From: Owenia fusiformis | Taxonomy: Eukaryota | DNA length: 64,000 nt | NCBI GenBank assembly: GCA_903813345.2 | Contig: CAIIXF020000001.1 | Coordinates: forward strand, 9,238,001-9,302,000 | Reading direction: 5' to 3' | Shown here: positions 1 through 64,000 of the stretch, piece by piece | Layout: each line of letters begins with the position of its first letter | Numbering within the stretch: the first letter of the stretch is position 1 | Made by a program: the position numbers and the translations under genes | Notes under the pieces: generated by a model | Told to the model about the DNA's origin: nothing | Databases searched by the model: none | The model's input: only the letters and a program-made list of their open reading frames with translations

Positions 1-2395
1 GGTTTGTATCAGAATGGCCAATGTTGTAGTGGCCATCACACCACAGTTTATACAGCTAAGTGTGTCACTCCACAATTCATATACAGTAGTGTCCCCTGAG
101 ACATCACTCAAGACATCTCAGCAACCAAGATATTGATTTTCGGATATAGGAGGTTACAAAAGTCTAATCTTACCACAAATATTATTCAATCTGATAATTT
201 TCAAATTACGGATAATTTTTGTCACAATTACATGTAAATCAAAAAATAATAATATTATATTTGAAATACATTTTACACTAAGTGGTGTTTCAGATTTAAG
301 ACTGAAAAAGAAAGTGAAATATTCAGAAAATAAGGCAAAGAAATGTGATTTTCTTGCTAAGATTCATGCTATATTATAGAACAGTTGGATAATGTTTGCA
401 ATAAATCTAACTAATGACTACATTGGGACTGATCTAGGGATAGCCATTTGTTAGCAAGACACGCAAAGACAAAATGATAATGCACATCGTGATTATTAAC
501 ACTAATTTTAACATCCACAGGTATATTCTATAAATATTGCCTGATTAAGAACTGAACTGACATGCGAATGAACAAATAATCACACTGCTAGGAGATGATG
601 AGTAGAGGGTGGCTTTTGCTAATTAACTCAGACATTTTATATGTAGGATTGCGTACTGACATGACGTGCATAAAGAATAGGAGTCAAAATAGCTCCATTA
701 ATTCCAAAACAACACTAAACCCCAATTTTTGTGTCTGAATGTTAGAGTCCATATTTTCAGTGTTTGAAGGGAACAAATTCAGATGTGAAAACTCTCCAAT
801 GTTTATCTATTTTCAGCTCTTCTTTGGTCAATCAAACCAATATTCTATGAGATAGGATTTTTAAACTAAATGTGCTAAATGCACATCATGATAAGAGAGA
901 GATCAAATAGAGCATTTTGATTGGCTTTGGGAACCATTCACATACCAATAAATACATAAATATGACAATGTGTCTTTTGACCCAGTAGAAAGTGACAATG
1001 TTATATGTACTGACTCAACTCCCTAAGATCCATTTTACGATTTCTATAAAATATTCATCAAGTAGAGAAACTTAAAATAAAACTAGTCATACAGTGTTCT
1101 TATTAAGGTTTGTATTCATCACAAGCTAATGATTAGCCCCTTGTACAAATGCCATGCGTCCCGAAACCAATAAACTTGGAATAACGATCAGTCTATAAAT
1201 GGCTTAAGGACACTGAAAATATGAGTCAAAATTATCCTTAAAGAGGTTAATCAAATCTAATTATTTGCAATGAATTTATTAAGTTCCATTCTAAAATAAG
1301 GATGGTTAAGCGTGCACAGTGAAACAATTAACTTGCACCATAAATGTGATTTAGAATTGAACACCGACTTAGTGCTTGGTTTAATTGCCAATTGACTTTC
1401 ATCAAATCCCTATAATCCGTGTCAGTTTCCAATCAGAAGTGGCTGACATATGATCAGACACAAGCAAACGTCAACAGAGGCTTCAGATTGCGGGGTACAA
1501 TCCCAAATTACAAGTCACTAAATAACTACCTCAAGGATTTATTAGAGGTTTTAATACTAAAATACTAGTTCTTTGAATCTCTAAATGGCATACTACAATA
1601 AGTTTTGTGAAATTACAAAATACATTCTCGAGATCAAGTGATATTTTCCATTGATAATATTTATTATGACAAGTATAGGAATTAGCGTGTGATACCATAT
1701 GATTTTGAGTGATTATCATCAGTTGATATGTAATATTTGACATTTTACTAATACCAAATGTAAACGTGTGAATGTATTTTTGCCATAAAATTTTTTAACT
1801 GATATTAACTTATTCCAGAGTTAAATGATTCAAATCAAATTTTCCAAATGATTGTTCGGCCATTGTTATTGTCAGACTCGCATTAAGTCAAGCAGCAAAT
1901 TTCTGATCAGACATGACACCACATCTAAAGGTTTAAAAGCTATATTCAATGGTTTCATAGAAATCTGCAAAAATATGATATTTTTCTCCTAGTTATAATA
2001 GGCAATATCATGTGACTAAATAAAAAATGAAACTTTGCAATGTACTGTGTTCTTACAGAATTGTTAAACAGAGAAGAGAAGAATTCTATTTATAATCAAA
2101 AGATAAATATTTCATTGAGGAAGTGATAACATTACAAATAATGTTTTTCATTTAAAAATAAAACCAATGATATCAAATGTGGGAAGTATGACGCAATTTA
2201 TGCCCCAGTGCTGAAAAATAATAATGAATGTGGCTTAGAGATCCTATTACTTCTAGGAATTCAACATGAAGAACATATTACCCAAGTATTGTGGGTGAAA
2301 ATTTGAAGGGCTTGAAAACCACTTCAGGTTAAAAACAAGAATGCTATTTTGCCCATATCTCCCTGATTTTGGCAATTTGGCAAACAAATACTTAC

Positions 2396-2483
2396 ATTAA
2401 ATGATGATACAAGTAGCTGTGAGAGACCATCCACATAAGGACCTAAAATATTATGCTCTCGAACTTTTAAGTTTTGCCGAACC
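2396..2483 (-). CDS. KIF13: KIF13-like kinesin-3, coding exon 7 (VRQNLKVREHNILGPYVDGLSQLLVSSFN); the gene continues beyond the left edge
   Basis: tttttag acceptor and gtaagt donor; phase 2 to 0, matching exon 6; kinesin-3 LKVREH..LGPYVDGLS motif. Confidence 0.93.
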
Positions 2484-3165
2484 CTAAAAAACAAAAAACA
2501 ATTCATGTTATAATTTAATTGTTTGTTATTTAATTAAATCAAATTATAATGTTATATCTTGTTTTACTTTATTTTTCCCAACAGAGATGTAAACATCATA
2601 GAAACTTTGATTTTTCAGAATTCAGAATTAGCTGAAATTAATGGTGAATGAGTCAGCTGTCAAAAAGTAATAAACTTGATAAAAATCATCAGTATCTATA
2701 TTTAAAGGGACGATGAAATGGCATATTTCAAATGTCAAAACTATGGAAAAAATCACTCATTCTCAGAGATTTTTGCAATTTTCATTTCTGGCCAAAGGTC
2801 TGACATGTAAATCATTTTAATGATTGATGTCTCAGACATTATCATAGAAATTAACAATTTGTCATAATTTTTCATTTTAGTGAGTGACAAAGGAAGTTTT
2901 CTTATTCAACCATTTTGCAAGGCTCCCAAAAATGTTGTAAAAAACAGAAGTCTTATTATGCATGCATTGGATCAATAGCTTCACTTTAGGTATAAATTGA
3001 GTTTTTTCAATAAATTATTGATAACATTGTTTTTCACTGCACTGTTATCAATTGATGGTTCATCTTAAGATCCCATCATCCTTCGTCCTGGGATGTCGAA
3101 AATGAACATGCTATCCCATAAATGGTACTTTTCAGACCCTAGAATAACTGGTTACATGTAGTTAC

Positions 3166-3346
3166 CCTTTAGGATCTAATAGATCGTGGACCCTTTCACA
3201 GTATATCTCCATGTAAGAAACCTCTATTTTAAATGATAAGCCAGTGTCTGTGTTGTCTGAAATCCTCTCAAAGAGATTGTCACAAAGTCTTGGAATTATT
3301 CCTTTGTCACTACGGCTGCCCATCATAGTGTAGGATTTCCCCGACC
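3166..3346 (-). CDS. KIF13: KIF13-like coding exon 6 (P-loop [10 protein letters not shown]...[20 protein letters not shown])
   Basis: ttttgcag acceptor and gtaac donor; 181 nt, phase 1 to 2; kinesin motor motifs. Confidence 0.95.
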
Positions 3347-4632
3347 CTGCAAAATACAAGGAGCGAACATTACAAGGTTGCACATTAAGTGAAACATGTT
3401 GTATTAAGAGAATTATTGACAGGGAATCACATCAGGAATGGAAATGGGAATATCAGGGGTTCAGCATTTCAGAGATAGGCAAAATGAAAACAACAGGCAA
3501 AATTATTGGAAATTATAAATTTAACATAAGAAACAGTTGCTGCACAAAACGACAGGCAATTTTGTTAAAAAAACAATCGGAGAATAATGCCTGCTACTAA
3601 TGAAAGCCCTGCACTGTACAAACAGCATAGTCTGCATATTCAAAATCATTACTTCTAAGATTTATGAGACATTACTCAACTTATTAACACACAATGAAAA
3701 AGCAATCATTCAATATCTTATGTACAGTTCTTCAACTAAATTCAATCTAAAATATTAATTTATCTGAAGAATAAAAAGTCAAGCTGGCATTATCTTAGTA
3801 AACCAAATACAGTAAAACCTGTTTAGTGGACATCTAAGCAAGTGAAATACCTCCAAAGAAAACTATATATAAAGGACAGGTACCCAAATTAACTCAATTT
3901 GTATTGTAACAATAATGTAAAAAAAAGAGCCTCCGTAAGTAGAACACTTTTCAATATTTAATGAGCCGCTGTAAGTAGAACACCTCCCAAGTGATGAAAC
4001 ACCTTTTAAATAAAACCTCTGTAACTGGAACATCTCCCACATAGAACACCTTTTTGATTAAATGTATTCCACTTTGCATTCACCATAATATGAACATTAC
4101 AGAAATGATATATTAGGGGTAAGTCTCAATCAATTGTAACATAAGATTATTTCACCCAGATGAGAGATAATGAGGGATTAGAGAAAAATATGAGACTACA
4201 ATTACAGACTTCGGTTTTCAGACAATAACTGTCCCCATTGAAGGTTATTTTTCTCAGTTAAGAGGTTATTGTGATTCGCAATGTTAAAATAACAGGATAT
4301 AAGCAAGTAAAAGGATACCATAAGAGGACACAATATGTTGCGTAATATGATAGTGACTGGAGAAAAACAAATGAATTTCATATTATAATAATTATTATAT
4401 ATAATATATTCACACATGCGAGTATATTTGTATATGAAAAAGTGAACAAAATGTATTTATTATAATGCATGTATTATTAGGTAATACATAAAAGTAAGTT
4501 TGATTACATGAATGTATATCAGATAAAATTTATTACAAAATGTCAGATATCAAGATATGAAATCTAAGATAAGATATGAAATCCTAGCAGTTTGAAGATA
4601 TTTTAATAATATTTATTGGGTTGATCAAGAGC

Positions 4633-4717
4633 CATCCTCCGAATGCAGGGTTCCAGACATCATCCACTACATTTCTTCTTTGGAGGTACAGTTCTGGAGG
4701 CCTGTGTTCTGAGGATG
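4633..4717. mobile_element. Tiny TIR element with CA...TG ends and a degenerate 9-bp TSD
   Basis: CATCCTCCGAA...TCTGAGGATG; flanks atcaagagc / atcaagaat; same family as 43203..43323. Confidence 0.65.
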
Positions 4718-5349
4718 ATCAAGAATATGTTCAAAAATGTCAGTTTTCCATTTCTGAACTCATAAATCTCAAGATTAGTTTAACTTTCATTGAGTCATTG
4801 TTGGGCCAAAAGTCATACAGGTTATACGAGAATTAGTTGTGAAAGGAATAAATAAAGAGAGGCCGCTTGCAGAGTGCCTCCCAATTACTACAGTACATTT
4901 ATAATACTATATGGTTAATCCTATAGAAGATGGACCACCAAGGAGTAGGTGGAATCAAGCGTAGAAACATCATTAGATTTAATCCTCACAATGAGACTGT
5001 GAATAAATAAGACTGACGAGTGCCTCCACATCGTTGATTAGAAAAAACGGATTTAAGTGCATGATATTAGCAAATCCAATCATCAGGAATTGTGTTTACG
5101 AACCATTGATCGTAGAAATTCCATCAATATCCCATCAGATTTTATCAACGCTAAACACATTTTTGCAATCAATGTAACATGTACTTTTAAAATGTGTTTG
5201 TAAGATTCATGTACTTATGACATGTGATTTCAGCAAGTAAAATATGATAGGGTAGGAATCAAATCTCTGATTATCCTATTGGTTCTTTCCGAGGGGGGGG
5301 GGTAGTACAATAAGTCGAATGTTGAAAGGGTTGATCATTTCAAACTTAC

Positions 5350-5442
5350 CAGTTTGTCCATATGCGAATATACATGCATTATAGCCTTCAAACGCCCTCT
5401 GAAGTACATCTTTCCCAAGACAATTGTAAACTTGTTCTTGAC
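5350..5442 (-). CDS. KIF13: KIF13-like coding exon 5 ([31 protein letters not shown])
   Basis: tttatag acceptor and gtaagt donor; 93 nt; [13 protein letters not shown] motif. Confidence 0.95.
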
Positions 5443-6350
5443 CTATAAATGCAAAAAATCTCATTGTACTGCACATGTACAGGTGTACACTACAAATGCA
5501 GGTATACAGTAGTTCACATAGATGTAGATAAACTTTGAATTAACAATTATTTTCTTGCAGGTTTCCCAAGATTTTTGAAAAAGGTTGGGCTAAATCCCTT
5601 TTGACAAAATGTTGAAAAAATCCTTAAAAGTTGATTGATTCTTTAATGCATGTCATGTTTTCTTGGAGTAATGCATCAGACTGAATTATTCAATTCTGAT
5701 AGATACACTTCAATGGAATTTGCCACAGAGATACCATTCTGTCCTCATAATTTCATACTAGCCAGTCTATTACCACATAGGCAGCGAATAATGTGTTTCC
5801 ATATTCTATACCTTGAAAGGTGTCACGAGGACAATATTATAGATTAAATAATTACAGCACTATTTATATCTCAGAAAGGGTTATTAGAGAAAATATAAGT
5901 ATGGGTTATAGTTCTGTAAATATTAAAAGGTCATAGTAGTATGTCGGGTAAACCAGGTTCCTGTAATTAAGCCCTATATTTGAACATGGTGCGGTAGAAT
6001 AACATATTACTTAATAGGAATAAGTGAAGTTTTTATAGATGAAGTTATTTAATTGTTTCTGAGAATTTTTTCTATCAAAGGTTAAGATACTTCAACCTCA
6101 TTTATTTAACAGGAACGGGAACATCTAACAGGAATGAAATGGAGACATTTAATTGATGTTACACAATAATCAAAATCATTTTTCTCTTTAATTGAGTATT
6201 TAAGGTGAATGTTGAATTAAATGATGAATTAGGACTTCTTACATGTTTCATGCTATTGTAATGTATAAACAGGTCCAAAATCATCACACTTTACCTTCTT
6301 TAAAATAAAGGCACATCCTCATTCTCTAAAAGTAGTTAATTTAAACTCAC

Positions 6351-6408
6351 TTGCAAATCTGGTCTCAGCCTTGTCCATTGACCAAAAACAGTGGTCAAAG
6401 GCAAATGT
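6351..6408 (-). CDS. KIF13: KIF13-like coding exon 4 (TFAFDHCFWSMDKAETRFA)
   Basis: tttgcag acceptor and gtgagt donor; 58 nt, phase 0 to 1; FAFDHCFWSMD is characteristic of KIF13. Confidence 0.93.
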
Positions 6409-6952
6409 CTGCAAATAAACAAACAGAAATTATTAATCAACTGACATAACACAGTCACTAGCATTGAAACACTTTATTACATTTTTAATACGTTAAGATT
6501 CTAAAAAAACTGCATTTGTTGTTGAATATGATTTGGCACTTAGTTTGAAGAGGAATCTAATTACAGAACTACGTGAACATTGATAAGAAGCAGGTTACAT
6601 TAAGTGCATTGGTTTTTCTCCCGAATATTTTGCTTACTTATGTTATATCTAAATTAGTTCAGCTGTGTTTGGGGGACATATAAACTTGACATAAGAGTTA
6701 TAATGATTGAAACTACAAACATTGTTATGTGATTTGTAATGGTACCAGCATATGGTTTATTCAGCATAGATGCAAAGTAGATTTTTTATCTTTGACAGTT
6801 GAGGTCCCAAAGTTCCATGTTACCACAGCAAAGCAATTTAGAAAAGTAATGCTACTGTGCTGTAAAATATATAAGGTACCATTCGAAAGGGTTGGTCTAT
6901 AAGGTAGTTTGGAACTTCCATGGTTTTTTAAAACATAAGTGCATATTCTCAC

Positions 6953-6965
6953 CTTTGGAGCTTTT
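6953..6965 (-). CDS. KIF13: KIF13-like coding microexon 3 (13 nt, R-KAPK); an in-frame upstream acceptor gives a 28-nt form 6953..6980 (S-EHHGRKAPK)
   Basis: cag|AAAAGCTCCAAAG|gtgag; bridges the phase-2 end of exon 2 to phase-0 exon 4; matches the recalled short RKxPK exon of vertebrate KIF13A/B. Confidence 0.85.
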
Positions 6966-6989
6966 CTGCCATGGTGTTCACTGTTCGGG

Positions 6990-7255
6990 GATCCAAAATA
7001 ATCATTGGAGATCCAAAATAATCATTAGAGATCCAAAATAATCATCAGATATCAGACATCAGATGTAATCATTACAGATCCAATGATATCAGCATGAATC
7101 CAATATAATCATCAATAGCCAAATATTTTGACCAGGGATCAGGTGTAATAATAATCAGGTATCCAATATAATCACAAATGATTCGATATAATCGTAGAAG
7201 ATCCAATATAATCATTGTATTCAAAGATCGATGTATTTTCCAGAGTTCCAATATC
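6990..7255. repeat. Degenerate ~20-bp tandem repeat (gatccaaaataatcattaga) abutting the KIF13 microexon acceptor
   Basis: Three near-perfect units at 6990..7045, then decayed atccaatataatc units. Confidence 0.85.
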
Positions 7256-8149
7256 AGATAGGCAGACAGCAGGAAAATATGAAATACAAAAAAACATATA
7301 TATTAGACAAAGTATAAAAATACATCATGATCATACATTTTATCTTTCTTGCAAATGATTAAAACATTTTAAAAAATATATATTAATATCTGTATGTATG
7401 TATAAATATATGTACAGTTATGACACAGACTTGAATCAAAATTGCATTTTTAATGTAACATTTGATAAAAGATATGTATATACAGGTCAAATTCATTAAC
7501 ATAGAGATCAATATTGTTAAGACACTACATATTCAATAGGAACCTTTGAAGCAGACTTTGATGAGTATTATATATTCTCTTTCATAATACAAACATCTTC
7601 TGTAATACATGTACTACATATTATACAGTGTAAATATATGGAAACTTTTGCGAAGACATGCACAGGTCAAATTCACCTAGATTTCCCAAATAGAATATAT
7701 TTTTAATACCTAACCCCCTCCCCACCTAATATACTCAGATTCTTCTATTATCTACTAGCGTAGTGCTCAATTAACTCGGAGATCCTGTGAATTGCAGATA
7801 GATGAAATACCTAGCTGCCAAGTGCATGAAGATTAGAAATCAATGAGAGACAACAATAGAGATCTATTCCAGAAATTATCTAAGTAATTGAAGAGAATGT
7901 CAAATGTTAAAATAGAGGAAAAGAACACCAGGCGTATCAGCTATCAGTCAATATATAAAGCATCTTTCAAAGGAAGTCAATTGTGAATGTATAGAAAAAG
8001 TTTTGAATTTTGGTCCTGTTATTTCCATTCATTGGCTCTATATTCAGTATTAGACTCTTCAGCTCTTCTCTTTGGTTTACCAACAGAACCTAAAAATGAA
8101 GGCTCAGCATGTAGTTTTAATCATTATCAATATACTGAGAAATTACCAT

Positions 8150-8470
8150 TCATCTTTCACATCAGGCATGACATCTACTATATACCATGCATGAGATCTT
8201 CCATATCATGCATGGCATCTACTGCTTTACCATGGATACATGTCCAGGGCCATAGCCAGCTTTTAGTCAGAGGGGGTGCGATCGCCCAAAAAATCAGGAG
8301 GAGTGCAATTGATAAGATCTATTTTGAATTTTACAATTGTATGACATCTAGGATGAAATCTTACATACCATGCTGCATGATGACATCTTCCATACCATTC
8401 ATGGCATTGTCTATATCATGCATGGCATTGTCCATATCATGTATGGCATTTTCCATACCATGCGTGATAG
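8150..8470. repeat. Degenerate ~21-bp minisatellite (ccatatcatgcatggcatt)
   Basis: Repeated units visible; explains the MALSISC repeats in ORF 7987..8496. Confidence 0.7.
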
Positions 8471-11400
8471 CAGTCATGGTATATACTGACAGATGATGCT
8501 TGATCTTGTATAACAGCTGATTTTTTTTATTAATTATGCTCCCACATATTCATATTTTACCTATATAACTATGGTAGGTGAACGACCCTTATACAAAGTT
8601 AAGAAATAACAGAAACCGTAATAAAAACCATGATTAGAAATATCAAAATAAATCACAATGAACTCTATTACATCAACAGATACCTAATAAACATGAGAAA
8701 ATCCACATTTGTTACTGATGAGTCACAGAATCGATTCCTAAACAACTGTCTAAATAATTCGAGCTGACTTATGAATGCTACCCCTGGGTGTTTATTATTG
8801 ATATGTAAACCCCAAATGTACAACTAAGGCTGACTCCCTAACTTGTTTACAAAGGTCAAGATTCAAGAACCCAGCGTTTTCTTCATGGACTCCATCGTTG
8901 TCCTGTGTGGATGTCACTAACTGCTACTGAATCAAGTCTTATTCCTTATATGATCAAGTGAAACAAAATGCTAAAGTTTACATTCAAAGAACTTTTTGCT
9001 CACAAATGACATTGTTACAATCAAAATTTAATTCAGAGTACATTAGCCTCACTGATAAAAGTTTTGCCTCACTGAACTCCACATGGAACACCTCACAAAT
9101 GGAACAGGTTTTTAAAAATCATGTGGCCCATTGACTCCATGTTAATGAACCTCTGTAAATACAACACCTTGCAAGTGGAACAACTCTTTGTGGTCCCAAG
9201 GGTGTTCCACTTACACAGATTCAACTATATTACAGTTCATCCTTTTTTGTTTGATAACATTAATAGAATCCCCTGGAAATATTATGCATACCAACAATAG
9301 GTCAGAATGGCCTCAGTACTTGCATCTTGCTCAGACTTTAGCTCAAGTATCATGATCGCCATGACATTTTAGTAAATTATACATATTGTTGTTATTGATC
9401 GTCCAGCCAACCTTTGAATGATGAGAATAAAAACATTCATCTATTAAACTGGCAGCTAATAGAGAATGTAAAATGTTAGCTTTTCAAAAACCCTGCCATG
9501 GTTTCCCTTGCAATTTTCATAGGAACGGAGAATTCTCATCATATATGGATGATATAAAGATCTAAGAAGCAAAATTATCTAAATGCATTAGGATTGAATA
9601 AAAAGGAGACATTATTTTTTCAAAATCATTGCCAGATAAGTTATCAAGGAATAAAGCCACAGTGTGTTAGAAAATAGGCATGGCACAACATTTAAGAACA
9701 TAACTCCCAACTTGTTTCTAGCCCTTGTTGCCCCTTTATAAATGAACAAGAACTGCTGTCTCGCCAGTAAGATCATGAAATGAATCAAAATAGCAGTGGT
9801 CCTAAAGATTAATACAAAGCAATCAAGCATAAAGGAATTATTATAGCCTATAACCATTAATATAGTCTTGCTTCAAGACCCTGGACAGCAAGAATACAAT
9901 TTATACAATAGAATAGAATGCTTTCCCATACATAACAACTGGCACTTTTTATAGGGCATATATCAAGGGGATGTACAATTTTGAAACAACATCCCTAATA
10001 AGAAAATTATTAGTATTACAGACTGACAATAAATAACCTTTTGAAAAGGCAACTTTCTCATTTAAATTGCAATTTATTTCTGAGTTTCTTCACATTTACT
10101 TCTGACCTGATAACATATATTCAACAAAAGCAATTTTCATAATCAAATACAAAAATCCTAGTAATAGCGATGTTGGCAGTCTTATACAGACTTACATAAT
10201 CCTGACTCAATAAGAGATTGAACCATGTAGCATGCAAGACCTGCAACGAAAAATGGAACAATATAAATTCCACAGCAACTGATGCCTGCCACCAATAGAA
10301 CAGTCAATATTATATTTTTAGCTGAAATTCTTGAAAATACTTTCATAATAATGACCAAAACCAATGTAGAAGTTGAAGTGACTGCACAAGAACAAAAACG
10401 CTGAATCTCATAATACTCAATGTACTTATGTATGTCAGTCTCACATCCCACATTGAGATAGACAAAAGGTTACTGTAACCATCAGGCTGCTTCTTAGATT
10501 TTGGCTTGTTTGCTTATGTAAAGATAACCTATCCAAGCTATTAATAAATCAACCAATTTCTCATTTTCTCTCCTATTTTGAAACAAATTTAAATGTACGT
10601 GTACCAAATTTGATTTTTGAGCAACAGTTGTGAACATCATAACATAAAGTAACATAACATAACAAAATCCTTGCTGATTTCACTCTAATTTCTCAATAGA
10701 AGCAAAGATAATATAATCGCGCTTGAACGAGTATTTACCACAAACATTCCTAACCTTCAGCAATTTTCGATGAATTCCAGAAAACATCAAACACAGAATA
10801 TTCTGTAATTTTAATCAAAGTAACAAGCCATCAGCTGTTGATATAAGTAGAATGTGGTAACCACAGAGTTAACGTGCTAATGGTACTTGTACTATTATAC
10901 CCGAGTTAGAACTGCAGTGTATAGGTATGAATATACATAGAAAATAGGATACAACAACCTCTTGACTCCATAGAGATATTTTCTATTGAATATATATTGA
11001 ACATTATGTGTATCAGGATACATAAAGTACATATACCTTCATTCATTGAAGAGAAGTCAATTTTGAGTTTTGCCCATAAGACGATGACACCCCTAACCCT
11101 ATCTTTCAAATTTTTTCAGTCTGTTTCAGACTTATTAGGAATATACTGTTTTCACCACAATAAAATTTAGATTGTATGTAGTTACAATTCTGCTAATTCA
11201 TTTATTGTTCAAATGTGTGACAGTTTCTACAGATTCGCCATTCATATGCTACTTATTGTGTGGCACGTCACTGCTCTACAACTATATTGAGTAATCTGCT
11301 TCAATCATAACATTCACATATCCCTATAGAGTTGGAAAGGAACTAAATATACAATAAAATCTACTAAATTATTCAGAGGCAATATTTTACTCTGATACAT

Positions 11401-13889
11401 TACACCTTCAGTAGGCTAATGTCCTTAATTGAATCGAAGCTATCTTAGTGGATCGATCGGAACACCTTTGGTACCTCTAACAAAAAGTGTTTCACTTGGG
11501 AGGTGTTCTGCTTATAGAATTTCATTTAACATTAAGTCGGTTGGTCTCAGTAAAATGTTGTACTAACAGAGGTGTTCCACTTCTAGAGGTATTCAGCTTT
11601 ACAGGTTTCACTGTATGATCTTCTTGCTGTCTAAGAAAAATTACCTTGTGTTCTCAGATGAACTTTATATTGATGTTGATTGGAACGTTTGTAAATTAGA
11701 TGTAACAGCTTTCAAGCATGATTTAAAACACATGACTAAATACTGGAGATATTTATCTTAGAATTTCAGGGTACTTGAAAATGTCTTCCTGTCATTCCCC
11801 CAAAGATTTGTTTTCAATGATGCTTTGTTTACACTTTCATTGTTATTTCCTTTGACAATATCAATTGAAAATATATTTCCAAAATGATCAACGTTACTGT
11901 GCAAGTATTTGGCCTTTGAGGACACATTTAGTTGTTACTCAATGTTAAAAATATTATTATTCCTTTATCTTAAAAGAAATATTATTGTAATGGCTTCTTT
12001 ATATCAATCTTTCTGAAATGTTGTATTAGTATGTCAATTGCTATAGAATTGCATAGCTGGCATTTATGAATTTCCATATTATACCTCAATATCGATGCAC
12101 CTTTATAATTCAGCCATCACAAATACATGTATGAGAACATAGCGTGATACGCTATAAAGGTCAAAACATTCTCTCTGGGGGGAAATGCCAAATTTCCATT
12201 GTTTAGGATCCTGACATTCTGTAGAAATATACATCATCATTGGATACGCAACGTGAATACCAGCCAAATGAGCTAATATTATCAAACTACAAATGCAGAG
12301 ATAGTAAAAAAGGATCTTCCTAAGATTGAATCTTAAACTCTATAATGATAATCCATATAGTCTCTACTATAAAGTGTTAGATAAAGAATGACTCTAAATA
12401 AATCAAAATGAAATATTCATCCTCGACTTAAGTTTAGAAAACTTAGATAAAGCCATGGAATACATACATCTCACTATCTATGAATGATAATTTTGGGATA
12501 CTTCTGAGTTGATACCTTCAAACTGATTAGATACTCCTAGGCAACTAGCTAAGATTAACAAACTTGAAGCATAACCTTGTTATCTCGCCTGCCACTTCAT
12601 CAATATTTCTAAACATTTGAAACTTTTATTACCTTTGGGCTTCACGAAAATAACTACCACAATAAACCTGTATCCAACCAGCCAAAAAAACGAAGCATCA
12701 ATATATGTATAAGCAGAACATGATGTAGAAATTCCCAACCCAATAAGATATATGTTCAATTAATGTTATTACCCTCCATTGAAGTTTTCAATGGTCTAAA
12801 ATGAGAATTTTACTTGATTATTGAGAAACAATCAATTCGTCCTCATAACTGATTAGCGCAGATTGTCAATGTCAGAGAATTACAATCAAGTCATAGTTAA
12901 AATCACTTTTATTTGTAATTCTAGGAGCTACAATACTATTGCTGAATATCAAATATATCTTACCAAGAAAATGAATTAGTATCAATGCAATATCAATTTT
13001 TGAAGAGACTTGTCACAATAACTGCAATTACAATAACTTGATACCAAAACATAACAAAGCAAGAGATAGAATGGATCAATCAGTGACTAATGACAAATCT
13101 ATGTAAATCCAGGGGTACATTGATTTTTTACTACTGTGCCCTCAGAGAATCGGGAGTAGGTTTCTTCCAGACAGATCATGTAACACTTTTAAATTCACTC
13201 TACTTTTTATCGTTGTCTTCTCGCAACCGCAAATAAGCTAAATCGCAAAAAATCTAAAATAGTCAAGTTTTTTTTTCGTTGATTTTTATACTGTGCATAA
13301 AACCTGTATATCCATATCTGGTTTACTGTTTTCTCATTCTTTCAATTCTTCCTAGGGTTATCTTCTTTGAAGATAGACCATATAAAGGTCAAGTAGCCTT
13401 AAATAAGGAAAATGGTTGTTTATGTAATGGTGCAGATGTAAATATACATGAGAAACATATTGCAAATATCAACAATGATGACCCAGTTTGCTATGCTATA
13501 CCTTAGTTTAAAGAAACAATCAACACTTCAAAACAACCATCAGAATATATCAACATAAAAGAGAGGTATTTTTCACAATGCACTTATGTGCCAAACTTCA
13601 AAAAATGGATATCAATATTACATTGAAAACCTCAGAATCCTTAACATCTCTATAAATATAGCATTAATAAATTAATACAGCATGAAAACAGCACCTGATT
13701 TTTATTGTAAATGGTCACAAAACTGTAATAATGTGTACATGTAACAACTTCCAACTGCTAACAAACAACCAGTCCATTGGTCATAAAAGGGTGGCTAGAG
13801 ACTAAGAAGAGGTGGTGACAATAGTATCAATCTGCATTGATAAATGAGTGATCAAAAAAGTATTTCTTTAATATATCTTGTACTCAAAT

Positions 13890-13975
13890 ATGAAGTGGTA
13901 CTCCGAAACCCAATAAGCTATCAACAGCCATGGTAGACAAAGTCAAGCACTTGCAAAAGTCAATAAAATGGTCAC
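13890..13975 (-). mobile_element. Decayed LINE reverse-transcriptase fragment
   Basis: Allowing frameshifts it reads FIDFCKC(F)DFVYH...LLGFGVP, resembling the non-LTR RT motif FxDFSKAFDxVxH...L...GV. Confidence 0.45.
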
Positions 13976-16010
13976 ATTTGGTTAAATTTTTTCTGAGATC
14001 AAGGTCTTCATCACAATTAAGAAATAACATGACAGAACCCCTTTCCCCATGGCAATAACATAAAACAAATAGAAAAAGCTTCTGGGACTGGAAGAACACA
14101 TATGTATATATCTAAATGTAAATGAGCAACCATGTAAATTAGAAGCCAGCTCTCATGAAGCATAATCAACTAGTGAATGACTGACATTTAGCAGACTAGG
14201 ATTTCTTACCAAATTAGGCACGTTAGTAAAAGAACAGATAATCAATATTTGTTCCTCGCTGATTATGCTGATGGCTGATACCCAATAACAATGAGAGGGC
14301 TTGGAGCCTCAGGAACAAACACAGGGAGAGTTTGATGAGACATCATACATGTATAACCCGGACGAATTACACAGAGGCAAATAGTAAAGATCTCAGTGGC
14401 ACTTATCTTGATGAAGAGTCTCATGCTCTATTTGAATCTGATGCAGAGGCTGGGTATACTGATACTCTAACATAGCTTTACGCTTTATAAGAGTTTGGTT
14501 TCATCTTCAAGAGAGCTTTATGTAATTACTACCAGCCTATGGGCTTCAGGGTAATCTACCTTAGTCATCTATTGAAATCCTACACTCCTTCCAAAAACCT
14601 TATAGCAAAATGAATAAATATGAACAAATGTGAAGGCTACTTTTTCTTTGGGCAAATTCCAATGGTACCGATAAAAAGATAGACACCATCCCATCATAGG
14701 ATCTCTGGCAATAGATTATTAGTGACAAAGGAGGGCTTTATTATCTATATTATACGATGTTCAATAATGCAAATGCAAGGAGGTAGTTACCAGTTTCACC
14801 ACCAGGTGGCTCGCTCGGGTCAGATAGCATGGCGGGTATAGTAGAAAGTTCCCTTTAACTTAAATTACATCTGTTTTAGTAGTACTAGTTCAATATTAAT
14901 ATAGCCCTTATGTATCGAATCGTTATGCAAATTAAAGTATGTCCAGTAAAAGAAAATGTTATCTGTCCAATACAAGAAAAGATAATTCACTTTTTGTGAT
15001 TTTGTAACATTAGGTCTATGAGGAATCAACCCGAACAAGAAGTCACATTTTCAAAAAAAATTAAGTTTTCAAAGTTGATAATCAATTTTCGAAACCATAT
15101 TTCTAGATATACTTTTACATGCAGATTTCAAATATGACATCACTTTGTCTGAATTTTGAATATCTAATGACGTAAATCAAGATTATTTCTACTCGCATCT
15201 AGTCTATTGAAACTATGGAACTAAACCTGTATGCTATAGGGAATTGGAATTGGGTGCATCTGTACAACCAACTATTTATGCAATTTCATGAGAGCTTATT
15301 ACGGCTACAGCTGAGTTATGATTGCCTCTTTCTTGCAGAGCACTAAATGGAACAGATGATCTATAAATATTTAGATTTGCCATCCACAATCCAGATGGAT
15401 CCTAAATGTTCCCGACCAGTAATGTTCTGCTCAGGAAACTAATATAAATCATCAATTCCATGGATCAATAAGGTCCCAATAATTAGATGATCCATGGATC
15501 TTATGCTGTATTCATCCAACCAAAAAATTGTATATATCAAGGGTTAGACAAGATATTTTGTTTTTAGAGAGAAGAAAATATAAAACAGACCTGATGAAAA
15601 TAGAGTTTTTGAATTATATCTTAAATAAATACAAGTGTTTAGGATTAGGATTTTGTACCCTGGTGAAGTGAGTCCCATTTTATAAAATAAAATCTGTAGA
15701 TAGTGAACATCTTTAATATATTTATCAGTAATAAGTAGGATATAGAAGTAAGTAGACTTTGTTCCAAGAAATATTGTTTCCAGAATATGAGAGTTATTCA
15801 GTAAGGATTAGGATGGGTGTTCAGTAGGGACAGGTGTTCAATGGAAAGAAATGTGTTCACTTAGACAGGTCTTACTAGCAAAGCAATCATATACACATAC
15901 TCAACCTATAAAAATAAAAAATGAATTGCAAAATTTCTTTTACAGAATAATTATTCAATACCTGCAACCCTTTCTCTCTTACTGGCTGCCACTTGGGAAC
16001 ACTAACTTAA

Positions 16011-18038
16011 AGGGATAATAACCTCAAGTAAAAACTAAGATTCATCAGAATAATAAGTCTATAATCAAAAACATGACCCAGGTATGAGCGACGATCTTCT
16101 TATGCATCGGCAGATATATTGGAATTAATTTTGAGGTATTAGATCTTCACCTGGATTATGGAGGTCGCCATAACCTACCTATGAATATTCATGAGCGGCG
16201 TCACTGCGACTCGACAAATTCCAGCATTTTGATTGGCCCGAAAAATGTGCATGCGCAATTGTAGCGGGGCGGCCACATTGAAAAATATTACGAACTTCTT
16301 AACAAGAAAATGGAGCAATTTGAAGATTTTGACGGTGTATTTGGCATATTGACATACTATAATATGATATCACCTGTTCGAGAAAAACATGACCATGTTC
16401 ACATCAATACTTACAATTCATAGAATTAACTCCCAAAGTGCCAATCAAAACCAAAAACTGACCAACTCGTGAACGTTGGTTACCGACATGACAGGAAAAT
16501 GCGTTAATTTTATGTTGACAATCAATTATCTCTCGATCGTTTTGCTTGAAGATTAAACATATTCGGATCTTTTATTTAATAAAATGACGAATGGCAGATA
16601 TTAATTGGATTTTTGACACGGTTATAAATATAAGGCAGAACTGATAGTGTATTCCCCGTCATGAATGATCGCGATCGATGACGCAAGGTTCGTCATTTCG
16701 ATCACCATGGAGGTGTATTTTTGTTGTATTTACAGTAGACAACAAATAATTTAAATTAGGCTCGTAGACCTAGTATGTTATATTTATTTCACAAATATGG
16801 TATTAAGTTATAAAGCTATTAAAGACATACGATACGATACAATTGAAAAAGTTTTTTCAAAATGGCGTTGACCTAACCGGCACATGGCCTGGTTCAGTTC
16901 TCTTTTTGGGACCGGATTGCTCGCCTTGAATCCGTTTTCTTTGGTTTCTTGTGAGAGAATATGTATGGTATGGCAACTGCCCGAACGACAGTGAGATTCC
17001 ATTGTCGATAACGACAGTGTTATTTCTGTTGCCGATAGCAAACTGTCGTGGGTAAACCCGGAAGTAAAATTGTGTTCAATCTACGCCGTTTGAGGAGAAA
17101 ATCAGCTAAAACAACTTGCCCCGCGTGTCTAGAACCATCATCACTGTAGCGTCTATATAATCAATACTTACTTGAAATTTGTTATTCATTTTTATTCACC
17201 AATCTATTTTGAAGAGCTTTTGAAGAGCGATTTTAGCATTTGAGGCAATCTGCGCCAGTTCCTCTTGATTCGGAATCTAGTTCATGCGCATTAGAATGAA
17301 TAATTTGATTGGCTTAATTCCAAAAACACATGCGCACTTGTAAATTATTTCAAACTACTAGGCATGCGTGAAGAGTTGAAGCAAAAACGAAACTGCTGCA
17401 GATTATCCTACTTATTCGATGGCGGAATTAGAAAATTCTTTATTCAAAATGTTTTCCCGTATTGGGGAGAAAAAACACAACCCCAGGATAGATATAGGAC
17501 GACAAACAAGACAATAATAAGTAGGAATCTTTGATTGTTAAAAGCCGTGCATGAAACTTTTCAGAAACTATAGTAAGTGACACTGTTTTAAATGTGTTCT
17601 ATTCCCCGGGGATTCGGTCCACGACAACGACAGCTGGTTTGAACTGTCGACAGATTTTAATTCTACCGTCACCAGCCGACTGTCGTACTGTCGTTCAGGC
17701 ATTTCTTTTAAAGTCCTTATCCAAAGTCTAGCTCTATCAGTGGAAATATTTGAACAATTTACCGCACAACACATAGGCATTTTCCTTTGTTGTGAATGCT
17801 TTCAAGATGGCGACTCAGGTCGCAGAAACGTCACACTTCCGGTCTACATCCGGGTCTCTGAGGGAAATATGGCGAGCCCCGTCCAACAGACAACTGGGTC
17901 ACTGGGTCAATTTATGATTTTTATTTTCAATATTATACAAAAACTAACACATAACAAGATTTTCAACTTATTGCATTTTATTCAGTAGTATTGTAACTAC
18001 ATATAATGATGATTAGAATACCTGACATTATTTCCGCT
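16011..18038 (-). mobile_element. Possible Kolobok-like DNA transposon derivative with a THAP-domain remnant
   Basis: TTAA at both flanks; AG...CT ends with 14/20 inverted match; CpG-rich interior; MPMCCAVNCSN...LW THAP-like start at 17780. Confidence 0.45.
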
Positions 18039-19213
18039 TTAAAGAGCAATGTAAAAAACAGAGATACATCTGTAACTAATAAATAACCTGACATAAAATG
18101 TAATATCTAACACAAATCTATGAATCACACATTCCCAAGATAAAAATAATTTGTAAAAAGATCCTTTTTGTGGTTTTTCTCATCTTGACCCGTGTTTTGT
18201 GCACCTGGGTAGACTGTAAACAAAGTCCAACTTCTGTTTTGTCTTCATAGCAATAGATTCAACATTGAGGGATGAGATCATTTTGACAGTTTATATAGTT
18301 GAAACAGATCAATTCGTTGTCAAGGTGACCGTTTAATGATTTTACCATATCTTTGCCTGCTGCAGGGCGGAATCCTTAATGAGAACGTAGTGAATTTATT
18401 TTGTTTTGTATTCAGTCCTTGTTTTATAGCAAACGTGTGTGAAGATCTTTCATCCAATTATGTGTACCCATAAAACTATAAAGGCATTGCCTTTTGTTAA
18501 AGGTCATGATCATTATGATAAAATAGAGTTAAATAAATAGGTACAGGCCAGTCCGAAGGATATGCCAGGGGAGGCAACTTTTGCGTGGAGATAGGTTGTA
18601 CCACCGACATACTGCGGAATGCCATAAGGTAGGGGGATATGGGGGCATGCCCCCCAGATAAATTCTGAAATTTAGACCCCTTCTGGTACATTCTGAGCAT
18701 ATCTGAGAGACAAAAACACTATCTTTGTTAACTCTTCTGATGGGCTTGAGAGTATATTATATTGGGAAGGCTTTATCTGAACAACTAAACTGAAAGTTCA
18801 TGTAGTAGAAAAGATGTTCAAGTGGACAAGCTACCATTGATTAGATAACTTATTTTAGCAAGACTGGAAAGCCTTGAGCCATTGTATATGTACTTAAAAT
18901 CAAAACACTGAACAAAAGTTATAATTTGTATAAAACAGGTACACAAGGGTCTCAAAAATGGGGTCTCAAAATCCTGAAATCATTATTTTTCAGATCCTAT
19001 GATTTAAGAACTCTTATATACCTATAATATCAATAGAACCCTCTACTGGAAAATAGAGTAACACATAATTTTAACTGAGTGTACTAGAAATTGCCTGAAG
19101 TGATAATATATATTGCCTTGATACAATAACAGTGCATCTTAATTGTCCTAGATCCAAATAAAATGGCCATTGCCCTCATGCAACTAAATGCAATAACTCC
19201 TCAGGTCTCAGAT

Positions 19214-19585
19214 TACCCTGCGTGCAGAGTCTAGTTAAACTACACTCTGCCTAGTAGAGACCATATTACAGTTTAGTAGCCCCGCCCCCACAACGGGTAC
19301 CGGTGTCAATGTGGGTGAATCACTTTTGACCTACGCGCTGACCTTCCACCAATCAGCGAGCTTGAAGAAACATACGCCAAATGCATTCTAATTAAATATG
19401 CGCATGTCATTGGTCAATTCCAGGCTCAACGATGAAGTCAGAAGGAATGACCATATAAAAAAATGTCGGTCAAATTTGGCCGACGAACACTGATTGGCGC
19501 GGTGAATTCACAGGTTTATTTTAGTTTGAAATAGTGAAGACGAAGCTCTCTTTTAAGAAGTGAAGTCAAACGGATGCAAAGGGTA
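19214..19585 (+). mobile_element. Non-autonomous DNA transposon with TACCCT...AGGGTA ends and 9-bp TSD (AcademH- or Mutator-like)
   Basis: Perfect TSD gtctcagat at 19205..19213 and 19586..19594; near-identical second copy at 25613. Confidence 0.9.
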
Positions 19586-22500
19586 GTCTCAGATCTAAGA
19601 CCTTACCTCTCGTCCTTGATGGAGAAATATAGGTTAGATAATGAAATTCCGCATGAATTATCAGAACTGCTATAAAACATATCATGGTCAAAGTGAGTTA
19701 AATAATATATCATGACGCAGATTTCATAAATCACATTTATTTCTACTCCTTGTGCTCGACTTACTTTTTATTACATTCAAATAGAAGAACTCCAGAGAAA
19801 ATGAATTTTTCTTGGAAATATACAGTGTCAGAATCAAATAGATTTTGACCATGAACTGTGATGATATTTATATATGCATGTAGGAAGGAGGAAATGAAAA
19901 CTGACACCAATATTGTCCCCCATGGGCTTTCTCTTGAATGCATATATCCTTACCATTGCTTCATTAACAAGTAAAAAAAAAAGAAATTTCCATTTTTCTT
20001 CTCGACTTCACATGTACCAAAATATATTCTTATAATATTACATCTCTAGTTCAAAGAAATCACCTTTGGCACTTAGCAGATTCTCAAATATCAAACTTAG
20101 ACTCTCCTTCTTTTCATCTTGAATACTGGCAGAAAAATATATGGATTAGTGAATCTTAAAATATAACATTACATTTTATTTGACAGTTCTGAAAAATGCC
20201 ATCACTGAATTGATCTTGTTTTAATTTCCATGAGATGCAGTCGGAGTAATGATTATTACATCAAACACAATGGTAATATCGTCAGAAATCCTAATATCGT
20301 CAGAAATTGGAAAAAGATAACAAAATACATGATGCAATATGAACTACAGGAAATATCCATATATTTATTTCAGTTTTATCTCTCGTGGAAAGCTCCATTA
20401 ATGCTTCATTATACAATGAAGATATAGTCTTAGACTTGGCTCTGAATAACTAATAAAATGGTCTAGTTTAATCTACAGCTTTCCTCATAAATATAACGTA
20501 ACTGTGATAAAAAGGTATATCTTGAGCCTTTAGACAGAGCCCTGAGATAAGACGTAAATGAGATCTTTTGTGAACGTACATTCTGATACTCACAGGATTC
20601 TGTCTGGAAGGGGATATGATGAGTACCACAGAGGTGAAGGTGGCGAAGGTATATGCCAAATAAAAAATTTAGTGTTCCTTGTAACTGTATGCTCTCTCTG
20701 TACTCCTGTAGATATTGACAATTATACCATGGTCAGAGCAATATTTATCAGGTTATAATAGCATATGATATATCACATATTTGGGATCAGGACAGACATC
20801 AGGATGATATTGAGATCAGTGGGATGATATGCATATCAACCCGATATTAGTCCCCAGTATAGGGTACTCCCGGGAAAATTGACCTTAGATTTAAGATGCA
20901 TTTATCGTTTTCTCATCTTACAGATGGTTTTTGAAGTACATGTAGATACATATTGCTCTTGACCATGGTATAAGGTTATTATTCACCTGATGGCCCAACG
21001 GGATGGGGATCCAACGGATATCAATATTTCCCTCGGTCACTGCATATTGATATCTACCATAGAGAGAGCACTGGGTAACAACGATAGATTTATAAATCCA
21101 AGCTTAGACTATTCTGGTAATGTACCCTTAGCCAATCAGAGGCATAGGATCAGAGTAACCCGATGATATGATTAAAAATGAAACCCGTCAATTGATGATC
21201 AAAGGCATTGCAGAAATGGCACGTTAATTGTATTTTGATTACATCAAGTCACTCTAACTCGCATTCAACCATGTCAATTTCAATCATTATATAACGCGAA
21301 CTAAAATAAAACTGATATATGCAACTATTGCATGCTTAAGTACTAGACTGAATATATTGGGGCACAAAAAATCTACTTTTTTACCACTGTACATTCATGT
21401 AGTATATTATATCACAAAATCAACACAAGTTACATAGATCACAAAAATACAAAAATATAAGAGTTACATGTAATACTATGCTTCATATTAGAATTCCTCA
21501 GTGGTAACGTCATTAACACTAAAAACAGTACCTAAATGCAGAAAGCTATAAAGTAACGATCCAACGAAGCTCTCTGTGAATTGAACTGATCATAAAAAGT
21601 GATGACATAAAATGGAAGCTTCATTAGTCTCTTCTGGTCATTCATCACACTTGATCATCCTGGTGGAATAATGGAGAAAAATGAAGTAAAGACAACGCAA
21701 GCGATAAAGAAACAATTCCATCATAACATGATCTTATCTATCAGTGCCTTGAGAGAATAGTTCTATGGAAACCCCATCTGGTACATTTGGTATTGAATCC
21801 CGATAATATATCTCAATAATATACCCGGTCTGTTAAATCCCAGTGCCCATAAGTAATTATAGTTTTGAGTGTGGTCAAATCAACTTGTATTGTCCAAACT
21901 TTGTGGTTGTACATAACCCATACTTCAATTTTCTCCAATTGTGATACAATAGATATTAAAATCTAAATACTGTAATAAGCTAGTGCAGAGTGACATACCA
22001 TGAAAAGTTCTTGCTCAGTTCACCATCTGTTTAGTTTTACTTTCCCTGACTGTATCTGATATGCTGCCACAATGGATGCATTTCAATGAATATAAAGAGA
22101 TATGTTGGTTTTAGCTTACTGATGAGGCAGGTTGGGATCTAAAGGTTATCTCTGTTTCCACCAGGTCTAGTTCCCCTATTTTACTAAGTATTAACATCTA
22201 CTAACATAATGTGCAATTTATGCAAAATGTATTAATGATATTTTGAGCTGATGAACCAGTTCCCACATTAACACAGATACATTTGTATGCTAAATATGAT
22301 AATTACACATACTGTAAAACCTGTAACACCTCTCTCGAGTGAATACCTCTCTCTAGTGAACACCCTTCTTCCGCACACTCTATACTGACTTCTGTATAAA
22401 TTACCCTCTCTGTGAACACCTACCAACACTGAACTTTTTTCTTGGCAAAAAGATGTTCAATGTATACAAGTTTTTCTGTATATAACATTTCATATTTATA

Positions 22501-25500
22501 GCCAATGTTGCAGACTATTATGTAGTCTTGAATTAAGTTTCTTGGGTTGGGTGTCATGAAGGATTGAAGCAAACCTAACATTCATATGATATTTTTAATA
22601 TACTCATGAAATATAACCATTATTACCTGACATGTCCAAATTGAACTATGGACCTCTAGGCTGATACCTGGATGCATACAATGTCTGGTCTAGACATTTG
22701 GTCTGTTCTATTAATCCATTAGGTTTATCCCTATTAACATCAACATTAATTTGCCAAGTGCTCCCAAGATATAGCCCAGTGTTACCATGATCACGTAACC
22801 CTAATACAAGCTCTATAAAATGTCACATTTGGGAAAATTGGTTTGCCTCATGCTTATATGAGTACTTTTGTTCCAAAGGCTCAAAATTAATGCATTCTGA
22901 TCTATCAAGCCCTCTCTAGCATTGCAGAGGAATTTTCTATTGTTGCTCACCACTGGGTCAAGAGAGGTAGTAACAACTGAGACCTTGTGAATCAAGATAG
23001 GAATTTTTTGTAGTGTAAGAGAGTAAGAGCTGAAGATATTATAATTACTAATTGACTGTAGCACTGAACATATTCAAGCAATATCAATGTTATTGTTCCA
23101 GGCTCAAATCATCATGATTTGAGGACAGGTGGACATATTAGACTAATCCACCATCTTGGACTTTTAAGGTATCAAGTCTTCATATGACAGAACTGTACAT
23201 GGTAAGCAATACAACTCACTGAGATGAATGTAAACCAACATCAAACCTGAGCCATTTAGCAAAACTGTTAAAGCCCCATAAACAGGCCATCATCATCATC
23301 ATTAGCACTCTATTCAATTCATAATATTATCCATGCTAATAACTGTTAGGTATCTACATGACAGATTTACCAGAATAAAGGTATAATATACTGGGTCAAA
23401 TATAAAATAATTTTGAATTTTTTACCTTTATTCACATGCTTATAGTGAAAATGTTTGATTATCACAGTCTGCCTTTGATTCAATATTACAGTAAAAATAT
23501 AAACTATGATGTCATGATTTTTTCCATGGTAACAGAGTTCATAGCTCATGTTCATAGCTTAAGAGCAACATACCTGGTTAGATTGTTTTTACCTATGAAG
23601 AACTTGAAATTACTGACTAAAGGACCCTTTTCAATAGAATAGCCATAACTTATATCATGGGCTTAGATAAAAGATGATCCAGCAAAGTCAATTCATATTT
23701 ATTTACATTGTATATGCATATTTTTATCAGTTTTACTTGCAGTAGCCTATATCAATTCTAATATAGTCTCAAAACTTATATCACTATTTGTCTGCTCATG
23801 ATTCAAATAACTGGTTCATGATCAATAGTTTACCTACCTCAAACAACATATCTTTTAACAATTGACCAATTCAAATAGCACAACCTTTAAGTAAGATGAC
23901 ATAATAATATCATATCTCAGCTTGATAGTGTTTTGATTTCAGTATATAATTCAGATATTCTTACAATAGAGAACAGCACTTTCAGATCAATACACAAAAA
24001 TATAACATATTCAACCTTTATAATACTCTCACCCCACGATAAAACCTTTATAAATTCAGATGGGCTGATGATCAGTTTGATTATGGCGATCAATATCGCT
24101 GTTGATAGAGCAAGGAAACCTACCCTAGACCTATTGTAACAAAACAATGCTCCACAATTACTATAAAAACAGAGACATCACACCATATTTTCTACGCACT
24201 ATGTATCCTATTTCAGACAAAAAATATGATTGTTAATTAAATGTTTCAGAAATTCAAGCAGACAGGGATGATCTGAAAAAGTAAGTTGATAGGATAAGTT
24301 TATTTTTAGATAAAAATTAAAATAATTTCTGTGATATAACAAATGTGGTTTTAAATAATTTGGGTATATATGTGACTGCATGATATATTTTGCACAGGAT
24401 TCTGTTGTTTCACCTGTCCATATAATTTGTTCAACATGAAATGTACAAATATAGCTTTTTGACATCAACTTTTTAAACATATCAGATTTAAGTTGAGTTT
24501 TAATATGCATGTATGGGATAAAGTTTATAGACATATTAGACATGCCAGAGTATCATGATGAAGCATCATTTCTATGTTTATCTTTCTCATATCTCAAAAA
24601 TTTGTTCATCTAAAAATAAAGATGAATTTCATTCAAATGAATGAATGAAAATACAAACATCAACATCTTTAATGAATCATGATTTAAACTAGGTGAATCA
24701 CCTTCCCATTTAACAGGAATGATCTTCAAATATGAACAAGGCAAACATTTCACAACTCATTCATTCATTTCTTAAGAGATAGCTTAAACTAGTTAGTTTA
24801 GAACTAAATTCTATGCTCAGGGTAACATTTCGAAATAACACAAAAGGCAATAACATGCAAAATATCACCACCTGCCATTTGTTACAAAATGCAAGCTGCT
24901 GAATACCAAACAGCAAATGCTGATCACCATCCCAAAAAAAGTTGGAGACTATAACAATATGTCACCACTCCTGGTAGTGATATAAAACCAACAAATAGTC
25001 ATGTATAAAGCCCCTTTAGCCCCCCCCCCCAACATTCTTACACAGGTGTTAGGATCGTTCTCTGTCTGTTTAAGAGAAAATGAGAAGGGAGGTTAATAAG
25101 GGGCCTGATACAAAACAAAAAAGCAAACGCTATAATGAAAGATATGATAATGGGGAATTTATCAGTTGTTGGTATTAGTAGCCCCCATGGACTCATAATA
25201 TAAGATGTTGCTTATCAAACTTTCTCCCAAGTTGCTCACCAAGCAATCTCATGCACATGTAGTATGTAATGTACTAGTACTTGTTCTCTAATCATTTACC
25301 TACTGGTTGATATGATTATAAGCCTGATCAGGTCACATATTGTTGAGGGCATAGGAGATAAGAGCACTTTGGACACTGGACTGACACTCTTCACTCACTG
25401 GACGGACATTATAAACATATACTGTAGATATAACTGCAGTATATGCTAAAGTATGAACATGATCACCATAATGGGACATATTTCTTTGGTAGATATGGGG

Positions 25501-25612
25501 ATGAGGAAAAAAGATTTCAAGGCCCAATATCTGCTTTGCAAAAACTGGCCATACTAGGCATTATTCTTGGGCAAATTTTTTCCCGCTTGTGCCCCCCCCT
25601 CCTCTCGATTTT

Positions 25613-25989
25613 TACCCTGCGTGCAGAGTCTAGTTAAACTACACTCTGCCTAGTAGAGACCATATTACAGTTTAGTAGCCCCGTCCCCACGACGGGTACG
25701 GTGGCAGTTTGGGTAATAAATCACTTCTGACCTACGCGCTGACCTTTCTTCCACCAATCAGCAAGCTTGAAGAAACATACGCCAAATGCGTTCTAATTAA
25801 ATATGCGCGTGTCATTGGTCAATTCCGGGCTCAACGATGATGTCAGAAGGAATGACCATATATAGAACGTCGGTCAAATTTGGCCAACGAACACTGATTG
25901 GCGCGGTGAGTTCACAGGTTTATTTTAGTTTGAAAGAGTGAAGACGAAGCTCTCTTTTAAGAAGTGAAGTCAAACGAATACAAAGGGTA
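25613..25989 (+). mobile_element. Second copy of the 9-bp-TSD element
   Basis: Perfect TSD ctcgatttt at 25604..25612 and 25990..25998. Confidence 0.9.
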
Positions 25990-27681
25990 CTCGATTTTCA
26001 GGTCTGTTGCGATATTTATAAATAAATGAAAATGTTCAATACCTCATTTTGGATATCATATATAAGGCTGCCTTATTATCAGCACCAACTAATAACTCAT
26101 ACTGATACTGTTATGCTGAATTGTGGTAAGCCACACAATTTGAAACTATTTGGAGGCGGGAGAAAGATGCAATGGGTATCAGAATAGTATCCCCTTGAGT
26201 CATCACGCTTTGAGAGTAAACCTGGAAACTGGAGATGAAGCGAAACCATCAACAAATTATTAACTCCAGTCTTGCTCATCTTGACTTGTCTGTATCATTT
26301 CCGATAGCAGGTATAAAACACTATACGAATCTATGCTTCTATGCATAAAACAAGCATAAATAGTCAGACTGGTCTAAATAGAACCGATGAAACCTTTATT
26401 CATATTAATCATAAATTGAAACTTAGTCATAATTTGAAAAGTGAAAACTGTACAGTTGCATGAGAGTTAAGTACTGGTATCATTCCTCTTGGATCTCTCA
26501 AAGATTTCTTAAAGATGTCACAATGTCTACTTTTCACTCAATTAGATTATCTCAATGTGTGTAAGAAATAAGTTGGGAGCAGGTTATTAAATTTTTGGTA
26601 TGTCTGGTAATCAGCCAAACTTGATTTGGAGGAGACAAGATACATTTGTGTTTTTCAATGATTTGAATATGATTTGTCCACTGGCTCATAATATAAAGAC
26701 ATCAGAGTCAGACTAACTGTGTTAGTGCCATATTTTAGTAACTGCCAAAACGCATAGTCAAGGGTATGGCACTGGCCCTCAGTATATAGTACTATGATTA
26801 ATTGGAAGATGGGGAAGTGAACAATAGAGTCTAGATAATGTTTCATATTCCTAAAGGTTCTTCTATTTAGTATGTTGAACAGATTACAAAATGTGGAACA
26901 TCTTAAAACAAAATACAACCGTTTACTACCAGTTTTCATTATTCACCTCATGCTATGAAATGACAGAAGATGCAAAAATAATGATCTCATTGGTAGATGC
27001 TTCATGATTTCTCCATCCAGGACTCCACAGATTTGATTCATTATTTCTAATAAAATTACAACTGGACACATATTGTGTGAGATGAAGAATGATGGCCATG
27101 ATTAGACCAGCATAATCAAGTTAAAACTCTGCAATACTACTGCATGACACACAGGTCATGTTCATACAACACAGAAAAGATAACAACAAAGATATGCAAG
27201 GAAAACGTCAATGTGTGTTGTACAGGGGAGAAAATATCATTCATTAAGACACAAGAATTAGAATTCAGAGAATGATGTTGAAATATCGATGTGGAATTTG
27301 TGCATAATAAAGGATTAGGGAAGGGACTACTGGTCAGTTTTCCATCACAATTCAATTTCGTTTAAAATTGCTAACATGATCGGAAAAACATGCAATCAAA
27401 TGAATCTTCTAATAAAAATCTACATTTTGATTTCTCTAGTGAGTGGTTTAAGAGATTATGAGACACCATTTAGCTAAAAGAACTGGGAATTTGATTTCAA
27501 GAATTGGATTATGTTTTTCTAGCTAGAGCTTCTGCACCATGAGACGATTTCTGTCTTTCAGATTGACTAGTATTTCCTGTTTATTTATTATGAACACATG
27601 AACACACATGGCTTAGAGTTGTTGTTAACATTGTTTCAGGAATTGCAGAGTCACATCTACAGGGGTTGCATGTAGTATTGC

Positions 27682-27769
27682 CAGTCTTGCTTCAAGACGG
27701 TAGACTTCTACTTCACCAACAAAGTTGGGGAGGGGGGGGGGACTCACAAGGGCTTAGTTAGCTAGACTA
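27682..27769. mobile_element. Tiny 88-bp element with 9-bp TSD
   Basis: TSD tagtattgc on both sides; ends cagtcttgc / gctagacta. Confidence 0.65.
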
Positions 27770-27911
27770 TAGTATTGCCTGAAGAAACAATATTGCTTCA
27801 ATTATCCCGTACAGGCATTTCACTTCACTTAACATGTTATTTGGTCATTCCGGCCGCTAGATATAAAATTCACTAGGCAATCTGGTAAGGTCTTTTCAAT
27901 TTGTAACTTAA

Positions 27912-28607
27912 CCTTTACCATGCTGCCTTATTTCAGCAAATATATCCCACGCAACTGGCTTATTTTTCAAAGAGTGCAAAAAATGATATGCCTGGACTAA
28001 ATAATTAATATCTCAATAACTACTGAATGAATCTGGATAAAATTTTCACAAAGGGAAGATACAGTGGCCTGGCTCATGAAAAAAAATGTTCTCATGAATT
28101 TTTTCGTACATTAACACGACTGGGCATAAATATACCATGAATACTCCTCCGGAATCCGCCGCTCCGCCCCTTCGTCTGGTCAGAATCCAAATCTGAATTT
28201 GCAGCGATCGAAATGTTCAATTTTTCAATTCAGAAAATATTCTAGTTTCTATTTTCGATGACCGTTATCGGCTTCCAAGAGCCTAAAGAGCTCGAAATCG
28301 TAATCTATTTCCTCCACATTTTCGTTGTGATCGTATTTGTCCACCATTTTGTACGATTCGTTCACTAAAAACGACTAAAACACTGTTTAAATTGTTGAAT
28401 TGAGAATTATTTTTCGAAATATCGCCATTTCTAGGTCAACAGGAAGTCATGTTAGGCACTGCATAAATCGGGCAATCTAATTGGACAATACGAATGGCGC
28501 GAAAAAGTAAAGTTTTTAAAAGTTTGAAATCGGGCGTATGGGTCCGCCGGCAGTTGTGAGAGACATTTTAGTCTCGGCGGACGCGTCCGCCGGCAGCACG
28601 CTAAAGG
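27912..28607. mobile_element. Non-autonomous piggyBac-like element
   Basis: TTAA TSDs; TIR cctttaccatgctgcc versus cctttagcgtgctgcc; CpG-rich interior; subterminal palindrome cggcggacgcgtccgccg. Confidence 0.85.
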
Positions 28608-29937
28608 TTAAACATCATTTAATTTCAAAAACACAGTATTATTATCCGTTCAACATTTAACAAATAACCAACAAAGCATAGAGGACTAAAAGACGATATA
28701 TTTCAGTGATTGCACTTATTGATGAATGGAGCAGGGAATTAGCAATCTGCATACTTGACTCGCACCTAATTACCAAGTGAAAGAGAAATATGGCGAGATT
28801 ATCAATGGCCAAAGCATATATTATACATACTCCTCTAGCCCTGCTCTAGCCTAAGGATTCAGATGAAACAAGACTAACTTAGATTGAATAAATATTACTC
28901 TGAAACGCAATATACAAATGAACTTCTAACAAATAGATGGCCAATCAAGATAATCTAAAAATAAGATATAATAACTAGACCTCAAATTATTCAACTCATC
29001 CAATTTCTGTAATGTCAGATATATTCACACATCCATGAATTTTTAACATGACACGCCACCTAGTCGATGAAATATAATCAGGTGATTTTCAAAGGACAAA
29101 TTATTCCTAGCCTATAGCAGCAGATTTCTAGAAATCATTATCATACTTTTAATTGAAGGTAACCTTTTAATCCGATGGCTCAATAAGAAAAATAACACCT
29201 ACCTGGCCGAAACATGTTTAATTGCATTTTGTGATAAAAGCCCCGAAGACACAAAACACCGTAGAACAACATTACACAAGCATTAGTGCTAATTTCGATT
29301 TTCAGGAACATCAAAAAGAAAACATGGAAATAATAGACAAGAAACAAAAATACATGTATAAGAATAACAGGATATCTCTAATACCACACAGAAACAGAAT
29401 ACCAGAAGCATAGCCAGCAGTTACCTTCATTGACCATCCTGCTAATATCTAAGGAAACCAACTTGATTGAATTTCAGATTGTACATTTTACCTGTAAATA
29501 TGAACATCTCTCTGAATTCTTTTTTGAACATTTTTATTCTTCCATTGATAACCATATCAAAAGAAGGCAGGCATTACCATGCAGAATGTCACTACCTGCT
29601 ATTTGTTAGATGCCAAACACCGAACACCATCCACAAAAAAGTTATAATTTGGAGTAGATAGATTTTCCGCAGTTCTCAAACCACCTACCATTCAAACTGT
29701 CTACCATTTAAGAAATCTTAAGCCAATTGCATTAACGAAGCAAATCTACTTAAGCAGTAGCAAACAAACAAATCTTGTTGTCTTAGACTGCGCCAGATTA
29801 GTATTCTGGCGGTGGAGAGATTTAGAACCAAATGTTTCTAATTGCTCTTTCTCATAAAACTGCTCAACTGAATGAACCTAGGTTTTGCAGAATGCCTTGT
29901 AATCAGGACTTGGCAATAATGTTAGTAAACAATAGTG

Positions 29938-31298
29938 TAACCAGAACAACGGCAACGCCAAAGCGTAGCGAATCCCATCGAACAGAAATGGCTGGCATTT
30001 TTACAAACGAATAGCATATCATAAAACAACACACCAGAAAGGCCACCATTTTCAAAATGGTTGCTCACTAGCCAAGTTGTCATCAGAAGAAATAATATGC
30101 TTTTAAGTAGCCACCTCTAAAATTTTTGAAAAATCGCACACGTACTTGTAAAATAACACACATAAAAATGGTGGCCATTTTTCAAAATGGCCAACTACTC
30201 CCCAAAGTTTTATTAGACAATGTGCCATGCTTAAAGTATTCACATATCAAATATGAACAAAATCGCTCCACTACTTTTCGAGTTATAGTAAAATACGTTA
30301 AAATGGCGGCCATTTTTCAAAATGGCGGCCATTTTTCAAAATGGCCACTGTCTACCAAAAGTGTCATTAGAAATAGACAGTATGCTATGCTTATAGTATT
30401 CACATACCAAATATGAACAAAATCACTCCACTACTTTTCGAGTTATAGTAAAATACATTAAAATGGCGGCCATTTTTCAAATTTTTTTTCAAAATGGCCG
30501 CCTTCTACCAAAAGTGTCATAGGACAGTGTGCCATGCTTATAGTATTCACATACCAAATATGAACAAAATCGCTCCACTACTTTTCGAGTTATAGTAAAA
30601 TACGTTAAAATGGCGGCCATTTTTCAAATTTTTTTTCAAAATGGCCGCCTCCTACCAAAAGTGTCATAGGACAGTGTGCCATGCTTATAGTATTCACATA
30701 CCAAATATGAACAAAATCGCTCCACTACTTTTCGAGTTATAGTAAAATACGTTAAAATGGCGGCCATTTTTCAAAATGGCCGCCTTCTACCAAAAGTGTC
30801 TTTAGACAGTGTGCAATGCTTATAGTATTCACATACCAAATATGAACAAAATCGCTCCACTATTTTTTGAGTTATAGCAAAAATTGTAAAATGACGAGTA
30901 AAGGCCGCCTTTTTTCAAGATGGCTGCCATGTGCTTCTTTAATATCTACATTTGTAGCATTATTAATGTCCTTTATAATTTTTTTACATTTAAAACATAT
31001 TGCTATTACAGTTTTACATATTACACCTAAATTACTGTAAAATCGGCACTAAAATGGCCGCCATTTTGAAATGAGCGGCCATTTTAAAAATCGGCTTTCG
31101 AGCAGAACTTCTACCCCCATAGGGTATACGTGTACAAAATATGAACAAAATCGGGCCAACGGTATTTGAGTTATTGCCCGGACGGACGGACGGACGGACG
31201 GACGGACAGACGTACGTACGGACGTACGTACGGACGGACGGACGGACGGACGGAGGCGTTCCCTATATCCCTCCGAACTTCGTTCGATGGGATAACAA
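29938..31298. mobile_element. Non-autonomous Helentron/HINE (pearl-like) element with internal satellite array and (GGAC)n microsatellite
   Basis: Subterminal inverted repeat atcccatcgaac (29972) / gttcgatgggat (31282); 135-160-bp tandem units 30165..30890; (ggac/gtac)n 31179..31253; terminal hairpin cgaac-ttc-gttcg; left end approximate. Confidence 0.8.
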
Positions 31299-31487
31299 TT
31301 ACATAAGATTAGACATACTCAATTAAACTATATCCAGATTGGTGTATAGAACAGAAATATAGATGATAAGATGAATGAAAACCCCAGATTTTTAGATTCA
31401 TCCATATTTGGAAATATGAAAACAACTCTAAACTGTAGCAAAGTACATGACTACAGTATGTTTTAATCATATCTGGGATACAATTAT

Positions 31488-31834
31488 TAGAGATGTTACG
31501 GAACATTTTGCTTCGGAACGGAACAATTTCGAAATGGTTCGGAACAGAGTGACTGTATGTATTAGATGAAAATAATCTGATCATCTAGGTCTATTTGGTA
31601 GCGAAAAGCTCTTCAAAACTCTTCAAAAAGAATGAGTAAAAAGAATGAACCTCTTTTGATACAAAATATTGAAAGAAAAATGCTGTTTTGTGGAGATTCA
31701 AGGGCCAGAAGTTATGAAAGGGTAAATGTTCTTGTTTCGGAACCGAACCGAAATTCTTAATTTTTGTTCCGTGTTCCGTTCCGAGGGCACAATTCCACAG
31801 ATCGAAACAAAATCGGGTATCTGTGACACCTCTA
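31488..31834. mobile_element. hAT-like MITE
   Basis: TAGAGATGTTAC...GTGACACCTCTA ends; 8-bp TSD acaattat / acaatcat; subterminal cggaac motifs. Confidence 0.8.
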
Positions 31835-33193
31835 ACAATCATGATTCCTTTTATTTTGAAATTCATATCAAAAATATCTATATGAATCTAGCTATACATT
31901 TTTTGAAACAGAGTCTAGTTAAGAATGTTAGATATTATTTCAGAACACCCCCTCATTTTGTTAACATGACGTGCTGCACTGAAATACTATTGATCTGGGC
32001 TACAGGAATTTACTTATTCAGTTTTTGCATCTTAGATCAATTAAATTCTAGCCTATGTTTAATAATCTTTCTAACATACATGCAAATCACTTACATACAT
32101 GCAATTAAAAAATTCATAGAAATTAAATGCATATAAATTGACTTCTGTGTTATGTTTTGATACGACTGTCAATGAAAGAAATATTACACCCTGAACTATA
32201 GCAAGATGATATAGTTTCTATTTTATCCCTTTTTTTATTAGCATGATACAATACAAAGTCAAAGTAAACACAGCAAAGCATTAGTAAATATTTAGAGTCT
32301 AAATACACAGGCAGATTTTGAGCTTTACAATAGGAATCTTATGCCCTTTTTTAAACATGGGTCATTTTTAGGAGACAATGCTGACACATGCCAAAGAAAT
32401 CAATGACAGACATAGACAGCTACATTTATATGTCATTTTAAAATAACATTTTGGTAAATAAGACATCTGGAAGACAGTATTTGTTTGAAAATGTGACAAT
32501 TGTAGATCTGCATTTATTGTATGTTTCAATAAAAACAATACCCAATGACAATAAACACACTGGTAATGATCTAAACTAGCTCATAACTGAAAGTTTTATC
32601 AATTCATTTCTTTTTATTACATATTATGGATTCTAAATTCCTATTACGAAACCTATATCTACATCTGTGGGCCAATCTGACTGAAGCAAAGAATAATCAT
32701 CAATTCAACTCATCTTTCTATTTTCAGGCAAGTATCAAAATGGATGTTGTGAATTCAGCATGTTCCATCGTGAATTATGTTCCAAAGAACTGATTTACAG
32801 CCTAGGTTTTACCTTACGAAAAAAAAGACAGTACAAAAACGTAAACATCAAAGTAGCTCCTTTAGATATCACAAGTAATATCCTGATTGCCATCGGAGAT
32901 GTGGATGAGACGTCATTAAACATTTGCCTTTCATGGAACAATCAAGCAATGCTATACACCTACCTAGTAATATAAACCTTCTTCATAATGCAAACTGATT
33001 GCAAAATCCATTAATTAATATCTTATACAACAAACAAGGGAATTTTTCTCATCTGGACTCTGGAGACAGTAAGCTGATTGGAACTAAGGGATAGCGGATA
33101 ATTACATCACCGAGCCATTATTTTTAGCGTGTTATTTACTGCATTACAGTTCATCGAATCTTCAATATTTATTTAAAAAAAATTATGGTAGTA

Positions 33194-33355
33194 CAGTAAA
33201 ACCTGTAACACATTTGGTACCTCAAAAAAATGAACCTCTATAAGTAGAACACCCCCCAAGTGGAACACTACGTCAGTTGGTCTTGGGACTCTAAAAGTGT
33301 TCTCCTAACAGAGGTATTCCTCTTCTAGAGATGTTCCACTTAACAGGTTTAACTG
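33194..33355. mobile_element. pogo/Tigger-like MITE; decayed relatives near 3810, 9080, 11460, 15800, 22313, 42755 and 61809..62090
   Basis: TA|CAGTAAAACCTGT...ACAGGTTTAACTG|TA with internal aagtggaacacctc motifs. Confidence 0.8.
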
Positions 33356-36300
33356 TATTTCTAAAAAGATAATTGATATGAGAACAGCAGATAATTATAA
33401 ATTACAACTTTTCATTAGACTGCGATTAACAAGAATTGTCTAACAGTTGAATCATCTATATTAAAATAAAAGGTAAAAAAACATCATGACATTTGTGTAA
33501 TTTTTAGGTAGATATATCATCATGCTATACTGTGTAAATGAGAGCTACATTCCATGCCTAAAATAATACAACTAAATCAGACTGGGCTATAATTGGTTAC
33601 AACTGGAAACATTTTACTAGGAGATACAAAAAACACAGAGATATTTCAATGTAGAATGTAGCCAGCCTATTTAGTATGTGCCAGGCTTTTGACAACTCCT
33701 CCTAATTGTACCATTTTGATGATGTATTAGTTCTGCTATCATATGACATACTTATAGAATGATGTTATGCAAAATTACAGTGAATATTGCTTTATATTCA
33801 TGGTCATAATGTAATATGGTTTGAATATGTCTATTACATGAAATGTGGTGCTGCATCTTCCTTCATTCAAAGGACTTCATTTATTACTCAATTCATGGAA
33901 AGAAGTGAAATACCCTTTGACCAAGGATGTATAAGGGCTTATAAGATCACCAGTCTTCAACCATTTTAACAACCAAATTCCAATAGTATTTTGTCCAGTG
34001 AGATAGTGCATCCTTCCCTTAGCTGTCTCTTCATTCCATAGAATACCAAGTGCTTCATGGCATTATACTAAATAATGTTTTAATAATGTTTTATCAAAGT
34101 AATTAATCAAATCTATTACTAGAAATAGTGTAAACCTAATTTAATCTGATTAAAGTAAATATAAAAAGCTCATCCCATCATGAGTGTGGACATATGAAAA
34201 TAAAATAGCCAAATATTTGAAGGTGAAGGTTAATGATGGTTTGATGTTTTACTAATGAGTTATACTAGTAGATAAGACCTTGATGCAGCTGTTTAATGTA
34301 TCTTGTATACATGTCTAAGAATTTTTTTGTCTAGGAATTCATAGTTTCATTTAAACCAACTTAACACATGTTTTCACACCAAAATACGCCAGATGCTTCA
34401 ATAACAAATTAACCCACTAGAAACATCTCTACTAAGCCCCCTTATCCATACATCAAAATGCTCTCAAAGAGATGAGTACATCAATGGAATCTTCAGGAGA
34501 TAAAACACAAATCCATTCCAGGAAAAACAGCTTTGATTTTCAATCAACTGACCTAAACAACAGATTGTGCATCTATGAGGAATATCCGGATATAATTCAC
34601 TACGATTCCTGTTAAATAAAGAGGCTTAGATGCGAGCTTATGGCAATGCAAATTAATGTCTACTGAAGTCAAAGCCTTAAGTCTCTAAATATAAAGTATG
34701 AACCCTATATGTGAAAGCAGCATACACATTCTTCACCTAATATTCTCTTTACAAATATCATGTATAAGAATTGGAGATAATTGGGCATTATAGCATTGGA
34801 TAGGGATAATTTAAGGCTTAATGAGAAGGAAACTGTAAATGCTTTAAGGCTGTCTTAAAAAGCTGAATTTTCATTACTGAGAATGTCGTAAAACTGAAAT
34901 ATTGATCTTACTGTAACAGTGGATCAATGGTTTTTTTTCTATCTCTATCCTAGCAGAGATGATTCATTCTCGTGTCTGATAATTACTTGATCAATGATGG
35001 AATATCACTGTAGCCTATACTTAACTGTATCTTGAAATTAAACCATGAAACCTAAACTGAATCACAATTTTTTTTATATAAACTTGAATAACAGCCCTTG
35101 ACATATATGTCTATACAGTCTCATCCAGGAGATTCAACATTCAGTTCAAATTACTACTAAGTCATACTGTAAAGGATTCTAAATTAATAAAATGTTCACT
35201 TATTTTTAAATAAAAACCTAGATATATCAATATAGATATATCAATATAATTTATTTGCTCAATTGCTCTATGCCTGTCTGCATTCAGTCTCTGCTACTTG
35301 GATATGGAAATCGTGTAAACATTAATAATAGAAATATGTTCAAAGCGACCCGAGGGAAAATGAACTTGAGTAGATACCTGCCAATATCTAGGCCCTAACG
35401 CCCTCCAGCAAATTAAACGGTCCTATTTTAATCAAGATATGATAAATTTAAACGAAACAAATTATTGGCTTTGATAAAATATATAATTATGTTCTGGAAT
35501 AACAGTACTGTAGTATCAAAGTCTAAAAGGCTTTTCTGTTGAGTCTTTTGACCAAATGACTATTGGCTATATTCAGGGATATTCTTCTGTATGTTTTGCA
35601 CAGGTGCACAACCTAATTATCTACCAGTCTGAAGTACTTTGAAATACCCTGAAGTCAGTACATATATTCAAAAATTTTATTTATCCGTGTAAAAACAATA
35701 CACAAACAGCTGTACATTTTTATTCAAAAGAACTGGTTCTAGTCTGTTAACATAAGCAAATGATCAGTTGGACAAATTCCAAACATTACTTAGTCAGCAT
35801 GGGAAAAAATAAGAATACATGTTGCAAAACAATTTAGAATCAGTTCAAATATGACTCTTTCCTTTAAGCATTTATAACTTAATTTATAATATCAATGCAA
35901 CAAGTAAAAAGTTTGTTTGAGCACTACCTTATGCAAACATCTCACATCATATAACTAACACCATGAAGAGATTTACATAACAGCTAAGAAAACACTAACC
36001 AACAAATGAAACATAGGAGTACCCCTCTAGATTATATTGAAATCAACACTAAATTATAAAACTGAAATGGTTAAATTATAAAACTGAAATGGTTACACGA
36101 TATATTAGTATATGGCTAAAATATGGATATGGCTAAACATAACTAAGGCAAAATCCTCCAAAGTTTTAACTTTACAAAATTCATACATGCAAATATGTAT
36201 GCTAATAAATGGCTACAGACTGATAAAACTCAAGGCAAACTTATCAAGGACCGTACTCATCCAGCCAAGTGTCTTGATAATTGTAAATAACATATACTGT

Positions 36301-36516
36301 AATTTTTAACAACAAAAACTTGAGATCGGTCATGCCAACCTCCGGTAATAAATAGATATCTTGACTTCCAGTTCCACATATAATTATCATAAATATCAAT
36401 TTCTTCCTGCCACTATCAAGTACACCTACACAATAATGAATCTAACCTGTACATACATGAATTAGGAAGTTGGTTTTATTGTAAAGATCATGGGGACCAA
36501 ATCTGTATGGGCCTAC

Positions 36517-36622
36517 CTGTTTTCCTTCCCTGTGATGCCTGTGGAAGGGTGGTACAAAACTGTCTGATCTTGGATACCATCATTTGACATATCAACCACA
36601 GCCCTGGTGTTAAGATCAATTT
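36517..36622 (-). CDS. KIF13: KIF13-like coding exon 2 (EIDLNTRAVVDMSNDGIQDQTVLYHPSTGITGKEN)
   Basis: tttacag acceptor and gtaggc donor; 106 nt, phase 1 to 2. Confidence 0.9.
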
Positions 36623-36734
36623 CTGTAAATAATCAAATTAAGGGGGTTAACGGATAGCACATTTTGGACTATTCTGGCATAATGAGTAATAAACTGGATG
36701 TTATAAAAAAAAAAATTTAAATTATTTGGCTCAC

Positions 36735-36789
36735 CTCTCCTGTTGAAGGGACGAACCCTCACGGCAACTTTCACCTTGTCAGCGCACAT
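36735..36789 (-). CDS. KIF13: KIF13-like coding exon 1 (MCADKVKVAVRVRPFNRR)
   Basis: ATG in caaaaATG context; VKVAVRVRPFN motor start; G|gtgag donor; 55 nt. Confidence 0.93.
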
Positions 36790-37150
36790 TTTTGTATGAA
36801 TCCGAGGCCTATATTCCTTGAAAGTTGTCTGATATGTACTTCAATATCTACACTTAAATTCCCACTATCCAGTTATATTATCCTTACATTATATCCATTG
36901 TATTTACATTTATAAAATAGATCGTGTGTTCACTTCGTCATTTCTGGTTTTACAAACATCCGGGCTTTTTTGAGAAAATGCGCCTCGTTTTGAATGTTAC
37001 CGGAAGTGATAATTTTTTCAAATATTTCACAAATAAGCGCTAAAAGTCAATTAAAATGTTGAGTTAACCATCATTAACAAAAGTAACATAGGCGAATGAA
37101 CTATAATAATATTGTCCATTGCTTTAGCACAAAAATATGAAGATATAGCC
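36790..37150. promoter_or_regulatory. Putative bidirectional promoter and 5' UTRs shared by KIF13 and DNAJC27
   Basis: 361 bp between divergent ATGs; ETS/GABP-type CCGGAAGTG at 37000..37008; locally more CpG; short uORF ATGAAGATATAG at 37137..37148. Confidence 0.75.
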
Positions 37151-37210
37151 ATGACAAATAAGCCATTTAGGATAAAAATCATCAGCATGGGAAATGCTGA
37201 AGTTGGAAAG
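37151..37210 (+). CDS. DNAJC27: DNAJC27/RBJ exon 1 (MTNKPFRIKIISMGNAEVGK)
   Basis: gccATG start; RJL-type G1 box GNAEVGK(S); AAG|gtttg donor. Confidence 0.92.
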
Positions 37211-37619
37211 GTTTGTTTTGATTTTTGAAAATTTAATTTCACATCCGTTCCTCAGGTATAGAAGGGTATAAACGCTGTATACATTGACCAACATCTTAGG
37301 TTTTACTCCAGTCTGAACACCACATCAGTAATGCCCAAAATTTAATGATTATGTATCCACATTTGTCCAGTGCCTACTGCCTGGTATTGCTAATGTGTGT
37401 ACAGCAAAATTTTAAATGGTTGGAACTAGGCCTACTTTGAATCTAAAAAATAAGCAATTAAAGGATCATATTGAAACAGAATACGTAAAAATAGAAACAT
37501 TTATACATGTCCTAACTTTTTTATATTTCAGTTCGTTTTTTAGTTTATAGCTATCATTATATTTTCGAAAACATGACTGAAACCATAGATTCGGCCAAAT
37601 TCTTTGATAGTAGGATCAG

Positions 37620-37941
37620 GGGCAGTGAATTTGTACGATCCGTGATCAGATCTGGATAAATTTCGTCATGGTGATGCATTGTGGAATTAATCCAAGAATT
37701 AATCCAAAAATCGGTGAATTCGTACAATCCTGGGATTAAGAAAAATCTCAATCCACCTCTTGAGGTAGATTACTTTTTGGATAAATTTTATCCGAATTCC
37801 AATGCAAATTGGATAAATCTTGGGGATTCCCCTCATAATCTTGGATCGTACGAATTCACCAAATATTTATCGGATTAGTAATCCAAGATTTATCCAAAAA
37901 TTTATCCAGATTGGATTGGGGATCATACAAATTCACAGCCT
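37620..37941. mobile_element. PIF/Harbinger-like MITE in DNAJC27 intron 1
   Basis: About 44-bp imperfect TIR (gggcagtgaatttgtacgatcc / ggatcatacaaattcacagcct); CAG/CTG flanks. Confidence 0.75.
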
Positions 37942-38897
37942 CTGAAGCTCAAAGAATAATTCACAAGGTATGACACCTAAGAAAATTTCAAATTTAAAAT
38001 GACGATTGTGCAGCCAATTCAGAAAAATATGAGACAAATCATACCTCATTCGAAGCGTCTTGTTATTCTTTACCTTTCTGATCACTAATGAATGGTATTC
38101 AAGCAATCCTGTGTTGATAAGAGGCCAAAATAGTGATATTATATCGCCGGGCTCTCGTTTGTCCAAATTTGAATGGTGCTATCGTGATTCCAGAAATATG
38201 ACGTCAGAATTACAATGATATTTGGACACACAATAGCCCGGATCAAGTGAAAAATATTTGTCGTACCGTATTAAAAGTCAAATTACTACATGTCCATAGG
38301 TTATTTACTCGAAACTAATCAAGTAGAAATAGAAAGATGAAGATCTCAGCTATAAATTAAGTGTAAAATCTGTCACGGGGAAGCAGATACCATTTTGTAT
38401 AAGGACTTTTGAAAGGTGGTCACCTTTTTTTGAAATTTTCCAATTCCTACTACAAAACGATCTGGCCAACATCTGTGGCTGAAACTCCCTAAATTACAAA
38501 AGGCCACAGCTTTGCTGCACATTATACATAACTATCTGAAATATACAAAAGTTAGGACTTGTACATATGTTTCCATTTTTTCATATACTGTTTCAATATT
38601 TTCATTTGATTGCTTATTTTTTTAAATTCAAAGTAGTTCCAAATATTTAAAATTTTACTGTAGCCTGGTTTATCAAATTGTGACAATGAATATGATAAAT
38701 GCAGAATATCAACATGCAAAATAGTTTTTCGATTCTTAACAGTTAATGGTGCTTTAAATTGACCATTCATTGTTAGATTGCAAAATGTTACCACATTACC
38801 ATGGTTGATTACAGTCACACATGTTTCATTTGGCTCAAGAAATATTTAAATATCAACCAGTCATTTTATATAGGAATATTATTTCTATATTTTGCAG

Positions 38898-38980
38898 AGT
38901 TGCATCATCAAAAGATACTGTGAGAAGAGATTTGTAAACAAATACCTTGCAACTATAGGTATAGATTATGGTGTAACCAA
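38898..38980 (+). CDS. DNAJC27: DNAJC27 exon 2 (SCIIKRYCEKRFVNKYLATIGIDYGVT)
   Basis: tttgcag acceptor and gtaagt donor; 83 nt; switch I TIGIDYG. Confidence 0.95.
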
Positions 38981-40438
38981 GTAAGTTCAAAACGAATATA
39001 TAAAAAGGCATTGACATGCAAAATTTCACTACCTGCCATTTGTTACAGACATTGAATGCTTACACCAACTGCCGAATATCAACTGCCGACTGCCATTCTC
39101 AAAAAAAATTACCTATCTGTAAACATAGATAATTATAAGAGATCAGAAACTCCCATCATTGGTCATATTGGTTCAGTTCCCATGGTCTATTTAGTTCAGA
39201 AAAATTCTGGTAGGAGGACAACAAAATTACTAGTTCTGTTGTATCAATGACTGTCTCAGTGAAGGTACGTTGAAAAATATTTTATTAAAATCGCACATTA
39301 TCTATATCGAGATTAAAGTGGCAGCACAGGAGATGAAGGATTAATGACGATGTTTGGCAGTCTGTAGTTAGTAATAGGTGGTAACAAATGGCAAGTGGTA
39401 ACATATTGCATGTTAATACCTTGTTATATTAACATACTGCTATGTTCTTTATCCCAAGCTTTGTATCTGGAAAAATCTTTCAAGTATAAAGATAGATCTA
39501 ACTAAAGATGTATCAGATAATGTAACCACCAAAAAGTGATGATTATTATGTCAACACCATTGTGATGACATATTGTAATAGTCTCCAACTTTTTTATGGA
39601 TGATGTTTAGCAGTAGGTGTTTGGCACTCGGTGTCTGTAACAAATGGCAGGGGCTGACATTTTGCATACTAATGCCTTGTTTTATTTTCAGACTTGCATT
39701 ATGTGTTAGTATTTTGGTGTCTCCACATGACATCTGTAACAAACTGTTTTAAATTCCAGTCAGGTTGTGATATTTGGCTAGATGTTAATGTAATGTTAGA
39801 AATTGTTGTTGATTGTGCTCAGAAATTGAGGAATCTTATGATACATATTAGTATTATAAATCATTTCTATTTTAAAATTATTAATAAAAGTTGAAAATGT
39901 CATTCAATGAATTAAATTGTATCATTATATGTCACCTTCATTGGGTGACGACAGACAAAACAATTTTCAGAAAAATATTATGGAATAAATTAATTAATGT
40001 TATTGATGGTTGCGATGAAATATCCATTTTTCCTCGAGAAATTATGATATTGGCCTAGAAAAATATCATATTGACACTCAGGCTGTCACCCTCGGTCAAT
40101 ATGATATTTTCCTTGGACAATATCATATTTTCCCTCGAAATAAAGTTCATATTACATCCCTCCCATTAAATAACCTCTATATCTCTATATATTTTTGTTT
40201 TTTCACCATTAGAAGTGGAGACATATTTTTATAGTCTCCAAAGGTTTGCGGATGGTGTTCAATAGTTGGCATTTGGCAGTTGGTGTTCGGCTTCTGTAAC
40301 AAATGGCATTTTGTGGTCGGCATCTATAAAAAATGTCAGGTGGTGACATATTGCATGTTAATGCCTTGTTTTTCCTATACTTGAACTAAAACATGACACA
40401 TGTATCAGCTAATTCAGATGATATATTTTTCCTTTCAG

Positions 40439-40508
40439 AGTGAAGGTGAACGAAAGAGATGTAAAAGTGAATATATTTGATATGGCAGGTCATCCAATTT
40501 TCTATGAG
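40439..40508 (+). CDS. DNAJC27: DNAJC27 exon 3 (VKVNERDVKVNIFDMAGHPIFYE)
   Basis: ctttcag acceptor and gtacag donor; 70 nt; G3 box DMAGH. Confidence 0.95.
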
Positions 40509-41459
40509 GTACAGAAATTATATATATTATCACATGAAAATCACAAATGAACCCAAACCCCCAAAAGTTGCACTATATTTTAACCAAAAGAGCTTTGAAT
40601 ATCGCACAGAGGATTGTTTCTTTCAATACATGGTCTTAACAGTTTTGCAGCAAAGAATACTGTAATTTACAAGATGTCAGTCCTATTAATGGTATTTAAA
40701 TAGGTTAATTTTTTTATTTGCTTGATATACTAAAAAAATGATTTCATAAGTTGTGGAGGACTGAGGCTATAAGTATTATTAGCCCCCTATTAATGATATA
40801 ATATGAACATACTCAATATTTTGAAAACAGTGGGAAATCACATCACATTTTCATGTTTTGTTAGTATGAAGCAAAACGCTTTACAGAACTACCTCAGGCA
40901 CTTATGGTGGGATTAAGTGTCTTTAAGTGAGTCTGGAAAAACTTTTAATGAGTCACATGGCAGGATTATATACCTTGACACATTGAATGAGCCTGGAAAT
41001 ATCCTGAATCTTTTGTCAAGAAGTCGAATTATGACAACAGATGTTTATTAAACTGTTAAAATTGAGCTTGTCACATGAATTATGTCAGGGGTGTAGACAG
41101 GATTTAAAATTTGGCTAGCCTCATATGAATTAAAAAGCAAATTATTACGGTACTTATTTTTACAGTTTTAATGGAGGCAATGGAAAAACCATCTTAATCA
41201 ATATTTTCAGCCAAATTTTGGTGAAGGCTCGTGCCTAGCTACCGTCGCGCCATGTATGTTGACCTATAAAAGAGATTGGATATATGTAGAGACATAGATG
41301 AGATCTTTGAATATTGAGTCAGCTTTCTCATTGGATTGCTGTCTCTCTTTCTGACAAGGATCAGTGTCACTCAGTTTTTCCAGTCCCTTTTAAAGGCCCT
41401 TGCTGTTGTTACATGGACTCACTCAAAAATAATGACAACAATAGGTAGGACATATAGTG

Positions 41460-41657
41460 CATACCCGTAGCCTGGAAGGGTTCGGGGGGTTAGGGCAAAC
41501 TCCCCCCCCCTGGCCAAAATTTCTTTCAAAATCATGCAGTTTTTCAACATTCTGACTATTTTTTGAGTGATTTTTGGCCAAATTTGCCGAAGTGAACCCC
41601 CCCTAAAATATCTTGGAAAAGTGAACCCCCCTTGGAAAATTCTGGCTACGGGCCTGT
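41460..41657. mobile_element. GC-rich hAT-like MITE
   Basis: cccgtagcc...ggctacgggcctg inverted ends; G/C runs; tagtgca near both flanks. Confidence 0.65.
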
Positions 41658-43202
41658 AGTGCACTGAATTTTTCTGGGAGTGACATCCAATACGTCATTC
41701 ATGATGTCTCAAAATGCACAATTAAACAAAGCAAAGTAGATTACACTTTGTCGAAGATTGAGTTTTGTCTGAATGGATACTTGGTTTGCACCTCTATAAA
41801 ACACTGGGGTATTATAGATTTGAAATCTTGCATCTTCATCTTCGGTTTCTCTTTGATCCAACTTCATGGACTTGTTTTATTTATTTTATTTTTTTAAATT
41901 TTTTATTTCCATCCAACCTGTTTTATTTTGTGGAAATCAATAGTCTTGCATTGAAAGGCCCTTTAAAAGTACTGTTTGTGACTTAATCAGGCTAACTGAA
42001 GCGTAACAAGTCAAATTATTCCCTAAATCCATCAATATCAACTAAATCCCATCGTTTAATTAAAGCTGTCAAGTCTGTCATTAAAGTATCATCCAAATAC
42101 AGTTATTTTATTAGGATCTAAATCAAAAATTGAATGGTGGGGTTTGTGACAATATTTGAAAAGGATACATTAAATAGTTCTTAAAGAAGGTTTTTGAGGG
42201 GTTTTGTGAACATTGCCAAAATAGTGCTAATGCTTAAAGCAAGGGGTATTGTCACACTTTGTTTACAGATTTAGGACGAGACCCTTCACTGAAGAGCTAA
42301 GATGATTAGAATACCAATGATCAATTTTACATGTAGAATGTGATCCCTGGATATTTCATAGGACTATATACTGACAGCAAAATCCCTCTGCTATTACGTC
42401 ATTGTTTCATGTGATGTTTAGTTACATTAAATGAGAGAAATAGATTGACAATTGAGACAAATCAGTCCATATAATCAATAAAATGCTATTTACATGGGTT
42501 ATTAGTAACTTATTACCCAACTTTTAAGCCAGATGTGCCCTTCATTGGGTGTAGATGGCTCAATTCTTCCTCCCACTAGACCACCTTTGAATGATGTAAT
42601 GCATGTCTACAGGATAACAATCTTGATAAATAATGAGTTATTGCCTTTTAATTTACCCCCAAATACCAAAAAGCTCACTTGTATTAAAAGCGAACCGAGT
42701 TGTTATTGGAACACTTTTCAGAGTCTGAAGACCAACCAACTTATTTTAAAATGAACCTCTATAAGTGGAACACCTCCATGTGAAACACTTTTTAGAGGTA
42801 CCAAAGGTGTTCCACTTAAGTTTTACTGTATTAATGATTTTGGCGCATATGCCTAATAACTTAATAGTTCCATAGAAATTATTAGCATATGTTTTTGAGT
42901 TGAGGATTTGAGTAAATAGTACCATCATATATTTTGAGAATGGACAATTATGAGTAGTGATCCAGACATTATTGATAAAATGTTATCATGAAAAATCAAT
43001 GGCGATTTCATCAAATTTTGACTCATGGGGTTGGATGTATTTCATTCTTAGCTACTTTGTCCGAGGGGTTATTTCTAGAAGTCTGGCATGTTTATTTTAA
43101 AGTAGAGAAAGGGAAAAACAATATTTTTTGAATCCCTCCAGATAAGACAGCCATGGAGTAGAAGAACTTTGTGTTATTATATGCTACACTTGAATATCTT
43201 CA

Positions 43203-43323
43203 CATCCTCCGAAAACAGGGCCCAGACAGACAGGGCTCCAGTCATCATCATTCATTCTTCCCCTTTCTTCTTGTATTATGAAAAAAGGAGGTATAAGTTC
43301 TGGAGGCCTGTGTTTGGAGGATG
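43203..43323. mobile_element. Tiny TIR element with CA...TG ends and 9-bp TSD
   Basis: Perfect TSD atatcttca; TIR catcctccgaaaacagg / cctgtgtttggaggatg. Confidence 0.8.
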
Positions 43324-43371
43324 ATATCTTCATAACATCAATTCATATGCAAAACAGTTTCCAAGTTATAT

Positions 43372-43620
43372 TGTTATTGAATATAACTTTTAAAATGTAG
43401 TTGAATATAACTTTTGATTTATTCATCAAATATAACTTTTAACATGTGATTTAATACAACTTTTAACATATTATTGAATATGACTTTTACCATCGATTGA
43501 ATACAGCTTTTAATTTATTGATTAAATATAACTTTTATTAACATGTTGTTTAATATAGCTTTTAACTTATTGAATATAACTTTTAAAATTGACTGAATAC
43601 AACTTTTGACATATTATTGA
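43372..43620. repeat. AT-rich degenerate ~23-bp minisatellite (attgaatataacttttaac)
   Basis: About 10 units upstream of DNAJC27 exon 4. Confidence 0.8.
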
Positions 43621-43728
43621 GCCTTCTTCAATGCTGCCACCTATTAACAGTATTTTTTCTTCCACTATGTTCATATTCACAACTTTTTATATTGGTGAAC
43701 TTTATCTAATATCTTGAAATAATTTCAG

Positions 43729-43893
43729 GTGCGAAATGAGTTCTATACGGATACCCAGGGTGCAATCTTAGTGTTTGATGTTGGCAACACAGGGAGCTTT
43801 GAATCCCTCGAGTTATGGTTGAACGAGATGAAGTCAAATCTCACAAACCCTGCAGAAATGGAAAACATCAACTTTGTAGTATGTGCAAATAAG
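43729..43893 (+). CDS. DNAJC27: DNAJC27 exon 4 (VRNEFYTDTQGAILVFDVG...FVVCANK)
   Basis: tttcag acceptor and gtgtgt donor; 165 nt. Confidence 0.95.
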
Positions 43894-44861
43894 GTGTGTT
43901 TTAATGCTCTTTCTCAAATTGCTATATTGCCATCTTCTTATGCTGGTGATTGTTCAATTTTATATCTGAGTGGGTTGGTGGGCACATGAATCTCATCATC
44001 AAATCGCTTGAATTTTTCTCTAAAAAGTCTTTATAATGCTAGAACATTATTTCCATCAAACTTTTATCTATATCTATTATTCTGGAAAGAAGGATAGTCC
44101 TGTATGATCTTTTTATATATTATTTTCATGTCATATTAAAGGGGGGGGGCGTTGTCAATATGTTTCAAATGGGACATAGAATATATGTATTCTTTCTGAC
44201 AATGTTCCAAATATACATGGCGCTGCTCAACCCTCTGTGAATCAAGTCTCCTCTTTGATCTCTTTTTGGTGTAGGCTTGATACAAGACCAAGTTCATATT
44301 GTCCATCCAATTTCATTTATATTTGACAGGCCTGTGCACTATGTGTATTGAACATCTGCCTGAATGCTAATTAAATCCTCAAAATAACTCCTTATTTCAA
44401 AGTAGCTGTCATTTTTGCTAACATTGTATAAGCCACAAGTTTATTTGACTTTGTTCCTGCCCAACAGGATTAGGCCTATGTCATTTTTCATTTTTTAATT
44501 GTGACTGAACATAACCTATTACTTTATATAACCTTTATCAGATTTAGTTCAAAAGACATAAGCATTATGTTTATCGTGAGGTGGGACTTTCTACACCATG
44601 TAGCATTGTTCCTCATCTCGTATCCTGTTGGTCATATAGTTTTGATATTTCATTGTTTTCCTTGGTGATTAGATTTTATGTAAGACTCCATACACTCTAG
44701 AGTGGTGTATTATATAACATTGCTCATCAAAGCTTTGACAAAAACTCATAAACTTCTTATCAAAAGTTATCATCAATATGACAAATTAATAGAACCTTTT
44801 TTCTTTTGATCCCATTTTATTTCAATACATTTTTTGTTCTTGGTTTGAGTTTTTTGTCACC

Positions 44862-44981
44862 ACAACTGAAGTGATGACATATTGTTATAACTTTTTTGGT
44901 TGATGTTTGACACTTGGTGTTTGGCATTCAGCATCTGTAACAAATGGCAGGTGGTGATATTTTGCATGTTAATGCCTTGTT
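44862..44981 (-). repeat. Short interspersed repeat (aacaaggcattaacatgcaaaatatcaccacctgccatttgttaca...); other copies near 24843, 29568, 39005, 39370, 39550 and 40215
   Basis: The same ~50-bp head recurs in both orientations; small hairpin at the opposite end (tgtcaccacaactgaagtgatgaca). Confidence 0.75.
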
Positions 44982-45134
44982 CTCATTATTTAACATGCTG
45001 ATAGAATATGAAAATTATAATGCTTTTAAGCACAAAAAATAGTACAGTAACATAATGGATTCTCAAGCAAGTCCATTTAAACATGTATCAATTTAAAACT
45101 AAACATGTTAAATATAAAAATGTTGATGTTCAAG

Positions 45135-45251
45135 ACTGATAAGAAGAGGCAAGTGGATGAGGCAGATGGGAGACTCTGGGCAGACAGCAAGGGCTTTAAA
45201 TACTTTGAGACTTCGGCACAGAATGGCGATGGCGTACAGGAGATGTTTCAG
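45135..45251 (+). CDS. DNAJC27: DNAJC27 exon 5 (TDKKRQVDEADGRLWADSKGFKYFETSAQNGDGVQEMFQ)
   Basis: G4 completion (NK|TD) and G5 ETSA; CAG|gtagg donor; the acceptor is a weak ttcaag, so the 5' edge is less certain. Confidence 0.88.
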
Positions 45252-46254
45252 GTAGGTACAGGCCACTTCTAACAGAGATTTATTTCCTTGTTTATAGAAT
45301 TCAGTAATCTCCCCAGCATCAGCACCCACTTGAGATTTTGAAAAGAGGCTTGCGCCCACCTGAAAATCCATTTGCACCCACTTGAAAATGAGAAGAATCA
45401 TGAAAAATAGGCATATTTTGACCAATCGTGGTCTGAATTGTGAAAATGAGAATTTTGGATCCATTTGAGAAAAAATCCTGTGGAAATCACTAGTCTAGAT
45501 ATTATACATCTACCTTTCGAATCACAGGAAATTGTCTCGAGTCATTTTTTTGGTCCTGTATTGGGGTTCTTTGGGCATCCTCACACTCAGAACATCATTA
45601 TACCTCAAGCTCTATAATTTCTTACTGAAAAATAGGTGAATTCAAAAGTTGATTTTCTACATGATCCTAATCCAAAAGCAGACCATACTTTTTTCAGTGA
45701 GAAGGACGCCCAAAAAAAACCATAGGACCAAAAAGGGACTTGATACAACTTCCTGTATTTTGAATGTAACCTTGAACCATTTACTTCTCTAAACATGCCT
45801 TAAAATATACTGGATGGGATTAAATTGACCCCATACTAATATGAATTTTTGGGGATTTATGTATTTAATAATACTGTAGAGTAGATTTTTATCATTCTTG
45901 CTAAATCATAATGCCTATGCAACATTGATCCGTTCAAGAAGTGTTCCTCAGTTCCATGAGAGTTTTCTAAATATTTAATGGATTTATGTTGACATCTCTG
46001 GGCAGATTCAGGTTCAAAACTGAAGGAGTGAAACATTTTCTTGTAGTTCATCCAAATAATTAAATGGGGATCTCCTAATTCCGTAGCTAACTTGTTTGTC
46101 CAATGAAGCATTATTCTGATTATGTCACCATTGGTTGTGAGTTTAGGTCTATATTTAATTGTACAAATTGTGAAAACAGTCATAATATTTATTTATTTTT
46201 TCATTTCTACTAGGGATATAGAGATAAGTACATTATAAAGTACATTACAAAGCC

Positions 46255-46755
46255 CACACTATAAGTTATTGAATGAATGATGGCACAAGATGAAGTCGAG
46301 TGCCAATACAGAATATCGATTAGCAATACTATAAGTTATTGAATGGTTTGAAGTGCAATACAGGATATTATCTGCTCGAGAAATTCCGTATTGAAATGAG
46401 ACGAAGTCTCATATATCGAGAAGTTTTTATCGTGTGATCCTCTGTATTGCTACTCAGATTGTCCCCTCCGTATCAATATTTTTAGCTCACATGTTGAGCT
46501 TTTGCAATCACTCACTTGTCTGTATTGCAACGGAGATGATCAACGGGACAATCTCAGTAGCAATACAAATTGGTACAGCACAAGAACTGACCAATCAGAG
46601 GGCTTCATTTTACAGATCATACGATAATATAAGTTATTGAACGATTTGAAGTGCAATACAGGGTATATTCTGTCTCGATATTCTGTATTGGCACTCGACT
46701 TCATCTCGTTCCAATACAGAATTTCTCGAGCAGAATATATCCTGTATTGCACTGT
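46255..46755. mobile_element. Element with nested inverted and direct repeats (possibly Crypton-like)
   Basis: gaagtcgagtgccaatacagaatatcga and its reverse complement; gtgcaatacagg / cctgtattgcac; repeated ataagttattgaa. Confidence 0.5.
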
Positions 46756-47101
46756 TCTCTCACCGTGACATTATTATATCCATGGTTACAACAATTGATT
46801 TACGAATTGTAACTTAAGGAAGTTTCAGTTAATGACCCCCTGATGATGAATCAAGGTTTTTGAAGTTTTTTATCAACAAATTAAAATATATCTAAACTTT
46901 ACGTCTTCATTTCTGACTGAATCTAGTGGAAAACTATGATTTTGAATAAGCTAGATAGGGGTAAAATAATGTTGTAATAGGTATATCCAGTCATTAATGC
47001 CTGCTACCATCTAGCCAAGCCAACATGACAAACACCAGGAAATTGATCAAAATTTAATATTCTGTAATTCAGCACTGTCCACGCTCCTCGAAAATGGAAT
47101 T

Positions 47102-49336
47102 TTAGGAGGAGTGAATATGTATGTGCTTATGTCTTCTTAACACGAACTTGGCTGAAAATGCCTTAGAGCATATGTTACATTTATAAGGTTTCTCACCAGT
47201 ATGGGACCGTTTATGATCAGAGAATTCTCCTTGTGTGACATAGGCTTTCGAACATAGCTCACATTTGAACGGTCTCTCTTCAGTATGGACTCGCTTATGA
47301 TGCATTTTTAGAGTATGCCTATGGGTAAAGTCTCTAGAACAAACCTCACATGTATATCTTTTTTCTCCTGTGTGAATGAGATTGTGAGCTTTAAGATTAG
47401 CATTCTGAGAGAATGTTTTTGAACAGACCAAACATTTATATGGCTTTTCTCCAGTATGAATTCTGATATGTGTAATAACATCAAAACTACGAGCAAATGA
47501 TTTAAGACAAACTTTACATTTGAATTTCTTTTCTCCAGTATGAGTGGTTCTGTGTGAGTTACGTGCAGAACTATCTGTAAATGTTTTTGAACAGAAATCA
47601 CATTTAAATGGTTTTTCTCCAGTATGGATTCGGCTATGTACTTTCAAGTTTGATTTATTGGAAAGTATTTTTAAGCATACCTTGCATTTTATTTTTGCAT
47701 TTCCAGTGTGTCTCATACTATGTGTAGTTAGGCTGGATTTATGTTTGAATGATATGTAGCACACCTTACATTCAAATGGTCGTTCACTACTGTGAATTCT
47801 TTTGTGTTTTGACAGATCCCCATTGGTAGAAAATGCTTTAAAACAAATACTACATTTGTGTGACTTCTCTCCAGTATGGATTAAGGTATGACAAGCAAGG
47901 GAAGAAAATACAGCAAACATTTTACCACATCTATTACATTTATAGGGTCTTTCTCCGGTATGAATTCTATTATGTACATTAAGTGTACTCCTAGTACGAA
48001 ATGCCTTAAGACATACTTTACATTTAAATCTTTTCTCTCCAATGTGACTTTGCATATGCACACTTAGATCTCTCTTGAATGGAAATTTCTTGGAACAGGT
48101 ATTACATTTAAAAGGTTTCTCGTTAGTATGCCTTTCGACATGTCTGACAAGGTCTTGTTTTACTTTAAATCGTTTGGAACAAATCTGACATTTGAAATGC
48201 TTTTCATCCGTGTGATAGCCAATATGTGTAGCAAGTACATGCTTCATATGAAATGCCTTGCCACAGATGTCACACTTGAATTTTTTTTCTCCGTGAATTA
48301 TATTATGCGTATAGAGAGATGCATTATTTGCAAACACCTTTGAACATATTTCACATGATACTCTCTTATGCTTTGAAGCATCAGCGCTTCCACCTGTCTT
48401 TGTAAGCTTTTTTGGTTTTTGATTTTTTACAATTTTTACAGGGAGTTTGTTAATTTGTAGATCATCATCTTTTATGCAGAATCTGAATTGGTTGTGTCTA
48501 TATTTCAGTTTTGAGACATCTTTTTCAGTTAATCTACATAATGATACTGTACATGGTTTCTCTTTAATTAAGGTACTAGACTCAGATGCTTGAATAGTTT
48601 TTGACTGGAACAATTCTTTATATAGAGATGCTTCTTTCCTTGAATGCATTGCAAGTGACATTTCTTCATTAGATTGAAAAGAATCATTCTGATCAATGTC
48701 AGTAGCGTTATTAACTGTAGGACTATATGGGCTCTCTCTTACATGTTGGTTCCTTGATTTCTCTTTGGTCGTATTTGAGGTTCTTATATGGGAACAACCT
48801 GCACACTGGTGATGTAGCATTTGTGAAATGTCTTTTTCAGTTAATCTACATAATGACACTGTACATGATTTCTCTGTGATTGGGCCATTTGCCTCAGATG
48901 TTAGAATTGATTTAGATTGGAGAAGTTCTTTATGAACAGATGATTCTTTCCCTGAATTTTTCACAGGTGACACTTCTTCATTGGTTTGAAAAGTATTGTT
49001 TTGATCCATATCATCAGTGTTATTAATGTCATCAGTAGATCTAGTAGAACTAGATATGCTCACTTTTAAGTGTTGGTTCCTTGATTTCTCTTCGGTCGTA
49101 TTTGAGGTTCTTATATGGGAACTACCTGCACACTGGTGATGTGGCATTTGTGAAATGTCTTTTTCAGTTAATCTACATAATGACACTGTACATGATTTCT
49201 CTGTGATTGGGCCATTTGCCTCAGATGCTACAATTGATTTAGATTGGAGTGGTTCTTTATTAACAGACAATTCTTTCCCTGAATTTTTCACAAGTGACAT
49301 TTCTTCATTGGTTTGAAAAGTATTGTTTTGATCCAT
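47102..49336 (-). CDS. Nested C2H2 zinc-finger gene, copy A: 744-aa ORF with 15 tandem fingers after a repeated low-complexity region; starts at an internal Met
   Basis: CxxC...HxxxH repeats with TGEKP-type linkers; ORF uninterrupted; the homologous upstream part is disabled. Confidence 0.85.
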   Translation of the reverse strand: MDQNNTFQTNEEMSLVKNSGKELSVNKEPLQSKSIVASEANGPITEKSCTVSLCRLTEKDISQMPHHQCAGSSHIRTSNTTEEKSRNQHLKVSISSSTRSTDDINNTDDMDQNNTFQTNEEVSPVKNSGKESSVHKELLQSKSILTSEANGPITEKSCTVSLCRLTEKDISQMLHHQCAGCSHIRTSNTTKEKSRNQHVRESPYSPTVNNATDIDQNDSFQSNEEMSLAMHSRKEASLYKELFQSKTIQASESSTLIKEKPCTVSLCRLTEKDVSKLKYRHNQFRFCIKDDDLQINKLPVKIVKNQKPKKLTKTGGSADASKHKRVSCEICSKVFANNASLYTHNIIHGEKKFKCDICGKAFHMKHVLATHIGYHTDEKHFKCQICSKRFKVKQDLVRHVERHTNEKPFKCNTCSKKFPFKRDLSVHMQSHIGEKRFKCKVCLKAFRTRSTLNVHNRIHTGERPYKCNRCGKMFAVFSSLACHTLIHTGEKSHKCSICFKAFSTNGDLSKHKRIHSSERPFECKVCYISFKHKSSLTTHSMRHTGNAKIKCKVCLKILSNKSNLKVHSRIHTGEKPFKCDFCSKTFTDSSARNSHRTTHTGEKKFKCKVCLKSFARSFDVITHIRIHTGEKPYKCLVCSKTFSQNANLKAHNLIHTGEKRYTCEVCSRDFTHRHTLKMHHKRVHTEERPFKCELCSKAYVTQGEFSDHKRSHTGEKPYKCNICSKAFSAKFVLRRHKHIHIHSS

Positions 49337-49420
49337 ATCATCAGTTGCAGTAATTTCATCAGTAGAAACTAGATATGCTCTCTTTTAAGTGTTGGTTCCT
49401 TGATTTCTCTTTGGTCACAT
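48530..49420 (-). repeat. Coding tandem repeat in zinc-finger copy A: about 3 units of ~320 bp (first period 327 bp = 109 aa)
   Basis: MDQNNTFQTNEE at 49336 and 49009; a third diverged unit IDQNDSFQSNEE; only one unit in copy B. Confidence 0.9.
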
Positions 49421-50320
49421 TTGATTTTCTTTTATAGTTTTTCATTTTTGTTTCAAAGTTTAACTTTGCTTGTTCCATATCTTTTTTACTTTCCTGTATT
49501 AGTGGACATAACAGCGGATCTTGATCAGGCACAAATTGTTTAGAATCAATTCTGGCCAGTTCCTCCTTTATACATGTAGATTCTGAAGTGGAGGATATTC
49601 CTTACTCTTGTGTGTTTTTTGATAATTCTTCCGTGATGCACTTTGGCTCATCGTGGACTACAACAGTTTTGTCTGAAGCAATCTGATATGAAGAATTTGT
49701 TTCAGCCATCTGCTGTAAAAAATAAAAATCATGTGTCACTGATATTTTGAAAGTTAAAACTTAAAATTATCACTAGGCCTCTAGGAAGACCAGTTTTGTA
49801 CTGTTAGAGCTACCCAGAATAAATATACATGTAGTTTCATATCAAATCAAATGAAAACACTTATAATCACTCAACGATACATACCTACTTCGATACATAC
49901 TTTTTTGTCAGTAAATGTTGCAATTTGTAAACTTTCCTCATAAAGTGATTCAATAGCTCTATAAAGATCCAATACTTTAATACTTGAACAAGGCTCATGG
50001 TGAACAATATCAATTTAAACTTACACAAATAACAACATGTTCGCTAGTATCAACATAAAATAGGTTATATAAAATTATATCATTGCTAGTTGAAATATTC
50101 CCTAGCGGGTCTAGCGAATACATACTAAAACAGACATCAGCACATCTTTTCTAGTTTTCTCAAAAAGTGCCATTTGGCTAATGCATTTTGAAAGCTTATT
50201 AATATTTTTTCACAAAAAAAGATGAAAGAGCAAGACTCACATACCAGTCCCATTCCTGTTGACTTCACTGTTAGACATTTCTTTAGTTGTAGACTTCTCT
50301 GAAGAATCCATGCTTAAAAT
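49337..50320 (-). pseudogene. Disabled 5' coding part of zinc-finger copy A (small exon 50245..50320 and start of large exon from 49712)
   Basis: Aligns to the intact N-terminus of copy B, but has an 8-nt deletion after the acceptor, an in-frame TAA at 49602..49604 and a frameshift near 49367. Confidence 0.8.
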
Positions 50321-50744
50321 CTGAAAGTATACATGTAAAACAAAATATTTGTTATGAGGTAGATTATCAAAAATACTCCTTTGATTTGTACGGCCAGAAG
50401 ATAAAATATAAGGCTCCTAGTGACTGTTTTAGCTCTAATGTTGATTTAAGTAGACTGAGAAAAATGTGATTATATGTGTAAGTTATATGATTTGATTTAA
50501 TCAAACATAATGTCCAGCCAGACAACTTTCTGAGACAAGAACTCATGCTTGATACAGAAAAATCTTGTAATAGTGAAATGCTCTCATTTTTCTTGCAAAT
50601 ACCACTGCTGGGGGGTCAAATGGTTTCTTGGCTCATGTGACATTACTTTTTGTACCATTGAGATGCATGTAATAAATTGACAAAGTTCAAATTAGAATTT
50701 CACAAATCGCAGCCCATCGATTTTCAAAGAATTTCAGGGAAATA

Positions 50745-51831
50745 CGAGGGGTGATCAATAAGTAATGGACGCTTTTTTACACAGATACTTTTTATAGACC
50801 AATCCCTTTGATTTTCCTACCAGTGATACATCATTCAATTATCTATCATTTCTGAGGATTTGAAGACAAAATATAAAATACATGTTGATATATCTTTATT
50901 TCCTTGAAGGAGGTACAGGTACCCCGGGACCGACATTTATGTCACATATTCAGTTTTCAGCCAGTTTGGCAAATTTCAGTTAGATTTAAACTTTCCATAT
51001 GCAACATGTGTTATGTTGTTTGAAATACTTGCTGACTGGTCAACACATAAGCAGAAAATTTAGTGATGTCAGAGTGTTGTATGGAAGGGGTTTGCAGGTC
51101 AATTTGAGAAAGCATTGTGGAAGAAAGGGGTGGTGAGAGAAGGGAACACCCTACTCCATATGGACATTGCACCTGCCCACAGATCTCAAAATGTTCAGAA
51201 AACAATTTCCCTGGACCTCAAAATTGAGCCCTTGGCCAATGCACCCATATTGTCCAGATCTGCTCACATGTGCCTTATTTATTTCTATACTACTTATTTC
51301 TATAGAGAAAGGATGCATGTTTATTGATATTGATGAAATAAAACAACCCGTGCAACTGCATCTTGCTACCATGTCAGAGAATGGATTCAGCCTTGTCTCA
51401 CAATCTTGAATTAAGAGGATGAGGAATTGTGTACATGTAGCACTTGATGGAACCTATGTAGAGGGCTCTGTGGAATGAATGTGGCATGAATACCACATAG
51501 TGATGATAAAATATTCAAAATCAACTATGGGATAACAAAATGGGGTAATTCATGACCATAATGGTTTGTTTTGTTCAGCCTGCATTCAACTGCATTGCAT
51601 GTAAAACAAGCTAAAATAGCTTCAGAATGTTTGACGTAAATGTCGGTCCCGGGGTACCCATACATCCTTCACAGAAATAAAGATATATCAAAAGATATTA
51701 CATGTTTTGTTTTCAAATCTTCAGAGTTGATAGATAATTGAATGATGTATCACTGGTAAGAAAATCGAAGGGATTGGTCTATAAAAAGCATCTGTGTAAA
51801 AAAGCGTCCATTACTTATTGATCACCCCTCG
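50745..51831 (+). mobile_element. Internally deleted mariner element with long (~200 bp) TIRs and a transposase C-terminal remnant
   Basis: TA TSD; CGAGGGGTGATCAATAAGTAATG TIR; frameshifted LHMDIAPAHRS...PYCPDLLTC matching mariner HDNAPAH / PYSPDLAP motifs. Confidence 0.9.
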
Positions 51832-52977
51832 TACAGCAAAACATCTTCATGTCAAAAAATTTTTTACAAAAATATCCCACGAAAGTTCTGTTTTCTTACA
51901 TAGTTGGAGTGCCAAAACATCATCATATTTATATACATTGACCAATTCACCACTACTAAGCTCATCCATCCACAGAAAATAATCCCAAATATTTTACCAT
52001 TCACTGTTATGATCACATGTTTCCCAGTTATTCTGTGCATTATCAGATTATATGTCTGCAAATTAGAGTATTCTATCCAAAGATGGTGCTGTAGTATACC
52101 ATTGAAGTCCCGAAACAGATTTTTAATAGAACTACTTTCCTCATACCACGGGATAAACAAACCGAGTAAGGATAGTACACTCTTCAAAGTGATTTTTAGT
52201 CAAGTTATTCTGACATTTAAGTATTGACATTTAAGGTCAGACTGCACTTTCTACCATATTGATGACCATGTGCTTTTTCAGATGAATATAACAAATTCCA
52301 AACATGGTCTAATTCTTTCATTTTTGCGCAAAAGTTGCTTTTGAGTACCCAAATTATTAATTGAGTGTTAATTTTTCTTTAGAATGTATAAATAACAGGA
52401 AAATTGAGCGGTCTTCTTTTCAAAATTGCAAAAAGTCTCATCATGCAGATCTGCCACATTTTACTATTTTTATTGATGTATGATTTACTATACAGTATGT
52501 GTAGCTATAAATACTGCACTACAATATTTGTATGTGCAAGTGCAACTGGTCTGAAAGTCTTTTAGCGAATAAATAAATGTACATGTCATATTCTGTACAA
52601 AAGTCCAGAATTGCATAGACTTTACAGGGTTGGTTTCTTCAACATTTTGTGCCTCTATCTGGAAAATCTGAATTAATTTCAGTTTGCAAAAGGCCCATGA
52701 AAAGATGTCAAATTTAACTACATGCATGCATGATCATACATTTACTTACCAAGCTAAGCAGATTACAGAGTTCCAATCCACCAGTTATATTAGTATGTTT
52801 GGTGCAGTGTGCCCCTGTTCATCTGCGATCTGGTCATTTTACATATTTAGTAGTTCATTAGTGATAGAGGTCCATGCATGCTGGTACATAGCAGTATCAA
52901 AGTTACAGTGGCACTGATCTAAATATAGCCTCAGCAGAAATTTCCTTGCTGATTTCAATGGCAAGATCATATTTCAG

Positions 52978-53578
52978 GGTAGAGATTAAAAGGTGGATTG
53001 GATCGAGTGGATTGGATTCATGTAAAAGGTGGATTGGATCAGGAATCTTCAAAATATGGATTTTTTAGTTGATCTCCCTCTAAGCAATTTCCTCCGGCCT
53101 AAAGTATTTTGTGATTACAAATGACAAATACATACTTCAATTAGTTCAAAGTATTTAACTGCTCTCCCTTGTAAATAATAAACATAAGGAAGACAGAATA
53201 AACATAGATCTGTGGATAAGAGCTGTCGTTCAAATTGACGTGTGGGTGTCCCCAAGACATTTCTGCCATTTTCTGTTTGAATTGAAAACAGATGATATGA
53301 ATCTTCGACTTCAAAAGTCTGCCTTATGATTTGTGAAATGTCTAAAATTACCCTTGGAATGAATAAGATTGGGTATCAGGTCACCTTTCTAGCCTACCCA
53401 AGCAAAATAATATAACATCTATTATTTGACATTGTGGAAGTGAGGAGAGCATTAATCGTCTGATGGGAGATCAATATAAATTTTTTAAGGAAAATCCATA
53501 TTTTGAAGAATCCCGATCCAATCCACCTTTTCACATGAATCCAATCCACTCGATCCAATCCACCTTTTAATCTTTACC
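52978..53578. mobile_element. MITE with ~90-bp TIRs, GG...CC ends and 8-bp TSD (Merlin- or Mutator-like)
   Basis: TSD tatttcag on both sides; TIR with repeated gtggattggat. Confidence 0.85.
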
Positions 53579-55109
53579 TATTTCAGGCCTCCTACAGTCC
53601 TATATATTTATGCATCATTTTTTCATCAGACTCATCATGGTCAGGGATGAATCATTTACTGTTTGGTTATTTCAATGCAATATTATTATAGGGTACTGTG
53701 AGCACAGTCAATTGCATTTTGTGAGGTGTCCTGATAAAAGTGGGTTTGGTTCAAGATGCTGCAAGTTTTGTGTGATGATGATATATTTTTACAATATTTG
53801 AACAGGTTTATCATTGTGTCATATTGGTTAGCAAATTGTATGCTTGTTTTTGGTGTTGCCTACTGTTTAATATAAAAGGCATGATCTGGACTAATACTCA
53901 AGGGCACACAGGTTGAAGTCAACGTGTAAAGACCTCTGCCTCTCAATGTAGTAGCAGTATATTATAGATCACTAGAAATTTGTAAAAGGGAAATTTTATT
54001 TCGACAATTCAATTTCACCTTTTATTGGTGAAGTTTCGGGATCTTCTTTTGTGCATGGGCTTTCAATTAGTTGAAAGCCCATGTTTTGTGTAATGGTGAA
54101 ATTTTGATTTCAAGAATACTTTTTGAAGTACAAAGCATGATCTGATGACATTTCATATAAATAAAACAAAACACATACATTTTACATATTTTCATTTGTA
54201 TTACTATCAGATACATGGGGTAATATGAAAATTGATCCACTAAGAACTGATGAATATTCTAGTTTAAGGGAACTTTTTAGATACCCATGTTATCTGACCC
54301 AAATTATTCACCTGGTGGTGAAACTGGTAACTATCTACTCACATCTGGGTTATTGTGATGTGGTGTCCTGGACCAGTCTATTAAAATCAGTTAGTTATAT
54401 GTTAAAAAACAGCAAACGAACATTAAAAATGTAATAATAATATTTTATTCTTCATTTATTCTACCGATTCATCCATGTTACCAAGGAAAAAATAGTGATG
54501 TACAATTTTAAATTTGCGGGATCCTGAATTTGTGATTTTACACCGAGTCTCATGTGAATGTACATGAATTCAAGGTTCTCGCGAATTTTACATATATTAC
54601 AGTAATTTTACATTACCTAATTTCCAACCATTGATTAAAATATGGTTAGTACCATTAGTATTTAAAAAAATATCCACCCATTTTTAGAATATGCCAGCAA
54701 ATAGCTTTTGAGAGTCAGATTTATTTCTTAATTTTTCCATATCTGATAGGGTTGTAGAGATCTAAAGTATAAAAAGCCAGCACAAAATTCATAACAATCT
54801 GCAACCATTAATTTTATCAAAAACAATTCCTCACATTAAGATAGAATTTAGTTGAAGTGCATGAAAATAGTTCATAGTACAATATTGCTTATTTATTAGA
54901 CTTTAATAGTTTCTCACCAGTATTATAAAGTTAATAGTCACTCACAAATTGATTTACAATCATGTATTTTATATAAACTCAATACCTAAACACATGTATA
55001 CAGAATTCTTAGACATGGTGTTATGCACCATACTTATTGATATATTAAAACAACAACAATCCCTCATTTCTAAAAATCAGTTGATAAGACGCTTTTAGAC
55101 CATATTATA

Positions 55110-55511
55110 CAGGGTGGGCCAAAAACAACCAATACCCAAGTTTAAGGATGAATATCATATGATATAATGTTAAACGATGCCATGTATTATATATCATTTT
55201 AAAGATAAATCATTTCCAAATAATATGTCACCATCCAATTGAAAAACTTTTGTTTTCTCGTGGAGTTAGAGACTAAAATTGACTCCAGGGGTGACAAGAA
55301 CAACCAAAAATCAAAAAATGAAAATTCCCTTTCCCTCCATATTGCAGTCATAGCTGCACTCAATATGCTTGACTGAATCATTATAAATTTATACAACTTT
55401 GTTAGGAATTGATTTATCTTTAAAATGATACATAAAACATGGCATGGTTTAACATATATCATATGAATCGTTCATCTTTAAACTTGGGTTTTGGTTTTTT
55501 GCCCCACCCTG
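55110..55511. mobile_element. Tc1/mariner MITE
   Basis: TA|CAGGGTGGGCCAAAAA...TTTTTTGCCCCACCCTG|TA; TIR of at least 45 bp. Confidence 0.85.
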
Positions 55512-56209
55512 TATATCCACTCAATATTCTTCAAAATGTCTTCAAAATGTGAAGTAACTTTGTATTACCTCATATTGAAATGCTTAAGTACAAAATGATA
55601 TCTGTTTAATCTTCAATGCATCACTCCTAGTTTTCTACAAGTTGAAATTCTTAAATGAATAAAGTTAATGAATTCTTCATAAGGCCATAAGAAGTAGATT
55701 CTTTGTTTTACGTCCCCTTGCTTGCACGATTTGGAGTAAATCAGAAAAAACAAACACATCCAAATAGCAATCACAAAGGTCTGAAAGTACCATCGCATTT
55801 TGTTCAATCAGAATCAGACAAAATGGTCGATAATTTGATATCCGTCAAAATTGACAGTCTTAGTGATTACTTTGGCATACATTGTGTATTTTTTTCTTAT
55901 TTTTTACCCCTGAATAATAGCTATGTTTAAATATATTGTATAAAATGTATAGATATGTGTCTGTAATCACTGTAAATTGGTATGTCATCCCTTTTTATGC
56001 CCATAAAATGTATACATTTCTCAGCAAACAAGTTTGTGTTTTTTCTTGAGTTTGTGTTTTTCTCCATGTACCCTTGCATAATTTGGATTTTGCCAGGATG
56101 CAAAAAAAGAATCTACTTTTCATGACCTAAGGGATAAATGTCACTTCCATGGGATTTCTCAGCATTTCTCATAAAAATGAAGACAGATATTATCAAGCTT
56201 ATGATGAAT

Positions 56210-56322
56210 CTATTCCTCTTCTTGATAGTCAACTTCCTGTAGTGATCTACAACAACATGATGGCAGAACATCCTATCACCATTAGCATTCATTTGGTTCG
56301 GGAATTCTTTTGCCCAATCCAT
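56210..56322 (-). mobile_element. CGGBP1-like/hAT transposase N-terminal zinc-finger remnant
   Basis: DWAKEFPNQMNANGDRMFCHHVVVDHYRKLTIKK resembles the recalled R..EF.....DGGKLFC..C.VV..H.RKS.I..H pattern. Confidence 0.5.
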
Positions 56323-56715
56323 TAAGTATGTAAGTCATTGCTCACTTGATCAGGATCATGAAATTTTAAATGTCTTAACCTGAGGACAAATCAAAGGTTC
56401 TTAAAGTTTTCTATCAACAAATTAAAACAAAATGTTGATAAATGTCTCAACTTTAACACTTATTAACATATTATGTAACAAATTAAAAGATATCTCAACT
56501 TTTCTTTACATCTTAATTTCTGAAATCTATTGGAAAACTGTGATTTTAAATGAGGTGAAGGGTAAAACGATATTGTAATAAGTATATTATACAGTCATAA
56601 TATAATGCCTGCTGCCATCTAGCCAGAGAACAAACAACATGACAAACACCAGGAAATTGATCAAAATTTAATATTCTGCAATTCAGCACTGTCCACACTC
56701 TGTGGAAATGGAATT

Positions 56716-58854
56716 TCAGGAGGAGTGAATGTGTATGTGCTTATGTCTTCTTAACCTGACCTTAGCTGAAAATGCCTTAGAGCATATGTTACATTTATAA
56801 GGTTTCTCACCAGTATGGGACCGTTTATGATCAGAGAATTCTCCTTGTGTGACATAGGCTTTAGGGCATAGCTCACATTTGAATGGTCTCTCTTCAGTAT
56901 GGATTCGCAGATGATGTAGTTTTAGAGAATGAGAGTGGGAAAAGTCTCTTGAACAAACCTTACATGTATATCTTTTTTCTCCTGTGTGAATTCGATTGTG
57001 ACTTTTAAGACTACTATTTTGAGAGAATCTTTTAGAACAGATCAAACATTTATATGGCTTTTCTCCAGTATGAATTCTGATATGTGTAATAACATCAGAA
57101 CTACGAGCAAATGATTTAAAACAAACTTTACACTTGAATTTCTTTTCTCCAGTATGAGTGGTTCTGTGTGGGTTACATGCAGATCTGTCTGTAAATGTTT
57201 TTGGACAGAAATCACATTTAAATGGTTTTTCTCCAGTATGGATTCGGCTATGTAATTTCAAGCTTGCTTTACTGGAAAGTATTTTTAAGCATACCTCACA
57301 TTTTATTTTTGCATTTCCAGTATGTCTCATACATTGTGAAGATAGGGTGGAACTGCGGTTGAATGTTTTGTAGCACACATTACATTCAAAGGGTCATTCA
57401 CTACTGTGAATTATTTTGTGTTTTGATAGATCCCCACTTGTAGAAAATGCTTTATAACAAATACTACATTTGTGCAACTTCTCCCCAGTATGGCTTAAAG
57501 CATGACTAGAAAGACCATAATATGCTGAAAATGTTTTACCACATGTATTACATTTATATGGTCTTTCTCCAGTATGAATTCTGTTATGTATATTAAGATG
57601 ATTTCTTATATGAAATGCCCTAAGACATACTTTACATTCAAATCTTTTCTCTCTTTTGTGAAATTGCATATGTAAAGCAAGTACATCCTTTCTATGGAAT
57701 ACCTTGCCACAGATATCACATTTGAATTTTTTCTCCATGAATTCTACTATGCAGCAGTGTATGCTCACGGAGTGATGCATTATTTGCAAGTACCTTTGAA
57801 CATATTTCACATGATCTGTTTCTTTTCTCTCCAGTGTGAATTTGCATATGTTTAATAAGATAAATCTTTAATGAAAATGCCTTGGAGCAGATATTACATT
57901 TAAAAGGTTTCTCATTAGTGTGTGTTTTGAAATGTCTGATAAGAAGATATTCTAATTTAAATGGTTTGAAACATATCTGACATTTGAAATGCCTTTCCTC
58001 ACTGTGATAACCCATATGTATAGCAAGTCCATCCTTCCTATGGAATGCCTTGCCACAGATTTCACATTTTAATTTTTTTTCTCCATGAATAATATTATGC
58101 TTATGGAGTGATGCATTATTTGCAAACACCTTTGAACATATTTCACATGATACTCTCTTATGCTTTAAAGCATCAGCGCTTCCACCTGTCTTTGTAAGCT
58201 TTTTTTGTTTTTGATTTTTTACAATTTTTACAGGGAGTTTGTTAATTTGTAGATCATCGTCTTTTATGCAGAATCTGAATTGGTTGTGTCTATATTTCAG
58301 TTTTGAGACATCTTTTTCAGTTAATCTACATAATGATACTGTACATGATTTCTCCGTGATTGGGGCATTTGCTTCAGATTTTGATTTCAATTGGAGTAGT
58401 TCTTTACATAAAGATGATTCTTTCCCTGAATTTATCACAAGTGACATTTCTTCATTGCTTTGAAAATCATCGTTTTGATCATTGTCAGCAGTGGTATTAA
58501 TTCCATCAGTAGACATTGTAGAACTAGAGCTGCTCTCTTTTACATGTCGAGTCCTTGATCGCTCATTGGTCACATTTGACAGTTTGGTTTCACAGTACAA
58601 CTTTTCTTGTTCTATATCTTTTTTACTTTCTTGTTTTAGTGGACATAAGAGAGGATCTTGATCAGGCGTGCATTGTTTGGAATTAATTGCCAACTCCTCT
58701 TCTATACATGTAGCCTCTGAAGTAGAGGATGTTCCGAACTCTTGTGTATTGTTTGATAGCTGTTCAATGATGTAACTTGGTTCATTGTGGACCACAAACG
58801 CTGTGTCTGAAGCACTTGGATGTAAAGTATCAATTGAAGCCATTGGTTGATCTA
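56716..58854 (-). pseudogene. Nested C2H2 zinc-finger gene, copy B, large exon: 17 finger units, disrupted
   Basis: Paralog of copy A; frameshift in an A-run at ~57727..57732; TGA at 57394..57396 where copy A has CGA; tttttacag acceptor. Confidence 0.85.
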
Positions 58855-59217
58855 CTGTAAAAATCAAAATCTTGTGCCTATTTCTGATCTCAATCAATAT
58901 ATTTCGATACACACTTTTTTGTCGGTAAATGTATTTTGTAGTAAATCTTCATCACAAAGTGAATTAATGGCCATTTAAAGACAAGAAAATGTGCATCCAT
59001 ATCTTTAATCACTTTGCTCGCAAGATGCAAGCTCATTAATATTTGTATTGAAAAAGTAGGTTTATATCAGATTTTATTCATGGTACAAAGAAAATAACAG
59101 GCGTTAGACTGTTCATGTTTTGAGGTTAATGTTAAAGATATATCTGCACATCTATTCAATTTTTCTCAAAAAGTGCCATTTGCCTATGCATTTTGAAAGA
59201 TTATTAATATTCCATAC

Positions 59218-59290
59218 CAGTAACTCTACCGCTGATTTCACTTTTAGACATTTCTTTGGGTGAAGACTTCTCTGTAGATGTAATGCTCAT
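59218..59290 (-). CDS. Zinc-finger copy B first coding exon (MSITSTEKSSPKEMSKSEISGRVT)
   Basis: ctttcag acceptor at 59294, ATG, G|gtatgg donor; phase 1 joins the large exon in frame (V-DQPMAS); homologous to 50245..50320. Confidence 0.75.
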
Positions 59291-60240
59291 TATCTGAAAG
59301 TATAAAATTTTTTGATTAGGCAGGAAGATTAATAAAGATACTGTATATGCAAATATCAGATTCTGTATACAAGTCCAGCTTTATAGAATTACAGACTCAT
59401 TCTAGTAGGGTTTGACCTCCTCAACATTTTGTGGCCCTATGATATCCCTGAAATTATAGATGCCTACATGATCATATACTTACTTACCATGCCAAACTAA
59501 GTAGCTTGTAGAATGAATTTTGAGTCCCAATCTACCAGTTACTATTGCCCTTGTTCATCTGATCATATATCACATACTTAGCAGTTTTAGTGTTTGAAAT
59601 AGCATTAGTAACACCTGGCATAGATCTAAATATAGCCCATTAGTACAACAGACATATGCTTGCCGGGGTTTCCTTGACAACATTAGGGTCAGGGGTGAGC
59701 ACAGTCAACAGCAGTTAGATTTGAGCCCAAATCAACTTTCTGAAATGGAACAACAGAATCTTAGGTGTCCTGATAAAGTGGGTGTGGTACAAGTGCTGCA
59801 AGTTTTGTGTGATCTTTGATTCCATGGCATGGTATATTTTAACAATATTTGTCTCATATTCAGCTCATATTCAGTCTCATATTCAGCTGTCTGATTTGGC
59901 ATAATCAAAGGCCATGTTGCTTATCATAAACAATTTGCTAAAAAACACGCCTTGTGTATTTATGTATGAACAATAAAATTATTCCATTTTCCAAAACATT
60001 TCTGTTTGAGATTTTGATCTTTGGACTTTCCAAGTTTATTAAACCATACAGTTTCTTGCCCCAATATAATATTTTAGGCCTATTTTGAAATAAACTCTCT
60101 ACAGTATATAATCTTTTGCCACTAATATATAGTCCGGGAAGTGCAAATGGATATTGTATCAAAGCATTGTACATAGTCGTTACGATTTAGAATCTGCAAT
60201 TATTATACTTATACTTATTTCCCTGTTTTATCATTTACAG

Positions 60241-60401
60241 GCTCTGTTTGAAGGAGTCGTGGATACAGTTGAAAATGGTGGAAAGGTTCAACCAATCGCA
60301 ACACAGCTAGGTTATACCAAAGAGCAAGCTGAGGCAGTGCAGAGGTTGAAAACTGCCAAAGATAATTATGAGAGACTTGGACTCAGTATGGGATGTACAA
60401 A
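60241..60401 (+). CDS. DNAJC27: DNAJC27 exon 6 (ALFEGVVDTVENGGK...KDNYERLGLSMGCT)
   Basis: tttacag acceptor and gtaagg donor; 161 nt; linker and start of J-domain. Confidence 0.93.
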
Positions 60402-60536
60402 GTAAGGCTCACTGTTATATATCCTGTGTGAAGATGTTTTAAGAAACTTTAGAGCAAAAGGTCAGGCTGTCATCACCTAGTTTGACTAGTTTACCAAAAT
60501 AATGAAAAAAGTTAATTTTGAAAGCTAATTTATGTA

Positions 60537-60695
60537 CAGGGTGGGCCAAAAAAGGTAACCCTAACAAATCTTAATAACTCAGTCATTCATCATTGGTTGA
60601 AAGAACATGGTTTGATTTTGCCAAATATGACTTCAAACCCACGCTGAATGACTGTGTTATTATGATTTGTTTGGGTTACCTTTTTTCTCATTCTG
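60537..60695. mobile_element. Short Tc1/mariner MITE in DNAJC27 intron 6
   Basis: TA-flanked; inverted aaaaaaggtaaccctaacaaatc / gatttgtttgggttacctttttt. Confidence 0.75.
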
Positions 60696-60852
60696 TATTT
60701 TGAATTTGTCTTCATTTGTCACTCTTCACTGTACTTCCTTTCTACCAAGTGTTAATCTCACCGGTTTCCAGTCTCAAAGATGTCTTAAATAGACATGTTT
60801 ATGCATGTATAAGTTAAAGTTAATACATGACTGTGATTGCATATTCTTTCAG

Positions 60853-60985
60853 GGATGATATAAATAAATCTTATAGAAAACTGGCTCTATTGCTGCATCC
60901 AGACAAAAATGTTGCCCCAGGGAGTGAGGCGGCATTTAAACTGCTGGTGGCTGCCAGGACTGCTCTACTCAAGAACATCAGATAA
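60853..60985 (+). CDS. DNAJC27: DNAJC27 exon 7, J-domain (DDINKSYRKLALLLHPDKNVAPGSEAAFKLLVAARTALLKNIR*)
   Basis: ctttcag acceptor; HPD motif; TAA; the seven exons sum to 789 nt = 262 aa plus stop. Confidence 0.95.
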
Positions 60986-63098
60986 CATCAATGAACACCA
61001 GTCAGCGCTCACCAGTCACCATGAATTGTGCGATTTCTTAAGACTATTTATTGTGGAATTGTTCATCAAGGAAGATCAGTTGAAGAAAAATATTCCTGTT
61101 CTTTGGACTATTTATTCAGGAGTTCAGCTCAATAGAGAGCCATCTAACAAAGGATATTTTAACCAATGCAGATTGAATGAAGAAAAATTTTCCTGGTTTT
61201 ACTGTATGTAATCATTTATTGGATTTTGAGCTGAAGAATGAACAAATCTGCTTGAAAACATTTCACATTAAGAATGTGATGAAATGTATCTTCCAGTCAT
61301 ATAAATTATAATCCATCCACAGTATATCCGTCCAAACTCTAAACTGTATGGGATATACATGTATGTCTTGCATCAAATTCCTGACCCCTACTTTCAATAT
61401 TTCTTGCATGATTGACAAGAAATTTGGAGGGTGGGAAGGCAGGTGCTGGATGCAAGATTATGGAATATCTCTCTTAGAACTACTATGATCTCATATTTCT
61501 TAAAATGCTACCTCTGCTATGTAGTATGTAGTATATTTTACACCTGTAATATGTAGTTAACTATTTTACATGTATGTTGGTTTATTTTATACACTTCCAT
61601 ATTATAATAATACATATATATATATCACATCAGCTTTGATTAATGTTCCCCCTTGCCATTCATAGTATAATACATGTACACAGGTTATATATATTTTGCA
61701 AGTGGATCCAAGAGACCAATTGTGCGAGTCCATTATTTTGCAGGGGTGACAGGATACACACATTCAATATTGTATATAATAGTGAATTCCCAGCGAGTGA
61801 TTTCAGTACAGTAAAACTGTCATAATGAACACCTCTTTAGTTTAGTTCTGTACCCAGTGAACACATGAGTCTACTCAATTGAACACCTGTGTATAGTGAA
61901 CACCGATTCCCAGCCAGTGATTTCAGTACAGTTAAAACTGTTATAATGAACGCCTCTTTCTTGGTGAATATCTGTGGCTAGTGAACACATGCGTCTACTC
62001 TATTGGACACCTGTGTATAGGGAAGGGTCACCCATTCCCAGCCAGTGATTTCAATACAGTAAAACCTGTCATATTGAAAACATCTCTGTGCACTTGTATA
62101 GAACATCTTTTGCACCACATGGTTGCAAAGCTAGAAGCTAGCTTTTGCTATATTTCATTTAATTTGGATGGAACAAATGTCTTTTCTTTTTATCATAATG
62201 TCAAATTACATTTTTAGAGGCAGACAATCGATTAATGGAAATTGGAATGTGTGTATCTTGTCACCCCTGTAAAATAATGGACTCGCCCACTTGGTCTCTT
62301 GGATCCACTTGCAAAACATATAACCATGTACTTGTGATGTATAATATAACTTATAATATTAAAAAATGGTTTCCAATTCTTGAATGCAATACATGTAATC
62401 GCATAATCCTCCAATATAAGAATGTTCCTTTAAAGTGGCAGCAAAGAATTGTGAGTTTAAAATGTTGGAACCAACATTTTCAAGAAGCAGACAAATGTTT
62501 CCATTATAATCCTAATTTATTATCTGAACAAGAGTTGAGATATTTTAAAAAACATTTGAGCAAAAACCTATTGTAAAATTCCAATAATTCACTAGCTTCA
62601 ACTAGCTTCTATTCTTTGTTATCTCTTTAATCATGACTCAGTTACAGTGCCAATCCTTCTTTTTCATATTCATATATTGAAAAAAAGCTTTTATATTTTG
62701 TTTTTATTGCTGGGGTGTTGTGACACTGAATTGTGATGTGATACATTAAAAGTTTACCCTTATGAGGGACGACTGTTTTTAAGAGCCTTAAGAATCTGCT
62801 CAAATGTCTCAACAAAGGAAGCAAAGCCTTACACAAATGGTACAGCCATTCTTGGAAATTTAACCTTTTTTAGTAAGAACACAACAAAGTTTATTAAAGA
62901 CTAGCATCACTATGATGATCTTGTACCTGGGTATTTAGACAACACATTACTATGAGGCTAAACACTTCTATGGTATTATATTTTTGGCAACTCTGAAAAT
63001 GAAAAGAATATGCTACTAAAACACTAGTGAAGTTGCATACAAGCAAAAGAATACCCTCTTTGGTTGTTAGATATATTTACCACATGTTGTGTCAGTCT

Positions 63099-63233
63099 GT
63101 TGCCATGGTAACAGGGAGTGCAGTAGCTAAGATAGATAAGCTAAACAGAGAAGTATCCTGGCAACATATACTACAAGCCACCACAGAGCTGCTGATTAAC
63201 CAGATGATGTAAATTGGGAAATAGTAGGTAAGT
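63099..63233 (+). promoter_or_regulatory. Two RFX X-boxes followed by a consensus 5' splice site: putative promoter and first non-coding exon of a downstream gene
   Basis: GTTGCCATGGTAAC 63099..63112; GTATCCTGGCAAC 63153..63165; AG|GTAAGT at 63227/63228. Confidence 0.6.
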
Positions 63234-64000
63234 AAAAAGTTATATAGAAATACCTGTTAATTATTTTTGTGAATCACTATATTTGGATTGATGTAAGTTT
63301 GGTGTTAAGAGACCTTATTACTACTTGGTGTTTTATGTATTCATGGTTTGGATACTTGCATGCAAAAACTTTTCACTGGTCCAAAGTGTTTTAATATTTT
63401 CTCATATGTACTTTATTAGTGTGGTTGTAATAAAGGCCAATAAAACTTCATTTTTTCTTTGCTAAAATGATGTACATTACAGGTAACACAGGATCAGTCT
63501 GATCATAAAACAAAGGATCACCCTGATCATAAAAACTTAATCAAAAGGTTGAGCCTGTAGAGACACTTTTTAGAATATTTTTGTTTTATTCCTTGTTCTA
63601 TTATTTTTCAATTTTTGTAGTTCAACTGTTTTTATATTCATCTTGGAAACAAGTTATTTTATTGTTTCAAGTATTCAATGTGGAATCATGGGCTTTCAAC
63701 TAGATGGTGGAACCTATTTTTTGTACACTAGAAGAATTCACTTAGAATCAAGGATTTGATTCTATATTATGAATCTTTTGACCTTTTCGATATATACGAG
63801 GCATAATTGGGATGGTAAGGGAACTATTGCTTAAAATAATTTCCATGGTACCTTTTCACCCCACTGTATGATGGTATGAAAGAGCAAACTTTTTCTATTT
63901 TTCTATTTGTAACTCATAATAAAGCACGGTAACATTCTTGAGAAGTTTGTAGTTTGATCTAGTTTTGACCAGTATTCATCATACAGTGCATGAAGGTATA

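Follow-up and report, generated by a model that had tools for sequence, protein, structure and literature searches.

How multi-finger proteins of invertebrates that carry neither a KRAB nor a ZAD domain bring about repression is, to our knowledge, mostly unknown. In two neighbouring C2H2 zinc-finger genes of the annelid Owenia fusiformis, a short peptide block with a CTVSL core recurs almost unchanged in the otherwise diverged sequence ahead of the fingers. A sequence-only reading of the locus had proposed that this block may be a dock for HP1, belonging to a lineage-specific family of repressors analogous to the KRAB-KAP1 system, and that triplication of the surrounding unit would raise the valency of the motif. 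The sameness of the block might be a sign that it is used, or a consequence of the way in which the two genes have been copied. The explanation that we favour, to which the balance of evidence tips slightly when it is taken as a whole, is that both genes are tandem paralogues of a poly-C2H2 zinc-finger gene that lacks KRAB; they would be an ordinary young pair, with a putative HP1-docking motif that is plausible and unproven.

Two tandem zinc-finger genes

The window, by which is meant the whole 64,000 nt stretch of DNA that was analysed, contains these two finger genes only, here termed copy A and copy B (Table 1). Both encode tandem C2H2 fingers (PF00096/PF13465; C-X2-C-X12-H-X3-5-H with TGEKP-like linkers). 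In copy A, Pfam assigns 15 stretches to zf-C2H2 (E 3.2e-52), the same number as is counted with a regular expression, and in the first frame piece of copy B it assigns five. The sequence upstream of the copy A fingers stays open for 341 codons, which has a probability of 3e-10 at a stop-triplet frequency of 0.0625, and this region is therefore taken to be coding. A candidate first coding exon of copy A is proposed on the basis of its sequence and of 82% identity to copy B, and its candidate counterpart in copy B would join the main exon in frame, across an intron of phase 1 with GT..AG borders. The models of the exons, the number of units and the lesions all derive from one assembly.

In this haplotype, both copies carry frame-breaking lesions. 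As a result of the 8 nt deletion in copy A, the upstream frame ends at a stop (49361-49359) and unit 1 is severed from it; a further in-frame stop codon lies upstream. Copy B contains a duplicate of its finger 1-2 region, the length of which is no multiple of three, and the frame ends at a TGA (57716-57718) by a short A run, with a putative frame shift near 57716-57735. It also has a nonsense codon within the finger array and has lost one finger histidine. Copy A, with its 760-codon frame open, is probably still functional, whereas copy B resembles a pseudogene or a gene in truncated form. With both copies lesioned and one of them resembling a pseudogene, there is therefore no family-wide 'system' of the kind that had been suggested.

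Table 1. Features of the two zinc-finger genes, in positions of the window
Feature	Position	Strand	Remark
Copy A, candidate first coding exon	50245..50311	-	ATG 50311-50309, GT donor 50244-50243
Copy A, in-frame TAA, 35 codons past ATG 49709-49707	49602..49604	-	TTC (Phe) in copy B
Copy A, long open frame (P0001), 760 codons	47102..49384	-	3 N-terminal units, linker and 15 C2H2 fingers
Copy A, first ATG of frame P0001	49336-49334	-	
Copy A, stop codon	47102-47104	-	frame P0001
Copy A, tandem array of 327 bp (109-codon) unit, 2.9 copies	48519..49435	-	Tandem Repeats Finder
Copy A, unit 1	~49094-49435	-	
Copy A, unit 2	48767-49093	-	
Copy A, unit 3	48461-48766	-	
Copy A, 8 nt deletion in unit 1 (between 49367 and 49366) and the stop it causes in the upstream frame	49359..49367	-	
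Copy A, block EKSCTVSLCRLTEKD, unit 1	49157..49201	-	
Copy A, block EKSCTVSLCRLTEKD, unit 2	48830..48874	-	
Copy A, block EKPCTVSLCRLTEKD, unit 3	48518..48562	-	
Copy A, second consensus match LQINKLPVKIVKNQ, core LPVKI	48419..48460	-	three basic residues at -4..+4
Copy A, lysine-rich stretch KKLTKTGGSADASKHKR, directly before finger 1	48362..48412	-	
Copy A, array of 15 intact C2H2 fingers, P0001 residues 342-760	47105..48361	-	Pfam and regular expression
Copy B, candidate first coding exon	59218..59290	-	predicted
Copy B, main exon, with a single N-terminal unit and the broken finger array	56716..58854	-	ATG 58843-58841
Copy B, three frame pieces of finger array	57716-58948, 57394-57867, 56716-57393	-	
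Copy B, block EKSCTVSLCRLTEKD	58310..58354	-	
Copy B, second consensus match LQINKLPVKIVKNQ	58211..58252	-	
Copy B, extra 178 nt relative to copy A, duplicate of finger 1-2 region	57654..57831	-	
Copy B, nonsense TGA within finger array	57394..57396	-	copy A has CGA (Arg)
Gene-conversion tract, copy A / copy B, ~265 bp	48300..48565 / 58092-58357	-	motif through linker into finger 1

The N-terminal half of the proteins is polar, 34-36% of the residues being S, T, N or Q. The only Pfam families found in the translations P0001 and P0002 are of C2H2 type and fall among the fingers, the N-terminal halves giving no match at E<=1; the earlier statement that KRAB (PF01352), ZAD, SCAN and BTB domains are missing is borne out at this threshold. 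A PDB sequence search with the 225-residue N-terminal region gave no match at E<=10, and the protein Atlas no usable one. When 135 residues of copy B, from the motif to finger 2, were modelled with AlphaFold2 without an alignment, the mean pLDDT was 42.2, residues 1-93 falling below 50 and the true fingers reaching only 42-70; the whole model is poor and uninformative as to disorder or the presence of a zinc knuckle.

Among 1,835,955,588 representative proteins, the N-terminal region has a single match, the partial 301-residue protein CAH1772838.1 (NCBI, Owenia fusiformis), which its sequence identifies as the same gene as copy A. Searches of 90% clusters, in which 0 of 139 and 1 of 395 candidates scored, added nothing, and none of the 141 stretches that fitted the pattern in a metagenome scan with the four-unit alignment was confirmed. 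The finger array (P0001 residues 335-760) retrieved 7718 of 8000 scored candidates at E<=1e-20; the best 120 matches listed are generic multi-finger proteins with 34-49% identity, none of which is named as from Owenia or is a close paralogue with an inspectable N-terminus. No orthologue of either gene was found in the protein or metagenome searches. The gene has so far been seen only in O. fusiformis, and what had been described as a lineage-specific family amounts, in these searches, to one tandem pair.

A peptide copied with its unit

As had been reported, copy A has three occurrences of the block, EK(S/P)CTVSLCRLTEKD, and copy B has one, in each case within the 327 bp unit; the position previously assigned to it in copy B (58321..58350) falls inside the block as delimited here. 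A degenerate back-translation of CTVSLCRLTEKD has four minus-strand sites with no mismatch (48518-48553, 48830-48865 and 49157-49192 in copy A, 58310-58345 in copy B), and no match was obtained against 100 shuffles. Over the full 15 residues, the S/P alternative at position 3 is the sole amino-acid change among the units.

The 109-codon unit is present once in copy B and three times in the copy A of this window, where Tandem Repeats Finder detects a period of 327 at 83% matches. By contrast, CAH1772838.1, the public protein of copy A, has two units: a 32-residue prefix and a 278-residue suffix are identical to the frames of the window and skip exactly one unit. A canonical intron was rejected as the source of this difference, the 30 nt stretch common to units 1 and 2, in which the join would have to lie, being devoid of GT; the record is accounted for by a sequence with two units or else by a non-canonical model. 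Three units in one sequence and two in the other are as expected from unequal crossing-over, through which 109-codon units would be gained and lost in copy A. The triplication described earlier is thus present in the window, at 2.9 copies, but not in the public record, and its first unit is cut off upstream. The increased motif valency that had been deduced from it is doubtful, given that the start codons upstream are in another frame than unit 1 and that CAH1772838.1 contains two units.

For the most part, the CTVSLCRLTEKD blocks are alike as a result of two acts of copying, the duplication that produced units 1 and 2 and conversion between copies A and B. Units 1 and 2 are 91% identical, as against 73-81% for the other pairs, and are recent duplicates. 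The identity of unit 3 with copy B is that of a gene-conversion tract: within it, 57-60 of 60 positions agree in each window, compared with 37-49 upstream and 45-52 downstream, and dS between A and B is 0.058, compared with 0.361 over the 85 codons that follow and, for unit 3 against copy B, 0.602 on the upstream side. The tract extends from the motif, by way of the linker, into finger 1. The sequence-only reading had itself named full explanation by recent duplication and conversion as an outcome that would count against it, and the greater part of the identity can be explained in this way.

The only old comparison left, between units 1/2 and unit 3/copy B, is suggestive of constraint and not proof of it. 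No other 45 nt window is as well conserved between unit 2 and copy B as the block (43/45, against 186/235 or 79% upstream; binomial P 0.002, uncorrected); the signal of constraint is weak, the window having been picked after inspection of the data. Across the 15 codons, copy B differs from units 1/2 by two synonymous changes and no non-synonymous ones, of which the rate upstream would predict 6.4 (Poisson P 0.0017, without correction), and unit 2 differs from unit 3 by two synonymous changes and one non-synonymous, with 8.1 of the latter expected (P 0.0027). Synonymous differences in the block accrue at the background rate (dS 0.25), and the rest of the unit, with dN/dS of 0.44-1.0, has evolved almost freely. 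The window and codon comparisons both agree with the earlier observation that the block exceeds most of its unit in conservation, and they make some constraint at the level of the peptide fairly probable.

It is rather less likely that the block has no function of its own, being invariant only through recent duplication and conversion in a decaying pair and matching the HP1 consensus (see below) by chance. The blocks represent effectively two independent lineages only, the remainder of their unit is under little constraint, stops or frame shifts are found in both copies, and a finger histidine is gone from copy B. When non-synonymous counts are compared with synonymous ones, Fisher tests show no significance (P 0.077 and 0.22), and the 45 nt window with which the unit begins is as well conserved between units 2 and 3 as the block itself (44/45 vs 42/45). 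This explanation is at odds, however, with the finding of 0-1 non-synonymous changes where 6-8 would be expected alongside synonymous changes at the background rate, with the retention in copy A of 760 open codons and 15 intact fingers, and with the occurrence of two distinct consensus matches in 231 residues, for which P is ~0.002 by comparison with real zinc-finger proteins.

Fit to the HP1-docking consensus

The block may serve for docking, as a short linear motif of an effector region that is probably disordered, with the HP1 chromoshadow dimer as a candidate partner. An expanded form of the PxVxL consensus has been defined for Drosophila HP1a by Colmenares et al. 2025 (PMC12526061) under the name of HP1a Access Codes (HACs). 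As described there, Cys is allowed at -2 and Ile at +2, 3-6 basic residues are interlaced at positions -4..+4, with emphasis on electrostatics, and conservation among homologues is one criterion; the bare pentamer pattern is found in >50% of a proteome (PMC12526061). In the worm genes, pentamers of the PxVxL class are present as C-T-V-S-L four times and as L-P-V-K-I once per gene, which alone is unspecific. The 14-position consensus printed in the Methods of PMC12526061, applied here as a regular expression, is permissive and relates to Drosophila HP1a, not annelid HP1, and all of its printed positions are satisfied by the four CTVSL blocks and by LQINKLPVKIVKNQ in both genes (P0001 residues 60, 169, 273 and 309; P0002 residues 197 and 233). 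The earlier proposal that the block fits the pattern of an HP1 ligand, with Cys at -2, is upheld in terms of this consensus.

The LPVKI site is flanked by lysines and lies 31 residues downstream of the CTVSL block in both genes; it had been missed by the sequence-only reading. Matches to the consensus are infrequent, with 0.055 per 134 residues in shuffled sequence and 20 in the 67,041 residues that make up the non-finger parts of 120 other poly-zinc-finger proteins, 2 of the 120 having at least two; the Poisson probability that 231 residues contain at least two is 0.0023.

The two sites differ in charge. Of the 3-6 basic residues at -4..+4 described for Drosophila HP1a, CTVSL has two and LPVKI three; in 25-mers, K+R against D+E number 3-4 against 4 around CTVSL (net ~0 to -1) and 7 against 3 around LPVKI. 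Since CTVSL is without a basic cluster, and electrostatics are stressed in PMC12526061, weak binding is predicted for it, and LPVKI appears to be the stronger HP1 candidate. The motif is kept in all four paralogous units, which are tied to one another by duplication and conversion. As a single partner for the block, the HP1 chromoshadow dimer is the leading candidate, if a tentative one, and binding of HP1 by at least one of the CTVSL and LPVKI sites is a slightly better prospect, albeit still well short of an even chance.

Docking of a partner other than HP1, such as another co-repressor or a modifying enzyme, with LPVKI and the lysine patch involved in nuclear import alone, seems unlikely. 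The hint of constraint and the polar, probably disordered composition would suit such a function, and the KKLTKTGGSADASKHKR stretch resembles a bipartite nuclear localisation signal; the lysines that flank LPVKI, too, may have no other role than as part of such a signal. No other known class of motif was recognised, however, and the fit to 14 positions at two sites would have to be coincidence.

Still less probable is the original proposal in full, in which CTVSL docks HP1 for a whole family of KRAB-KAP1-like repressors and triplication increases valency and silencing strength. Parts of it stand, namely the lack of a known effector domain, the conservation of the block and its agreement with all 14 positions, CxVxL being a listed variant in PMC12526061; the second consensus site nearby and the low background rate of matches also favour it, and HP1 binders with several motifs are known, as in HP5, of which either of two HP1-binding motifs is needed (PMC12526061), and SUV420H2, which has three (PMC11163940). 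Against this, no family was found beyond the pair of genes in the window, both of which are lesioned, unit 1 is severed and the public protein has two units, CTVSL is without the basic cluster, and the identity of the blocks is largely the product of conversion and duplication. Finally, the idea of a degenerate zinc module, C2HC- or C2H2-like, in which the block forms the Cys-X4-Cys knuckle and is not an exposed linear motif, is highly improbable: both cysteines are invariant and C-X4-C-X(11-13)-H-X(2-6)-[HC] fits all units (P0001 residues 65, 174 and 278), but it was dropped as a leading explanation when four 53-residue segments around the motifs matched no Pfam family at E<=10 and scored -0.1 to -1.1 bits with a profile of the genes' own fingers, against 44.2 bits for a true finger, the His/Cys ligands past the motif moreover falling where units 1/2 and unit 3/copy B do not align with each other (40-46% identity), and the AlphaFold2 model having no finger fold, at a confidence too low to count.

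Comparison with known systems

The favoured explanation, a young zinc-finger pair with a putative HP1-docking motif, has its closest likeness in Drosophila Oddjob (Odj), also a young, fast-evolving multi-finger protein with an HP1-type motif in the disordered linker before its fingers. Odj is among six Drosophila proteins with a functional motif (PMC12526061), and the V164A substitution of its central Val alters heterochromatic localisation (PMC7655104). It differs from the worm genes in possessing a ZAD, whereas they have no known N-terminal domain, and in that its motif is conserved in orthologues across Drosophila, none having been found for them in the searches above. The worm motif, for which HP1 binding is putative, sits in a tandemly repeated unit, unlike that of Odj. 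Compared with HACs in general (PMC12526061), CTVSL and LPVKI are alike in their 14-position fit and in lying within polar sequence for which no fold is known; they differ in that HACs are based on Drosophila HP1a, in the two basic residues of CTVSL instead of 3-6, and in that conservation in the worm is among conversion-linked paralogues only.

KRAB zinc-finger proteins and KAP1/TRIM28 share with the worm genes the combination of a fast-evolving tandem C2H2 array and an N-terminal effector region. Tetrapod genomes contain hundreds of KRAB genes, in contrast to the worm genes, which have no KRAB domain, form no gene family and would need no adaptor. KAP1 docks HP1 by a PxVxL-type 'HP1 box' (PMC12126490). 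Direct docking by KRAB-less zinc-finger proteins, as proposed for the worm genes, is exemplified by ZNF518A/B and ADNP: HP1 chromoshadow binding through a PxV/IxL motif has been described for ZNF518B (PMC11754734), in which the canonical N-terminal PxVxL is dispensable, and for ADNP in the ChAHP complex (PMC3022755; preprint 10.1101/2024.02.05.578923). These are conserved single genes with few dispersed fingers, whereas the worm genes are orphan tandem duplicates, and no sequence relation between them was found in the protein or PDB searches. A limited search of the literature found no annelid case of an HP1-docking C2H2 protein.

If both sites bind HP1, the locus would provide a spiralian case of direct docking by a young finger gene, parallel to Oddjob and human ZNF518, in which the number of motifs is varied through duplication of a unit. 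A more far-reaching form, that of an annelid-private gene with an HP1-docking array that varies between haplotypes, comprising two or three CTVSL and one stronger LPVKI beside the DNA-binding fingers, is improbable. If true, unequal crossing-over would tune the number of HP1 dimers held by each DNA-bound molecule, and a KRAB-independent, adaptor-free recruiter of heterochromatin would have arisen outside insects and vertebrates. Whichever applies, the locus is chiefly a small, clear illustration of how a short peptide can come to look 'invariant' through unequal crossing-over and gene conversion. In practical terms, the 14-position consensus sorts candidates far better than the bare xVxL pentamer, and it leaves two defined candidate peptides, CTVSL and LPVKI.

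Organisation and state of the gene pair

The minus strand of the window carries two paralogous multi-finger genes, copy A and copy B, spaced about 9.6 kb apart. The region preceding the fingers is polar, comprising 34-36% Ser/Thr/Asn/Gln and 13-15% acidic residues, and was without a match in Pfam (no family at E <= 1), in a sequence search of the PDB (no relative at E <= 10) or in a protein Atlas search. Despite the lack of a known domain, this N-terminal region is coding: it runs for 341 codons without a stop, although 6.25% of all triplets are stops (P ~3e-10). In copy A, Tandem Repeats Finder identified 2.9 copies of a 327-bp unit with 83% matches (48519-49435), here termed units 1-3, while copy B has a single unit of this type.

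Both genes contain lesions, and the locus is an ordinary young zinc-finger gene pair, partly decayed. The three lesions of copy A, defined by comparison with copy B, limit the start of its long frame to an internal ATG at 49336. In copy B, the frame containing the 178-nt insertion reaches a stop at 57716-57718, adjoining a short A run, and one finger is missing a histidine. The frame shift at the A run could be an assembly error, an explanation less likely for the substitution-type lesions. Copy A probably retains its function; copy B is probably either a truncated form or a pseudogene.

Positions of features within the window
Feature	Position	Strand	Remarks
Kinesin motor domain exons	3165-3431, 5279-5539	minus	E 2.6e-20 and 3.6e-08
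Ras-family exon	43723-43986	plus	E 2.9e-08
Copy A open frame (P0001)	47102-49384	minus	760 codons; C-terminal 15 intact C2H2 fingers
Copy B	56716-58948	minus	Layout as copy A; finger array split into three frame pieces
Motif block EK(S/P)CTVSLCRLTEKD, copy A	48518-48562, 48830-48874, 49157-49201	minus	
Motif block EK(S/P)CTVSLCRLTEKD, copy B	58310-58354	minus	
LPVKI site LQINKLPVKIVKNQ	48419-48460 (A), 58211-58252 (B)	minus	Full match to the 14-position HP1a consensus
In-frame TAA, copy A	49602-49604	minus	TTC in copy B
8-nt gap, copy A relative to B	Start of main exon	minus	
8-nt deletion, unit 1 of copy A		minus	Upstream frame stops at 49359-49361
Extra 178 nt, copy B		minus	Duplicate of finger 1-2 region; length not a multiple of three
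TGA, copy B	57394-57396	minus	CGA in copy A

Relatives of the N-terminal region

A full HMMER scan of 1,835,955,588 representative proteins with copy B's N-terminal region (225 residues) returned one match at E <= 0.001: a 301-residue NCBI entry, P0003, named 'unnamed protein product, partial [Owenia fusiformis]'. This record is copy A itself. Residues 1-32 are those of the window frame preceding unit 1, the final 278 residues coincide with P0001 from residue 99 onward, and one unit is skipped; the record thus has exactly one unit fewer than copy A in the window (two versus three). The 30-nt stretch in which the join must fall contains no GT, so a canonical intron is ruled out as the source of P0003 from the window, and the record therefore represents a sequence with two units or else a non-canonical model. 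Differing assemblies, a polymorphism or a gene model of non-canonical type could each account for the discrepancy, which concerns window positions 49094-49478. With two units, the frame stays open from an ATG at 49478; the additional unit of the window has an 8-nt deletion.

Searches of 90% clusters gave no scoring sequence among 139 candidates and, in a further search, one among 395, again P0003, with no other relative; likewise, none of 141 pattern matches from a metagenome scan with an alignment of the four units was confirmed. Among the best matches listed for the finger array, all were multi-finger proteins of a generic kind, with 34-49% identity. The remainder of the window contains kinesin and Ras-family exons and no additional finger gene, placing the pair outside any large finger-gene cluster within it. 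The lineage-specific family suggested by the sequence-only reading thus shrinks, on the evidence available from protein databases and the window, to what appears to be the tandem pair only.

Origin of the invariant block

The 15-residue block EK(S/P)CTVSLCRLTEKD, with its CxVxL core CTVSL, had been described as otherwise invariant in all units, and this was borne out: S/P is the sole amino-acid difference among the three blocks of copy A and the one of copy B. This invariance is real but mostly historical. Most of the length of the two copies shows 78-87% identity, but the similarity is distributed as a mosaic. Between the motif and finger 1 (A 48565-48300, B 58357-58092), windows of 60 bases have 57-60 identical positions, compared with 37-49 just upstream and 45-52 downstream. 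Correspondingly, dS is 0.058 in this tract (3 synonymous differences over 53.8 sites), against 0.361 for the 85 codons that follow and 0.602 on the upstream side (unit 3 versus B). As selection on the protein would leave synonymous differences in place, the tract is one of gene conversion. Units 1 and 2 share 91% identity upstream of the motif and 100% within it, all other unit pairs being 73-81% identical. Given this similarity and the conversion, the independent lineages of the block number only two, with units 1/2 forming one and unit 3/B the other.

The finger arrays of A and B share additional tracts with 96-100% identity, at 47154-47243/56768-56857 and 47424-47633/57038-57247; these sit amid 75-85% identity, with dS per 30-codon window of 0 to 0.47. 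This pattern suggests that gene conversion was repeated along the finger arrays.

Comparison of the two lineages reveals 2-3 differing positions in the 45-nt block: two synonymous changes and the S/P replacement. At the upstream rate, 6.4-8.1 non-synonymous changes would be expected over that length, a deficit (Poisson P 0.0017 and 0.0027, uncorrected) calculated for a window picked after the fact, and dN/dS in the rest of the unit is 0.44-1.0. Fisher tests on the small block counts were not significant (P 0.077 and 0.22), and another window, at the unit start, is equally conserved between units 2 and 3. There are hints of peptide-level constraint; recent duplication and conversion, named in the sequence-only reading as a possible full explanation of the identity, account for most of it, though not for all.

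Candidate HP1-docking peptides

Direct recruitment of HP1 through the chromoshadow dimer had been proposed from the CxVxL core. As evidence, the bare pentamer is nearly worthless, because its expanded form matches more than 50% of the Drosophila proteome in the account of PMC12526061. The same source describes CxVxL as a known variant, Cys being among the residues found at -2, and its Methods give a 14-position HP1a-binding consensus. Converted to a regular expression and run on both annelid genes, this Drosophila consensus matched all four CTVSL blocks and, additionally, a site in both genes absent from the earlier proposal, LQINKLPVKIVKNQ, with core LPVKI. This second site is 31 residues further downstream than the CTVSL motif and is directly followed by a stretch rich in lysine and then finger 1.

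Matches to this consensus are rare. Shuffles that preserve composition gave 0.055 per 134 residues, and 20 occurred in the 67,041 residues outside the fingers of 120 other multi-finger proteins, at least one being found in 18 proteins and at least two in 2; two distinct matches in 231 residues has a Poisson P of 0.0023. LPVKI is the more independent evidence, as the hypothesis had been formed without it (0.04 expected per 134 residues). Several points weigh against docking. The consensus was drawn up for Drosophila HP1a. Electrostatics are emphasised in PMC12526061, where 3-6 basic residues in -4 to +4 are described; CTVSL has two such residues, and its 25-mer is almost neutral in net charge, whereas LPVKI has three and a net charge of +4. 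The lysine flank of LPVKI may, we presume from its pattern, be a nuclear localisation signal. By sequence, LPVKI is the better docking candidate, and HP1 binding by at least one of the two predicted sites is possible, if somewhat doubtful.

Canonical motifs, moreover, can be dispensable, as reported for the N-terminal PxVxL of ZNF518B (PMC11754734), a protein in which a PxIxL motif docks the HP1 chromoshadow domain. ADNP, in ChAHP, is also a direct HP1 partner (PMC3022755; preprint 10.1101/2024.02.05.578923), and in Oddjob, a young Drosophila ZAD finger protein, a linker PxVxL motif controls heterochromatic localisation (PMC7655104). KRAB-less finger proteins that dock HP1 directly are thus a known kind, Oddjob being the nearest described case to the worm pair. 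Literature on C2H2, HP1 and PxVxL included no annelid case among the matches listed; the novelty would lie in the phylum, in an N-terminus of orphan type and in a motif within a repeat unit whose number depends on the record. The locus supplies two defined candidate docking peptides, CTVSL and LPVKI.

Alternatively, the block might be part of a zinc knuckle, as C-X4-C-X(11-13)-H-X(2-6)-[HC] fits all units, but the motif segments matched nothing in Pfam at E <= 10, scored below 0 bits against a profile of the gene's own fingers (44.2 bits for a true finger), and have their putative third and fourth ligands in sequence that fails to align when one unit type is compared with the other (40-46% identity). 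An AlphaFold2 model (mean pLDDT 42.2) was too poor to bear on this.

Other sequences at the locus

Open frames between the copies (51067-51409, plus strand) bear an unconfirmed resemblance to a mariner-type transposase remnant; Pfam gave no family for them at E <= 0.01. Downstream of copy B, a tandem repeat of period 124 (61786-62085) has 2.4 copies with 82% matches. Inside the putative first intron, the two loci share a 71-nt block (50136-50206 and 59142-59211) with 90% identity, conserved better than the candidate first exon (82%); it may represent a fragment of a repeat or a regulatory element.
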